Assembly: GCA_965205675.1 (NCBI GenBank)
Contig: OZ242186.1
Coordinates: forward strand, 1,056,001-1,120,000
Source of the DNA: Nitrosopumilus sp.
Lineage (GTDB): Archaea > Thermoproteota > Nitrososphaeria > Nitrososphaerales > Nitrosopumilaceae
DNA: 64,000 bases
Reading direction: 5' to 3'
Made by a program: the position numbers and the translations under genes. The notes beneath the pieces are model-generated. The model saw only the letters and a program-made list of their open reading frames with translations, searched no databases and was not told the origin of the DNA. This document shows, one piece after another, positions 1 to 64,000 of this stretch (positions are counted from its first letter, which is position 1; every line of letters begins with the position of its first letter).

Positions 1-8347: not shown

Positions 8348-9737
8348 GTAACTGTCTAGAGTTTTGAAGTAAAATCTCCAAGATATTCTAAAGAATAATC
8401 ATGAAAGTTTAATCCTCGTAATCTGCATGTCACCTTTATACTCATCAGTATCTTATGAGAATCAGCACCATGAATGGTTCTATGACCGTTTGTAATTTTA
8501 CGAATTATCACATTTGGTCTGATTGCCCTCTCTGCTGTGTTATTGTGTGAATCAGTTCCAGTAATTAGGAATGTAAAAAGCATTTTTCTCTCACGTTTCA
8601 ATCTTTTTACAAACCTGATACAGTTTTTCTCTGTGTATTTTTTTGATATGATGTGATTAATTCTCCTTTCAAGATTCTTTTTTGCATGGATTCTTTCTGA
8701 TTCTGATTTTATTTTTGCCACACCATGAGAGTCATAAATTATTTTCTTGAGATTCTTGGCAAATGGTGCAAATTCTGGTCCGGGATTCTTGTGATTAATG
8801 GTATCATTAACCTCTCTGAGATAATGGATGTGACATTTCTGGTGAGTGCTTCCAACATGGTTCCATGCAGGGTACGAATCACTTGTAATGTTGCCATCAT
8901 ATCCCTTGAGAATTCTCTTGGGAACATCCATTGAACGTGATTTGTCAATCTCGTAAATTACAGTCCATTTACTCACAAATGCCCACAACCAGTGGTTCTG
9001 GCCATCTACCCTCCAACTTGTCTCATCACCATGTATGTTTAGATCTTCTTTTAACTCCACAATCATTGTATCATATCTGCTCCCAAATGCTTTTGATACT
9101 ATTGATACTGCATGATTAATTGCAGATTCTGTAATGTGCAGTGAGAAGAGCATCTGCAAAAGATGAGATATTTTACCATACGATAATCCGATAGTTTTTA
9201 GTGATGTGATTAGCACCATGAGCCTAATTCCAAACCTTTCATTTGACAGTACAGTGTGAATGTTACCCGAGATTTGTTTTTTGCAGTTTGTGCAGTATCG
9301 TCTAACTATCGTATATTTTGTCACAACTGCTTTTGCAGGAATGATGTCTTCTACTATTCTGGTGTATGAATCAGTTGGTTCTGAGAGTGATTTGCCACAT
9401 GTGTTGCACTCTTTTTGGTCAACTGTAATGGCATCATCAATGTGTGCCCGTCTGCTTCTGCTTTTTCTAGGATGTCTTGATGTTTTCTTCTTTTTTGCAG
9501 TTTCAGTCTTGTTTGGTTTTGCTTTGATATTTCTTGCAACAAGTGTAGACACTGTTTGTTTTAGTTCTGCAATTTCTCTGTGTAACTGACGGTTTTCTTG
9601 CTCCAGCGAGCGACATCTGTTACGATAATATTCCAGCTCATCATATACTGACAATTGTATATTGTAATTTGTCACTGATCAGAAAAGATATAGATAAAAA
9701 ATATTAAAGAAAGTACTTCAAAACTCTAGACAGTTAC
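8348..9737 (-). mobile_element. IS66-family element, copy 2 (complete)
   Basis: Perfect 24-bp IRs GTAACTGTCTAGAGTTTTGAAGTA / TACTTCAAAACTCTAGACAGTTAC. The 8-bp flanks do not match each other. Confidence 0.93.
8356..9675 (-). CDS. IS66-family transposase
   Basis: Same as 611-1951 except it lacks the 7 aa RKDIESL and has one E>V change. Confidence 0.93.
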   Translation of the reverse strand: MTNYNIQLSVYDELEYYRNRCRSLEQENRQLHREIAELKQTVSTLVARNIKAKPNKTETAKKKKTSRHPRKSRSRRAHIDDAITVDQKECNTCGKSLSEPTDSYTRIVEDIIPAKAVVTKYTIVRRYCTNCKKQISGNIHTVLSNERFGIRLMVLITSLKTIGLSYGKISHLLQMLFSLHITESAINHAVSIVSKAFGSRYDTMIVELKEDLNIHGDETSWRVDGQNHWLWAFVSKWTVIYEIDKSRSMDVPKRILKGYDGNITSDSYPAWNHVGSTHQKCHIHYLREVNDTINHKNPGPEFAPFAKNLKKIIYDSHGVAKIKSESERIHAKKNLERRINHIISKKYTEKNCIRFVKRLKRERKMLFTFLITGTDSHNNTAERAIRPNVIIRKITNGHRTIHGADSHKILMSIKVTCRLRGLNFHDYSLEYLGDFTSKL

Positions 9738-10251
9738 CTTTTTTTGCTTTTTTGTTAAGTTTGAAAAATACCTTGACTAATTGGAACCCACAATTTATCT
9801 GAAAATTTATCAAAAATTGATTCTTAGAATGATTGATTCTGAAATCGCTTTTGATTCCCTTAATGGCTAGAAGGGAAATTTTGTTGGGATTGTTATTAAT
9901 GTCATGTTTCATCTCCATAATTCGTTTTTGTCTGTATTTCACATCATCAATTAGTCTCTGTGGTTCTGGCTCTATTATCTCAAGAATATTTGTGCCAAAA
10001 TCAAAATCAGGAATATCTGCATCTTTGGCATGTTGTAGATTTACAGATGTAATTGCCTGAACTGGGACTGTTCCCTTGATCCCATTGATCGTATATGTAC
10101 CATGTCGTAATCCGTTTTTTACAGAGATATCTACAGTCAAATCATGATCTCCTAGGCAATCCAATGTAATAAAGTCCGCGTTCTTTGGAATTGATCGATT
10201 AGTCAGAAAAAATCTCGAACAAAAAGTCTGGTTTGTAAGTTTTAATTTCAT
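9718..10251 (-). CDS. Hypothetical protein; C-terminus cut by IS66
   Basis: The last residues (NCLEF) are read from the IS66 IR. Confidence 0.55.
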   Translation of the reverse strand: MKLKLTNQTFCSRFFLTNRSIPKNADFITLDCLGDHDLTVDISVKNGLRHGTYTINGIKGTVPVQAITSVNLQHAKDADIPDFDFGTNILEIIEPEPQRLIDDVKYRQKRIMEMKHDINNNPNKISLLAIKGIKSDFRINHSKNQFLINFQINCGFQLVKVFFKLNKKAKKGNCLEF

Positions 10252-10263
10252 GATTTATCAAGA

Positions 10264-11344
10264 TATAGCGACGATCAAAAGTTCGCAAACATTTTTGCAG
10301 GATTTCTAAAGATATAATTTGCAACATCAAGCTTGAATCTTGTCCTTCTAAAATATTTTGACACTGCATCATTCATCATCGTAAACATTGCATAATATTC
10401 TGAAACCAACAACGCATTCTTGCTTATCTTCCAGCATTGTTCTATCATGTTCAAGTACGGTGATCCTTTTGGCAGCCATATTAGTTTGACATCTCTATTG
10501 TTTGCAAGGTATTCCTTGACCTTCTTTGATTTGTGAACTGATGCTCTATCCAGCATGATTGCAATCTTGCCATATTTCCAGTGTAACTCTTTTAGATATT
10601 CTACAAATCTTCCAACATTGAATCTATCATAGACTCTAAACAGTTGACTGTTATTTTCCGTAATTGTTCCATATACTGCCAAACTTTCATGATTCCCCGT
10701 ATATGGAAGAAATATTCTCTTGGCAACTGGTGACCAGTACTTTTTTCCTGTTTTTGTATCCCTTACAAAAAAATGCTTCATCAGTCATTGCAATGATAAA
10801 TCCATTCTTTTTTAGGTGTGAAATTCTCTTTCTGATGCGTTGCTGCCAGCTTTTCACAGCAGATACGCTTGCATGATTGATATGATATTTTTGTGCAGTT
10901 TTTGCAGACATGCCATACTGGTGCATTACCTTTCTGATGTAAGTGATGTGAAATTTTACTCCAGTGGAATAAAAGATACTTTGCTGTAGCATCACAGGTG
11001 TAAACAAAGTTAGCATTACTTTTGACATGATAGCATCCATTCGAGTCTGGGAGATTGTTCTTGGTCTTCCACTCCTTGGGTGGTCGTAGAGGCCATCGAT
11101 TTCAAAACGACTCACCCATTTTCGTACCCAGTTTGTGCAGCGATGCAATGTCTTTGCAGTGTGTTCTATTTCCTTACCATCTTTTAGAATCATCAAAGAC
11201 TGCCAAGCATTCTTACTGCAACTTTTGAATTTTTTGTATGCTGCTTCAAGGGATTCTAACTTTCATGTATTTTGTTGGGTTAACTGATCAAAAAGTTTTT
11301 TGTTTTGGAATTATTTAGTTCACGAACTTTGTCTTTTCGCTATA
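10264..11344 (-). mobile_element. IS630-family element, subtype A; frameshifted transposase (ORFs 10687-11196 and 10275-10781)
   Basis: TATAGCGA...AAAGTTCG IRs with TA ends. HTH (WVRKWVSRF..GRPR), DEA, LDRASVH and SPYLNMIEQCW motifs. Confidence 0.88.
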
Positions 11345-11482
11345 CCATGGATCAAAAAACTGCGTGTTTGATTGTGAGAGAAGGTAGAGATTAGGCACAC
11401 AATCAACTAAATTATAATGCAAGAGTATTCTAAACTGTAACCAAAACAGAACACTAGAATATCCAAAAAATACACACTTGTC

Positions 11483-12448
11483 ATGCGTCTGGCATGTAGC
11501 TTGGGATCATTGTTATCCGTAAAAGAAGTACTAGAATGCTCAAAAACAATCTCAAATACAAAAACAGACACCATTTGGGTTCCAGAAACTTGGGGAATGG
11601 AGAATTTTTCAATGCTAGGGGCAATATCTGCTAGAACCAGTACTCAAAAAATAGGGTCATCGATAATTAACATCTATTCTAGAAGTCCAACAAATATTGC
11701 AATGGGTGCAGCTACAATAGATTCATTATCTAATGGAAGGTTGATTTTAGGTTTGGGAACTAGCAGCGCCTCAATTGTAGAATCTTTTCATGGCAACAAA
11801 TTTGAAAAGCCCTTACAAAGAATGACTGAATATGTTGAAATAGTCCGACTAGCTTTGTCTGGCAAAAAAATCAATTATGAAGGAAAAATTTTCAAATTAA
11901 AAAATTTTACATTATTAATTAAACCACAAAGAAAACAAATTCCAATTTATGTTGCAGCAATTAATAAAAAAATGGTAGATTTAGCATGGAATATTGGAGA
12001 CGGTGTAATTTTTTATCTCAGACCATTAAATGAAATGAAAAAAACCATATCAAAAATGCAAATAAATAAAAAAATTGATGTCACATGTCAATTAATTACC
12101 TGTGTTTCGAAAAATTCAGATGACGCAATTCAAAGAGCTAAAAAAACTATTGCATTTTATATATCTGTTGGAGAGATATATCGCAAATTTTTAGCAGAAA
12201 ATGGCTATAGTTCAGAAACATTAAATGTTTTTGAAGAATTTAAAAAATCGGGATTTAAATCAAATTACGAATTAATTTCAGAATCCATGCTAAGATCACT
12301 TGCGATATCAGGTTCCCCTGAAGAATGTAAATTACAATTAAATAATTTTATTAATGCAGGAATTGATCAACCTATTTTGCAATTTAATCCAATAGGTAAA
12401 ACAACAGAGTCATTTCAGTTATTTAAAAAAACATTTTTGGAGAATTAA
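11483..12448 (+). CDS. LLM-class (probably F420-dependent) oxidoreductase
   Basis: WVPETWG, IGSSIINIYSRSP, SNGRLILGLG, IPIYVAA. Confidence 0.9.
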   Translation: MRLACSLGSLLSVKEVLECSKTISNTKTDTIWVPETWGMENFSMLGAISARTSTQKIGSSIINIYSRSPTNIAMGAATIDSLSNGRLILGLGTSSASIVESFHGNKFEKPLQRMTEYVEIVRLALSGKKINYEGKIFKLKNFTLLIKPQRKQIPIYVAAINKKMVDLAWNIGDGVIFYLRPLNEMKKTISKMQINKKIDVTCQLITCVSKNSDDAIQRAKKTIAFYISVGEIYRKFLAENGYSSETLNVFEEFKKSGFKSNYELISESMLRSLAISGSPEECKLQLNNFINAGIDQPILQFNPIGKTTESFQLFKKTFLEN

Positions 12449-12449
12449 C

Positions 12450-13559
12450 ATGAATAAAGTAGGGATAGTAGGATATGGAATAACACCTTTTTCAAAAGAA
12501 GATCTGAAAATTGAAACTATTTTATCAAACTCTGCAAAAGAAGTTTTCAAGAATAATTCTGAGATTAATCGAGATGATGTAGATGCAGTTTTAGTATCTA
12601 CAAACAATAACTCAAAATATCTATCTCCAATCTTATCAGAAATGATTGGGATTCAGCCTAAAACGGCTCACTCTATAGAGAGTCTTTGTAATTCAGGTAC
12701 AAATTCCATAGTTTCAGCATATTCTTACATTGCATCAGGTCTGGCAGATATGGTACTTGTGACAGGAGCTGAAAAATATGACAGTCCAGGACAAATACTG
12801 AAATGGGACAATTCCAGAGGAGAATACAAACATCCAATTTTTTGGGCATCAATATTTACAAAATCATACAAACGAGAATATTCAGTTTCAGATGAGCAGC
12901 TGGCAATTGTTTCAGTAAAGAATCACAAACATGCAAAAGAAAACCCAAATGCGTTATATGATAAAACATATTCCATAGAAGATGTGATCAATTCTAAAAA
13001 ACTAACAGATGATCTTAGATTACTTGATTGTTCAAGATCTTGTACTGGGAGCGCGTCCATATTATTGGCATCAAAGGAAAAAACAAACCAATTATCAAAA
13101 AATCCCATATGGATAACAGGCATTGGTCAAAAAACAATTTCGGCAGGATTTACAAAAAATACTTCTTTGAATAGCATGGAATCAACAAAACTGGCAGTTC
13201 AAGATGCATTAAAAATATCAAATAAAGAAATTAAAGATATAGATGTAGCAGAAATACATGATGCATTTTCTGTGTGTGAACCAATGGCATTAGAATCTCT
13301 AGGATTTTCAGAGAAAGGAAAAGGAATAGATACAGTTAAAGAATTACATGAAACAAACAATTTTAAAATAAATCCCAGAGGAGGCTTAATTGGTTCCGGA
13401 CATCCATTAGGAGCTACAGGAATTGCACAAACTATAGAAATTACACAACAACTTCAATCAAATGCAAATAATAGACAAACAGATAATTCTAATGTAGGAT
13501 TAATACATAACATGTCTGCAGCAGCTACATCATCTACAGTATTGATTTTAGAAAAATGA
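12450..13559 (+). CDS. Archaeal thiolase-family protein
   Basis: ESLCNSG, AEIHDAF, INPRGGLIGSGHPLGATG. Confidence 0.92.
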   Translation: MNKVGIVGYGITPFSKEDLKIETILSNSAKEVFKNNSEINRDDVDAVLVSTNNNSKYLSPILSEMIGIQPKTAHSIESLCNSGTNSIVSAYSYIASGLADMVLVTGAEKYDSPGQILKWDNSRGEYKHPIFWASIFTKSYKREYSVSDEQLAIVSVKNHKHAKENPNALYDKTYSIEDVINSKKLTDDLRLLDCSRSCTGSASILLASKEKTNQLSKNPIWITGIGQKTISAGFTKNTSLNSMESTKLAVQDALKISNKEIKDIDVAEIHDAFSVCEPMALESLGFSEKGKGIDTVKELHETNNFKINPRGGLIGSGHPLGATGIAQTIEITQQLQSNANNRQTDNSNVGLIHNMSAAATSSTVLILEK

Positions 13560-13864
13560 GCTTTGAATCAGAATTAACGGCGGGGAAATTTTGTATTCCA
13601 GAATGCATAGAATGTAAAAAAATTGTGTGGCCCCCATCAGAGTTTTGCAGTTATTGTTTTGGAGATGTACATCTAAAAAAAGGGGATTTTAAGGGTAAAA
13701 TTATAGAATTTTCACGACAAAATGATCATTTTTTCTGCATGGTTGAATTTGAAGATACGGTTAGAGTAATGACCAAGATGGCAAAAACACCAGAAATAGG
13801 CCAAAGTGTAAGAATTTCAAATTGCGGAATGAATAATGGAGAGTATTTTTTTCAAATTATTTAA
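13556..13864 (+). CDS. Zn-ribbon/OB-fold (DUF35) thiolase partner
   Basis: CIEC..WPPSEFCSYC; overlaps the thiolase stop. Confidence 0.88.
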   Translation: MSFESELTAGKFCIPECIECKKIVWPPSEFCSYCFGDVHLKKGDFKGKIIEFSRQNDHFFCMVEFEDTVRVMTKMAKTPEIGQSVRISNCGMNNGEYFFQII

Positions 13865-14684
13865 ATTCTGTGAATATGTAAGGGGTTTCTACGGTTTGTT
13901 CAAAAGTCCAAATTGTTGGTAATGAAATAGTATTGATGACTTTTAGATCATGTTTTTGAATTAGCGTATTCCATCCGCCATTTTTCAAATTATCCGAGAA
14001 TTGACGTTTAGCATCTGTGCCTGTAAATACAATTGCCGCCTCATTTTTTAAATTATCAATATTATTAATTCGATCAATGATACTAGTAGCTAGAATATCC
14101 CCTCCCATTTGAGCAAGACCGCCAATAAAAAATACAGGTTTTTTTAAATTTAGTGTAGAATAATCAAACTCTAAAGCATCATTGCATTTGGGGTTAAAAT
14201 TGCAGTTAGTAAAAGTACAGATTGTATTTTGTAATTCAACTAAAACATCATCAATTTCAATACTATGCGAAACCAAACCAACAACATCCCCACAAAACGC
14301 TATTCGTCCATCCCCAGAACCAATATCAATTAATTCAACATAGTTCAATTCTTTTGCAATGCTGGCCATTATATATGCAGACATTATCCATGTTGGGTAA
14401 AATGGTTGACAGCTAGAACCATGCTTGATGCTGTTTAACCAATAATTATTGATATCTCCTTCATAAACAGTACACAAAACATCATCAATTTCTTCCTCAT
14501 AATGATTAAAGTAAATAGGGTTTTTCAGTGCAAAATTATGAAGATGTTTTAAATTTTCAGAAGAAATGTAAAATTTGTCAGAGATAGATGATGGTACTAC
14601 TTCTTGAATATGGGCACTTCCAGAATAATTTTTTGCAAAAGTCTGTTTAATAGAAATCAAATTTTTTACAAGATCATCAAACAT
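13857..14684 (-). CDS. SAM-dependent methyltransferase-like protein
   Basis: PFYPT..., LIDIGSGDGR motif I, IEID. Confidence 0.7.
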   Translation of the reverse strand: MFDDLVKNLISIKQTFAKNYSGSAHIQEVVPSSISDKFYISSENLKHLHNFALKNPIYFNHYEEEIDDVLCTVYEGDINNYWLNSIKHGSSCQPFYPTWIMSAYIMASIAKELNYVELIDIGSGDGRIAFCGDVVGLVSHSIEIDDVLVELQNTICTFTNCNFNPKCNDALEFDYSTLNLKKPVFFIGGLAQMGGDILATSIIDRINNIDNLKNEAAIVFTGTDAKRQFSDNLKNGGWNTLIQKHDLKVINTISLPTIWTFEQTVETPYIFTEFK

Positions 14685-14871
14685 ATTTTTTGTACAGAGA
14701 AGGGTCTGATAAACTCACTGTATCATAGTTTTTTCAATACTTGAGAGAGAGAGCAACTAATAGAAGATCTTCCAGATAACATTTGGATTTTATTCTTATA
14801 AAAAAATCAACAATTACGATTTCAAAGATGCATTTGAGAGTTTCAATTCTAATTGCAGGATTTGTATTACT

Positions 14872-15105
14872 ATACTCTCTAACAAAATTTTATGAACCAT
14901 TGATCTGATTAGCATTACACCATATTAATCAAAATATCACACGACAAATCAAGAATAGTCAGAAATTAATTCAAACATATATGGTAAAAAGGATATCAAG
15001 GTAAAAGAAAGAATATTTTTGATAACACAGGTATTTCTTGAAAAGCAAATTGCATCACAGGCAGTCAAGAGTCTTGGACGTATACATTTATGGGAATACA
15101 AATGG
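14872..15105 (+). pseudogene. Decayed 5' remnant of IS630 subtype B
   Basis: Aligns by eye with 43454-43695 (TATACTCTCTAACAAAATTTTATGA...GTAAAAGAAAG...CAAATTGCATCACA). Confidence 0.7.
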
Positions 15106-15446
15106 ATGATGACTCTGATGATGTCCTGTTGGATGAGTTTCCAAGAGATCACCCCAGTTTAACGCAGTTAAAAAGTACGGAAACAAACAAAATACAATCT
15201 GCCAATCTCACAACATCTGTCATCTTAAAGGAATTCGAAAAATAACACATCCAAATATTATAGAATAAAAAATTTCATTTGGGCATTCAAGTATATGCAA
15301 CAAGAAGATAGTTGATGAACTTTTGTTAGAAAGCATTACTTTGATATCAAAATAGGGAAAAGGATTTGGAAATTCAAATCATATAAAATAACGAAAAAAA
15401 TACTTGTGATGCAAAAATAAGAGTATAACACACTAGTTTTTGTAGA

Positions 15447-15566
15447 TTAGCAATTAATCGAAATGTTGGAGTTTTTACATATGGTATTGTATAAACCAAA
15501 CCCAATAATTATAGCTGCAAAAGTAGCTAATGGTACAAGAAGGAAAAAGTTTGTTTTTTTGCCCAT
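15447..15566 (-). CDS. Small membrane protein (39 aa)
   Basis: MGKKTNFFLLVPLATFAAIIIGFGLYNTICKNSNISINC; below the ORF-track cutoff. Confidence 0.4.
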   Translation of the reverse strand: MGKKTNFFLLVPLATFAAIIIGFGLYNTICKNSNISINC

Positions 15567-15605
15567 ATCAGAAATTAATTAATTGGGTATAAAATTGTCG
15601 CAGTA

Positions 15606-16022
15606 TTATTCAGCGTCAATAGTGAAAATACCAACAGTTTTTGGATCTTGTAGTAATAAGACCATGTTTCGAGGCAGTGAATTAGATGCCTTATCACATT
15701 TAATTGCCAAAGTACGGGGACAAATAAAATTGCTTTTTCTAATAACTATATCGTCAGTATGGCTAAGAATAAGATCAGGATGGCCAGTTCCCATAATTAT
15801 AAAATTATCATCTTTGACTTTTATTGAAAATGTTATTTTAGAATTAGGATTTCTTAGCTTATCCTTCAATTCTTCAGGTAAATCAGAACAACTTGATGTT
15901 GCATTGACACCAACAATACAGTCTCCCCTAGGAGTCAAATGGGATTCTTTAGTAATTTCTAAAGTTGTTTTATGATTAGAACAAATATTTTTATGTCCTG
16001 AAAATTTGATTTCAAATCGCAC
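15606..16022 (-). CDS. DUF371 family protein
   Basis: GHKNI..HKTTLEITKE.HLTPRGDCIVGV. Confidence 0.9.
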   Translation of the reverse strand: MRFEIKFSGHKNICSNHKTTLEITKESHLTPRGDCIVGVNATSSCSDLPEELKDKLRNPNSKITFSIKVKDDNFIIMGTGHPDLILSHTDDIVIRKSNFICPRTLAIKCDKASNSLPRNMVLLLQDPKTVGIFTIDAE

Positions 16023-16354
16023 ATACGCATATTCATATGTGTTTTAAATTAATGTTCCATGTAATCACATGGTTTCGCTTTTTTCATTTGATAGAGTTGT
16101 GACTTTTACGCCTAATCCCCTACCTTTTCAGGACCAGAAATAATGAGACCTCAAAGTATGGATCTTCGTGTAAAGTAGCAATAAGACTTTGTTGTTATTA
16201 TTTCAGGACTATGAATATTACCTGATATGGTTGAAGTAATACTTTGTTGTCATAATTTGTACATGTTACTATAGGTACACCGCTGTTACCTAGTGGAGTG
16301 GACCCCTGTTTTTAGTACCACTTTTTGCATAATCTTACATACAGTCTGATTCAT

Positions 16355-17176
16355 TTATGTTTTCATCTCCCATAACTCCATGAATTCATCAGGAGTAAGG
16401 TATCCTAACGCTGAATGAATCCTGGAACCATTGTAATCGATTCGTGCTTTCTCTAGAGCAACTTCGGCTTCCTGATAGTTTGCAAACTCGTACCTCCACA
16501 AGTATTCCTTCTTGAGTGTCTTGTGGAATGATTCGACATGTCCGTTTTGTTCTGGCGTGTGGTGCCAGATGAATTCGTGTCTTATTCCAAGTAGAACAAC
16601 TGCTTTTCTGAAATCTCGGCTGTTGTATTGCGAACCGTTGTCAGTTCTGAGAATCAGTTTTGTGCAATCAGGCTTTGCAGTAGCTACTGCATTAATGATG
16701 CTGTCAATTGCAGTGCTCTTTGGAGCTGCCACATCAAATGAATGCCAAATCCATTTCCTGCTAAATGCATCAATCACGTTAAAGCAGTAGCACCATCTGT
16801 CAACCCCACACCAGACATATGTGATGTCTGTCTGCCACAACTGGTTTGGTGCATCAGGCTTGAATAATGTTCTGGCAGATTTGATGATGTCATTTTTGGT
16901 CTTTTTAGGCTCAATCCAGCCCAATTTGTGAAATATTCTTCTGATTTGTTTTCTGTTTACAGGCTTGTTCAGTTCCCTTGAGACTTGGGATGCCATGCGT
17001 CTGGTTCCATAAGTTGGCCTTTGTTTTCCAATCTTTTGAACTACATCAGTTACTGCAGGATCTGTCTGAATCCTTCTTGGTGACTTTGAGTAATACCATT
17101 TGGATTTTGAGACTCCAATTAATAACAATGACTTGTTCAAACTGATGTGTTTGTTCAGTTGATTCACTGCAGTCAT
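16355..17176 (-). CDS. IS3 OrfB (DDE integrase core)
   Basis: WQTDITY, RTDNGSQY, PEQNGHVESFHKTLK. Confidence 0.93.
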   Translation of the reverse strand: MTAVNQLNKHISLNKSLLLIGVSKSKWYYSKSPRRIQTDPAVTDVVQKIGKQRPTYGTRRMASQVSRELNKPVNRKQIRRIFHKLGWIEPKKTKNDIIKSARTLFKPDAPNQLWQTDITYVWCGVDRWCYCFNVIDAFSRKWIWHSFDVAAPKSTAIDSIINAVATAKPDCTKLILRTDNGSQYNSRDFRKAVVLLGIRHEFIWHHTPEQNGHVESFHKTLKKEYLWRYEFANYQEAEVALEKARIDYNGSRIHSALGYLTPDEFMELWEMKT

Positions 17177-17463
17177 CTTTTCTGGTTCTCCAACGTTTTT
17201 TTTAAAATGTCATTGGCAATTGTGATCTCGCCGATTAGTTTTTTGAGGGAATCATTTTCCTTTTGCAGATTCTTGCAGACATCTCCGTTTGGTGTGCCAT
17301 TTAATGATGCCTTGCCACCTTCTACAAATCGTTCCCTCCATTGGTAGAATGTCTGTGGATGAATATTGTACTTTCTGCACAACTCTGCAGTTGCAATGTT
17401 TGTGTTTAGTGACTCTAAAACCACTCTTGACTTTTCTGCTGATGTGAATTTGCTCTTTACCAT
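17173..17463 (-). CDS. IS3 OrfA (HTH plus leucine zipper)
   Basis: AELCRKYNIHPQTFYQWR; ATGA overlap with orfB and an A-run near the junction. Confidence 0.92.
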   Translation of the reverse strand: MVKSKFTSAEKSRVVLESLNTNIATAELCRKYNIHPQTFYQWRERFVEGGKASLNGTPNGDVCKNLQKENDSLKKLIGEITIANDILKKTLENQKR

Positions 17464-17673
17464 GAGGGTAAGCCTCCCAAGTTATCTGAAAAGTGTATGT
17501 ATGCTACCGGTCCTACTCTAGAGGGGACCAGACCACTAGATTGAAACGCAGAATATAGAATCACAACAACCATCAAGATCAATATTAATTTATTAGAATA
17601 AAAAATATCTTAGGTCTCAAAGATTATAGAACCATCATGAGCATCATTTTAATACATTATTTCTCAAAAAATC

Positions 17674-18954
17674 TTGATGAGAAATACGACTGCAACAATA
17701 GGCCTGTTGGTTTTGAGTGCAGCATTGCTTGCCATGACAGTATCATCGGCTGATGCCAAAGTGTTATCCCCTCTAAAGCAGTTTAAGCAGGGTGTGCCAA
17801 TAGAGCAGATTCAGTGCAATGGTTCTGCGGTACTACTTGAGTCCCCAAAGGGAAAGCCTGCATGTGTCAAGGACAGTACTGCAAAGAAACTGCTTGATAG
17901 GGGATATCTCATAGTACAAAAAACCATACCTGAGGATACACTGATTGATGATGTCGAACTAACAACATCGAAAACAAATGAAAATCATACATCGGAAATC
18001 ATTGATGAATACAATGAAACTACATTACAATCATTAACAAATATCTACATTGTAGATAAAACAGGTAAGGAATTAGAAAAAATTCCAAATCCTAGTGGTT
18101 ACTGGGTTCCAATAGTAGATAAGAATGAGTTTGCTGAACGTTTCTTTAATGCAGTAGATGATGAGATCATAGAAATAAAAGATAGAACTGACCACAAAGG
18201 TGACTATATCGGGACAGAATATGATGGTAGAGATGGGTTTTTAGTGATTAGCGATTATTATATAATTACTGATGCAAGAGATCAATCAGCTTGGTATTTT
18301 AGTACCGATACAGCATTTGATAGACAAAAACAGATGGAATATGTTAACAACTTTATGAACAAAATTGGATTCAAAGTTAATGGTAATGACGTGTTGCTAT
18401 CTGAATCTTTTATAGACAATTGCACCGAAGTATTCTCGGTGGGCTATAGTTGTAGAACACCTGGCGGTCCAGTTAGTATTGGTATTAGATTGGATGACAA
18501 ATACCATACAGCGTATATTTTCGGAAGTAAATATGATGGTATCGCATTCCTTTTCTATAATAAAGCATACAAAACATACAGTGATTATGGGGTAAAAATT
18601 AGATTTAATGGCTGGAGCAATCATCCTGAACTGATAAAAACCACAATGAATCTAAAAAACACAATTGATTTGGAAACTGCAAAACAGAAAGCTTATGACT
18701 TTGCATTGAAAAATGACGAATTAAACAAGTCACATCGCGACGAGGGTTTATGTGAGTACAAACCATTTGAAAAAGATTTAAAAGCTTTTAATGGTTCGTT
18801 GGATATTGTTTCAGGTGTTCCGTATTATATCATTAAAACAGGTCTTTGTACATACGACAATACAAATACAGGCCATTTTTATCGTCCTTTAGTAATGGTT
18901 GATGCTTGGACTGGCGATTCTATTTTTTTAATTTATCTGGGAGGGGGAGATTAG
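17674..18954 (+). CDS. Secreted hypothetical protein with a thaumarchaeal SPLKQ/ACV domain
   Basis: Signal peptide, then SPLKQFKQGV..IQC..PACVKDSTAKKLLDRG. Confidence 0.75.
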   Translation: MMRNTTATIGLLVLSAALLAMTVSSADAKVLSPLKQFKQGVPIEQIQCNGSAVLLESPKGKPACVKDSTAKKLLDRGYLIVQKTIPEDTLIDDVELTTSKTNENHTSEIIDEYNETTLQSLTNIYIVDKTGKELEKIPNPSGYWVPIVDKNEFAERFFNAVDDEIIEIKDRTDHKGDYIGTEYDGRDGFLVISDYYIITDARDQSAWYFSTDTAFDRQKQMEYVNNFMNKIGFKVNGNDVLLSESFIDNCTEVFSVGYSCRTPGGPVSIGIRLDDKYHTAYIFGSKYDGIAFLFYNKAYKTYSDYGVKIRFNGWSNHPELIKTTMNLKNTIDLETAKQKAYDFALKNDELNKSHRDEGLCEYKPFEKDLKAFNGSLDIVSGVPYYIIKTGLCTYDNTNTGHFYRPLVMVDAWTGDSIFLIYLGGGD

Positions 18955-18955
18955 A

Positions 18956-19669
18956 ATGAAATCATTTGGATTAACATTATTGTTGTTGGTGTTTGTAGTT
19001 GTGTTTTCAATAACTGTGACTAACACCCCATCATCGTTTTCTCAGACTGATGACAATCCACAGTTATTCACTCCAGTTGTAATTGGATCTTCTTCAAATA
19101 TACACATTCCAACATCAGATACGATAACTCAAACAAAAACAGTGAGTGTCCATATGGATGCCTTGGATGCAGAACAGATGGATGTTGCATTATTTGGAGA
19201 AACAGTGACTATCTCAAAGGATAGGGTTACAACAAACGATGATTACTATACGTGGTTTGGTTCAGGTGATAATATCAATGCAGTCATAGTTGTAGATGGA
19301 ACAGAATTAACAGGACAGATTTCAACTGATGATGGGGTATATGGAATTGTTGCAACTGATTTGGAGTCGATACATATTCTACTTGATGTTGACACATCCC
19401 TGCTTCCTCCAGAAGAAGGGGATCAAGACAGTACCGCAATACCTGATGCTGTGTCTGGTCAGAGTCATATTGTATCATCAAGCCAGGCATTGATAACCCA
19501 ATTAGAGAATTCATATGTCGGAGGACGAGATTATTCCAATAACAAAGTAACCATCGATGTGTATGTTGCATATACTCAATTAGTAGAAGATGACAGAGAC
19601 GAAGGTTTCCTCACTCCCGGAATGGGAGCAAGACTGGCAATAGAGCTTGCAAATGACTCATACCAGTAG
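18956..19669 (+). pseudogene. Secreted reprolysin/M12-like metalloprotease precursor, truncated by ISH3 before the catalytic motif
   Basis: Signal peptide, pro-domain (TWFGS..GQIST..VYGI) and TIDVYVAYT...ANDSY. The stop codon comes from the IS IR. Confidence 0.6.
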
Positions 19670-20983
19670 ATGGGAAAGTAACTCAAGTTACACATTCTAG
19701 AAAATAATTATTTTTGTTATTTCTAAAGTAATGAATAATTATCTTTACAAAGAAATATTTGAGAATTTCAATTGATATTATTGGTTTGTGATTTTGTACA
19801 TTAGTTTCTTCTGAGATAATCAAATTAGCAATTATCCATGCATTGTACAAAATCAATGAATAGTAGAAATACAACAATCTTATGGATTGGTTTGAACTGG
19901 TGGTTTTTGGTCTGAACCTTCCCACACATGCATAGCCTGTTTCAATCCCCCAACGTTTCTTGTAGTCAGTTGGAATGTTTTGTATGTTATATGATATTTC
20001 TTTTGGTGAAATATTTGTTGCAAACACAACATACTGATCAATAATATCTGATTTTTTTCTTGCATTTTTGTTTGGCAGAATAACTAGAGTAAATGATTCT
20101 ACATGTCCTGATGATGATTTTATTGTGTATGGCGAGATTGACTTTCTATCTCCATTAACGTATTGTACAATTGCATCTTTGATTCGAGAATTCTTTTTTG
20201 CAGGCATTAGAAATTTCAGATTCTTTTGTGTTATTTCTGAAATTGTTCCAGCTGTGAAAAACTCCCTATCCACTAGCAATAGTTTAATCTTGATTCCATT
20301 ATTGATGCCATCAGAGAGTAATTTACGCACAAAATCAGCATTTGATTTGTTGTCATACAAAGGATAACAACCTAGTTGAGCCCTGATTCTTTTTTCAACG
20401 CACTGCATGGTGCAGTAACTCTCAAAATGAGTAGTACTGTTTTTTGATTTTGATTTTATTAAAGAATGGTTTGGCAATTTGTCATATCTTGGGATTAGAT
20501 GTTTGTCAATTGCTACAGTAACTGGTTGCTCCAATACTCCCAGTTCTCGTAATTTTGATACTGTACTATCTAGTGACTGATGTAATTGAATTTGCATTGT
20601 TTTTTGTGATATTTTTGATATGATTTTTCTCAACCATGAAACCAGTTGGAGAAGCATTATCTGATTCCATTGCCAGTCTCTTTAATCCAGATTCAGAATA
20701 TGAATTTCCCAAACACAATGACATGACAGAATTATGTGCATCTGCATTGTGGAACCGTGAGTTATTTTTACTAGAGCATGGAAACAACAAGATATTGTAC
20801 ATTATTTTAGTGATAATCTCAAATGCTTTAGATAGTATCACGCCTTGATGTGTCATGGTATCAAATGAAGTACAATGCATATTTGATGGAGTGACATACT
20901 TCCATCAAGCTTTTTCTATCTGAATAGATTGATTGAATAATTGATAGTTTTTGATCTAAATTGAGTTACTTTCCCATCTACTG
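19664..20983 (-). mobile_element. ISH3-like (IS4-superfamily) element; transposase split by one frameshift (20566-20880 and 19683-20657)
   Basis: Perfect 23-bp IR CAGTAGATGGGAAAGTAACTCAA. VAID, LVDREFF and YKKRWGIETGY motifs. Confidence 0.88.
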
Positions 20984-21075
20984 GTTAAATTCTTTTTCAA
21001 ATTTAATTAATCTGTTTAGCAATGTGCTCACCATTGTTTTTGATAAATCGTTTGTCGCAAAAATCCCTAGGTAAG

Positions 21076-21243
21076 TGAGACTTGGGCATAATGATTTACA
21101 AAGTGAACATTTTTGTCTTTATTTTGATTATTGTTTCTAGTAAACACGTATGATTTCTTATCCTGGTACGGATATACTCCAAATGATAGCACTTGATCGT
21201 GTGTGTTTTACCCATAATTACAGTATCAATAGATTTGTAAAAT
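21076..21243 (-). repeat. IS5/IS903-like end fused to a ~150-bp duplicate of the DHFR-like gene interior
   Basis: TGAGACTTGGGCATAA (cf. 58206), then 21094-21243 nearly identical to 43118-43267. Confidence 0.8.
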
Positions 21244-21617
21244 TATCTCCGTATCCACAATGACATGAATTTGGCTTTGAGGATATGATGCCGTCACTTT
21301 TTGGATAATACCTTAGAATTGATTTGGAAAAAGTTTTACTCATTTATGCGATCAGAAATTATTCCTTTAAGACCTTATTGATTGTAAATCAGCACAAATA
21401 TCATCAAAATTTTATTATTATCTAAAAATAACCATATCTTTAACTAATTCGCATCATCTGAACTTCAATTACACAATATGCGTTTCCTGATATTATCATC
21501 CTTGTTCCTCTGTGATTTCCAGTCATAGGTATTTTTGTTTCACTTTTCTTTTTTCGGAATTGACATGCAATACGTTCACCTGTTATGGAGTCATTTGTAT
21601 TATAATGGGTTGACATA

Positions 21618-22028
21618 TTATTCAATATTTTCAATAATTTGTTTATTTTCTTTTAATTCTGACATCACATTCATCACCATTTTTAAATCTAAATTATATT
21701 CATTAGATATGTCACTTGGATAAAATATTTGACCAATACTAATTTCTTTTAATATTATTTTTTTAACACTTTCTTTATCCAAATCAAAGTTGTCGTCACC
21801 TGTATTTTCTTGTATTTGAGCTAAACCGTAATTTTCCATCATTTGTTGTATTTTCTCATCATTATCTTTCAACAATCTTTCTACCAAATCACATAATTCA
21901 AGTCCCAGATACTTAAAGTCGTCTAAATTAACATGTGTGGAATTTTGAAATTCTTTTTTTATGTAGTCTAATCTAAGAATATTCTGTTCTTGTAGTATTT
22001 CAGTTTTTTTTATCGATGTTCGTATCAT
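21618..22028 (-). CDS. Hypothetical protein with possible C-terminal wHTH
   Basis: YPSDISNEYNLDLKMVMNVMSELKE. Confidence 0.6.
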   Translation of the reverse strand: MIRTSIKKTEILQEQNILRLDYIKKEFQNSTHVNLDDFKYLGLELCDLVERLLKDNDEKIQQMMENYGLAQIQENTGDDNFDLDKESVKKIILKEISIGQIFYPSDISNEYNLDLKMVMNVMSELKENKQIIENIE

Positions 22029-22492
22029 ATTTTATCCACCATACGTTTCAGCATATGTCGTGGAACTTTTGTTGAAATATCATAATTCTGCAACACATTC
22101 AATTGATACATTGTTGTAATATAACGCAATTGTTTGAGACACTCATATAATTGACTATGATCTTTTGTATCATACGCATCTGCTAAAAGTTGCATTTTCT
22201 CAGATATATCTAAATCTATTTTGTCATTAACTTCTTTTGGAATTGTATAAGTAGAGAAATCCTTTAAATTATCAAATACACTTTCTAAAACCTCACTTAT
22301 GAATACCTCATCTTTTAATTCTAAATTCCATGCAAATTTTACTAATTCACTAGAAATTTTATTACAAACAGAATAATTTGTAATTTCGAGATTCTTTTGA
22401 ATCTCCTTAATTTTGTCAGTAAACACTATTTGTACATCTTTCATATACTTAATGAAACTAATTTCATTTACAATATAAATATGATGATTCAA
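22025..22492 (-). CDS. Hypothetical protein
   Basis: ORF with ATGA overlap to the next gene; the start may lie further downstream. Confidence 0.55.
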   Translation of the reverse strand: MNHHIYIVNEISFIKYMKDVQIVFTDKIKEIQKNLEITNYSVCNKISSELVKFAWNLELKDEVFISEVLESVFDNLKDFSTYTIPKEVNDKIDLDISEKMQLLADAYDTKDHSQLYECLKQLRYITTMYQLNVLQNYDISTKVPRHMLKRMVDKI

Positions 22493-22638
22493 AGTTCCTT
22501 AATGGTCGGCAACTCTCAAACCAAATTGAGTTGAGATCACCAAAATTTAACAGTAGGGTTCGAAGATATATTGTTGTTCTAAATTAGCATGTGCAAACTA
22601 TCAAAATCATTAAGCCCAATTCGAAGAAGATCTATATT

Positions 22639-22805
22639 CAGTAGATGGGAAAGTAACTCAAGTTACACATTCTAGAAAATAATTATTTTTGTTATTTCTA
22701 AAATAATGAATAATTATCTTTACAAAGAAATATTTGAGAATTTCAATTGATATTATTGGTTTGTGATTTTGTACATTAGTTTCTTCTGAGATAATCAAAT
22801 TAGCA
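22639..22805 (-). mobile_element. Truncated ISH3-like end fragment
   Basis: Nearly identical to the first ~167 bp of 19664-20983. Confidence 0.9.
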
Positions 22806-22851
22806 TTTAATACATTTACAGATATCTTTTTTAAAAATAAAAAAAATCTAT

Positions 22852-24045
22852 TGTACGAAAATTAGGTCGTCCTAAGATTAGACATTGTGTAAAGGAATAC
22901 TATAGACTATATCGATCTAAAATTATGAGGAAATATCTTACTGAGAAATCAATACGTTACATCATTGCACAGTGTAAACAAGGTCGTAGAACAGCTACAA
23001 TTGCATATGAAACGAATGTAACACAGAGACATATTCAACGTATTTGGGCAGAATTTCGTAAAACAGGTGGTACCACATGTACAAAAAACTCCTGGAAGAC
23101 ATTCATCAGCACCATCAGAGACCCAAACCAATCTAGTAGGTCGTAGAACAGCTACAATTGCATATGAAACGAATGTAACACAGAGACATATTCAACGTAT
23201 TTGGGCAGAATTTCGTAAAACAGGTGGTACCACATGTACAAAAAACTCCTGGAAGACATTCATCAGCACCATCAGAGACCCAAACCAATCTAGTATTACA
23301 AAAACACAAAGAACAACCAATAGGTGCAGTACGTCTTACAAAAGAACTCAAAGAAAAAGGTCACATTATAAGTTACCATAAAGTATACCAGATAATGAAG
23401 GCGAATCATCTATCAATTCCATCCCCTGCAAAATCACGTAAACGCAAATGGGTAAGATTTGAACGCAAGTATTCCAATGCAATGTGGCATGTGGATTGGC
23501 ATATGATGAAGGACCCACGCTTTAGAGGGCTGAATCTAGTCACATATCTTGATGATTCTTCAAGGTGTATCATGGCAGCACAAATATTCACTCAAGCTAC
23601 ATCAGAAAATGCAGTACGAGTCTTGTATAAAGCAGTCAAAAAGTTTGGTGTCCCTGCTACAATACTTTCAGATAACGGATTATGCTTTGTTGGAAGACAT
23701 CAAAAAAAACCAAAAGGTTCATGGAGTCCAACACTTTTTGAAGAAGCATTGCTAGACATGGGAATTGAGTTGATAAACTCCAGACCATATCATCCACAGA
23801 CAAATGGCAAGCTAGAACGATTCCACAGAAGTATTGAAGAAGAGATATTTCACTATGATAGTCTGTCTGAATATGTCAAATATTACAATGAACGCAGACT
23901 ACACTTTTCACTAGATATTGATGCAGGTGAACGACCACTAGATGCATTTAAAGCAAGAATTGCCACAAAAACGATCAGAGATGATAACCCCAATTGGGCT
24001 GAAGAGGATACAAATGGATAAGCGACATAATTTCCATATAGTACA
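22852..24045 (+). mobile_element. IS481-family element with a disrupted 5' part
   Basis: TGTAC...GTACA ends. WHVDWH, LSDNG and HPQTNGKLERFH in 23224-24021. Confidence 0.88.
22981..23294 (+). repeat. 157-bp tandem duplication inside the IS481 transposase
   Basis: 22981-23137 is repeated at 23138-23294. Confidence 0.9.
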
Positions 24046-24083
24046 TAAAAATAAAAAAAAGATTGGATTTATTAATCTTCAAG

Positions 24084-24476
24084 TCATTCTTTTGTAGGAT
24101 CCCGACTTAGAATGTTTAACACATGTTCGATTATTTGCTTTTGTCCACCTTGATGTAAATCCATCCTAACTGTATCAGATCCCATACTTACAAAGATCAA
24201 ATTATCATCACCCAAAGGAAATGTAATCCTAGTAATTTTCTCAAATGCAGCAACTGCATACAGACCATATCCAATTTTAGGTCTGAGTTCCCTTCTACCT
24301 TTCCAAGAATTTGCAGCACGTATTAGAGATGATTTTGTTTCATCAGGAGACAAAAAATTGGTAACTCCATCACGATGACTTGTTGCAAGTATAGTTCCGT
24401 CTATATCAGTGACAATACTATGTCGGATGTTAATGTCTGAATTCATGATTCTCAATAAAAGATTCTCAAAATTCAT
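24084..24476 (-). CDS. Roadblock-like thaumarchaeal protein (DUF6659-like)
   Basis: NIRHSIVTDIDG..YAVAAFEKITRITFPL. Confidence 0.7.
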   Translation of the reverse strand: MNFENLLLRIMNSDINIRHSIVTDIDGTILATSHRDGVTNFLSPDETKSSLIRAANSWKGRRELRPKIGYGLYAVAAFEKITRITFPLGDDNLIFVSMGSDTVRMDLHQGGQKQIIEHVLNILSRDPTKE

Positions 24477-24586
24477 CTTAATAATTACGTCAGAATATTA
24501 CTTAAAGGATCAGGCTCCGATCATGACAAAAGAATTTTTAAAATATGAGCATGATTTAAATTGTATAATCAAAGCATTGCAATCAA

Positions 24587-25324
24587 ATGCTTCCGGCACA
24601 ACAAGGTTACGATAGAGCAATTACGGTATTTTCACCAGACGGTAGACTATACCAAGTTGAATATGCTATTGAAACTGTAAGAAGGGGAACAATTGCCGTA
24701 GGTGTAAAATGTAAAGAAGGAATCGCCATTGCAGTCGAAGAAAAACCAAGAAAATTACAAATTTCAGAGACAGCTCAAAAGATTTTCCAAATTGATGATC
24801 ATGTAGGAGTTGCAGCAGCAGGATACATCCCAGATGCAAGAAGTCAGGTAGATAATGCAAGATTTTTTTCACAAAGTAACAGAATGATTTATGATGAACC
24901 AGTAGAAGTGGAAATAATTGCAAAACATTTAGCTGATCAATGCCAACAATATACACAGTATGCAGGAGTAAGGCCATACGGTGTCGCATTAATTTTAGGA
25001 GGAGTGGTAAATAACACACCGCAGTTGTATCTAACTGATCCAAGTGGAACATACATTTCATATGATGCAATGGCAATTGGTTCAGGCTCTGATCAGGTTA
25101 CAGACTTTTTAGAAAAAACATACAAAGAAGATCTCTCGCTAGATGATGCTGCAACATTAGCTTCTGCAGGAATTTATCTTTCAAGTGAAGATAAAGAAGG
25201 AACAAGTCACATCAGAATGGCATGTGTTAAAAAAGAGACAGGATTATATGAATTAGTTTCAGATGCAGAGATTGCAAAGTATGCAAATGATGCTAAAGAA
25301 AAATATCCACACGAGCAAAAATAA
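24587..25324 (+). CDS. psmA: Proteasome subunit alpha
   Basis: GYDRAITVFSPDGRLYQVEYA. Confidence 0.97.
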   Translation: MLPAQQGYDRAITVFSPDGRLYQVEYAIETVRRGTIAVGVKCKEGIAIAVEEKPRKLQISETAQKIFQIDDHVGVAAAGYIPDARSQVDNARFFSQSNRMIYDEPVEVEIIAKHLADQCQQYTQYAGVRPYGVALILGGVVNNTPQLYLTDPSGTYISYDAMAIGSGSDQVTDFLEKTYKEDLSLDDAATLASAGIYLSSEDKEGTSHIRMACVKKETGLYELVSDAEIAKYANDAKEKYPHEQK

Positions 25325-25355
25325 TTATTTTAAATATTTGAGAGATTAAATTACA

Positions 25356-26162
25356 TTGAAATTATCTGTTGCAATTCCAGAATCTGCTTTATCAGATGAA
25401 TCACTTAAAATTGATAAAACTCGAAAAATATCCGTTCTAGCTAGGGCATGTGCAATTTTTAAAATTGATACAATCTATGTCTACCAAGAAAGAGACAAAA
25501 AAACAGATCCAGGATTAATGATAATGATTCTAAAATATTTAGAAACACCACAATTTTTGAGAAGGAGATTGTTTCCTAAAATGAACGACTTGAAATTTGC
25601 AGGAGTTTTACAACCATTAAAAATTTCAAGCCATGTTACGCCAGTAAATTCTAAAAAAATTAAAGCCGGAGACATCAGAGAAGGTATTGTTGTAAGTGCA
25701 AAGGGGAAAAAGTTTGTAGATGTTGGAATTAATCAATTAATCCAATATTATGGAGATGCCTCAACGGGGAAAAGGATCACAGTTAGATTCAAAGAAGGAT
25801 ATCCAAGATTATCAGTCAAAGATATTGAAAAAAGTAAAATTCCAACTTATTGGGGGTATTCTGTTAAAGAGCGCGCAAACTTGTTTTCAGTACTATCAGA
25901 ATGGAAAGGGAACATCATAATCACTACAAGAAAAGGAAAATCAGTGTCAAGTGATATATTATCAAAATATACAAAATCAGATGAACATACTCTAGTGGTT
26001 TTTGGATCACCTGAGAGAGGAGTTCACGAGATCATAGGAGGAAGAATGAATAAAGTTCAGAATGCAAAGTCACTAAACTTTTTTCCAAATCAGGCAACTG
26101 AGACAGTACGTCTAGAAGAAGCGTTATTGGGAACATTGGCAATAATTAATGCCAACAATTAA
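25356..26162 (+). CDS. SPOUT-family RNA methyltransferase (DUF171)
   Basis: LARACAIF, YLETPQFLR, PNQATETVRLEEA; typical position before L3. Confidence 0.88.
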   Translation: MKLSVAIPESALSDESLKIDKTRKISVLARACAIFKIDTIYVYQERDKKTDPGLMIMILKYLETPQFLRRRLFPKMNDLKFAGVLQPLKISSHVTPVNSKKIKAGDIREGIVVSAKGKKFVDVGINQLIQYYGDASTGKRITVRFKEGYPRLSVKDIEKSKIPTYWGYSVKERANLFSVLSEWKGNIIITTRKGKSVSSDILSKYTKSDEHTLVVFGSPERGVHEIIGGRMNKVQNAKSLNFFPNQATETVRLEEALLGTLAIINANN

Positions 26163-26169
26163 CCAGATC

Positions 26170-26280
26170 ATGGCTGAGAAGAAAAATTTTCTATTATTTG
26201 CAATCGGGCTAGGAGTTACAGGGATCATTATTGGAGGATTTACAATTTGGAATTCTGTATCGGGATTAATTTCACCATAA
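26170..26280 (+). CDS. Small membrane protein (36 aa)
   Basis: MAEKKNFLLFAIGLGVTGIIIGGFTIWNSVSGLISP. Confidence 0.45.
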   Translation: MAEKKNFLLFAIGLGVTGIIIGGFTIWNSVSGLISP

Positions 26281-26373
26281 CAAATTAGGCATAGATGGTT
26301 AACCTAAATTTTTTAAATGGTTAACAATGTCCCACATGGTTTAATAGAGGGCAATCGATGATGCGGTTTAGCC

Positions 26374-27369
26374 ATGGGAGCTCGAAAACGACATCAACCA
26401 CGCAGAGGCAGTCTTGCATATTCACGTAGAGTACGCGCAAAAACTATGGAAGCAAGGATTAGAGCATGGCCAACTAGAACAAGTTCTGAAGAGCCAAAAA
26501 TTTTAGCACATTGCGGATTCAAAGCAGGCTGTGTTCAAATTGTTAGCATTGATGATCGTGACAAAGTCCCAAACGCAGGAAAGCAACTAGTAAGTTTAGG
26601 CACAGTGTTAGTTACTCCACCAGTTTTGATTTTAGGAGTTAGAGGATATTCAAAAGATCATTATGGCAAACATGCGGAGTTTGATGTGTATGCAGAAGAT
26701 ATTCCAAAAAACATTGCTAAAGAAATTACAATTAAAAATATTGCAGGATCAATGGAGAACGCAGAATCAAGATTAAAAAAAATTAAAGAAATTTATGCAA
26801 TTGTTGCAGTTTCTCCAAGATCTGCAGGATTAGAAATGAAAAAACCATATATTTTTGAAGCAATGGTTAGTGGTGGAAATATTGAAAAACAATTTGTACA
26901 CGTTAAAGAATCATTAGGAAAAGAAATTAAAATTGCTCAAATTTTTGAGACCGGTTCAACTGTAGATGTTGCAGCAATTACTAAAGGACACGGATGGCAA
27001 GGAGTCATGAGAAGATGGAATGTAAAAAAGAAACAACACAAGTCAAGAAAAACAGTTAGAGAAGTTGGTTCACTGGGTCCCATTTCACCACAAAGTGTAA
27101 TGTATACAGTACCAAGAGCAGGTCAAACAGGATTCCATCAAAGAGTAGAATACGATAAAAGAATCATGATCATAGGAAACACAGAGTCAGATGAAATAAA
27201 AATTAATCCTAAAGGAGGATACAAGCACTTTGGTTTAGTGAGAGGAGATTTTATCATTTTAAAAGGGTCAGTTCCAGGAACATACAAGAGACTAATCAAA
27301 CTAAGAAGTCAAATCAGAAATGCACCTGACAAAGTAATCAAGCCAAACATTTTGGAGGTAGTAGTATAA
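26374..27369 (+). CDS. rpl3: 50S ribosomal protein L3
   Basis: PRRGSLAY, GFKAG, TKGHGWQG, VPRAGQTGFHQR. Confidence 0.97.
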   Translation: MGARKRHQPRRGSLAYSRRVRAKTMEARIRAWPTRTSSEEPKILAHCGFKAGCVQIVSIDDRDKVPNAGKQLVSLGTVLVTPPVLILGVRGYSKDHYGKHAEFDVYAEDIPKNIAKEITIKNIAGSMENAESRLKKIKEIYAIVAVSPRSAGLEMKKPYIFEAMVSGGNIEKQFVHVKESLGKEIKIAQIFETGSTVDVAAITKGHGWQGVMRRWNVKKKQHKSRKTVREVGSLGPISPQSVMYTVPRAGQTGFHQRVEYDKRIMIIGNTESDEIKINPKGGYKHFGLVRGDFIILKGSVPGTYKRLIKLRSQIRNAPDKVIKPNILEVVV

Positions 27370-28181
27370 TGAAGGCGGCAACATACACTACAACAGGGAC
27401 TAGAGATACAGAAATTGAATTGCCAATGATCTTCTCAACTCCATTTAGGAGAGAATTAATCCACAAAGCTTTTACTAATTTAACATCACACAAATTCCAA
27501 AAACAAGGAAGAAAACCAAATGCAGGTATGGATGTAGTTGCAGATTCTAATGATCCTCCAACAGGTCAAGGGGTTTCTCGTGTTGCAAGAATGCAAGGAG
27601 GCGGGGGTGGAAGACAGGGACAAGGTGCAGAAGTAGCATCAACTAGAGGAGGAAGACAAGCACATCCGCCAATTGTCGAAAAAGTAATTTACAAAAAGTT
27701 AAACAAAAAAGAGAATAAACTAGCATTATGTTCTGCAATTGCAGCAACAGCATCAAAAGATCTTGTAAAAGCAAGAGGTCATAAAATTAAAGGCATAGAA
27801 TCATTGCCAATTATAGTATCAAATGATATAGAATCTATTGCCAAAACAAATGAAATCACCAAAGTGTTAGATGCGTTAAAACTATCACAAGATATAGAGC
27901 GATTAAGCACTAGGAAGCCACGTTCTGGTCAATCAAGACTTCGAGGAAGAACCAAAAAAGTTGGAAAAAGTGTGCTATTTGTAACTACAGATTCATCAAA
28001 TCTTTCAAAAGCAACAGGGGCATTACCAGGTATAGAAGTAAAAAATGTTAAAGAATTAAGTGTGTTAGACCTGGCTCCGGGTTCTGATCCAATTAGATTA
28101 ACAGTATATTCCAAATCAGCAATAGAAGAAATTGGAAAGATAAAATCAACACATCTAAAAGTAATGGCGAATTTGCAATGA
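27369..28181 (+). CDS. rpl4: 50S ribosomal protein L4
   Basis: GGRQAHPP, LDLAPG. Confidence 0.96.
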   Translation: MKAATYTTTGTRDTEIELPMIFSTPFRRELIHKAFTNLTSHKFQKQGRKPNAGMDVVADSNDPPTGQGVSRVARMQGGGGGRQGQGAEVASTRGGRQAHPPIVEKVIYKKLNKKENKLALCSAIAATASKDLVKARGHKIKGIESLPIIVSNDIESIAKTNEITKVLDALKLSQDIERLSTRKPRSGQSRLRGRTKKVGKSVLFVTTDSSNLSKATGALPGIEVKNVKELSVLDLAPGSDPIRLTVYSKSAIEEIGKIKSTHLKVMANLQ

Positions 28182-28444
28182 ATATAGATCAAGCAATGAA
28201 AATCATTTTGAAGCCATACATTACAGAGAAAACCTTTGCAATGATAGAGAATGAAAGCAAAATTTGTTTCATAGTAGAAATATCAGCCAACAAATCAGAA
28301 ATTTCAGAAGCAGTAAAGACACTGTATAATCAAAAAGTCAAAAAAGTAAACACTGCGAGAACAATTTACGGCAAAAAAGCTTTTGTTCAGTTTGAAAATA
28401 CTGAAAAAGCCAGAGATTTGGCAACGAAGATAGGAATGCTATAA
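28178..28444 (+). CDS. rpl23: 50S ribosomal protein L23
   Basis: PYITEK, ANKSEI, KKAFV. Confidence 0.95.
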   Translation: MNIDQAMKIILKPYITEKTFAMIENESKICFIVEISANKSEISEAVKTLYNQKVKKVNTARTIYGKKAFVQFENTEKARDLATKIGML

Positions 28445-28488
28445 TATGGACCACAGGACTCGAGATATATTAACAGAGGAGAAGAGAG

Positions 28489-28884
28489 ATGGTTAAAGAA
28501 TTTTTGTACAGAGGCATTCCAAAAGAGGAACTGGATAATTTGTCTTTAGAAAAATTATTCTTGTTATTTAATTCCAGACAGAGACGATCACTTACCAGAG
28601 GAATCACAGATGGGAAAAGAAAATTAATTGAAGAAATTAAAGCCACAAAAGCAGGCAAACTAAAAAATCCAATCAAAACCCATGTAAGGGATTTAATTAT
28701 TCTGCCATACATGGTAGGCGTTACAGTAAATACATTCTCAGGAAAAGAATTCCAACCAGTTGCAATAACAACTGAAATGATTGGGCACTATTTAGGAGAG
28801 TATGTAATAACAAACAAGAGAGTTTCACATGGCGCTCCAGGTGTTGGTGCATCAAGATCCAGTCTCTACGTACCATTGAAGTGA
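28489..28884 (+). CDS. rps19: 30S ribosomal protein S19
   Basis: EMIGHYLGEY, GASRSS. Confidence 0.96.
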   Translation: MVKEFLYRGIPKEELDNLSLEKLFLLFNSRQRRSLTRGITDGKRKLIEEIKATKAGKLKNPIKTHVRDLIILPYMVGVTVNTFSGKEFQPVAITTEMIGHYLGEYVITNKRVSHGAPGVGASRSSLYVPLK

Positions 28885-28889
28885 TTATT

Positions 28890-29348
28890 ATGGGTAGATT
28901 CGATTACGCTTTCCAAAATTATGACTCAACAAGACACGTACGTTCTTCATTAAGAGAAAAAGACATTTCACACAAGCATGCACGTGAAGTTGCAGTATCA
29001 ATTAAAGGATTATCAATTGAAAAAGCAAGAGACTATCTTATTGCAGTAATTGATGAAAAAAGAGCAGTTCCATTTAGAAGATACAAAAACCAAGTTGGAC
29101 ACAGACCAGACCCAGGAGTGATGTCTGGACGGTATCCACAAAAAACGGCAAAAGAGTTTATCAAAGTCTTAGATAATTTAGAATCAAATGCAGAATACAA
29201 AGGAATGGACTTGGATAGGTTAAGAATCATCAATGCAACTGTTCACAAAGGCGTGACTGTAAAAAGATTCATTCCAAGAGCAATGGGAAGAGCAACGCCG
29301 AAGAATAATGTACTAACTCATGTAGAATTGGTGGCAAGGGAGATCTAG
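28890..29348 (+). CDS. rpl22: 50S ribosomal protein L22
   Basis: [15 protein letters not shown]. Confidence 0.96.
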
Positions 29349-29350
29349 AA

Positions 29351-30139
29351 ATGTCAGCTGTGAAAAACGTAATTAGAGATAACTACAACATGATGCTACT
29401 CAAAGATTATCTTAGAGAGGCAATCAAAGACGCAGGATTTTCACATGCAGAAATTTCAAAAACGCCAGTAGGAACTAGAGTTGCATTACATGTAACAAGA
29501 CCAGGAATAGTAATTGGAAGGAAAGGTTCGGGAATTAGAGCCTTAACTGATAAACTTGCAGTAGATTTTGGATTAAAAAATCCACAGATTTCAGTAGTTG
29601 AAATTGAAAAACCAGAGCTTGCACCAAGCGTAATGTGTAACAGAATGGCATCGCATTTGGAAAGAGGTACGGCATTTAGAAGAGCAACCATGTGGACGTT
29701 AAAGCAAATAATGGAAGGAGGTGCAATGGGAGTACAAATTACAATTTCAGGAAAACTCAGAGGAGATCGTTCAGCATTTGAAAAGCACACTCAAGGAATT
29801 TTACCAAGAGCAGGTCATCATGCAGAAATTATAGTTGATGAGGATATTGCACACGTAAAAACAGCAATGGGGTTGATTGGAATTAGAATAAGAATTGCAA
29901 GAAAAGAGAAACTAATTCCAGAATTTGAAATGAGAGTTGAGAAAGTAAAGAAAGGAAAACAATCACCAGAAGAAAAAATCAAAGTTGAAGAAATTGAAAT
30001 TGAGGGTGCCAAGGTAGAAGTAGTCAAAGTAGAAGGCAAAGCCGATACAGCTAAATCAGAATCAGAAAGAATTGCATTAGAAGCAAAAAAGATGGAAGGC
30101 ATTGAGACATTAGAAGAAGAAGAGGCCAAGATGAAATGA
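29351..30139 (+). CDS. rps3: 30S ribosomal protein S3
   Basis: [15 protein letters not shown]. Confidence 0.96.
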
Positions 30140-30342
30140 CCAGACTCAGCATGAAGACCATTAAACAATTAACTGAAAAAGATCTAAAAAGTAAAGTTCA
30201 GGAGACACGTAGTGAATTAGGTAAGCTCAGAGTTGATGCATCTAAAGGAACGTTAAGAAAAGAAAGCGGAAAGTTAAAACCACTACGACATGACATTGCA
30301 AGAATGATGACAAGATTAAGTGAGATGAAAAAAGAGAAATGA
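30136..30342 (+). CDS. rpl29: 50S ribosomal protein L29
   Basis: [10 protein letters not shown]; operon position. Confidence 0.92.
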
Positions 30343-30605
30343 TAACTGCAGATAACATAACATCACATGAATTTATAGGATTAGATACTGAGATCATCAA
30401 ATCTACAAATCCACAAGTAATAGGATTAAATGGAAGAATTATCAATGAAACAAAATCAATGTTTACACTAAATACTCAGAAAGGGGTAAAAAATATTACA
30501 AAATTAAACAATGACTGGAAGTTCGTAATCGAGAGAAAAGAAGTCATAGTTGAGGGTGCCAGAATTAGAAAAAGACCATTTGATAGAATCGGAGGAAAAT
30601 CATGA
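30339..30605 (+). CDS. rnp1: RNase P protein subunit Rpp29
   Basis: HEFIGL, GRIINETK, RPFDR. Confidence 0.92.
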   Translation: MITADNITSHEFIGLDTEIIKSTNPQVIGLNGRIINETKSMFTLNTQKGVKNITKLNNDWKFVIERKEVIVEGARIRKRPFDRIGGKS

Positions 30606-30925
30606 CTCAGAATATAGGATTAAAAATCAAGGAACCTGCAAGAGAATGTGAAGATAAACACTGTCCTTTCCACGGAGATTTGTCAATTAGAGGAAAATTA
30701 TTTGACGGCAAAGTAACAGGAAGTAAAGCAAAACAAACCATCACATTACAAAAAGATGCGCCAATTTACTTTAGTAAATTTAAGAGATATGCAAGGGGCA
30801 CAAGTACAATACACGCACACGTTCCAGGATGTATAGATGTTGAAACAGGAGATCATGTGTTAACTGCAGAATGCAGACCAATCTCCAAATCAATATCATA
30901 TGTCGTAGTGGAGGTTAAGACATAA
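30602..30925 (+). CDS. rps17: 30S ribosomal protein S17
   Basis: CPFHG, ECRPISK. Confidence 0.95.
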   Translation: MTQNIGLKIKEPARECEDKHCPFHGDLSIRGKLFDGKVTGSKAKQTITLQKDAPIYFSKFKRYARGTSTIHAHVPGCIDVETGDHVLTAECRPISKSISYVVVEVKT

Positions 30926-31347
30926 TGGCAAAGCAAGCAGGCAAAGGCGTAGAAGAGTTCAGACCGTATGTAACCAAAGTAATTCCAATTGGTGCAAATA
31001 TTGTATGTGCAGATAATTCAGGCGCAAAAATTTTAGAAGTGATTAATGTTCCAAGACACCACACCAGATCATCAAGACTGGCATCCGCATCTGTTGGTGA
31101 TTTTTGTAATGTAGTAGTAAAAAAAGGTCCTGCAGAATTAAGAAAGCAAGTTTATGGCGCAGTAATTATTAGGCAAAAATATGCAGTTCGGAGATTAAAT
31201 GGTGTAAGAGTTTGTTTTGAAGATAACGCAGCAGTACTAATCACTCCAGAAGGAGAGACAAAAGGTACAGACATCAAAGGACCAGTAGCAGCAGAAGCTA
31301 CAGAAAAATGGCCAAGGGTAGCTAACTTGGCATCAATGGTGGTATGA
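30925..31347 (+). CDS. rpl14: 50S ribosomal protein L14
   Basis: [15 protein letters not shown]. Confidence 0.97.
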
Positions 31348-31351
31348 CAAA

Positions 31352-31822
31352 ATGAAACCAACGAAAATGCGCAATCAGATGATTTATCAGGCAACATATA
31401 AAACTAAAAGCAAACAGCTTGGAAGCGCACTTTCAAAAGATCTTCATAAAAAATATGGAAAGCGAAGCGTTAGAGTAATTGAAGGAGACAGCGTTAAAAT
31501 TCTAAGAGGAGAGTTTAAAGAAGTTGATGGCAAAGTAGCAAAGATATCTACAGAAAAAAGCAGTGTTGCAATTGAAGGAGTAAAGAAAGAAAAGACAAAA
31601 GGAGACAAATTTGATGTATACATCCACACATCTAATCTGGTAGTTACTTCGCTTGATACAGAAGATAAATGGAGAATTATGAAACTAGAAGGCAAAGATC
31701 CCAAAAAACAACCAAAAACTGAAAAAGTGAAAACAGAGACAAAACCAGAGCCTGCCAAAGAAGAAGCCCCTAAAGAAACAAAAGGAGTAGAAAAGACCAA
31801 AAAAGAGGAAGAGGGTAATTAA
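31352..31822 (+). CDS. rpl24: 50S ribosomal protein L24
   Basis: KOW motif [14 protein letters not shown]. Confidence 0.94.
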
Positions 31823-32538
31823 TGGTAAGTATTTCAGGCAGTAAAAAACTCAAACGACAAATGGCCCCACAATTTTGGGGAATTACTAGAAAAGACAAGA
31901 GATTTGTAATTACAACCAGACCAGGCCCGCACAAAAAGAGTTATTCATTACCAACTGCAGTGTTACTTAGAGATACACTAAGCATTGTTACTAGTCTAAG
32001 AGAAGCTAAAGCTGCAATTTATTCTGGAAGAGTAAAGATTGACGGGGTTGTAAGAAAATCACTACATCATGCAATTGGATTAATGGATGTAGTAGAATTA
32101 CAAGATGTCGCAGATATTTATCGTCTAGTTCCAACTGAAAACAAATTACTAAAACCAATTAAAATTAACGAGTCAGAAAAATCTAAAAAGCTAGTCAGAG
32201 TCACTACTAAAACTATCATTAAGAAAGGTAAATTACAAATTGGATTCCATGATGGGCGCTCAATAATTTCAGATGTCAAAGTAAACATTGGAGACACATG
32301 TCTAATTCAAATTCCAGAACAGAAAATTCTCAAAGTAGTCAAGTTAGAAAAAGGTTGTCAGGGACTAGTAACAAGAGGAAATAACGCAGGGCAGATAGGT
32401 AAAATTGAAACCATAGAAGAAGGAACATTCATTCTTCCAAAAAGAATTATCCTTGCATTAGGAGATAGAAAAATTGAAATTCCTGCTGACATCATTATGC
32501 CAATTGGAAAAGAGGGGCCAATAATTCAATTAAAGTGA
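31822..32538 (+). CDS. rps4e: 30S ribosomal protein S4e
   Basis: LKRQMAP, PGPH, IGLMDV, FHDGR. Confidence 0.96.
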   Translation: MVSISGSKKLKRQMAPQFWGITRKDKRFVITTRPGPHKKSYSLPTAVLLRDTLSIVTSLREAKAAIYSGRVKIDGVVRKSLHHAIGLMDVVELQDVADIYRLVPTENKLLKPIKINESEKSKKLVRVTTKTIIKKGKLQIGFHDGRSIISDVKVNIGDTCLIQIPEQKILKVVKLEKGCQGLVTRGNNAGQIGKIETIEEGTFILPKRIILALGDRKIEIPADIIMPIGKEGPIIQLK

Positions 32539-32542
32539 TCAC

Positions 32543-33064
32543 ATGTCTCAAGTAACAGAATCCCCAATGAAAAAAATCTCTTTAGAGAAAGTAGTCTTAA
32601 ACATGGGTGTAGGAAAATCTGGCGATGCTATCAACATTACAAAGATGGCCCTAGATCAAATATCTGGAAAAAAATCTTCTGCACGTAATGCAAAAGAAAC
32701 ACAAAGGGATTGGGGAGTAAGAAAAGGAGAACCAATAGGGGTGGCAGTTACAATTAGAGGAGATGACGCAGTAGTATTGCTAAAGAGATTACTTGAAGCT
32801 AAAGGCAACACAGTAAATGGCAAATCATTTGATAATTTTGGAAATTATTCATTTGGAATTAGAGAACACATTGACATTCCGGGAGTAAAATACGATCCTC
32901 AAATAGGAATTTTAGGTCTAGGCATTTCAGTAGCATTAACTAGACCAGGATATGGGATTCGAACACGAAGTAAACACAAGGCAAGTGTTGGAAAATCACA
33001 CATCATTAAAAGTCAAGAAGCAAAAGACTATCTGGCAAAGGAATTTGGAGTTACTGTAACATAA
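32543..33064 (+). CDS. rpl5: 50S ribosomal protein L5
   Basis: KVVLNMGVG, FGIREHIDIPGVKYDP. Confidence 0.97.
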   Translation: MSQVTESPMKKISLEKVVLNMGVGKSGDAINITKMALDQISGKKSSARNAKETQRDWGVRKGEPIGVAVTIRGDDAVVLLKRLLEAKGNTVNGKSFDNFGNYSFGIREHIDIPGVKYDPQIGILGLGISVALTRPGYGIRTRSKHKASVGKSHIIKSQEAKDYLAKEFGVTVT

Positions 33065-33243
33065 TGGCAAAAGACAGATCATATGAAGCAACAGGAAGGA
33101 AAAAACACGACTTTGGAAGGGGTTCAAGATGGTGTAAGCGATGTGGAGACTATACAGCAGTTATTCAAAAATATGATTTAATGTTATGCAGACGATGCTT
33201 TAGAGAAGTAGCAACATCTTTAGGGTTCAGGAAGAACAAGTGA
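33064..33243 (+). CDS. rps14: 30S ribosomal protein S14 (missing from the ORF track)
   Basis: MAKDRSY...FGRGSRWCKRCG...LCRRCFREVA..LGFRKNK. Confidence 0.95.
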   Translation: MAKDRSYEATGRKKHDFGRGSRWCKRCGDYTAVIQKYDLMLCRRCFREVATSLGFRKNK

Positions 33244-33250
33244 GATAACA

Positions 33251-33643
33251 ATGCCGGCAACAAACATTTTAGCAAATCTATTTGTCACACTTTACAACAA
33301 TGAATCTAGAAGAAAATCAGACTGTGTGATTCTTCCAACATCAAAACTTGGAATTGAAGTTCTAAAAACGCTACAAAAAGATGGATACATTGGAGAATTT
33401 GAACACATCGATGACAAAAGAGGTGGAAAATTCAAGATTAAACTATTGGCAAAAATAACAAAATGTGGAGCAATTTCCCCAAGATTCAAAGTCAAAACAG
33501 ACGAGTATAATAATTGGGAACAGCAATACTTGCCAGCATATGACAGAGGAATGCTTTTAGTTACAACAAACCAAGGAGTAATGTCCCATCACGAAGCATC
33601 ACAGAAAGGAATTGGAGGGTTTTTGATAGGTTATGTCTACTAA
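33251..33643 (+). CDS. rps8: 30S ribosomal protein S8
   Basis: GYIGEFE, CGAISPRF, TTNQGVMSH. Confidence 0.97.
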   Translation: MPATNILANLFVTLYNNESRRKSDCVILPTSKLGIEVLKTLQKDGYIGEFEHIDDKRGGKFKIKLLAKITKCGAISPRFKVKTDEYNNWEQQYLPAYDRGMLLVTTNQGVMSHHEASQKGIGGFLIGYVY

Positions 33644-34190
33644 ACAAATTGAAGAATTCAAAGATGAAGTGGCAATACCTGAAAAAGTCACAGTAAGACT
33701 AGACAAACACATGTTACATTTTACAGGACCGTTAGGAAAAACTCACAAAAATTTTAGAAACATTCCAGTAAATATAAAAGTCACTAAAGATAAAATTCTC
33801 ATCACTGCAATAAATTCAAAAAAAAGAGATTATGCAATATTACATACAGCAAGATCAATTATCAGAAATATTTGTGAAGGTCTAATTACAGGTTATACAA
33901 TTAAAATGAAAATTGTATTTTCTCACTTTCCAATCACAGTCAAAGTAGAAGAAAAGAAAATCTTAATTGAGAATTTCCAAGGAGAACGTGCTCCAAGAAT
34001 TACAAACATCGTAGGAAATACAAAAGTAGTTCCTAAAGGTGAAGATGTAATTCTTACAGGCGAAGTATGGACAGATATTACTCAAACTGCAGCAAACATT
34101 GAACTAAAATCTAAAGTAAAGAACAAAGATCATAGAGTATTTTTAGATGGTATCTATGTATTTGAAAAGAAAAAAGGCATAGACAAATAG
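33633..34190 (+). CDS. rpl6: 50S ribosomal protein L6
   Basis: SHFPI, NFQGER, DHRVFLDGIY. Confidence 0.96.
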   Translation: MSTKQIEEFKDEVAIPEKVTVRLDKHMLHFTGPLGKTHKNFRNIPVNIKVTKDKILITAINSKKRDYAILHTARSIIRNICEGLITGYTIKMKIVFSHFPITVKVEEKKILIENFQGERAPRITNIVGNTKVVPKGEDVILTGEVWTDITQTAANIELKSKVKNKDHRVFLDGIYVFEKKKGIDK

Positions 34191-34208
34191 AATCTCTTTA
34201 TTTTACAA

Positions 34209-34496
34209 ATGACTCTAGATCCTGAATTTTCAAAACAAACAACTGATTTAATCCAACAAACATTAGAATTATACAAATCTGCAGGAGCTTCTCCAAGAAT
34301 TGGTGAGACATGGGAATGTGGAAACATTGGTGATTTTTTGTGTGGTTTTTTTGTAGGAGAAATGGTTGGTTCTGCACTAAGTGCATTTCAGATTGTACAT
34401 CAGAGAGAACCAACAGCTGATGAACACTTGGAAATTATCGAATTAGTTGAAAGCCATGCAAAAGAAATTAAAGAATTTTTTGCCAAATTTAACTAA
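34209..34496 (+). CDS. Thaumarchaeal-type hypothetical protein
   Basis: 95-aa ORF with WEC..GDFLCGFFVG; similar pattern to 63132-63443. Confidence 0.75.
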   Translation: MTLDPEFSKQTTDLIQQTLELYKSAGASPRIGETWECGNIGDFLCGFFVGEMVGSALSAFQIVHQREPTADEHLEIIELVESHAKEIKEFFAKFN

Positions 34497-34567
34497 AGAT
34501 TTTCCAATTTTAGTTGATTTTGTATAGTCGGAAAGATTAAATCACTTTTGCCAAGGTAAAATCGTGT

Positions 34568-34641
34568 GCCTCCCTAGCTCAGCGTGGTAGAGCAACCGGC
34601 TGTTAACCGGTTGGTCACCAGTTCAAGTCTGGTGGGAGGCG
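34568..34641 (+). tRNA. tRNA-Asn(GTT)
   Basis: Acceptor GCCTCCC/GGGAGGC, anticodon arm ACCGG-CTGTTAA-CCGGT, T-loop TTCAAGT. Confidence 0.97.
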
Positions 34642-34647
34642 CTCTTA

Positions 34648-34740
34648 TTTCTAAACTCGAGTTTTGAAACATTATATTTTGGTATTTGTGACATGTCTGC
34701 AACCTAAAATTAATTATATTTCTAAATTCGAATTTAGAAA
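34648..34740. repeat. Two copies of a 22-bp intergenic palindrome TTTCTAAA(T/C)TCGA(A/G)TTTAGAAA
   Basis: 34648-34669 and 34719-34740; also at 35359-35380 and 48044-48065. Confidence 0.8.
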
Positions 34741-34831
34741 TATTGATCGGTTGTTAGTAATTAGTTCACTCTATTAGACAACATAGATCTAATAGATGAT
34801 CGTACATTAATTATAATGCAGGAGGTTTACA

Positions 34832-35080
34832 TTGGTTAGAACTAGAAGGGCCAACAGGTATTGTGTTGATTGCGGAGCAAGATTGGTGTATTACCCAAGA
34901 TTATCAAACCCAAAAGCTCCAAATGAGCACAGAGTACTAGTGTATGCATGTCCAGATTGTACCGAAGACTTTGAAAAACCAAAAATGTTTTCAATTAAAC
35001 GCAATCAAGTAAAAGATCCTCTAGAAACAGTAGAAATTGAAATTACACAGTTGCAGAAAAAAGCAATAGTAGCAAAGTAA
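34832..35080 (+). CDS. Small zinc-ribbon protein
   Basis: CVDC...CPDC. Confidence 0.7.
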   Translation: MVRTRRANRYCVDCGARLVYYPRLSNPKAPNEHRVLVYACPDCTEDFEKPKMFSIKRNQVKDPLETVEIEITQLQKKAIVAK

Positions 35081-35092
35081 AGAGAAGGGACA

Positions 35093-35320
35093 ATGACATA
35101 TCAAGAAAAAACTAAAAGTAATCTATGGTTTTTGTTACCGATTTTTTTTGGAATCATTGGAGGAATAATTGCATTTTTTATTTTACGAAAAAACGATCCT
35201 CGCAAAGCTAGAAATTGCCTGTATCTGGGAATTATACTTATGTTTGCAGGAATCATATTAAATGGATTCATCGTATATTCAATTCCAGGTTTAGAACCAG
35301 GTTTTAATGTAAACATCTAG
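35093..35320 (+). CDS. Small membrane protein
   Basis: WFLLPIFFGIIGGIIAFF..DPRKARNCLYLG; two TM segments. Confidence 0.75.
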   Translation: MTYQEKTKSNLWFLLPIFFGIIGGIIAFFILRKNDPRKARNCLYLGIILMFAGIILNGFIVYSIPGLEPGFNVNI

Positions 35321-35434
35321 TAATGCGTTCTTTGTTTCTCTAGTAGAGATAATGATTATTTCTAAACTCGAATTTAGAAATATTACAAATTCAGCATGAT
35401 AATCATTTAGTTTAGAATCATATAGAACCAATTT

Positions 35435-35896
35435 GTGAGATTTTCTATGAACACATCTAAAATGAGAGATAATGTAGAAAGATGGATAATTCACGAAGGT
35501 CTTACTTTTGAAGAAATAAAAAAAACTGAAAATATCTTTCAAGTGCTAATAAACCATGCAGGGCAATATGGAATTCCAGTAGAAGTATTTGAGCCAAAAA
35601 AACAACCAGGTATTTTGGTTGTTGGTGCAAAAGTAATAATGAAAAATAACCAAATTGCAAGATATTTAGGATTTAGCGTAGAGGAAAAAGAAAAATTTGA
35701 GAAAAAGATGGGCGATTTTTGTTATTCAATACAAGCAATTAACAAGATGATCACAGAGGATGGAAAGCAAAAGATAGGCATCTATGTTGTGATGGATGAT
35801 AAAGAAAACATCAATCAGCAGACAATGATTAAAGCAGTAGATAGTGTTTCTGAAAAATACGATAGGGTTTCCAGATTTTTACTGAAAACATTTTAA
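35435..35896 (+). CDS. DUF2299-like protein
   Basis: VERWIIHEG..VEVFEPK; the true start may be the later ATG. Confidence 0.6.
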   Translation: MRFSMNTSKMRDNVERWIIHEGLTFEEIKKTENIFQVLINHAGQYGIPVEVFEPKKQPGILVVGAKVIMKNNQIARYLGFSVEEKEKFEKKMGDFCYSIQAINKMITEDGKQKIGIYVVMDDKENINQQTMIKAVDSVSEKYDRVSRFLLKTF

Positions 35897-36087
35897 AAGA
35901 AATAAAAGATTTATCAGCTCTGCATATGCAACTTTGTTTTATTATGATATGTGAGATAATTTCTAGAAAAATATTTCTTATTTTATTTCTATTAATCAGA
36001 AATTTCTAAAAAATAAACTTTTTGTTTCATTAACCAAGGCAGCTATCCTTATGAATTATTTTTATACGTTTCCTTTCTTTTCAGACA

Positions 36088-36594
36088 TTAGGGCACGGCT
36101 TTCGTTAGAGGTTGCGAATAGACATCATCCCAATTCTCAACGGGGTTTAATGCAACTACATGAATTTTTACTGGAACAACTCCCTCATTTACACCATTGT
36201 GTTCTATATCGATTGCCTCAACAAACGAATCTCCCGCATGATAATTTCTAGCAGTTCCTTTATTTTGACATTGTTCAATGTCTATAGAATTATCATCTTC
36301 ATAACAATAGTAAACGGTAAGATCTCCATGCAAAATAGTTACAATTAGAGGAACGTCATGAGTATGCCATCCACTTTCTGCACCGGGTAAAATCTCAACA
36401 AATTGAACATCAACGTTTGGAGGATCTGAAGGATACTCAAAGGATTGTTTCAAGATAGTCTGGTTGATGAAAGCTAATTTTTCAACAAGAATTCTGTTTT
36501 CATCTGTAGTCATTTCTGCATGAATTAATATTCCAGAAAAACCAGCAATTATAATTCCAGTAGCAATTGCAAAGATTATTTTTTTATTCATCAT
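36088..36594 (-). CDS. Membrane-anchored cupin-domain protein
   Basis: PGAESGWHTH..GDL..AGDSFVE..H.GVNEG. Confidence 0.85.
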   Translation of the reverse strand: MMNKKIIFAIATGIIIAGFSGILIHAEMTTDENRILVEKLAFINQTILKQSFEYPSDPPNVDVQFVEILPGAESGWHTHDVPLIVTILHGDLTVYYCYEDDNSIDIEQCQNKGTARNYHAGDSFVEAIDIEHNGVNEGVVPVKIHVVALNPVENWDDVYSQPLTKAVP

Positions 36595-36774
36595 TGCTCT
36601 GATAATGTGAAGAATTTTGGTTATTTAGAGATAATGCTGTGTTTCCCAACATGACTAAAGTATACAACTATCACTCAAATAAGATTTAGAACAAAATATT
36701 TTACATGAAACATAATTGTTCTTTCTAGAGATTGTTTCATATTATAGTTGGTACCGTTCTCTTTTGATTTGATT

Positions 36775-37853
36775 AGACCTCTTGCGTAATTAGACATATT
36801 TTACCATATTACACAAATTCCTTCACAGCAAGATCCAAAGCTAAGAACAACTTAACACATTTCATGTTAACATACAAGCAACTCTCAAAAAAGCCAAAAT
36901 CCCTTCTCTCTTTTACTGGAGTGACTAGGCAACAGTTTGATGTGATTCTAAAGGATGTCAGAAAGAATCACCGTATAGAAGAAAAGAAGAGATTACCCAA
37001 AGCAAAGAGAAAAAAAAGTATCGGAGCTGGGCGAAAGTTGGATTTGAGTCTTGAAGACCAGCTTGTAATGTTGTTTGTTTACTATCGGATGTACCTGACA
37101 TGTGAATTGACAGGATATCTGTTTGGATTAGACCAGAGCAACGTCTACAGAAACATCAGATTTAGAGCCTGCAGTAAGAAAAACAGTTCCTATTCCTGCA
37201 AAACTATACTCTGATTCTAAAAAGATAAATGATGTACAGCAACTCCAACTGTTCTTTCCTGAATTAATTGCAATGACTGATGGTACTGAACAACCAATCC
37301 CAAGACCCCAGAACAAAAAGAAAAGAAAGACTCACTATTCAGGCAAAAAGAAAAAACACACAATAGAAAACCAAATCACCATAAACCAGAAAGGTGAGAT
37401 AATCCACAAACCCCCACATTCTCCAGGTAAAAAACATGATTATGCCATACTGAAAATCAGACATCCAGAACTGCCCGAAGATGTGATGATATTTTATGAC
37501 CTTGGGTATTTGGGAGTGGAAAAAGATTTCCCAGAACAGACAAGCATTCTACCATACAAGAAAAAGAAAGGAAAAAAACTGACCATACATCAAAAGGAAT
37601 GGAACAAGATGCAGTCAAGAATCCGAATAAAAGTAGAACATATTATCTCTCAAATCAAAAAGTTTAGGATTAATTCTGAGACATTTAGGAATAGATTGTG
37701 CAGGTATGATGCAATAAGTGACATCGTATGTGGAATTGTAAATTTCAAGACAAGATGGAAGCAAGAGTTTGTTGTGATTCCATAAGATTAGAAATTATTT
37801 GAAATTAAATTCAATGAAAGATAAGATTTTGTTTGTAATTACGCAAGAGGTCT
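36775..37853 (+). mobile_element. IS5-family (ISL2/DDE_Tnp_4-like) element, copy 1; split transposase 36864-37214 and 37273-37785
   Basis: Perfect IR AGACCTCTTGCGTAATTA; 3-bp TSD ATT. GAGRK, DGTEQ.I.RP, YSGKKK.H, DLGY and RIKVEH motifs. Confidence 0.92.
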
Positions 37854-38032
37854 ATTATACATGATTATTTGGATCTAGTTTCTGCACAATCCTATGAGTC
37901 TTGCCCCTTTTCCAAACGTATCTTGACTTTAGTCTGGAAATGATGGGGTGAACTAATTTGAGGATAATAGAACAGAATCGATTCATACATAAATTTAAAT
38001 ATTTTAAACTACCGCCTATAAAGCAGATAAAA

Positions 38033-40045
38033 ATGATAGAATATTTAAGATTATCATCATTATCAATTATGTTATTTACTATTTTTGTACTTACAATCCC
38101 AAATGATGATGTCTATGCGCAAGCATTAGAACCTACCCTGAATTTTATATCTGCGGAATACGATGCAGAATCATCGGAACTGAGGATTGAGTTTGATGGT
38201 GAAATTGATGATACCGTTAGGATCGGCCCAATAACATTAAACGGAACAAAAACGGGAGGGATCACACTGTCATCAAATGAAGATGCCGTTTACACTTCGG
38301 CTAATATGGTCATCATAACATTAAATTCAAGCAACGGATTTATCGATGCCGTTTATAATAATCCAAATATTTTTGGACCACTGTTGTTAAACCTTAAGGC
38401 ATGTGAAACCCCAGATGAATCTAAATGTATAGACCCAAAGAAAGACCCAGAGACAGAATCAGGTACAGATTCCGGTGCAGTATCAGGTGCAGGATCAAAT
38501 GCAGAAAAGACAAAAACAAACTATGCATCTCCTAATAACCCCATTACTATAATCAAATCTGAAGAAAAACCCACAATAGAAAGGCATAACAATAGCCTAG
38601 AAGATGAACAGGGTGCCATATATAATGATGTAAAATATCTTACGGGTACAGCCACAAATATGCGCATAATAGAGGTATACCAAAATGATAGAAAGATCGC
38701 AATTACAAATACAGATGATGGTGGACATTGGGAGGTTGACGTAGCACTAGAACCAGGCCCCAACTCATTTCATGCAGTAGCTTGGAATCCAGGATGTGAA
38801 AGATCCGAAAAATCTGATAAATATCCTGAAGAAGAACCTGAAGATGGCCATGACCTTTATGGCATGCCAGATGCAGTTGGACCACGAGGTTATGTTTACT
38901 ATGACGAGGGATACAACCCCCCCCCCCCCACGTGTTATATCAATGACGGAATAGTACACGGAGCAGTAGGTTCAGGATCAACTACAGGCGGACCATCTGG
39001 CGATACTGATGATTCAGACAAATTAGGAAGAGACTCCAATGATTGGAGGAAAAAGCCAACCTTTGGAAAATCATGGGAGGCATCTAGTGAACAAATAGTA
39101 CAAAATGGCTTTGCCTTTAACGGACATATTCTGGATATAACTGACAACTGGCATACAGACTTTGAACTCACTGAATCAATAATTGGCGATACCAACCATG
39201 TTGATATCAAGGTGTACTCAAACGAGATACTACAATATGTGACTTTATCTTTAGGAGTACCACAAGTTGGAGATGCTACCAATGCCGAAACTGACATCAT
39301 TGTAAATCTACAAAGAAATTACAACGTGGAGCAGGATAACAATAGTGACAGCGATTACACAATTACTGAGATACACCATGAACAGACAGAACCTCTAATT
39401 AACGAAGATTTCACTAGAGCTAGCATATCAAAGATAAAATGTATTGATTCATCTACAAACAAGTATTGTCATACCATCGCAATAGACTTTACGATATCTG
39501 CCCCTCTAAAGTCAAATGTTCTTGCAATCTCTGCAGGTGATGGGGAGAGACACAATACCGTCACATACATCAACGACGGTGTTGCCTTTACTGGGGATTC
39601 CTTACTAGAGCCTGCCAAACACGAATTGTTTGTAAAAAAATCATCTCAGGAAAAGGGTATAATGTTGGAACTAGTCCAACTGGATAGAAGATATGCTTTG
39701 TACGAGGACCAATTTGGGAATCAATGGACACATAATAGCTTCATGACTTGGAATAAGATAACACCAGAGGGCTTTGAGCGATTCGAAGATACTCCCACAT
39801 CACACATGACTCGAATGCACTCTGCATGGAATGGTATTGTGGAACATGAAGTAAACCGAGCTACCAGTATATTTGATAGCAGTAAAATTCAGGGCACACC
39901 TGATGAGCCACACACTATCACAGATGACCGATCAGGTGAGGACATATCAAAGTCCCTCAAAAACTCTGAAACCAAAGCTTTGGAGCTCTGGTCTTCAGAT
40001 ATACCATATTATTACCAATCTGTCGATGATGATGAATTTCAGTAA
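38033..40045 (+). CDS. Large secreted/surface protein with an Ig-like domain and a thaumarchaeal-type C-terminal region
   Basis: Signal peptide (..DVYAQ), Ig-like LTGTA..IEVYQN..DGGHWEVDVALEPGPNSF, acidic G/S linkers, C13 tract. Confidence 0.75.
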   Translation: MIEYLRLSSLSIMLFTIFVLTIPNDDVYAQALEPTLNFISAEYDAESSELRIEFDGEIDDTVRIGPITLNGTKTGGITLSSNEDAVYTSANMVIITLNSSNGFIDAVYNNPNIFGPLLLNLKACETPDESKCIDPKKDPETESGTDSGAVSGAGSNAEKTKTNYASPNNPITIIKSEEKPTIERHNNSLEDEQGAIYNDVKYLTGTATNMRIIEVYQNDRKIAITNTDDGGHWEVDVALEPGPNSFHAVAWNPGCERSEKSDKYPEEEPEDGHDLYGMPDAVGPRGYVYYDEGYNPPPPTCYINDGIVHGAVGSGSTTGGPSGDTDDSDKLGRDSNDWRKKPTFGKSWEASSEQIVQNGFAFNGHILDITDNWHTDFELTESIIGDTNHVDIKVYSNEILQYVTLSLGVPQVGDATNAETDIIVNLQRNYNVEQDNNSDSDYTITEIHHEQTEPLINEDFTRASISKIKCIDSSTNKYCHTIAIDFTISAPLKSNVLAISAGDGERHNTVTYINDGVAFTGDSLLEPAKHELFVKKSSQEKGIMLELVQLDRRYALYEDQFGNQWTHNSFMTWNKITPEGFERFEDTPTSHMTRMHSAWNGIVEHEVNRATSIFDSSKIQGTPDEPHTITDDRSGEDISKSLKNSETKALELWSSDIPYYYQSVDDDEFQ

Positions 40046-40524
40046 TCTCATGCAATGTCAAGGTCTCGTACATACCAATATCAAAAATAACAACTCTAGA
40101 CCTCACACCACAAAAGCACCACGATTAACTTGTGCATGTCAATAGATAGTTCTGTTAAATGATGTTTTTAGCAGAGTCAGTTGAGAATATTCTTTCTTGT
40201 CAGAGCGGATCTCTTTTCAGTTCTTCTCTTAATTCATCATACATACTGTTTAGAAACTCTTCTGCGTGTTTTTTTACTTTTTTCTTATTTTCTATAGACT
40301 CAAAATCAAATTTACCATCATCAGTTAGTTTGAAATACCCTTCACCAAATTCTTTGTTTAATCCTTCTACTGTTCTAGGTTTAAGACATTCTTTATTATG
40401 AGACAAAGCATTACGAAGAAACCTAAGTTTTTTATCAGTAGAACGCTCGTTACATGCTAAGAAAAGATTTCTAATTATTCCTTCAAAATCACAATGTTTC
40501 TCATCTTGTCTGGCTTTACTAGAC

Positions 40525-41766
40525 TGGAGTGGACCCCTGTTTTTAGTACCACTTTTTGCATAATCTTACATACAGTCTGATTCATTTATGTTTTCATCTC
40601 CCATAACTCCATGAATTCATCAGGAGTAAGGTATCCTAACGCTGAATGAATCCTGGAACCATTGTAATCGATTCGTGCTTTCTCTAGAGCAACTTCGGCT
40701 TCCTGATAGTTTGCAAACTCGTACCTCCACAAGTATTCCTTCTTGAGTGTTTTGTGGAATGATTCGACATGTCCGTTTTGTTCTGGCGTGTGGTGCCAGA
40801 TGAATTCGTGTCTTATTCCAAGTAGAACAACTGCTTTTCTGAAATCTCGGCTGTTGTATTGCGAACCGTTGTCAGTTCTGAGAATCAGTTTTGTGCAATC
40901 AGGCTTTGCAGTAGCTACTGCATTAATGATGCTGTCAATTGCAGTGCTCTTTGGAGCTGCCACATCAAATGAATGCCAAATCCATTTCCTGCTAAATGCA
41001 TCAATCACGTTAAAGCAGTAGCACCATCTGTCAACCCCACACCAGACATATGTGATGTCTGTCTGCCACAACTGGTTTGGTGCATCAGGCTTGAATAATG
41101 TTCTGGCAGATTTGATGATGTCATTTTTGGTCTTTTTAGGCTCAATCCAGCCCAATTTGTGAAATATTCTTCTGATTTGTTTTCTGTTTACAGGCTTGTT
41201 CAGTTCCCTTGAGACTTGGGATGCCATGCGTCTGGTTCCATAAGTTGGCCTTTGTTTTCCAATCTTTTGAACTACATCAGTTACTGCAGGATCTGTCTGA
41301 ATCCTTCTTGGTGACTTTGAGTAATACCATTTGGATTTTGAGACTCCAATTAATAACAATGACTTGTTCAAACTGATGTGTTTGTTCAGTTGATTCACTG
41401 CAGTCATCTTTTCTGGTTCTCCAACGTTTTTTTTAAAATGTCATTGGCAATTGTGATCTCGCCGATTAGTTTTTTGAGGGAATCATTTTCCTTTTGCAGA
41501 TTCTTGCAGACATCTCCGTTTGGTGTGCCATTTAATGATGCCTTGCCACCTTCTACAAATCGTTCCCTCCATTGGTAGAATGTCTGTGGATGAATATTGT
41601 ACTTTCTGCACAACTCTGCAGTTGCAATGTTTGTGTTTAGTGACTCTAAAACCACTCTTGACTTTTCTGCTGATGTGAATTTGCTCTTTACCATGAGGGT
41701 AAGCCTCCCAAGTTATCTGAAAAGTGTATGTATGCTACCGGTCCTACTCTAGAGGGGACCAGACCA
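40525..41766 (-). mobile_element. IS3-family element, copy 2 (orfB 40586-41407, orfA 41404-41694)
   Basis: Proteins identical to copy 1; the 4-bp TSD AGAC is the MITE terminus. Confidence 0.95.
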
Positions 41767-41906
41767 AGACCTCTTGCGTAATTATAGAGATTTTTTCTCA
41801 AATTTTGTATTTTAACAGAATTCATACCTGAAAATTCAAATTTCTCAACCAATTTGAAAAATCCTGCAGCAAAATTCACGCCTAGAAATAATTACGCAAG
41901 ACGTCT
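41767..41906. mobile_element. 140-bp MITE, copy 2
   Basis: Same as 5326-5465; TSD ACT at 40518-40520 and 41907-41909. Confidence 0.9.
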
Positions 41907-42151
41907 ACTCATGTAATATATTTTTTCGATACATTTTCTATTTTTACCATCAATTAATTTTGAAAAATTTTCATCACTCATTCTTAAAACAGTCAAATTA
42001 GTAGTAAGAAATTCCTTATCTTCAAAACGCCCACTAAGTTTAACATTATCTCCAGCAATCTCAGCCTTGTTGCTCTTACAGACTGTAACATTTGTAGAAT
42101 ATCTAAAAGAGTTATACTGGAAATACGGCAAAATTGCAATCATGCTAGACT

Positions 42152-42436
42152 GAGCATCAGTTCACAAATCAAAGAAGGTCAAGGAATATCTTGCAAACAA
42201 TAGAGATGTCAAACTAAATAGTTGCCAAAAGGTTCACCGTACTTGAAGAACATGATAGAACAATGATGGAAGATAAGCAAGTATGCGTTGTTGGTTTCAG
42301 AATATTATGCGATGTTTGCGATGATGAATGATGCAGTGTCAAAATATTTTAGAGTAACAAGATTCAAGCTTGATGTTGCAAATTATATCTTTAGAAATCC
42401 CGCAAAAATGTTCACGAACTTTTGATCGTCACTATA
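42152..42436 (+). pseudogene. 3' fragment of IS630 subtype A
   Basis: Reverse-complement match to 10264-10545, with indels and stops. Confidence 0.85.
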
Positions 42437-42865
42437 TGTGAAGATTGTGGTGAACACATCACATATTCTAAAAATCGCATGCAAACTCATGCAGAACTTT
42501 TGAAAAACATCGATGTCCAAAATGTGGGAATTTTGCATTAAAAACATTAAGTTCAGATATTTAATTGAAACATGGGCATAACTATTTACAAAAGATGATA
42601 AATTGTTAGTTTTACAAAATCGAGCCTAGGCGTTAAACCCCCCTTGAAAATTAGTATGTTTAGGCATAATACGAAATTTTCAAAATCAGGCGTTTTGGTG
42701 GGGGGTTGAACACTTGTGCCTACATACAATATGCAACCCTAATTCCACCCAGCTCTACCATCTAAACATGCCCAAACTATTATTGTCGTGCGTAAAAGCT
42801 CAACCCCTTATTTTTTGATAAAAATGTGGATTTGGTTGAAAAAATAGTGCAAAAAATAAACAAAA

Positions 42866-43375
42866 TTATTTCAAAACTTTGTAATGTAATTGAATCAAAT
42901 GATCATAATCTATTGTTTTTAACAATTCAAGTTTTGATTCATTCTTGATATTAGTAAATAATGGAATACCATCACCAAGAACGATTGGAATAACAGACAA
43001 GATTATTTCATCCACAAATCCCAGATTCATGAAAGTTGAAATTATTTGTGACCCACCAATTAACCAAATATCCAGTCCAGGAACAAAAAGAATCTCTTGC
43101 ATCAATTTTTTAACATTATTTACAAAGTGAACATTTTTGTCTTTATTTTGATTATTGTTTCTAGTAAACACGTATGATTTCTTATCCTGGTACGGATATG
43201 CTCCAAATGATAGCACTTGATCGTGTGTATTTTTACCCATAATTACAGTATCAATAGATTTGTAAAAATCATCATGTCCAGAAGGCATATTTTTTGAAAA
43301 CCAGTCCACATCACCGTTATTTTTGGCAATATACCCATCCAAGCTTGTGGCAATGTATAAAATAATTTTTCTCAT
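42866..43375 (-). CDS. Dihydrofolate reductase/RibD C-terminal family protein
   Basis: IATSLDGYIA, IMGKNT, WLIGG, VDEI..IPIVLGDGIPLF. Confidence 0.9.
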   Translation of the reverse strand: MRKIILYIATSLDGYIAKNNGDVDWFSKNMPSGHDDFYKSIDTVIMGKNTHDQVLSFGAYPYQDKKSYVFTRNNNQNKDKNVHFVNNVKKLMQEILFVPGLDIWLIGGSQIISTFMNLGFVDEIILSVIPIVLGDGIPLFTNIKNESKLELLKTIDYDHLIQLHYKVLK

Positions 43376-43453
43376 AAGACTTGTCAAAAAGAGATAGTTA
43401 ATAATCACATGTTGAATCATAAATTTTGATAAAAATGCTTCTAAAACCGGTTC

Positions 43454-44555
43454 TATACTCTCTAACAAAATTTTATGATCTGTTGATCTGATTTATTTTA
43501 CCAAATGCCATATTGATCAAAACATTACACATCAAACCATGAATAATCAAAAATTAATTCAAGCATACAAAGATGAAAAGAACGTCAAGGTAAAAGAAAG
43601 GCTATTTTTGATAAAGCGAGTATTACTTGAGAACCAAATTGCATCACATGTTGCAAAGAATCTTGGACGTGTACGTTCATGGGCATACAAATGGTTAGAT
43701 AGATTTGCAGAATATGGAATTGCAGGACTGCAAGACTTGCCTAGAACTGGCAGACCAACTAGTATACCAAAAAAGAAACTAGTCAGCATTCAACTACAAA
43801 TTGCAGAAAAACAATCCGGCTGGAGTGCAAAGCAAGTGATGAATCTGATTTATCAAAAATCAGGTGTAAAATATCATGAGGTTCATGTGTACAGATTATT
43901 ACACAAATGGGGATTTGTTCCAAAGGTTGCAGCAAAGAGATTTGTAAATTCAGCTAGTGTTGAGGAAAAACTCTGGTTTAAAAAAACTCCAAAGAACAAA
44001 TAGCCTCAAAAATAGCAAAAGGCTTTACAGTTCTTGCACAAGATGAGTCCATCTTTACTGCTGATGCGATATTTAGAAAAAAGATGTGGGTAAAGAAAGG
44101 AACCCGTCCAATTATTCTAGTAAACGGGTCACATCAAAAAACAATCATTTTTGGTGCACTGACTCATGACGGCAGGCAATTATTCAGACAATATGAAAAA
44201 TTTGATCAGTACTGTTTTTTGGATTATCTAAAGGAATTGCACAGAAAGTTTGGCAAGATTCTAGTCTATGTAGACCGAGCACCACAACACAGATCAAAAC
44301 TAGTACAAAAATATCTTGATGAGAATGCAGATGATGTTCTATTGAATTGGTTTCCAAAAGGCTCACCACAGTTCAATGCAGTTGAGGAAGTATGGAAGCA
44401 AGGAAAATACAATTTGTTGGTGTCACAGTATCAACCATCTCTAAGTAATCTGAAAAATAACATCTCCAAATATTACAGAACCAGACGATTCAATTTAGAC
44501 ATTCTCAAGTATATGCAACGAGAGGATGGTTGACGAACTTATGTTAGGAAGTATA
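43454..44555 (+). mobile_element. IS630-family element, subtype B; two ORFs joined by a probable -1 frameshift
   Basis: Imperfect IRs TATACT..CTAACA. TTT-AAA-AAA-A near 43977-43986 leads into the QDES, VDRAPQH and SPQFNAVE frame. Confidence 0.9.
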
Positions 44556-44657
44556 AATGAGTAAGCATTGTGCCATAAACAACACTCAATTAAGACTTTC
44601 TTCCCCCCTTGTTCAATCCTCAAAACAATCATTCTTTAGATAAATCCACTAAAGAAT

Positions 44658-45731
44658 AGACCTCTTGCGTAATTACAAACAAAATCTTATCTTTCATTGA
44701 ATTTAATTTCAAATAATTTCTAATCTTATGGAATCACAACAAACTCTTGCTTCCATCTTGTCTTGAAATTTACAATTCCACATACGATGTCACTTATTGC
44801 ATCATACCTGCACAATCTGTTCCTAAATGTCTCAGAATTAATCCTAAACTTTTTGATTTGAGAGATAATATGTTCTACTTTTATTCGGATTCTTGACTGT
44901 ATCTTGTTCCATTCCTTTTGATGTATGGTCAGTTTTTTTCCTTTCTTTTTCTTGTATGGTAGAATGCTTGTCTGTTCTGGGAAATCTTTTTCCACTCCCA
45001 AATACCCAAGGTCATAAGATATCATCACATCTTCGTGTAGTGCAGGATACTTTATTTTCAGTATGGCATAATCATGTTTTTTACCTGGAGAATGTGGGGG
45101 TTTGTGGATTATCTCACCTTTCTGGTTTACGGTGATTTGGTTTTTTATTGTGTGTTTTTTTGCCTGAATAGTGAGTCTTTCTTTTCTTTTTGTTCTGGGG
45201 TCTTGGGATTGGTTGTTCAGTACCATCAGTCATTGCAATTAATTCAGGAAAGAACAGTTGGAGTTGCTGTACATCATTTATTTTTTTGGAATCAGAGTAT
45301 AGTTTTGCAGGAATAGGAACTGTTTTTCTTACTGCAGGCTCTAAATCTGATGTTTCTGTAGACGTTGCTCTGGTCTAATCCAAACAGATATCCTGTCAAC
45401 TCGCATGTCAGGTACATCCGATAGTAAACAAACAACATTACAAGCTGGTCTTCAAGACTCAAATCAAACTTTCGCCCAGCTCCGATACTTCTTTTTCTCT
45501 TTGCTTTGGATAATCTCTTCTTTTCTTCTATACGGTGATTCTTTCTGACATCCTTTAGAATCACATCAAACTGTTGCCTGGTCACTCCAGTAAAAGAGAG
45601 AAGGGATTTTGGCTTTTTTGAGAGTTGCTTGTATGTTAACATGAAATGTGTTAGGTTGTTCTTAGCTTTGGATCTTGCTGTGAAGGAATTTGTGTAATAT
45701 GGTAAAATATGTCTAATTACGCAAGAGGTCT
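44658..45731 (-). mobile_element. IS5-family element, copy 2 (additional frameshifts)
   Basis: Same IRs and ORFs as 36775-37853. Confidence 0.92.
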
Positions 45732-46707
45732 ATTCATAAAATTCTGATTCAACATTAACATGTTTGCACTGTCTCCAAATCTCTTCAATCATACTCAAAT
45801 GCGGGGAGCCTCTCAGAAGATATGCCAGTTTGACATCTTCGTTTTTACGCAGATATTTTTTTACATCATTAGCTTTGTGTTGTGGTGCTCTATCGACGAT
45901 AACAAATATTTTTCCAAATTTTCTACGAGCTGCCTCCAAATAATCTATAAATGCAATTGAATTAAATTTTTCATACGATCTAAAATTTTTTGATTATCAT
46001 CATTTCCATAAACCAAAAATCTTTGGTGCGATCCTCTCCAACGTACAATCATTCGTTGGTGTACATCTGTCCAGTATTTTTTACCAAGACGTACATCGTC
46101 GACAAATACTGATTCGTCTTGGATAAATACTGTAAAACCTTTCTTTTTTGCCTTTTCTATGCGTGAAATGATGCGGTTTTTCCACTTGCGGCACACATCC
46201 TTGGATGCTGCTCGCACATGTACCTTTTGTGGAACCTTTGGTTTTAGATTCCATTTGTGCATCAAACGACGCACATGAGTGATATGATATGTAATGCGTG
46301 TTCTGTAAAATATGAATTGTATCAGTTTTTTTTGGAGTCATTCCATCTGAAATTTTCTTAAATGTACGCTCTATTTTTTGTAATTTTTTGTGTGAAATTA
46401 ATGGCGGACGGCCAGAACGAGGGGTGGTCCTCCAGGCCCTCCAATCCATATCTTTCAAATGAATCAAGCCAATTCCTTACAGAATTATATGTACAAAACA
46501 TTTGTCTTGCAGTTTCAGCAATTGTGGATTCGTTGATTTTGATAATGCACATTGCATGTAATCTTGTTTTTTTGTGAATATTTTTTTTCTTTTTTGTAGA
46601 CCTGGAGTAACTCGTCATTTGTGATGTCAATGAAATTATTTCTAACTACTGATCAAAAAGTATTGCTATTTGTTTTGAAAAATTGCAAAGAATTATGCTC
46701 CGAGGTA
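45732..46707 (-). mobile_element. IS630 subtype C, truncated and frameshifted copy
   Basis: Matches 50551-51534; the 3' end is removed at the IS5 junction. Confidence 0.9.
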
Positions 46708-46828
46708 TAAGTCCAGGAAAGTTTTTGTTGTACATCAAAGAAATGGAATGGAGATACAACAACAGAGATAAAGACACTTTCTCATTATTGTTAGATTATG
46801 TGTTGGTGGTGAATAATTGATAATCACC
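46708..46828 (+). pseudogene. IS1595 transposase C-terminus plus terminal IR
   Basis: SPGKFLLYIKEMEWRYNNRDKDTFSLLLDYVL followed by ..GATAATCACC. Confidence 0.7.
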
Positions 46829-46950
46829 TAGAGATTTTTTCTCAAATTTTGTATTTTAACAGAATTCATACCTGAAAATTCAAATTTCTCAACCAATTTG
46901 AAAAATCCTGCAGCAAAATTCACGCCTAGAAATAATTACGCAAGACGTCT
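46829..46950. mobile_element. 140-bp MITE, copy 3 (left IR lost)
   Basis: Same interior and right IR as 41767-41906. Confidence 0.88.
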
Positions 46951-47069
46951 AATTATTCACTAAATGATCTGTTTTGAGATGAGTTGGATAGGCCATAGGT
47001 AAATTTACGAAGAAATGCCTCTAGATATAATGCGTTTCAACTATATACTAAAATAATTTAAGATATTTT

Positions 47070-47555
47070 ATGGCAGGAATGGGAGTTATGATAGTGATTG
47101 GAGCAACAATAGCATCAATGGTTGTTGCAAATTTCATGTATACCCAATATACTACAAATTTCATCGAATCTACAGTAGGAGAGAAGGTGATAGTAGGGCC
47201 CGTAGAATATATGGTAACTTTTGAGGGAACTCACAAGGGGAGCAGAGAAGCAGTTCCAGAAAATATTTTTGTAAAAATTGGAATTACTGCAAAAAATACA
47301 GGGGATGAAAAAACACTGTTTTCGGGAGGGCAATTATACATTGTAGATGAAAAAGAACAAAAACACGAGGCATTTTATGGTGAATTTTCATCCAAAGACT
47401 TGTGGGTAGATTGGTTAGAGCCAGGGCAAGAGATTGAGAGAACCACACAATTCGATATTCCATTTGATGATGAAAAACAATACAAAATAATTATTCGTCC
47501 ACAAAAGGAACAATCAACTGTAGATACAGCTTTGATTTGTATTACAAATTGTTGA
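47070..47555 (+). CDS. DUF4352-like membrane-anchored protein
   Basis: TM anchor; FVKIGITAKNTG..LEPG..FDIP. Confidence 0.7.
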   Translation: MAGMGVMIVIGATIASMVVANFMYTQYTTNFIESTVGEKVIVGPVEYMVTFEGTHKGSREAVPENIFVKIGITAKNTGDEKTLFSGGQLYIVDEKEQKHEAFYGEFSSKDLWVDWLEPGQEIERTTQFDIPFDDEKQYKIIIRPQKEQSTVDTALICITNC

Positions 47556-47657
47556 TCGGTAATTTCAAAAAAACAAAAAAAGTGTCAAATTTTTCTATAT
47601 AATGTGTAGTAATGTGTGACTTTTACCATATAACACCTATGATTTTCGGAAACAGTC

Positions 47658-47996
47658 ATGGCAATATCTAAAGCCAAAAGAGCCGAAGCAGCTAAGAAAG
47701 CAGCAAGAACTCGAAAGAGGAATGCAGCTAAGAAAGCAGCAGAGGCATTAAAAGCAGCAGCAGCACGTAAGAGAAAGGCAGCAGCAACTCGAAGGAAGAA
47801 GGCAGGTAAAAAAGCCGCTCCAAAGAGACGAACAGCAGTAAAAAGAAAAGCCGCTCCAAAACGTAAAGCTGTTGCTAAGAAAAAAGCCGCTCCAAAGAGA
47901 AAGGCAGCAGTAAAAAGAAAAGCCGCTCCAAAACGTAAAGCTGTTGCTAAGAAAAAAGCCGCTCCAAAGAGAAAGGCAGCTAAACGTCGTCGTTAA
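47658..47996 (+). CDS. Lys/Ala/Arg-rich histone H1-like protein
   Basis: Repeated ~10-aa K(K/R)KAAPKRKA units with matching DNA-level tandem repeats. Confidence 0.8.
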   Translation: MAISKAKRAEAAKKAARTRKRNAAKKAAEALKAAAARKRKAAATRRKKAGKKAAPKRRTAVKRKAAPKRKAVAKKKAAPKRKAAVKRKAAPKRKAVAKKKAAPKRKAAKRRR

Positions 47997-48077
47997 GCTG
48001 TCTAAACTATCTTTTTTGAATTCACTCTACTGAATGTATTATATTTCTAAATTCGAATTTAGAAACATCTTGAATTG

Positions 48078-48494
48078 TTACTCTTGCATCTTTAGTTCAG
48101 GTAAAACAAAAACTTTGTTTGGTTTTATTTTCAGTATGATTCTTTTTTCATCATCACGTTTGAATGGATAATGTTGGCGGCTCATGTATTGTTGTGTTAG
48201 CTTGTCTGCATGTTTGTATTCATAGTCGGGAATTAATTCATCAACGGTTCCACGAATAGTTGTCATGTCAAGAGGATTATCGTTTGACACAACAGATACT
48301 GCAACTCTAGGATCACGTAAAACATTTTTGTGTTTTATTCTACCTTCTGCTGTGTTTACTAAAACATATCCATCTTCATAATTTGCCCAGACAGGAGAAA
48401 CTTGAGGAGAACCATCTTTCATTACAGTTGCAATGTAGACAAGATTTTTTTCTGAAAACAGTTTGATTACTTTATCATCCATGATTTTCATCAT
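48078..48494 (-). CDS. PPOX-class F420-dependent oxidoreductase
   Basis: IATVMKDGSPQVSPVW..K.KNVLRDPRVAV. Confidence 0.9.
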   Translation of the reverse strand: MMKIMDDKVIKLFSEKNLVYIATVMKDGSPQVSPVWANYEDGYVLVNTAEGRIKHKNVLRDPRVAVSVVSNDNPLDMTTIRGTVDELIPDYEYKHADKLTQQYMSRQHYPFKRDDEKRIILKIKPNKVFVLPELKMQE

Positions 48495-48628
48495 TTAAGA
48501 TTACAGAACTCTATTTTTGTCTTGGGATAAAAAATGCACAAAAACACTCTCAAAATGTGTCTGCAAGAAATAACATTGAAGATTCATCTTGATCGGTTTT
48601 AGATGATTCATCATTATAGTGTCAACTG

Positions 48629-49129
48629 TTATTTTTTACTTGATTTTTCAAGAACATTAGTCATTGCCCGATTCATTATCTCCATTATAAGATATTGAGA
48701 GTATTCTTCAGATTTTTTGCCCTTGGATTTAGTTTTCGGAGTTAATCCTTTGAGGATTTTTTCAATTTTTGTCGAGGTATTTGTAATGATTTTAGAATAT
48801 GTAAAATCAAAATCATCAGGAGTTTGAAAATCTAATAATTTTGTAGATGTGCTATAGAATTTAGTAATGGCTCCACGAGATTCTTCAATTCTAGCAATTT
48901 CAATTAATCCAGATTCTTTTAGAATTTCTAAATGATGACGGACAGTGGTTAGTGCTTTTTTGTATCCAATCTTTTTCAAGGCTGTTGAGATTTGATCAGC
49001 AGATAATGCTTGATGGTATAAAATTTCAACAATTTTTGCTCGTGCAGGGTCATCAATTGCACGTGCGTGTCCAATACTTGTCGTAACAGTACGATTTACT
49101 TTGATTTGCTTTTCTAGTAACGTAGACAT
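48629..49129 (-). CDS. ArsR-like wHTH transcriptional regulator
   Basis: DPARAKIVEIL..TTVRHHLEILKESGLI. Confidence 0.88.
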   Translation of the reverse strand: MSTLLEKQIKVNRTVTTSIGHARAIDDPARAKIVEILYHQALSADQISTALKKIGYKKALTTVRHHLEILKESGLIEIARIEESRGAITKFYSTSTKLLDFQTPDDFDFTYSKIITNTSTKIEKILKGLTPKTKSKGKKSEEYSQYLIMEIMNRAMTNVLEKSSKK

Positions 49130-49243
49130 ACAGAACTACCTTTCAAACAGATCTAAAAGATCCTTGTATCATATTTTTTGTCTAATCGCATCAATTTTTC
49201 TTTACTTTAATTGAAATTGGACTGCTACTATTTTTATGATAAC

Positions 49244-49306
49244 CAGTACAATATGTATAGTAATGTAACCAATGTATGTAATAGCATTACAATAAGTATA
49301 GTAATG
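49244..49306. promoter_or_regulatory. Tandem 22-bp CATTAC-N10-GTAATG boxes upstream of the ArsR-like gene
   Basis: CAGTACaatatgtataGTAATG (49244) and CATTACaataagtataGTAATG (49285). Confidence 0.55.
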
Positions 49307-49474
49307 AACAGATAATTATTGTAACGGTTTTAAAATTTTGAAAAAATATCAAAAAAGACAAATTCTGAAAAACATGTTAGCAAATAAGTCATCAAGGTGT
49401 TATTTTGCAAAGGATCAAAAATAAAATTCGAGTTGAGAGTTAGCTTCCAGTCAACAATGAATCAAGAATTAGAG

Positions 49475-50299
49475 TTACAGAGAATAGCCAGTTAATTTTT
49501 CATATGCAGTAACATAACGTTCTGTCATCTTTAAGATAATCTCTGTAGGAATTTCTGGTGCAGTAGGTTCTTGTCCTGCATCACGTTGCTCATCAAATTG
49601 TTTTTGATATCCATTAGTAGTCAACCAGTCACGTAGCAATTGTTTATCATATGCTTCTTGAATTTTTCCAACTTTAAAGGAATCTTTAGGCCATAAGCGA
49701 TATTCATCAGGACCAATTGAATCACCCAAAGTGATTTGATTATCTAATAATCCAAATTCTAATTTTAAATCAGCCAAGATAAATCCAACACCATCTGCAA
49801 CTTTGGCCATTTTTGTATAGATGTCAATTGAAGTTTTCTCTAACCATGTGTATTGTTCTTCTGTAACTAGATTCATCTCTAATGCTTTTGTTTTGTTTAT
49901 CGGAATATCATGTTCAGATTTTGTGGTAGGATCAAAGAAAGGTTCAGGTAGTTTTGCAGCAAGTGTTGTATCAGTTCCTTTAGAAACAGCAACCTCGCCT
50001 TTTTTCCATCTACTAACCAAACTGCCATAAAAATAGCCTCTAACCACACATTCTATAGGCAACATTTTCATCTTTTTTACGACAATCTCAGTGTCAGATT
50101 CTCGTCTGATGAAATGGTTGGGTACAGAAAGTTCATTGAACCAAAACTCTGCAAATTTGCAAAGAATCTCACCTTTTCTAGGAATGTCTTGTTTGAATTT
50201 TACATCATAAGCTGAAACCCTATCTGAGAATTTGAATAAAAGACTAGAATCATCTACATCATAAAGATCCTTTACTTTGCCACGTGTAAGAAACTTCAA
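49475..50299 (-). CDS. purC: SAICAR synthase
   Basis: GKVKDLY, SDRVSAYD, ECVVRGY, ADLKLEFG, PDEYRLW. Confidence 0.96.
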   Translation of the reverse strand: MKFLTRGKVKDLYDVDDSSLLFKFSDRVSAYDVKFKQDIPRKGEILCKFAEFWFNELSVPNHFIRRESDTEIVVKKMKMLPIECVVRGYFYGSLVSRWKKGEVAVSKGTDTTLAAKLPEPFFDPTTKSEHDIPINKTKALEMNLVTEEQYTWLEKTSIDIYTKMAKVADGVGFILADLKLEFGLLDNQITLGDSIGPDEYRLWPKDSFKVGKIQEAYDKQLLRDWLTTNGYQKQFDEQRDAGQEPTAPEIPTEIILKMTERYVTAYEKLTGYSL

Positions 50300-50444
50300 A
50301 CAATTATAGCTAATTTTGATAGAATTTAACTGCTAGGAGTATAACGATCTAAGCTTCAACTGAAAATTTCAAATTATGGCATCAAGACAACAGTTCAACA
50401 CCTTTTCAGAGTTTTCTGATCGTGGAACATCATACCTTTAGTTT

Positions 50445-51534
50445 TACCCCAGATCATAAGTCTTTTCAATTTATTGTTCTTGCAAAATACTGATACATAT
50501 TCAAATTGAATTTGTGCGTTCTAAAATATTCCATAACTGTATACCTCATTTCATGAATAGATTCATAAAATTCTGATTCAACATTAACATGTTTGCACTG
50601 TCTCCAAACCTCTTCAATCATACTCAAATGTGGAGAACCTCTCAGAAGATATGCCAGTTTGACATCTTTGTTTTTACGCAGATATTTTTTTACATCATTA
50701 GCTTTGTGTTGCGGCGCTCTATCGACGATAACAAATATTTTTCCAAATTTTCTACGAGCTGCTTCCAGATAATCTATAAATGCAATTGAATTAAATTTTT
50801 CATACGATCTAAAGAAACTTTGATTATCATCATTTCCATAAACCAAAAATCTTTGATGTGATCCTCTCCAACGTACAATTAATCTTTGGTGTGCATCTGT
50901 CCAGTATTTTTTACCAAGACGTACATCGTCTACAAATACTGACTCGTCTTGGATAAATACTGTAAAACCTTTCTTTTTTGCCTTTTCTATGCGTGAAATG
51001 ATGCGGTTTTTCCACTTGCGGCACGTATCCTTGGATGCTGCTCGCACATGTACCTTTTGTGGAACCTTTGGTTTTAGATTCCATTTGTGCATCAAAGGAC
51101 GCACGTGAGTGATATGATATGTGATGTGTGTTCTGTAAAATATGAATTGTATCAGTTTTTTTGGAGTCATGCCGTCTGAAATTTTCTTAAATGCACGCTC
51201 TATTTTTTGTAATGCTTTATGTGAAATTAATGGCGGACGGCCAGAACGAGGGAGATCCTCCAGGCCCTCTAGTCCGTATTTTTCAAATGAATCAAGCCAA
51301 TTCCTTACAGAATTATATGTACAAAACATTTGGCTTGCAGTTTCAGCAATTGTGGATTCGTTGATTTTGATAATGCACATTGCATGTAATCTTGTTTTTT
51401 TGTGAATATTTTTTTCTTTTTTGTAGGCCTGGAGTAACTCGTCATTTGTGATGTCCATGAAATTATTTCTAATTACTGATCAAAAAGTATTGCTATTTGT
51501 TTTGAAAAATTGCAAAGAATTATGCTCCAAGGTA
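50445..51534 (-). mobile_element. IS630 subtype C, intact copy
   Basis: TA-bounded imperfect IRs TACCCCAGATCATAAGTCTTT / TACCTTGGAGCATAATTCTTT. Confidence 0.92.
50466..51458 (-). CDS. IS630-family transposase (full length)
   Basis: HTH/GRP, QDES, VDRAPQH, SPHLSMIEEVW. Confidence 0.93.
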   Translation of the reverse strand: MDITNDELLQAYKKEKNIHKKTRLHAMCIIKINESTIAETASQMFCTYNSVRNWLDSFEKYGLEGLEDLPRSGRPPLISHKALQKIERAFKKISDGMTPKKLIQFIFYRTHITYHITHVRPLMHKWNLKPKVPQKVHVRAASKDTCRKWKNRIISRIEKAKKKGFTVFIQDESVFVDDVRLGKKYWTDAHQRLIVRWRGSHQRFLVYGNDDNQSFFRSYEKFNSIAFIDYLEAARRKFGKIFVIVDRAPQHKANDVKKYLRKNKDVKLAYLLRGSPHLSMIEEVWRQCKHVNVESEFYESIHEMRYTVMEYFRTHKFNLNMYQYFARTIN

Positions 51535-51582
51535 TACATGGCATCAGTTACAATATTTCTTAGAAAAACTAAAACGTTTTAG

Positions 51583-51981
51583 TTACTTTGCTAGTTGTGT
51601 AACTAAATCAGTAGAGGTAATTATTCCAACAATTTTACCATTTTCAGTAACTGCCAGTTTTCTAATTTTTTTACTAGTCATTCTTTGAGCTGCTGCAGAT
51701 ATTAGTTCATTGTGGTTTATCGTAATTAATGGGGAAGACATTATTTTTTCTACAAAAGTATCAAAAGGCAAATTATTTGCAACAATTTTGGTTGCAAAAT
51801 CTCTATCTGTCACAATTCCCACAGGATTTTCTTTTTCTTTTACAATGATTGCCCCTATCCCTCCCTGTTCCATCATTTTTGCAATTTGCAATGCCGTAGT
51901 AAAAGTAGGAACAGTAATCAAAGATTTAGTCATTATATCCTGAACTGCGATAGAAGAATATGCAAAATCTTTGTGGCTCAT
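51583..51981 (-). CDS. CBS-domain protein
   Basis: Tandem CBS motifs (VQDIMT..VGIVTDRD; IMSSPLIT..VGIITSTD). Confidence 0.92.
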   Translation of the reverse strand: MSHKDFAYSSIAVQDIMTKSLITVPTFTTALQIAKMMEQGGIGAIIVKEKENPVGIVTDRDFATKIVANNLPFDTFVEKIMSSPLITINHNELISAAAQRMTSKKIRKLAVTENGKIVGIITSTDLVTQLAK

Positions 51982-52089
51982 TATCTGTTTAAGGGATTAT
52001 AATATTTAGGTGATTGTAAACCTATTACTCCCAAACTAATTTTATGTAATTATCCATGTGAATTGTTTTTATACATTTCCTCTCTTTCT

Positions 52090-52254
52090 ATACATCAGGG
52101 CATGGCTTTCGCTAGAGAATGGTTTCAATCAAAAGATGGCAGACATGTATCCATACGAGACTATTCTCTCAATGCTATCTTCATCCTAGTTAGGATTGTT
52201 CGCAGTTATTAGACGAGGCCTTGTCCCTCAATAATTACAACGCGACTTGCAGTC
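52090..52254 (-). ncRNA. Predicted bridge/seek RNA with target- and donor-binding loops
   Basis: Two loops share the scaffold ..AT-TGAG-N8/9-CTCG-T..AT-A. The variable arms match the flanks (9/9 and 7/7) and the element ends (6/7 and 6/7). Exact RNA ends are unknown. Confidence 0.75.
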
Positions 52255-53370
52255 CTAACTATAATTTTGTACAAATTCTCTCCTCTCCTTTAACATCCAA
52301 TAAATCACCCTCAGGATCTTTGATGCACCAGCTACTGCAGCTTTGGATGATCCTCTTTTCTTTTTAATGCGATTGTAAAATTTTGTAATGTCACTATCCT
52401 TGGCATGAATTGCATGAGTGTGTATGCATTCTGTTAGAACCCATCTCAATGTCATGCTTCCCCTTTTTGTTATTCTGCCATGGTGTATTGTATCTGCAGA
52501 GTTTCTAACTGATGGTACAACTCCTGCATATGCACACAGTTTGTGAGAATCATTGAATCTCTCAATATCTGCAATCTCTGATGCAATGACAAGCGAAGAA
52601 TAATGCCCAATTCCCGGAATCGAGTTTATCAAAATTGCATCAGGATTAACTTTTACAGCAGCATACACTTTGGAATTAATCTCTGCAATCTGTAAATTAA
52701 GGTGGCTGATTTGTTGCAAGAATCCGTCTATTCTGTAATCTCCTAGTGCCTTGAGTCTTCTGTTGTATGTTTCAGTGAATGTAACTCCTGGAATCCTGAT
52801 TCCTTCCTGTAACAATATTCCATGAACTGAATTCTTGACAGATGTTCTCCATTGGATTAGTTTTTTCCTATATCTTACAAGCTGTCTTTGTTGTACAATC
52901 TTTTTGTCTGGAACATAACATGTGGCAATGTATCCTCCTCGTAAAAGATCTGCCAATATCTTGGCATCAATCTTGTCTGTTTTCTTTTTTGATGCAGCAA
53001 TTGCCTTTGTCAAATATGGGTTTGAGAGTGTGACGTTTTTGTATCCCAAAGTATCTGTGAGAAATCGATACGTGTCATACCAGACTGATGAGGATTCCAT
53101 TACAATATTTGCAGAAATTGGTATTTTTGCAAAATGCTTCCTGATAGATTCATGAGTGTTATCCACTTTGTCATTTTGTAATACTTTGCCTGCATCATCC
53201 ATTATTGCTACTTGAAGAAACTTCTTGTGCAGGTCAATGCCCACAAACATGCCTTTCTTTGGTTTCTTCCTAATCTGTTTGTTTGTAATCTTTTTTGGAG
53301 CCGAGTATTTACGAACCTTGGAACTAGATTCATTTTTTATGCTATCTGATTTCCTTGCTTTCTTATTCAC
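52255..53370 (-). CDS. IS110-family DEDD recombinase/transposase
   Basis: GIDLH, VMESS and KTDKIDA (DEDD); SIPGIG; catalytic-Ser region GVVPSVRNSA; ~40-aa basic N-terminal extension. Confidence 0.93.
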   Translation of the reverse strand: MNKKARKSDSIKNESSSKVRKYSAPKKITNKQIRKKPKKGMFVGIDLHKKFLQVAIMDDAGKVLQNDKVDNTHESIRKHFAKIPISANIVMESSSVWYDTYRFLTDTLGYKNVTLSNPYLTKAIAASKKKTDKIDAKILADLLRGGYIATCYVPDKKIVQQRQLVRYRKKLIQWRTSVKNSVHGILLQEGIRIPGVTFTETYNRRLKALGDYRIDGFLQQISHLNLQIAEINSKVYAAVKVNPDAILINSIPGIGHYSSLVIASEIADIERFNDSHKLCAYAGVVPSVRNSADTIHHGRITKRGSMTLRWVLTECIHTHAIHAKDSDITKFYNRIKKKRGSSKAAVAGASKILRVIYWMLKERREFVQNYS

Positions 53371-53403
53371 ATATAGTTATTGGAAAAAACTATCAATATC
53401 ATT

Positions 53404-54469
53404 AGACCTCTTGCGTAATTAGACATATTTTACCATATTACACAAATTCCTTCACAGCAAGATCCAAAGCTAAGAACAACTTAACACATTTCATGTTAAC
53501 ATACAAGCAACTCTCAAAAAAGCCAAAATCCCTTCTCTCTTTTACTGGAGTGACTAGGCAACAGTTTGATGTGATTCTAAAGGATGTCAGAAAGAATCAC
53601 CGTATAGAAGAAAAGAAGAGACTATCCAAAGCAAAGAGAAAAAGAAGTATCGGAGCTGGGCGAAAGTTTGATTTGAGTCTTGAAGACCAGCTTGTAATGT
53701 TGTTTGTTTACTATCGGATGTACCTGACATGTGAATTGACAGGATATATGTTTGGATTAGACCAGAGCAACGTCTACAGAAACATCAGATTTAGAGCCTG
53801 CAGTAAGAAAAACAGTTCCTATTCCTGCAAAACTATACTCTGATTCCAAAAAAATGATGTACAGCAACTCCAACTGTTCTTTCCTGAATTAATTGCAATG
53901 ACTGATGGTACTGAACAACCAATCCCAAGACCCCAGAACAAAAAGAAAAGAAAGACTCACTATTCAGGCAAAAAAACACACAATAAAAAACCAAATCACC
54001 GTAAACCAGAAAGGTGAGATAATCCACAAACCTCCACATTCTCCAGGTAACATGATTATGCCATACTGAAAATAAAGTATCCTGCACTACACGAAGATGT
54101 GATGATATCTTATGACCTTGGGTATTTGGGAGTGGAAAAAGATTTTCCAGAACAGACAAGCATTCTACCATACAAGAAAAAGAAAGGAAAAAAACTGACC
54201 ATACATCAAAAGGAATGGAACAAGATGCAGTCAAGAATCCGAATAAAAGTAGAACATATTATCTCTCAAATCAAAAAGTTTAGGATTAATTCTGAGACAT
54301 TTAGGAATAGATTGTGCAGATATGATGCAATAAGTGACATCGTATGTGGAATTGTAAATTTCAAGACAAGATGGAAGCAAGAGTTTGTTGTGATTCCGTA
54401 ATCTCAGAAATTATTTGAAATTAAATTCAATGAAAGATAAGATTTTGTTTGTAATTACGCAAGAGGTCT
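53404..54469 (+). mobile_element. IS5-family element, copy 3 (multiple indels)
   Basis: Same IRs; ATT on both flanks. Confidence 0.92.
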
Positions 54470-54663
54470 ATTCTTTCTGACGTCTCTTAGAATCACATCA
54501 AACTGTTGCCTAGTCACTCCAGTAAAAGAGAGAAGGGATTTTGGCTTTTTTGAGAGTTGCTTGTATGTTAACATGAAATGTGTTAAGTTGTTCTTAGCTT
54601 TGGATCTTGCTGTGAAGGAATTTGTGTAATATGGTAAAATATGTCTAATTGCGCAAGAGGTCT
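54470..54663 (-). mobile_element. Inverted left-end fragment of the same IS5-family element
   Basis: Reverse complement of 53404-53598. Confidence 0.9.
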
Positions 54664-54688
54664 ATTGATTGATGACACGCTATTGCGT

Positions 54689-55420
54689 TTACTTGATTCC
54701 CAAGTACAGATTACCCAATTCCTGATGAGACAATAGTTCTTTGGAACTTCCATGAAATACGCACTTGCCGTTTGCCAAAAGATAGACATAGTCGGCAATC
54801 TTTAGCGCTTTTTTGACATTTTGTTCAACCATGATTACTGTAATTCCAAAATCATCACTGATCTGTTTTATCTTTGATAATGCCTCGACTGCTAATTTGG
54901 GTGAAAGGCTTGCAGTGGGTTCATCAAAGAGCATAACTTTTGGCTGGCGAATCAATGCCATGGCCATTGCAAGCATCTGGCGTTGACCGCCACTAAGAGT
55001 ACTTGCCTTTGATTTTTTATATTCTTTTAAAATGGGAAATATCTCAAAAACTTCAGAGATTCTCTCTGATTGCATCTTTGAATCAAGTGTATAGCTTGCC
55101 ATGGAGAGATTTTCTTTTATGTTAAGATTGGGGAAGATGTTATTGGTTTGAGGCAGATATGCAATCTTCATCCTTGCTATTTGATGCGGTGCCATCTCTG
55201 TAATTTTTTCTTTGTTATAACGGATTTGACCAGAATACACATCACATAGACCAAAGATGCTTTTGAGCAATGTACTTTTTCCACTACCGTTTGGACCTAC
55301 AATTATCGTAATCTCTTTTTCTTTTGCCTCAAAATTCACCCCAAAAAGAATATGACTATTTACATATCCTGAATTTAAATCACTGACATTAATTACTGAA
55401 CTATCTTGTTTTTGAGACAT
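54689..55420 (-). CDS. livF: Branched-chain amino acid ABC transporter ATPase
   Basis: GPNGSGKST, LSGGQRQMLAMA, DEPTASLSP, VEQN. Confidence 0.92.
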   Translation of the reverse strand: MSQKQDSSVINVSDLNSGYVNSHILFGVNFEAKEKEITIIVGPNGSGKSTLLKSIFGLCDVYSGQIRYNKEKITEMAPHQIARMKIAYLPQTNNIFPNLNIKENLSMASYTLDSKMQSERISEVFEIFPILKEYKKSKASTLSGGQRQMLAMAMALIRQPKVMLFDEPTASLSPKLAVEALSKIKQISDDFGITVIMVEQNVKKALKIADYVYLLANGKCVFHGSSKELLSHQELGNLYLGIK

Positions 55421-56176
55421 TTATCCTCCCAGATATGATTCGACAACTTTTGGATGCTTTATTATCTCATCAGAACTGCCTTGAGTAATAATTTTTCCCT
55501 GATTCATTGCAAAAACATGGTCTGCATACTGTAATGCAATATCTAATCTATGCTCGACAATCAAAAATGTAATTTTTTGCTTTTTACATATGGATGAGAT
55601 TTTCTCAAATATTTCGTGAGCTAGTGTCGGATTAACACCTGCAATGGGCTCATCCATTAGTATCATTTTGGCATCGGACATCATGGCACGACCTAACTCT
55701 AGGAGTTTTTGCTGACCTCCGCTAAGATTTTGACCAAGCGTGTTTTTTTGATTAATCAAATTTACCATCTCCATAATTTCCAATGCATTATCTGTAATTT
55801 TTCTCTCATCTTTTCTCCATTTGGATTTTAATGGGGCCCTAAGGAAAGATTCGCCAACATTATTGCGACTTGAGATTACAAAGTTCTCCAAAGTCGTCAG
55901 ATTTGCAAAAGGCTGAGGAATCTGCCAGGTTCGAACTAGTCCTGTCTTAAATGTCTCATATAGTCCCTTTTTCGTAATATCGTGTGAATTAAAGATAATT
56001 TTCCCACTCTCAGGTTTCAGCATACCTGAAATTACATTGATTAGAGTAGTTTTTCCACTGCCATTGGGGCCGATCATTTCATATAACAATCCTTCTTCTA
56101 ACTCCATGTCAATTCCATCAAGAACAGTATGCCCACCAAAACGTTTCGTAATATTGGAAATTGATAGGATTACCAT
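55421..56176 (-). CDS. livG: Branched-chain amino acid ABC transporter ATPase
   Basis: GPNGSGKTT, RTWQ, LSGGQQKLLELGRA, DEPIAGVNP. Confidence 0.92.
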   Translation of the reverse strand: MVILSISNITKRFGGHTVLDGIDMELEEGLLYEMIGPNGSGKTTLINVISGMLKPESGKIIFNSHDITKKGLYETFKTGLVRTWQIPQPFANLTTLENFVISSRNNVGESFLRAPLKSKWRKDERKITDNALEIMEMVNLINQKNTLGQNLSGGQQKLLELGRAMMSDAKMILMDEPIAGVNPTLAHEIFEKISSICKKQKITFLIVEHRLDIALQYADHVFAMNQGKIITQGSSDEIIKHPKVVESYLGG

Positions 56177-56229
56177 AAAATATTTCAAGGCATAAAGAAA
56201 ATTAAGGGTTTCGTATGTAAATTAGTGAT

Positions 56230-57156
56230 TTGGCATATGATCCAATTTTTTCTGATGCAATAATTTTTGCCAGTCTTTTAGCATTACTTAGTATTGGGCT
56301 AACACTAACATACATTACAACTAGGGTGCCTAATTTTGCACATGCATCATTTGCAACCATTGGAGTATATGTTGCACTAGTTGTAACACATGTCTGGGGG
56401 ATCTCGCCATATGTGGCCATTCCAATATCCTTTGTAATTTCGGGAGTTGTTGCCGTATTGTTGTACATGTTTATCATAAAACCGCTAGTTCGAAAGGGTG
56501 CATCTCAGGCAATTCAAATGATTGCAACTTTGGCATTTGATTTGATAGTCATTGCATTGCTAAACATTACTGCAGATTATATAGTTAAGACATACAAGGT
56601 TACATCAAGGGAATTTTCCCTACGCAGTTACGATGTAGAGTTTATGGGGTTGCCATTAATTGTATTTGTAGCACCAATTACTATTGCAATACTGGCAATA
56701 TCGCTACACATCACACTACGTAAAACAAAATTCGGAATCGCAATGAGGGCATCAACTGAAAATCATGATCTGGCTGAAACCGTTGGGATTAATGTAAAAT
56801 TAATCTACGGAGTGTCCTGGCTACTAGGAGGCGGATTTGCAGGAATTGCAGGCGCGCTGATGTCAATGTGGTTTCAGGGAGATCCAAATCTCGGACCGCA
56901 ATTAATTCCAAGTGTATTTGCAGCAAGTATTGTGGGAGGTTTTCTTAGCATTTATGGTGCAATTGCAGGAGGAATTCTAGTGGGGCTGACAGAAATCTTA
57001 GGAACTAGATTTTTGGCTGGGGAGTTGGGGACATGGCTTATCGCATATCGTCCATTAATTCCGTTGATTTTCATTGTGGCGACATTATTTTTGGCACCAA
57101 AAGGTTTAGCAGGTGTAAATTGGTCAAAGTTGAGGAGAGATGGCTCTAGGCACTGA
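56230..57156 (+). CDS. livH: Branched-chain amino acid ABC transporter permease
   Basis: IGLTLTY..NFAHA, TKFGIAMRA..N..AE..GIN. Confidence 0.9.
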   Translation: MAYDPIFSDAIIFASLLALLSIGLTLTYITTRVPNFAHASFATIGVYVALVVTHVWGISPYVAIPISFVISGVVAVLLYMFIIKPLVRKGASQAIQMIATLAFDLIVIALLNITADYIVKTYKVTSREFSLRSYDVEFMGLPLIVFVAPITIAILAISLHITLRKTKFGIAMRASTENHDLAETVGINVKLIYGVSWLLGGGFAGIAGALMSMWFQGDPNLGPQLIPSVFAASIVGGFLSIYGAIAGGILVGLTEILGTRFLAGELGTWLIAYRPLIPLIFIVATLFLAPKGLAGVNWSKLRRDGSRH

Positions 57157-58204
57157 AATAACATTTCTTGTAGATCTGCTTGCAATATTTGCAGTCTATG
57201 CCATTGTCAATCTTAGTCTGAATATGGAATTTGGCTATGCCGGAATTCCAAACTTTGGCAAGGTCTTAGCAGTTGGTGCAGGTGCATTTGTTGCAGCATC
57301 AATTCCGGGTAGAATATTTGCAGAGATGGCAGGAATTCAGGGAGATTACATTTTAGATAATTTACTCATAGTCTCTCAAATCAATTTATGGCTTGCAGAT
57401 AATGTGGGAGTGGGCTTTGCCATCTTCTTTTTGACACTGGCAGTAGCTGCAATAGTAGGTGGGGCAATAGGAATACTCACATCATATCCTACAATCCGAC
57501 TACGTGGAGATTATTTGGCCATTACACTGTTGGCCTTTGGGGAGAGTGTCAGAATTATTGGAAATAATTACACCCCTCTGGCAGGTGGAACTTTGGGCGT
57601 ACAAGTACCTGATCCTTTGTCATTTTTACCTGATGAACTTCGCTTTCCAATAGCCACGATTGGGCTTGTGGCAATTGCAGTAGTAATTTATGCGTACAGT
57701 GAGAGAATGCTTCGCTCTCCATTGGGCAGGATGCTCAAAGCCGTTAGGGATAATGAAATGGCAGCAGAATCCCTAGGAAAGAATGCCACAAATACCAGAA
57801 TCAAAATAATCATAGTCTCAGCTGCCCTTGCGGCAATCGGCGGGGCATTGTATGCGTTTTATGTTGGAGGGACCATTGCATTTGCATATGACAGGGCAAG
57901 CTGGACGTTTTGGCCGTTTCTGATGATACTGATTGGAGGATTGGCAAACAACAAGGGTGTGCTAGTTGGAACCTTGATCTTTGTTACTCTGCGAAAGCTT
58001 ATCATATTCTTCAAGGATTCCTTTGAGGCGTTTGTTCCATTTGACGTGGTATGGCTTGACTTTTTGCTGCTAGGCATAATCTTGCTTGTAATTTTGCTGT
58101 ACCGGCCACAGGGAATCCTTGTTGAAAAACCGACTCCAACACTGACTGGAGGGATAGTGTCTGGCTCGGGGCTTCAAAGAATACGGAATTTCTTTTTTAA
58201 ATAA
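57140..58204 (+). CDS. livM: Branched-chain amino acid ABC transporter permease
   Basis: GYAGIPNFG, RLRGDYLAITLL, SPLGR.LKAVRDNE.AA.SLG. Confidence 0.9.
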   Translation: MALGTEITFLVDLLAIFAVYAIVNLSLNMEFGYAGIPNFGKVLAVGAGAFVAASIPGRIFAEMAGIQGDYILDNLLIVSQINLWLADNVGVGFAIFFLTLAVAAIVGGAIGILTSYPTIRLRGDYLAITLLAFGESVRIIGNNYTPLAGGTLGVQVPDPLSFLPDELRFPIATIGLVAIAVVIYAYSERMLRSPLGRMLKAVRDNEMAAESLGKNATNTRIKIIIVSAALAAIGGALYAFYVGGTIAFAYDRASWTFWPFLMILIGGLANNKGVLVGTLIFVTLRKLIIFFKDSFEAFVPFDVVWLDFLLLGIILLVILLYRPQGILVEKPTPTLTGGIVSGSGLQRIRNFFFK

Positions 58205-58205
58205 T

Positions 58206-58445
58206 TGAGACTTGGGCATAACTATTTACTGCTTTGTTTCCCAACCCCAAATAACCATCAACACTCTTTGATGCTTTGAAATCATTTCTGATTCTATTGC
58301 ATTGCAATCATTTTATTGTACAGACAAACTTTCATTTTCAATTCATGAATCATGTTTTCTCTCTTGTGCGATGTCACATGCTCTCCAAATATTCTTTTGA
58401 ATACAGAGAATGCTCCCTCTACAATCCATCTATCCCCATAGCTTA
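58206..58445 (-). pseudogene. 3' remnant of a second IS5-family (IS903-like) element, cut by IS630
   Basis: Minus strand 58443-58294 reads SYGDRWIVEGAFSVFKRIFGEHVTSHKRENMIHELKMKVCLYN; probable end motif TGAGACTTGGGCATAAC. Confidence 0.75.
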
Positions 58446-59534
58446 TACCTCGGAGCATAATTCTTTGCAATTTTTCAAAACAAATAGCAATACTTTTTGA
58501 TCGGTAGTTAGAAATAATTTCATTGACATCACAAATGACGAGTTACTCCAGGTCTACAAAAAAGAAAAAAAATATTCACAAAAAAACAAGATTACATGCA
58601 ATGTGCATTATCAAAATCAACGAATCTACAATTGCTGAAACTGCAAGCCAAATGTTTTGTACATATAATTCTGTAAGGAATTGGCTTGATTCATTTGAAA
58701 AATACGGACTAGAGGGCCTGGAGGATCTCCCTCGTTCTGGCCGTCCGCCATTAATCTCACACAAAAAATTACAAAAAATAGAGCGTACGTTTAAGAAAAT
58801 TTCAGATGGAATGACTCCAAAAAAAACTGATACAGTTCATATTTTACAGAACACGCATTACATATCATATCACTCATGTGCGTCCTTTGATGCACAAATG
58901 GAATCTAAAACCAAAGGTTCCACAAAAACTACATGTGCGAGCAGCATCCAAGGATGTGTGCCGCAAGTGGAAAAACCGCATCATTTCACGCATAGAAAAG
59001 GCAAAAAAGAAAGGTTTTACAATATTTATCCAAGACGAGTCTGTATTTGTAGACGATGTACGTCTTGGTAAAAAATACTGGACAGATGCACACCAAAGAT
59101 TAATTGTACGTTGGAGAGGATCACATCAAAGATTTTTGGTTTATGGAAATGATGATAATCAAAGTTTTTTTAGATCGTATGAAAAATTTAACTCCATTGC
59201 ATTTATGGATTATTTGGAGGCAGCTCGTAGAAAATTTGGAAAAATATTTGTTATCGTCGATAGAGCGCCGCAACACAAAGCTAATGATGTAAAAAAATAT
59301 CTGCACAAAAACAAAGATGTCAAACTGGCATATCTTCTGAGAGGTTCTCCACATTTGAGTATGATTGAAGAGATTTGGAGACAGTGCAAACATGTTAATG
59401 TTGAATCAGAATTTTATGAATCTATTCATGAAATGAGGCATACAGTTATGGAATATTTTAGAACCCATAAATTTAATTTGAATATGTATTATTTTGCAAG
59501 AACAGTAAATTGAAAAGACTTATGATCTGGGGTA
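58446..59534 (+). mobile_element. IS630 subtype C, frameshifted copy
   Basis: Near-identical to 50445-51534; extra A in the run near 58820; TTG in place of the ATG start. Confidence 0.92.
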
Positions 59535-59738
59535 TATCTAATAACTATGACAATTGTTGTATCGATATAGTTTTCTTGATCTTCTAATAGCTGTGCCGCT
59601 ATTGCAGACAGTGTCACCGAAATTATAAAACAAATCAGAAAATTTCTCTTAATTTGTAGTAACTATGAATTTAGTTTCATGATTTCTTTGATGGTTTATT
59701 TGATAATGATTAATTTACATCATCTCATAAACTAAACT

Positions 59739-60293
59739 ATGAAAAAAAGATGTCTTTGGGCAAAAGATGAACCCAATACAACTTATCATGATCTGGAATG
59801 GGGTCGCCCACAACATGATGATCAAAAATTATTTGAATTTTTAATGTTGGAGGGAGCTCAGGCAGGTTTATCTTGGACCACTATTCTCAAACGTAGAGAC
59901 GGCTATCGTAAGGCATTTTCTAATTTTGATGCTAAAAAAGTCTCAAAATATACTCAAAAACATGTAGAAAAATTACTCACAGATGAGTCCATTATTAGAA
60001 ATAAACTCAAAGTAAATTCTGCAATAAACAATGCAAAACACTTTCTAAAAATCCAAGAAGAATTTGGTACTTTTGATAACTATTTGTGGGGTTTTGTTGA
60101 TCACAAACCAATCAGAAATAAATTCAAAGAACATGCGGAGTTACCTGCATCTACTGAAATTTCAGAGAAGTTGAGTAAATCTCTTCGAACTCGTGGATTT
60201 AATTTCGTTGGACCTACTATTTGTTATGCATTGATGCAGGCTGTGGGAATGGTAAATGATCACACTTTTGATTGTTTTTTGTATCAAAAATAA
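59739..60293 (+). CDS. tag: DNA-3-methyladenine glycosylase I
   Basis: RCLW..YHD.EWG, LEGAQAGLSW.TIL.RR, FVGPTICYA.MQA.G.VNDH. Confidence 0.95.
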   Translation: MKKRCLWAKDEPNTTYHDLEWGRPQHDDQKLFEFLMLEGAQAGLSWTTILKRRDGYRKAFSNFDAKKVSKYTQKHVEKLLTDESIIRNKLKVNSAINNAKHFLKIQEEFGTFDNYLWGFVDHKPIRNKFKEHAELPASTEISEKLSKSLRTRGFNFVGPTICYALMQAVGMVNDHTFDCFLYQK

Positions 60294-60322
60294 TTTTTAA
60301 GTAAGCTTGTTTTCGATCAACT

Positions 60323-60694
60323 ATGGCAGAAGGAAAATTTGCAACATCTGTTACTTGTATGGATGGAAGAATTCAGATACCTTTAGCAAATTGGATTAAA
60401 GAAAATTTTTCTGTTGATTTTGTTGATGCGATAACAGAGCCCGGAATTGACAAAACTGTTGCAGCAAATTTGGCTTTAGATTCAATTAAACATAAAATTA
60501 GCATTTCAATTAATGCCCACAAGTCTGAATTAATTGTGGTTTCTGGTCATTATGACTGTGCGGGCAATCCCGTCTCTAATGATGAACACATTGCCCAAAT
60601 CAAAAAAGGTGTCAAAGTAATTTCCTTATGGAATCCAGATGTAAAAGTAATTGGAGTTTGGGTTGATGATGCCTGGACTGTAAATCTTCTTTAA
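60323..60694 (+). CDS. Carbonic anhydrase-like protein
   Basis: CMDGR ... GHYDCAGN zinc-ligand pattern. Confidence 0.75.
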   Translation: MAEGKFATSVTCMDGRIQIPLANWIKENFSVDFVDAITEPGIDKTVAANLALDSIKHKISISINAHKSELIVVSGHYDCAGNPVSNDEHIAQIKKGVKVISLWNPDVKVIGVWVDDAWTVNLL

Positions 60695-60705
60695 TCTGGA
60701 CATTT

Positions 60706-61971
60706 ATGAATCAAAAACTATCTACTTTTTCAAAGACAGCAGGTCCTGGAATATTATTTGCAAGCACTGCTATTGGCGTTTCGCATTTAGTTCAATCCAC
60801 CAGAGCTGGTGCGGACTTTGGTTTATTGATTCTGGGATTTGTAATTGTTGTAACTTTGTTAAAATATCCTTTTTTTGAATATGGTTCACGTTATGCAACT
60901 TCTACTCAAACAAGCATTATTGATGGATACAAGAAACTTGGAAAGCCTGCATTGTGGTTGTATTTCTTACTCACCATTGCATCTATGTTTTTTGTAACTG
61001 GTGCAATTGGATTTGTTACTGCAGGATTTTTTGAAAATCTTTTTGATGCGGAATTTCTTGGAGAATGGACTGTTGCTATATTATTTACAATATGTGTTTC
61101 AATTTTAGCTATTGGGAAATATAATGTGTTAGATAGCATGATTAAGATAATTGCAATTGTTATGTTGATATCTACTGTTTCTGCATTTTCATTTGCATTG
61201 TATAATGGACCTGTTGAATCCGTTGAAGGATTTCAGCCAAAAAATCTATGGGAAATTTCCGGAGTTTTTTTCTTACTTGCGTTAATGGGTTGGATGCCCA
61301 CAGCTATAGATCTCTCTAGTTGGAATAGTTTGTGGACTTTGGAGAAAATGAAACAAACAAAATACAAACCAAAACTAAAAGAAACTTTATTTGAATTTCG
61401 TTTAGCGTACTTGGTAGCTGGTATACTTGCAATAATGTTTGTTACATTGGGGGCGTTCATTTTTTATGGTTCTGGCCAAGAACTTCCTAACAACAATTCT
61501 CTTTTTGCCCATAAAGTAGTGACATTATACACTCAAACAATTGGGAATTGGAGTTATGTCATTATTGCCGCATCTGCTTTTACTGTGATGTTTGGAACAA
61601 TTCTTGCAGTATTTGATGGATATTCCAGGTCTTTACAACGAACAGTCGAGTTGATTTTTGTCAAAAATAATGATGAAGTGTCCTCAAAGTTTCGTATGTT
61701 ATATGTATTTTTTTTAATCATCCTTGCAAGTGGATCTTTTATAATTGTTTCTCGATTTGGAGACAATCTAAAGGAATTAGTTGATTTTGCAACTGTTTTG
61801 TCGTTTGTTATAGCTCCTATCATTGCTGTTTTTAATTTTCGATTAGTCACTGGTAAATTTTTAGCAAAAGATCATCAACCTTCAATTCTATTGAAAATTT
61901 TGAGCTTTGCGGGCATATTGTTCTTGTCTGGATTTGCTTTATTCTTTTTAATAACAAAATTTTATTCCTGA
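60706..61971 (+). CDS. NRAMP-like divalent metal transporter
   Basis: GPGILFA.TAIGVSHLVQSTRAGA, MGWMP; multiple TM segments. Confidence 0.85.
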   Translation: MNQKLSTFSKTAGPGILFASTAIGVSHLVQSTRAGADFGLLILGFVIVVTLLKYPFFEYGSRYATSTQTSIIDGYKKLGKPALWLYFLLTIASMFFVTGAIGFVTAGFFENLFDAEFLGEWTVAILFTICVSILAIGKYNVLDSMIKIIAIVMLISTVSAFSFALYNGPVESVEGFQPKNLWEISGVFFLLALMGWMPTAIDLSSWNSLWTLEKMKQTKYKPKLKETLFEFRLAYLVAGILAIMFVTLGAFIFYGSGQELPNNNSLFAHKVVTLYTQTIGNWSYVIIAASAFTVMFGTILAVFDGYSRSLQRTVELIFVKNNDEVSSKFRMLYVFFLIILASGSFIIVSRFGDNLKELVDFATVLSFVIAPIIAVFNFRLVTGKFLAKDHQPSILLKILSFAGILFLSGFALFFLITKFYS

Positions 61972-62004
61972 TCCTTTAAATTCACTTGATTCTTACTTGT
62001 TAAT

Positions 62005-62520
62005 ATGAAAATTTCCAGTAAAATGAAAAAAGCATTAAATGATCAAGTTGCCTTGGAATCTTCTGCATCTAATAGCTATTTGGCCATGGCTTCTTGGTGT
62101 GAAGTAACTGGCTATCAGGGATCTGCAAATTACTTTTACGCCCAGTCTGATGAAGAGCGAGCACACATGTTAAAAATTGTACATTATCTTAATGATATGG
62201 GAGCTATTGCAACTATTCCTGCAACTAAATCACCCTTGACTACATACAAATCTCTTGAAGGATTAATTAAGACTGCATTAAAAAATGAACAAGTCGTAAC
62301 CAAAGCAATTCATAAAATAGTTGAAATTGCGCAAAAAGAAAAAGATCATTCTACTAATGTATTTTTAGAATGGTTTGTCAATGAACAAGTTCAAGAAGAA
62401 ACAAAATTTGAAACAATATTGCAAAAGTTTGATCTTATTGGACGTGACAAGCTTGCAATTAATGAAATAGACAAAATTCTTGCAATAGATGCGGCCGCCC
62501 CTGCAGAACCTGTCGTTTAG
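62005..62520 (+). CDS. ftnA: Ferritin
   Basis: LNDQVALE..YLAMASW, QSDEERAH, FLEWFVNEQVQEE. Confidence 0.93.
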   Translation: MKISSKMKKALNDQVALESSASNSYLAMASWCEVTGYQGSANYFYAQSDEERAHMLKIVHYLNDMGAIATIPATKSPLTTYKSLEGLIKTALKNEQVVTKAIHKIVEIAQKEKDHSTNVFLEWFVNEQVQEETKFETILQKFDLIGRDKLAINEIDKILAIDAAAPAEPVV

Positions 62521-62568
62521 AAAACTAATTTATAAAATAATTAATACTGCATTATTTTCATTCATTTT

Positions 62569-62901
62569 ATGACAATAACTGTCACTAGAAAGCCTAGCGG
62601 CATTACGCAATTATTTAATACTGACACTGGTCGAGTTACCTACAAGTGTAAGGCAGATTCGGCATTCATGTTTATTGAAGCCTTTGGCGGAATTGTAAAA
62701 TTTAATCAGAAAGGAGCAATTGCTACTGTAACTGGTCATATTACATCGTTAGAATCTTGTGATGTAATAAAGAAAGGTCATTTAGAATACAAAGAAGCAT
62801 TATCAGTTATTATTTCAGAACATAAAGAATTTGCACAAAATGTTTCTGATTCATATCAAAAAAAAATTCAAGAATTAAAAAATAAATTATCTGCTCTTTA
62901 A
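62569..62901 (+). CDS. Hypothetical protein
   Basis: 110-aa ORF. Confidence 0.6.
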   Translation: MTITVTRKPSGITQLFNTDTGRVTYKCKADSAFMFIEAFGGIVKFNQKGAIATVTGHITSLESCDVIKKGHLEYKEALSVIISEHKEFAQNVSDSYQKKIQELKNKLSAL

Positions 62902-62923
62902 TTTTCTACAAGTTTAAAATTAT

Positions 62924-63097
62924 CTATCCATATATCATACAATGTTCACATTCACAAACTTTTTGTTCCTTTGATTTCTTTAGGCATTTTTTATGTTGTC
63001 CTGCTTGACATTGCACGCAAATCTCCTCAATGTTATCTACGCTAGTATATTTTTTTGATTGATCAAATCCAAACCCTCCATCTTGTGGCCCTACCAT
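62924..63097 (-). CDS. Small Cys-rich protein (57 aa)
   Basis: MVGPQDGGFGF..ICVQCQAGQHKKC..VCECEHCMIYG. Confidence 0.55.
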   Translation of the reverse strand: MVGPQDGGFGFDQSKKYTSVDNIEEICVQCQAGQHKKCLKKSKEQKVCECEHCMIYG

Positions 63098-63131
63098 GGA
63101 TTTACTAAATCAAAGTTCTATTTTTACTTGA

Positions 63132-63443
63132 CTAATTAATTGCAGAGTTTATTGCCTTTTGTAATTTTGTCTTTTGTGTCTCAATTATTCCTCTAATTTC
63201 AAAAGTATCTACATATCCTCCGGCTGATGCACGAGTTGCTTTAAGCAGATAGTGCAAAGCCCCTTCCTCTATCTTTCCTACATAGTAACCGTAAAGAAAA
63301 TCTGTTTCATTTCCACACTTCCAAATTTGTTTAATTGCTGGAAATGTTTGTTTCATTTCTGTAGGGATCTCCCGAATTCTTCGTTGAATATATTGATCTA
63401 ATGATTTTCTAATTGATGAATCCTGTAACAACTTTAATAGCAT
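63132..63443 (-). CDS. Thaumarchaeal-type hypothetical protein
   Basis: IWKC..DFLYGYYVG; similar pattern to 34209-34496. Confidence 0.7.
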   Translation of the reverse strand: MLLKLLQDSSIRKSLDQYIQRRIREIPTEMKQTFPAIKQIWKCGNETDFLYGYYVGKIEEGALHYLLKATRASAGGYVDTFEIRGIIETQKTKLQKAINSAIN

Positions 63444-63830
63444 TTGAGAATCTTTGCTTTTTAGTCTTTTTCCTTTCCGTCTTTTTTATTTTTGTCCGGT
63501 TTATCCCACATGTGCATTGTACCTCTAATCATAAATGATCCTACAATTATGGCAACTAATCCTCCCACTATGAATAAAAAGAATTTTCCAATATCTTTGA
63601 TGCTTGCCACATTGTTATCTCTATGTTTGTCTAATTATAATTGTCTGAGACAGACAATTAGATTCAATAATGAGTTTAAAGAATTCTTATCAAATGTCTA
63701 AAATTAAGCAAATCGCTGCTTGGATTGCAATCATCGGTGGCGGAATAGGCTTTTTCTTCGTCTCTATTGAAATGGCTGAATTCATGCGATAATATGAAAA
63801 CTAAATACAATCAATTTTAAAATATTATTT

Positions 63831-64000
63831 ATGATTACTGAAGAAATTAAGGATTTTTTGAATTTACAAAAACTAGGTTATGTTGCAACTGTTTCATCTG
63901 ATGGCAAACCCAACCTTTCTCCTAAAGGGACTATAATTGGATGGACTTCAAAAATTTTGGCTTTTGCAGATATTCGTTCGCCTGACACTATGAAAAATCT
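63831..64000 (+). CDS. Pyridoxamine 5'-phosphate oxidase-family protein (5' part)
   Basis: LGYVATVSSDGKPNLSPKGT..FADIRSPDTMKN. Confidence 0.8.
   Translation, partial: MITEEIKDFLNLQKLGYVATVSSDGKPNLSPKGTIIGWTSKILAFADIRSPDTMKN

Follow-up and report, generated by a model that had tools for sequence, protein, structure and literature searches.

An insertion sequence on the minus strand of the window (the whole 64,000-nt stretch that was analysed), at positions 53378..52054, adds a new archaeal case to the RNA-guided "bridge" recombinases already known. A DEDD recombinase very probably moves it, under the guidance of a bridge (seek) RNA that is encoded just past the recombinase stop codon. Direct support for this came from the boundaries, the target, the RNA structure, the covariation of guides with flanks and with element ends, and the intact catalytic residues; by implication, the RNA would be made and bound by the recombinase, and a circular form would exist. 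The insertion sequence proper measures 1325 bp, plus a 2-nt AT, and its features are listed in Table 1.

Table 1. Features of the insertion sequence and its flanks, in the order in which they are met on the minus strand
Feature	Position	Strand	Basis or remark
Left target flank (LT) TTCCA	53381..53385	-	10-copy end alignment; empty paralogues TTCCAATAATTACA, ATCCAATAATTACA
Left-junction AT, target-derived, T shared with donor	53379..53380	-	Copy alignment, empty sites
Insertion sequence, AACTATATGTGAAT to ATTCACATGG, 1325 bp	52054..53378	-	Copies and empty sites
Left terminal extension AACTAT (relatives AACYAT)	53373..53378	-	Relatives; guide-arm matches
Left subterminal inverted repeat ATGTGAAT, with GTG start 53370-53368 inside	53365..53372	-	Sequence, copy alignment
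Recombinase ORF, 371 aa including stop	52255..53370	-	Pfam, NCBIfam, alignments
Probable bridge/seek RNA core, helices P1-P5	52141..52259	-	Alignment fold, covariance model
Putative target-binding loop, 5' arm UUGUAAUUAUU	52230..52240	-	Pairs with sense-strand AT-AATTACAA
Putative target-binding loop, 3' arm GUCUA-AU-AACU	52204..52214	-	Same sense: left flank, dinucleotide and first 4 nt of the element
Putative donor-binding loop, 5' arm AAGAUAGCAU	52172..52181	-	Complement AT-GCTAT against left end AT-AACTAT, one bulged base
Putative donor-binding loop, 3' arm UAUGG-AU-ACA	52146..52155	-	Same sense as right end CATGG-AT
GAAATG-TATAAAAA, BRE/TATA-like box facing outward	52066..52079	-	First T 20 nt from right end
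Right subterminal inverted repeat ATTCACAT, then 2-nt extension GG (52055-52054)	52056..52063	-	Copies, relatives
Right-junction AT, donor-type, always AT in relatives	52052..52053	-	Copies, relatives
Right target flank (RT) AATTACA	52045..52051	-	8/10 copies; empty sites

Judged by its sequence features, the element is of the IS1111 type within the IS110 family. Its subterminal repeats span 8 bp (7–17 bp in the IS1111 group) and lie 6 nt and 2 nt from the element ends, and the non-coding stretch comprises 201 nt after the recombinase stop, with only 8 nt ahead of the GTG. The recombinase consists of a basic N-terminal extension of ~40 aa, a DEDD/RuvC-like domain and a Transposase_20 domain. 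It matched Pfam families PF01548 (E = 3.4e-25) and PF02371 (E = 1.8e-21) as well as NF033542, "IS110 family RNA-guided transposase" (228.8 bits against a cut-off of 140, residues 42–364). Residues D46, E92, D132, D135 and S291 align with the catalytic residues of IS621, and all are intact in the window copy; the catalytic serine motif reads G-VVP-SVRN-SA, with SA replacing the SG of G--P----SG. Among 62 related loci, the left-repeat GTG was in frame at 61 and open at 59. The host is a Nitrosopumilus-like ammonia-oxidising archaeon: its genome carries amoA, and the relatives of the element sit in records labelled Nitrosopumilus or Cenarchaeum. A preliminary description of the window had already recognised an intact DEDD recombinase of this type and a thaumarchaeal element, and both identifications held.

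Ten full copies, 98–100% identical, were present in the genome. The ORF is intact in two of them, the window copy and C1:617129, which are one substitution apart; the other eight share a 2-nt deletion that leads to a stop after 57 aa. Both RNA loops are identical in all ten copies. Going by its sequence, the window copy is plausibly functional. That the family has instead decayed and lost its mobility, leaving the RNA and the ends as relics, is unlikely: the common frameshift, the frameshifts in every ISb copy and an ideal site with exact GTCTAATAATTACA that stands unoccupied (C1:1787396) would fit such a history, but the near-identity of the copies, the two intact ORFs, the unchanged loops and the insertions in diverged paralogous sites, which are separate events, argue against it.

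The RNA was found to comprise two modules of one design, each consisting of an outer stem, a 5' arm, a hairpin, a 3' arm and the outer stem again. Five helices and two internal loops were recovered from 33 homologous RNAs (RNAalifold and pair counts), with 98.4% of cells paired. Compensatory changes were seen in nine of 26 pairs, which was matched by 0 of 500 shuffles; slid controls gave 32–47%. The strand of the RNA was fixed by its many G–U pairs. The single-sequence fold beats shuffles only mildly (z = -1.98, with 8 of 200 shuffles equally good); the case for the structure comes from the alignment. The stop codon TAG (52257-52255) falls within P1, and a conserved CAUCUUUUG lies 3' of the RNA core (~52137-52129). 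A covariance model, R1, found 29 copies in the genome, its matches being confined to the host's own family, and an Rfam scan of 51000-54500 with E up to 10 returned three chance-level matches, all far below gathering scores. The two minus-strand loops placed after the recombinase stop by the preliminary description (52239-52207 and 52178-52148) were correct to the letter, and its view of a 3' non-coding RNA with target and donor loops was borne out by the alignment fold and by covariation. Its statement that all four guides end in AT applies to the loop 2 5' arm only: in the loop 1 5' arm an extra U follows the AU before the stem, and both 3' arms run 3–4 nt beyond AU.

Guides of the target loop were compared with flanks at 77 related loci from Nitrosopumilaceae genome records, which are not mutually independent. 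The 5' arm occurred in 28 and the 3' arm in 19 distinct versions, and both tracked the flanks of their respective loci (0 of 5000 permutations in either case); the covariation of guides with targets anticipated for relatives was thereby found. The family mean was 7.08/11 matches for the 5' arm (permuted 5.32, maximum 6.13) and 4.55/7 for the 3' arm (permuted 2.63, maximum 3.59). In the window copy, TGTAATTAT at 52045-52053 complements the loop 1 5' arm at 9/9 positions, as first described. Real insertions match the left-flank guide GUCUA loosely, at two to four of five positions with T/C as wobble, and their consensus is tCYA. One element of this kind sits exactly at GGTCTA-AT-AACT, an IS terminus (C1:755692); its right end was not found within the stretch read. 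IS4321 and IS5075, bacterial members of the IS1111 family, reportedly target the terminal repeats of Tn21-type transposons, and insertion into TE termini was seen here in the family of genome G001, in ISb and in one ISa-type copy, the last at an IS terminus. Across related loci the target 3' arm keeps its AAC almost unchanged, so covariation lends no support to a "handshake" role of this stretch. In the sister family ISb, the 5' arm register is 2 nt off expectation.

These arms also bear on whether the 3' structure might be a terminator, an mRNA stabiliser or a protein-binding element, with the protein picking the site and the arm matches arising as AT-rich by-products. Such a role would suit the modest single-sequence fold and the lack of an Rfam family match, yet we consider it very unlikely: among 28 and 19 variants the arms follow the flanks on unchanged stems, the corresponding recombinases share 42–99% identity, and guide logic has been shown experimentally in IS1111 and IS110 relatives, according to the available text of PMC11187229, PMC11208160 and PMC11208158.

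The donor loop of the proposed guide RNA varied together with the element ends. Its 3' arm had ATGGAT where the right end was CACATGG (49 of 49 loci) and ATAGAT where it was CACATAG (24 of 24); its 5' arm had AUAG with AACT at the left end (36 loci) and AUGG or AUGA with AACC (15 loci), although with just two states per arm this support is limited. In the window copy, the 5' arm matched the left end at 6/7 with one bulge needed, and the 3' arm, tATGGAT, matched the right end CATGG-AT as first reported. Nucleotides after AU in the donor 3' arm fit a handshake reading in the ISb, ISc and ACA-type families; for the window element, ACAU fits the right flank at 2/4 only, and a handshake guide is not claimed for this arm.

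The element ends were placed by aligning the ten near-identical copies, whose common sequence begins at 53378/53374, and by comparing paralogous empty sites. The target of the window copy is TTCCA-AT-AATTACA on the minus strand, or TGTAATT-AT-TGGAA on the plus strand. Positions 53379-53400 are flanking DNA, common only to copy C1:202525 and the unoccupied paralogue C1:1994501, which reads TTCCAATAATTACA; the empty paralogues at C1:1159222 and 1629586 read ATCCAATAATTACA. The right flank is AATTACA in eight copies and AATTATA in two. The left-end AACTAT lies within the element; the 5' arm of the donor loop reads it, as do the final 4 nt of the 3' arm in the target loop. Comparison of occupied with empty sites showed insertion to be site-specific and without classical target duplication, with a short shared core at both junctions. 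In contigs of sequencing runs X2 and X3, 52049 is joined directly to 53377 and 1327 nt are left out, with four ambiguous letters and sides of 20–26 nt; this joint may be the paralogous empty site C1:1994501, from which it is not distinguishable.

A start of the element at ATGTGAA, with a site AATAACT-AT-AATTACA whose AT core adjoins both inverted repeats, is highly improbable. This target model was considered first and was dropped on finding the empty paralogues. AATAACT-AT precedes ATGTGAA in every non-tandem copy, tandem junctions read CACATGG-AT-ATGTGAA, and AAUAACU occurs within the loop 1 3' arm. However, AATAACTATAATTACA has no exact match in the genome, three paralogues of occupied loci that are themselves empty show CCAATAATTACA and no AACTA, and AACYAT is kept by sister families with other targets; the tandems are accounted for by insertion of ISb within the left end, since the ISb guides spell AACT-AT / ATGTGAA. 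The anatomy first proposed, an element at 53400..52054 with the left flank GTCTA-AT (53407-53401) and joined ends CATGG-AT-GATAT, deserves practically no credence and is refuted by the copy alignment and the empty sites: 53401-53407 is indeed letter-identical to 52208-52214 in the loop 1 3' arm, and GTCTAAT would occur on the given strand within 60 nt with a chance of P ~0.005, but 53379-53400 is absent from eight of ten copies and runs unbroken into the right flank at C1:1994501, GTCTAAT ends another IS, and AACYAT lies inside the element in relatives and covaries with the donor 5' arm.

Because 53379-53400 is flanking DNA, GTCTAAT at 53401-53407 is not the junction of the window copy; it forms the end of an adjacent IS of very high abundance (GCAAGAGGTCTA, with 73 genome occurrences, 25 of them followed by AT). 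With the boundary at 53378, the earlier left boundary had to be abandoned, together with the decoding of the left junction and of the left half of the donor. The left half of the earlier circle survives, whereas its right half gives way to joined ends CACATGG-AT-AACTAT. Likewise, the arms do spell the earlier target TGTAATT-AT-TAGAC, but the actual site of the window copy differs, and the 9-mer right flank recurred in eight of ten copies.

In the mechanism that we propose for this RNA-guided element, module 1 would read the target, its 5' arm pairing with the sense strand of AT+AATTACA and its 3' arm with the opposite strand of tCYA+AT. The latter arm would continue into AACU, 4 nt identical to the left end of the element, and would in this way match the left product junction. 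The donor would be read by module 2, with a 3' arm equal to the right end CATGG-AT and a 5' arm complementary to the left end AT-(A)ACTAT. The joined ends, whose predicted circle junction is CACATGG-AT-AACTATATGTG, would recombine with tCYA-NT-AATTACA just 3' of the shared T, so that the target dinucleotide would remain at the left junction and the donor AT at the right. The T at the crossover is probably the sole base that target and donor must share. The right-end BRE/TATA-like box, found at a fixed position in 31 distinct right ends, would probably drive a leaderless GTG-start mRNA and the RNA only once the ends are joined, and the element may solve expression control by such archaeal promoter logic. 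No circle junction was found in the contigs of four sequencing runs. In genome G001, there were 143 empty sites TTTG-NT-(T)GATTCATA and none in the control, with CT in 93 of the 100 sites listed; at its occupied sites the left junction has CT and the right one AT. Genome G002 had 30 empty sites with GT or TT as the dinucleotide. The left-junction dinucleotide in other genomes was CT, GT or TT, in agreement with the empty sites.

The available text of Siddiquee et al. (2024; PMC11187229) describes IS1111 seekRNA elements (ISEc11, ISPa11, ISKpn4 and ISPst6) with a downstream NCR and a top-strand match 5' of the bottom-strand match. Within that description, the window element shares with them the DEDD recombinase, the long NCR downstream of the gene, subterminal inverted repeats with terminal extensions, a top-strand-pairing RNA segment 5' of the bottom-strand-pairing one, arm exchange as natural retargeting, and sister families that target the ends of other mobile elements. 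It differs in its archaeal host, in the basic N-terminal extension of ~40 aa (the GTG start lying within the left repeat), in a probable archaeal TATA-like box in place of a split bacterial junction promoter, in another RNA scaffold (Rfam negative, R1 in the host family only), and in SA for SG/TG at the catalytic serine. With IS621/IS110 bridge RNA systems, as far as the available text of Durrant et al. (2024; PMC11208160) and Hiraizumi et al. (2024; PMC11208158) goes, it shares target and donor loops with arms on opposite strands, a dinucleotide with a conserved T, one arm whose 3' extension matches the other DNA partner (the handshake guide), and catalytic D-E-D-D plus Ser. Unlike in IS621/IS110, the RNA lies 3' of the gene rather than 5', the arm order is reversed relative to the gene, the handshake-like stretch spans 4 nt rather than 2, and the donor dinucleotide is AT with the first target base free (A, C, G and T were seen). 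The recombinase has low similarity to IS621 chain 8wt6 (E = 2.8e-9); its best solved relative is the ISCro4 transposase, PDB 9t56 (E = 4.6e-12, residues 41–362 against 9–315), which is without the N-terminal extension.

In the papers searched, bridge or seek RNA recombinases were characterised from bacteria only, and none dealt with an element from Nitrosopumilus or another thaumarchaeon; predictions in the supplementary tables of Durrant et al. may include archaeal IS1111 elements. The family forms a natural reprogramming series, with ~28 target 5' arms on one scaffold in mesophilic AT-rich hosts and a freely varying first core base in the target, and constitutes a data set for rules of guide design and core choice. 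It also brings a well-resolved IS110 clade from archaea into the debate on whether IS110 recombinases and archaeal Nop5 are linked, as proposed in bioRxiv 10.1101/2024.06.21.599552. For annotation, exact boundaries are provided, and part of the heavy IS load of the genome is explained.

A wider reading, which we offer tentatively and regard as somewhat less than probable, is that of an archaeal re-engineering of the bridge system that combines an expression switch, product-matched arms, a single-T crossover and ISb composites. The target-loop arms would both complement product junctions, the 5' arm carrying a donor-type AU and the handshake spanning 4 nt, and the single shared T would make for a naturally relaxed core. 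ISb would be programmed against the left end of the window element and would travel with it as a composite. In the expression switch, joining of the ends would put the right-end BRE/TATA-like box exactly 30 to 23 nt upstream of the left-repeat GTG. Recombinase and RNA would then be transcribed, leaderless, only from circles or tandem copies.

ISa (window 53378–52054, minus strand) shows every feature tested for the IS110 family, the IS1111 group and bridge/seek RNAs, the RNA being predicted from sequence. The host genome, a single 2.01-Mb contig (C1) with archaeal amoA, contains 10 full copies with 98–100% identity. Their common sequence starts with AACTATATGTGAAT (53378) and ends with ATTCACATGG (52054), after which AT-AATTA(C/T)A follows. 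The left flank was (c/t/g)AAT in five of the 10 copies; the remaining five follow immediately after a related element, ISb. The preliminary description placed the left end at 53400, but 53379–53400 is common only to the window copy and the copy at C1:202525, and the stretch runs on without the element at an unoccupied paralogue, C1:1994501, which reads TTCCAATAATTACA. GTCTAAT (53401–53407), taken there as a junction, is part of another IS's terminus, GCAAGAGGTCTA, which has 73 genome occurrences, 25 of them followed by AT. Two more unoccupied paralogues (C1:1159222 and 1629586), counterparts of the occupied 815076 and 1666190, read ATCCAATAATTACA. Based on the copy alignment and the unoccupied paralogues, the site is tCYA-AT-AATTACA, and ISa is 1325 bp plus one AT. 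The same empty form was present in contigs of two public runs linking 52049 with 53377 (1327 nt skipped, four ambiguous letters), a joint that may come from a paralogous empty site. The 8-bp subterminal repeats are 6 nt (AACTAT) and 2 nt (GG) away from the ends, like the "terminal extensions" known from IS1111 elements (PMC11187229, excerpt). The host genome is very IS-rich (neighboring transposases are listed in the table), and the same 16-nt terminus, TTACGCAAGAGGTCTA, was found on at least four different repeat ends (window 53401–53450, ~73 genome places).

Features of ISa, its relatives and its surroundings (positions refer to the window).
Feature	Position or source	Strand	Sequence	Match or detail
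Recombinase ORF	53370..52255	minus		371 aa, GTG start
IS630-like transposase	50466-51458	minus		DDE_3 with HTH domains
DDE_Tnp_4 (IS5-like) transposase	53493-53843 + 54099-54401	plus		split in two ORFs
CBS-domain gene	51583-51981	minus
Target-loop 5' arm	L043		ACAATCATAAC	11/11
Target-loop 5' arm	L059		ACATACAAAA	10
Target-loop 5' arm	L045		ATGATTCATA	10
Target-loop 3' arm	L042		GGTTGATAACT	11/11
Helix P1	33-RNA alignment		GUUAGG/CCUAAC
Helix P2	33-RNA alignment		UCGCG/UGCGA
Helix P3	33-RNA alignment		UGAGG/CCUCG
Helix P4	33-RNA alignment		GGAUG/UGUCY
Helix P5	33-RNA alignment		UGAGR/YCUCG

The ISa ORF carries DEDD_Tnp_IS110 and Transposase_20 domains and scores above the cut-off of the NCBIfam model NF033542, "IS110 family RNA-guided transposase" (residues 42–364). 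Alignment with the solved chains of IS621 and ISCro4 puts D46, E92, D132, D135, and S291 at the positions of the catalytic D-E-D-D and serine. The ORF is intact only in the window copy and at C1:617129. The other eight copies share a GC-to-AT change and a 2-nt deletion (at positions equivalent to window 53204–53208) that end the frame after 57 aa; translation from an ATG further downstream would yield a 315-aa protein without the first catalytic Asp. Both RNA loops are identical across all 10 copies.

The two loops after the recombinase stop were found as first described. The same scaffold is present in the sister families ISb and ISc (same genome, 57–62% protein identity) and in 77 loci (42–99% identity) from records labeled Nitrosopumilus, Cenarchaeum or Nitrosopumilaceae; one 1.3-kb contig among the related loci is labeled Campylobacterales. 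Five helices emerged from an alignment of 33 distinct RNAs, with 98.4% paired cells (slid controls: 32–47% pairing), compensatory change in nine of 26 RNA pairs, and none of 500 shuffles reaching the observed structure values. As G-U pairs are frequent, the recombinase-sense strand is the predicted RNA strand. P2/P3 and P4/P5 each contain an internal loop, with two arms per loop. Rfam contained no family matching the RNA. A covariance model of the scaffold matched 29 copies in the host genome and 18 of the 150 further genomes sampled from the host's family (eight of 27 genera, counting that of genome G000), with zero matches in 131 sampled genomes from 33 other families of the phylum, which is a sample and not proof of absence. 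Between the RNA and a TATA-like box there is a conserved block, CTAGCG(A/T)A(A/G)GC(C/T)ATGC (window ~52085–52115, minus strand, and relatives).

In the target loop of ISa, UUGUAAUUAUU (5' arm) shows complementarity to AT-AATTACAA, and GUCUA-AU-AACU (3' arm) equals the sense of the left flank, AT and the element's first 4 nt. The expectation that guides covary with targets among homologues was borne out: among the parsed loci, the 5' arm occurs in 28 versions and the 3' arm in 19, each following its own flanks. Family-level permutation of arm/flank pairings gave 0/5000 for either arm; these tests are inflated by kinship among loci, yet arms vary where stems do not. GUCUA is matched just loosely by the actual ISa left flanks; one ISa-type copy is located exactly at GGTCTA-AT, and one perfect 14-mer target site stands unoccupied. 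At 52212, in the 3' arm, contigs of three public runs have a minus-strand C to T, and U is also found at the equivalent position in loci L073, L074, and L096; these are therefore guide variants in related strains. With a 1-nt shift, the guides of L073 and L096 match the right flank of the other locus better than that of their own.

The donor-loop 3' arm tracks the right end, ATGGAT occurring with CACATGG (49/49 loci) and ATAGAT with CACATAG (24/24). The 5' arm tracks the left extension: AUAG with AACT in 36 loci and AUGG or AUGA with AACC in 15; five AUAG loci have AACC instead, all chimeric. Pairing of this arm requires one bulged base. Of the joined ends originally read from this loop, CATGG-AT-GATAT, the CATGG-AT half held, while the GATAT half did not. 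Loci L062, L065, L069, L092, and L096 are chimeras of an ISb-type left end with an ISa-type RNA and right end.

The crossover was assessed via empty and occupied sites. For the L045 family, genome G001 has 143 unoccupied TTTG-NT-(T)GATTCATA sites (reversed control: 0), which are the terminus of another repeat; the 100 listed have CT (93), TT (6) or AT (1). Occupied sites there have CT at the left junction and AT at the right one. In genome G002, 30 empty sites have GT (24) or TT (6); in occupied copies GT or TT remains at the left junction, with AT at the right. Thus, target and donor have only T in common, the target's base staying at the left junction and the donor's at the right. This resembles IS621, in whose CT core T is almost invariant (PMC11208158, excerpt). 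The L045-family target (G001, L108–L119) is the last ~14 nt of that other repeat, an abundant one (CATAAAACATGTTCTTTGCTGATTCATA). Read on the opposite strand, the ISa target loop has the same order as IS621 (left guide, hairpin, right guide, handshake stretch), which explains why a "reversed order" has been reported in IS1111 elements (PMC11187229, excerpt). Since AAC is nearly invariant, the AACU stretch as handshake guide is something we infer.

Of 62 loci, 61 have a GTG within the left repeat that shares the reading frame of the recombinase, and in 59 the frame from it is open; a basic N-terminal extension of 33–41 aa is conserved in sequence. All 31 distinct right ends have a GAAATG-T(A/T)TAAAAA-like box at a constant distance from the end. 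With the ends joined, this box would occupy −30 to −23, counted from the GTG, the usual spacing of an archaeal TATA box. The in-frame GTG and this spacing suggest a leaderless mRNA that arises only when the ends are joined; the guide RNA would be processed out of the 3' portion of this mRNA, a route also put forward for ISEc11 (PMC11187229, excerpt). The CBS-domain gene begins 73 nt past the right end, is oriented with the outward TATA-like box and could be driven by it.

Among the searchable papers, none dealt with such an element from Nitrosopumilus or another thaumarchaeon. According to excerpts of two papers, IS1111 elements occur in archaea (PMC11187229) and bridge RNAs are predicted for 93% of ISfinder IS1111s (PMC11208160). 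ISa is of this already known kind, with the archaeal expression design and the free first core base as possible variant traits.

ISb (C1:996057–999149 and eight further places; L006–L010, L016, L019) is always within the left end of ISa or ISc, with AACYAT on one side and ATGTGAA on the other. The arms of its own target loop read AACT-AT and ATGTGAA; ISb thus appears programmed against the left end of its relatives. Five of the 10 ISa copies carry ISb, and the two probably move together as a composite. Every copy of ISb has a frameshift, near aa 129–146.
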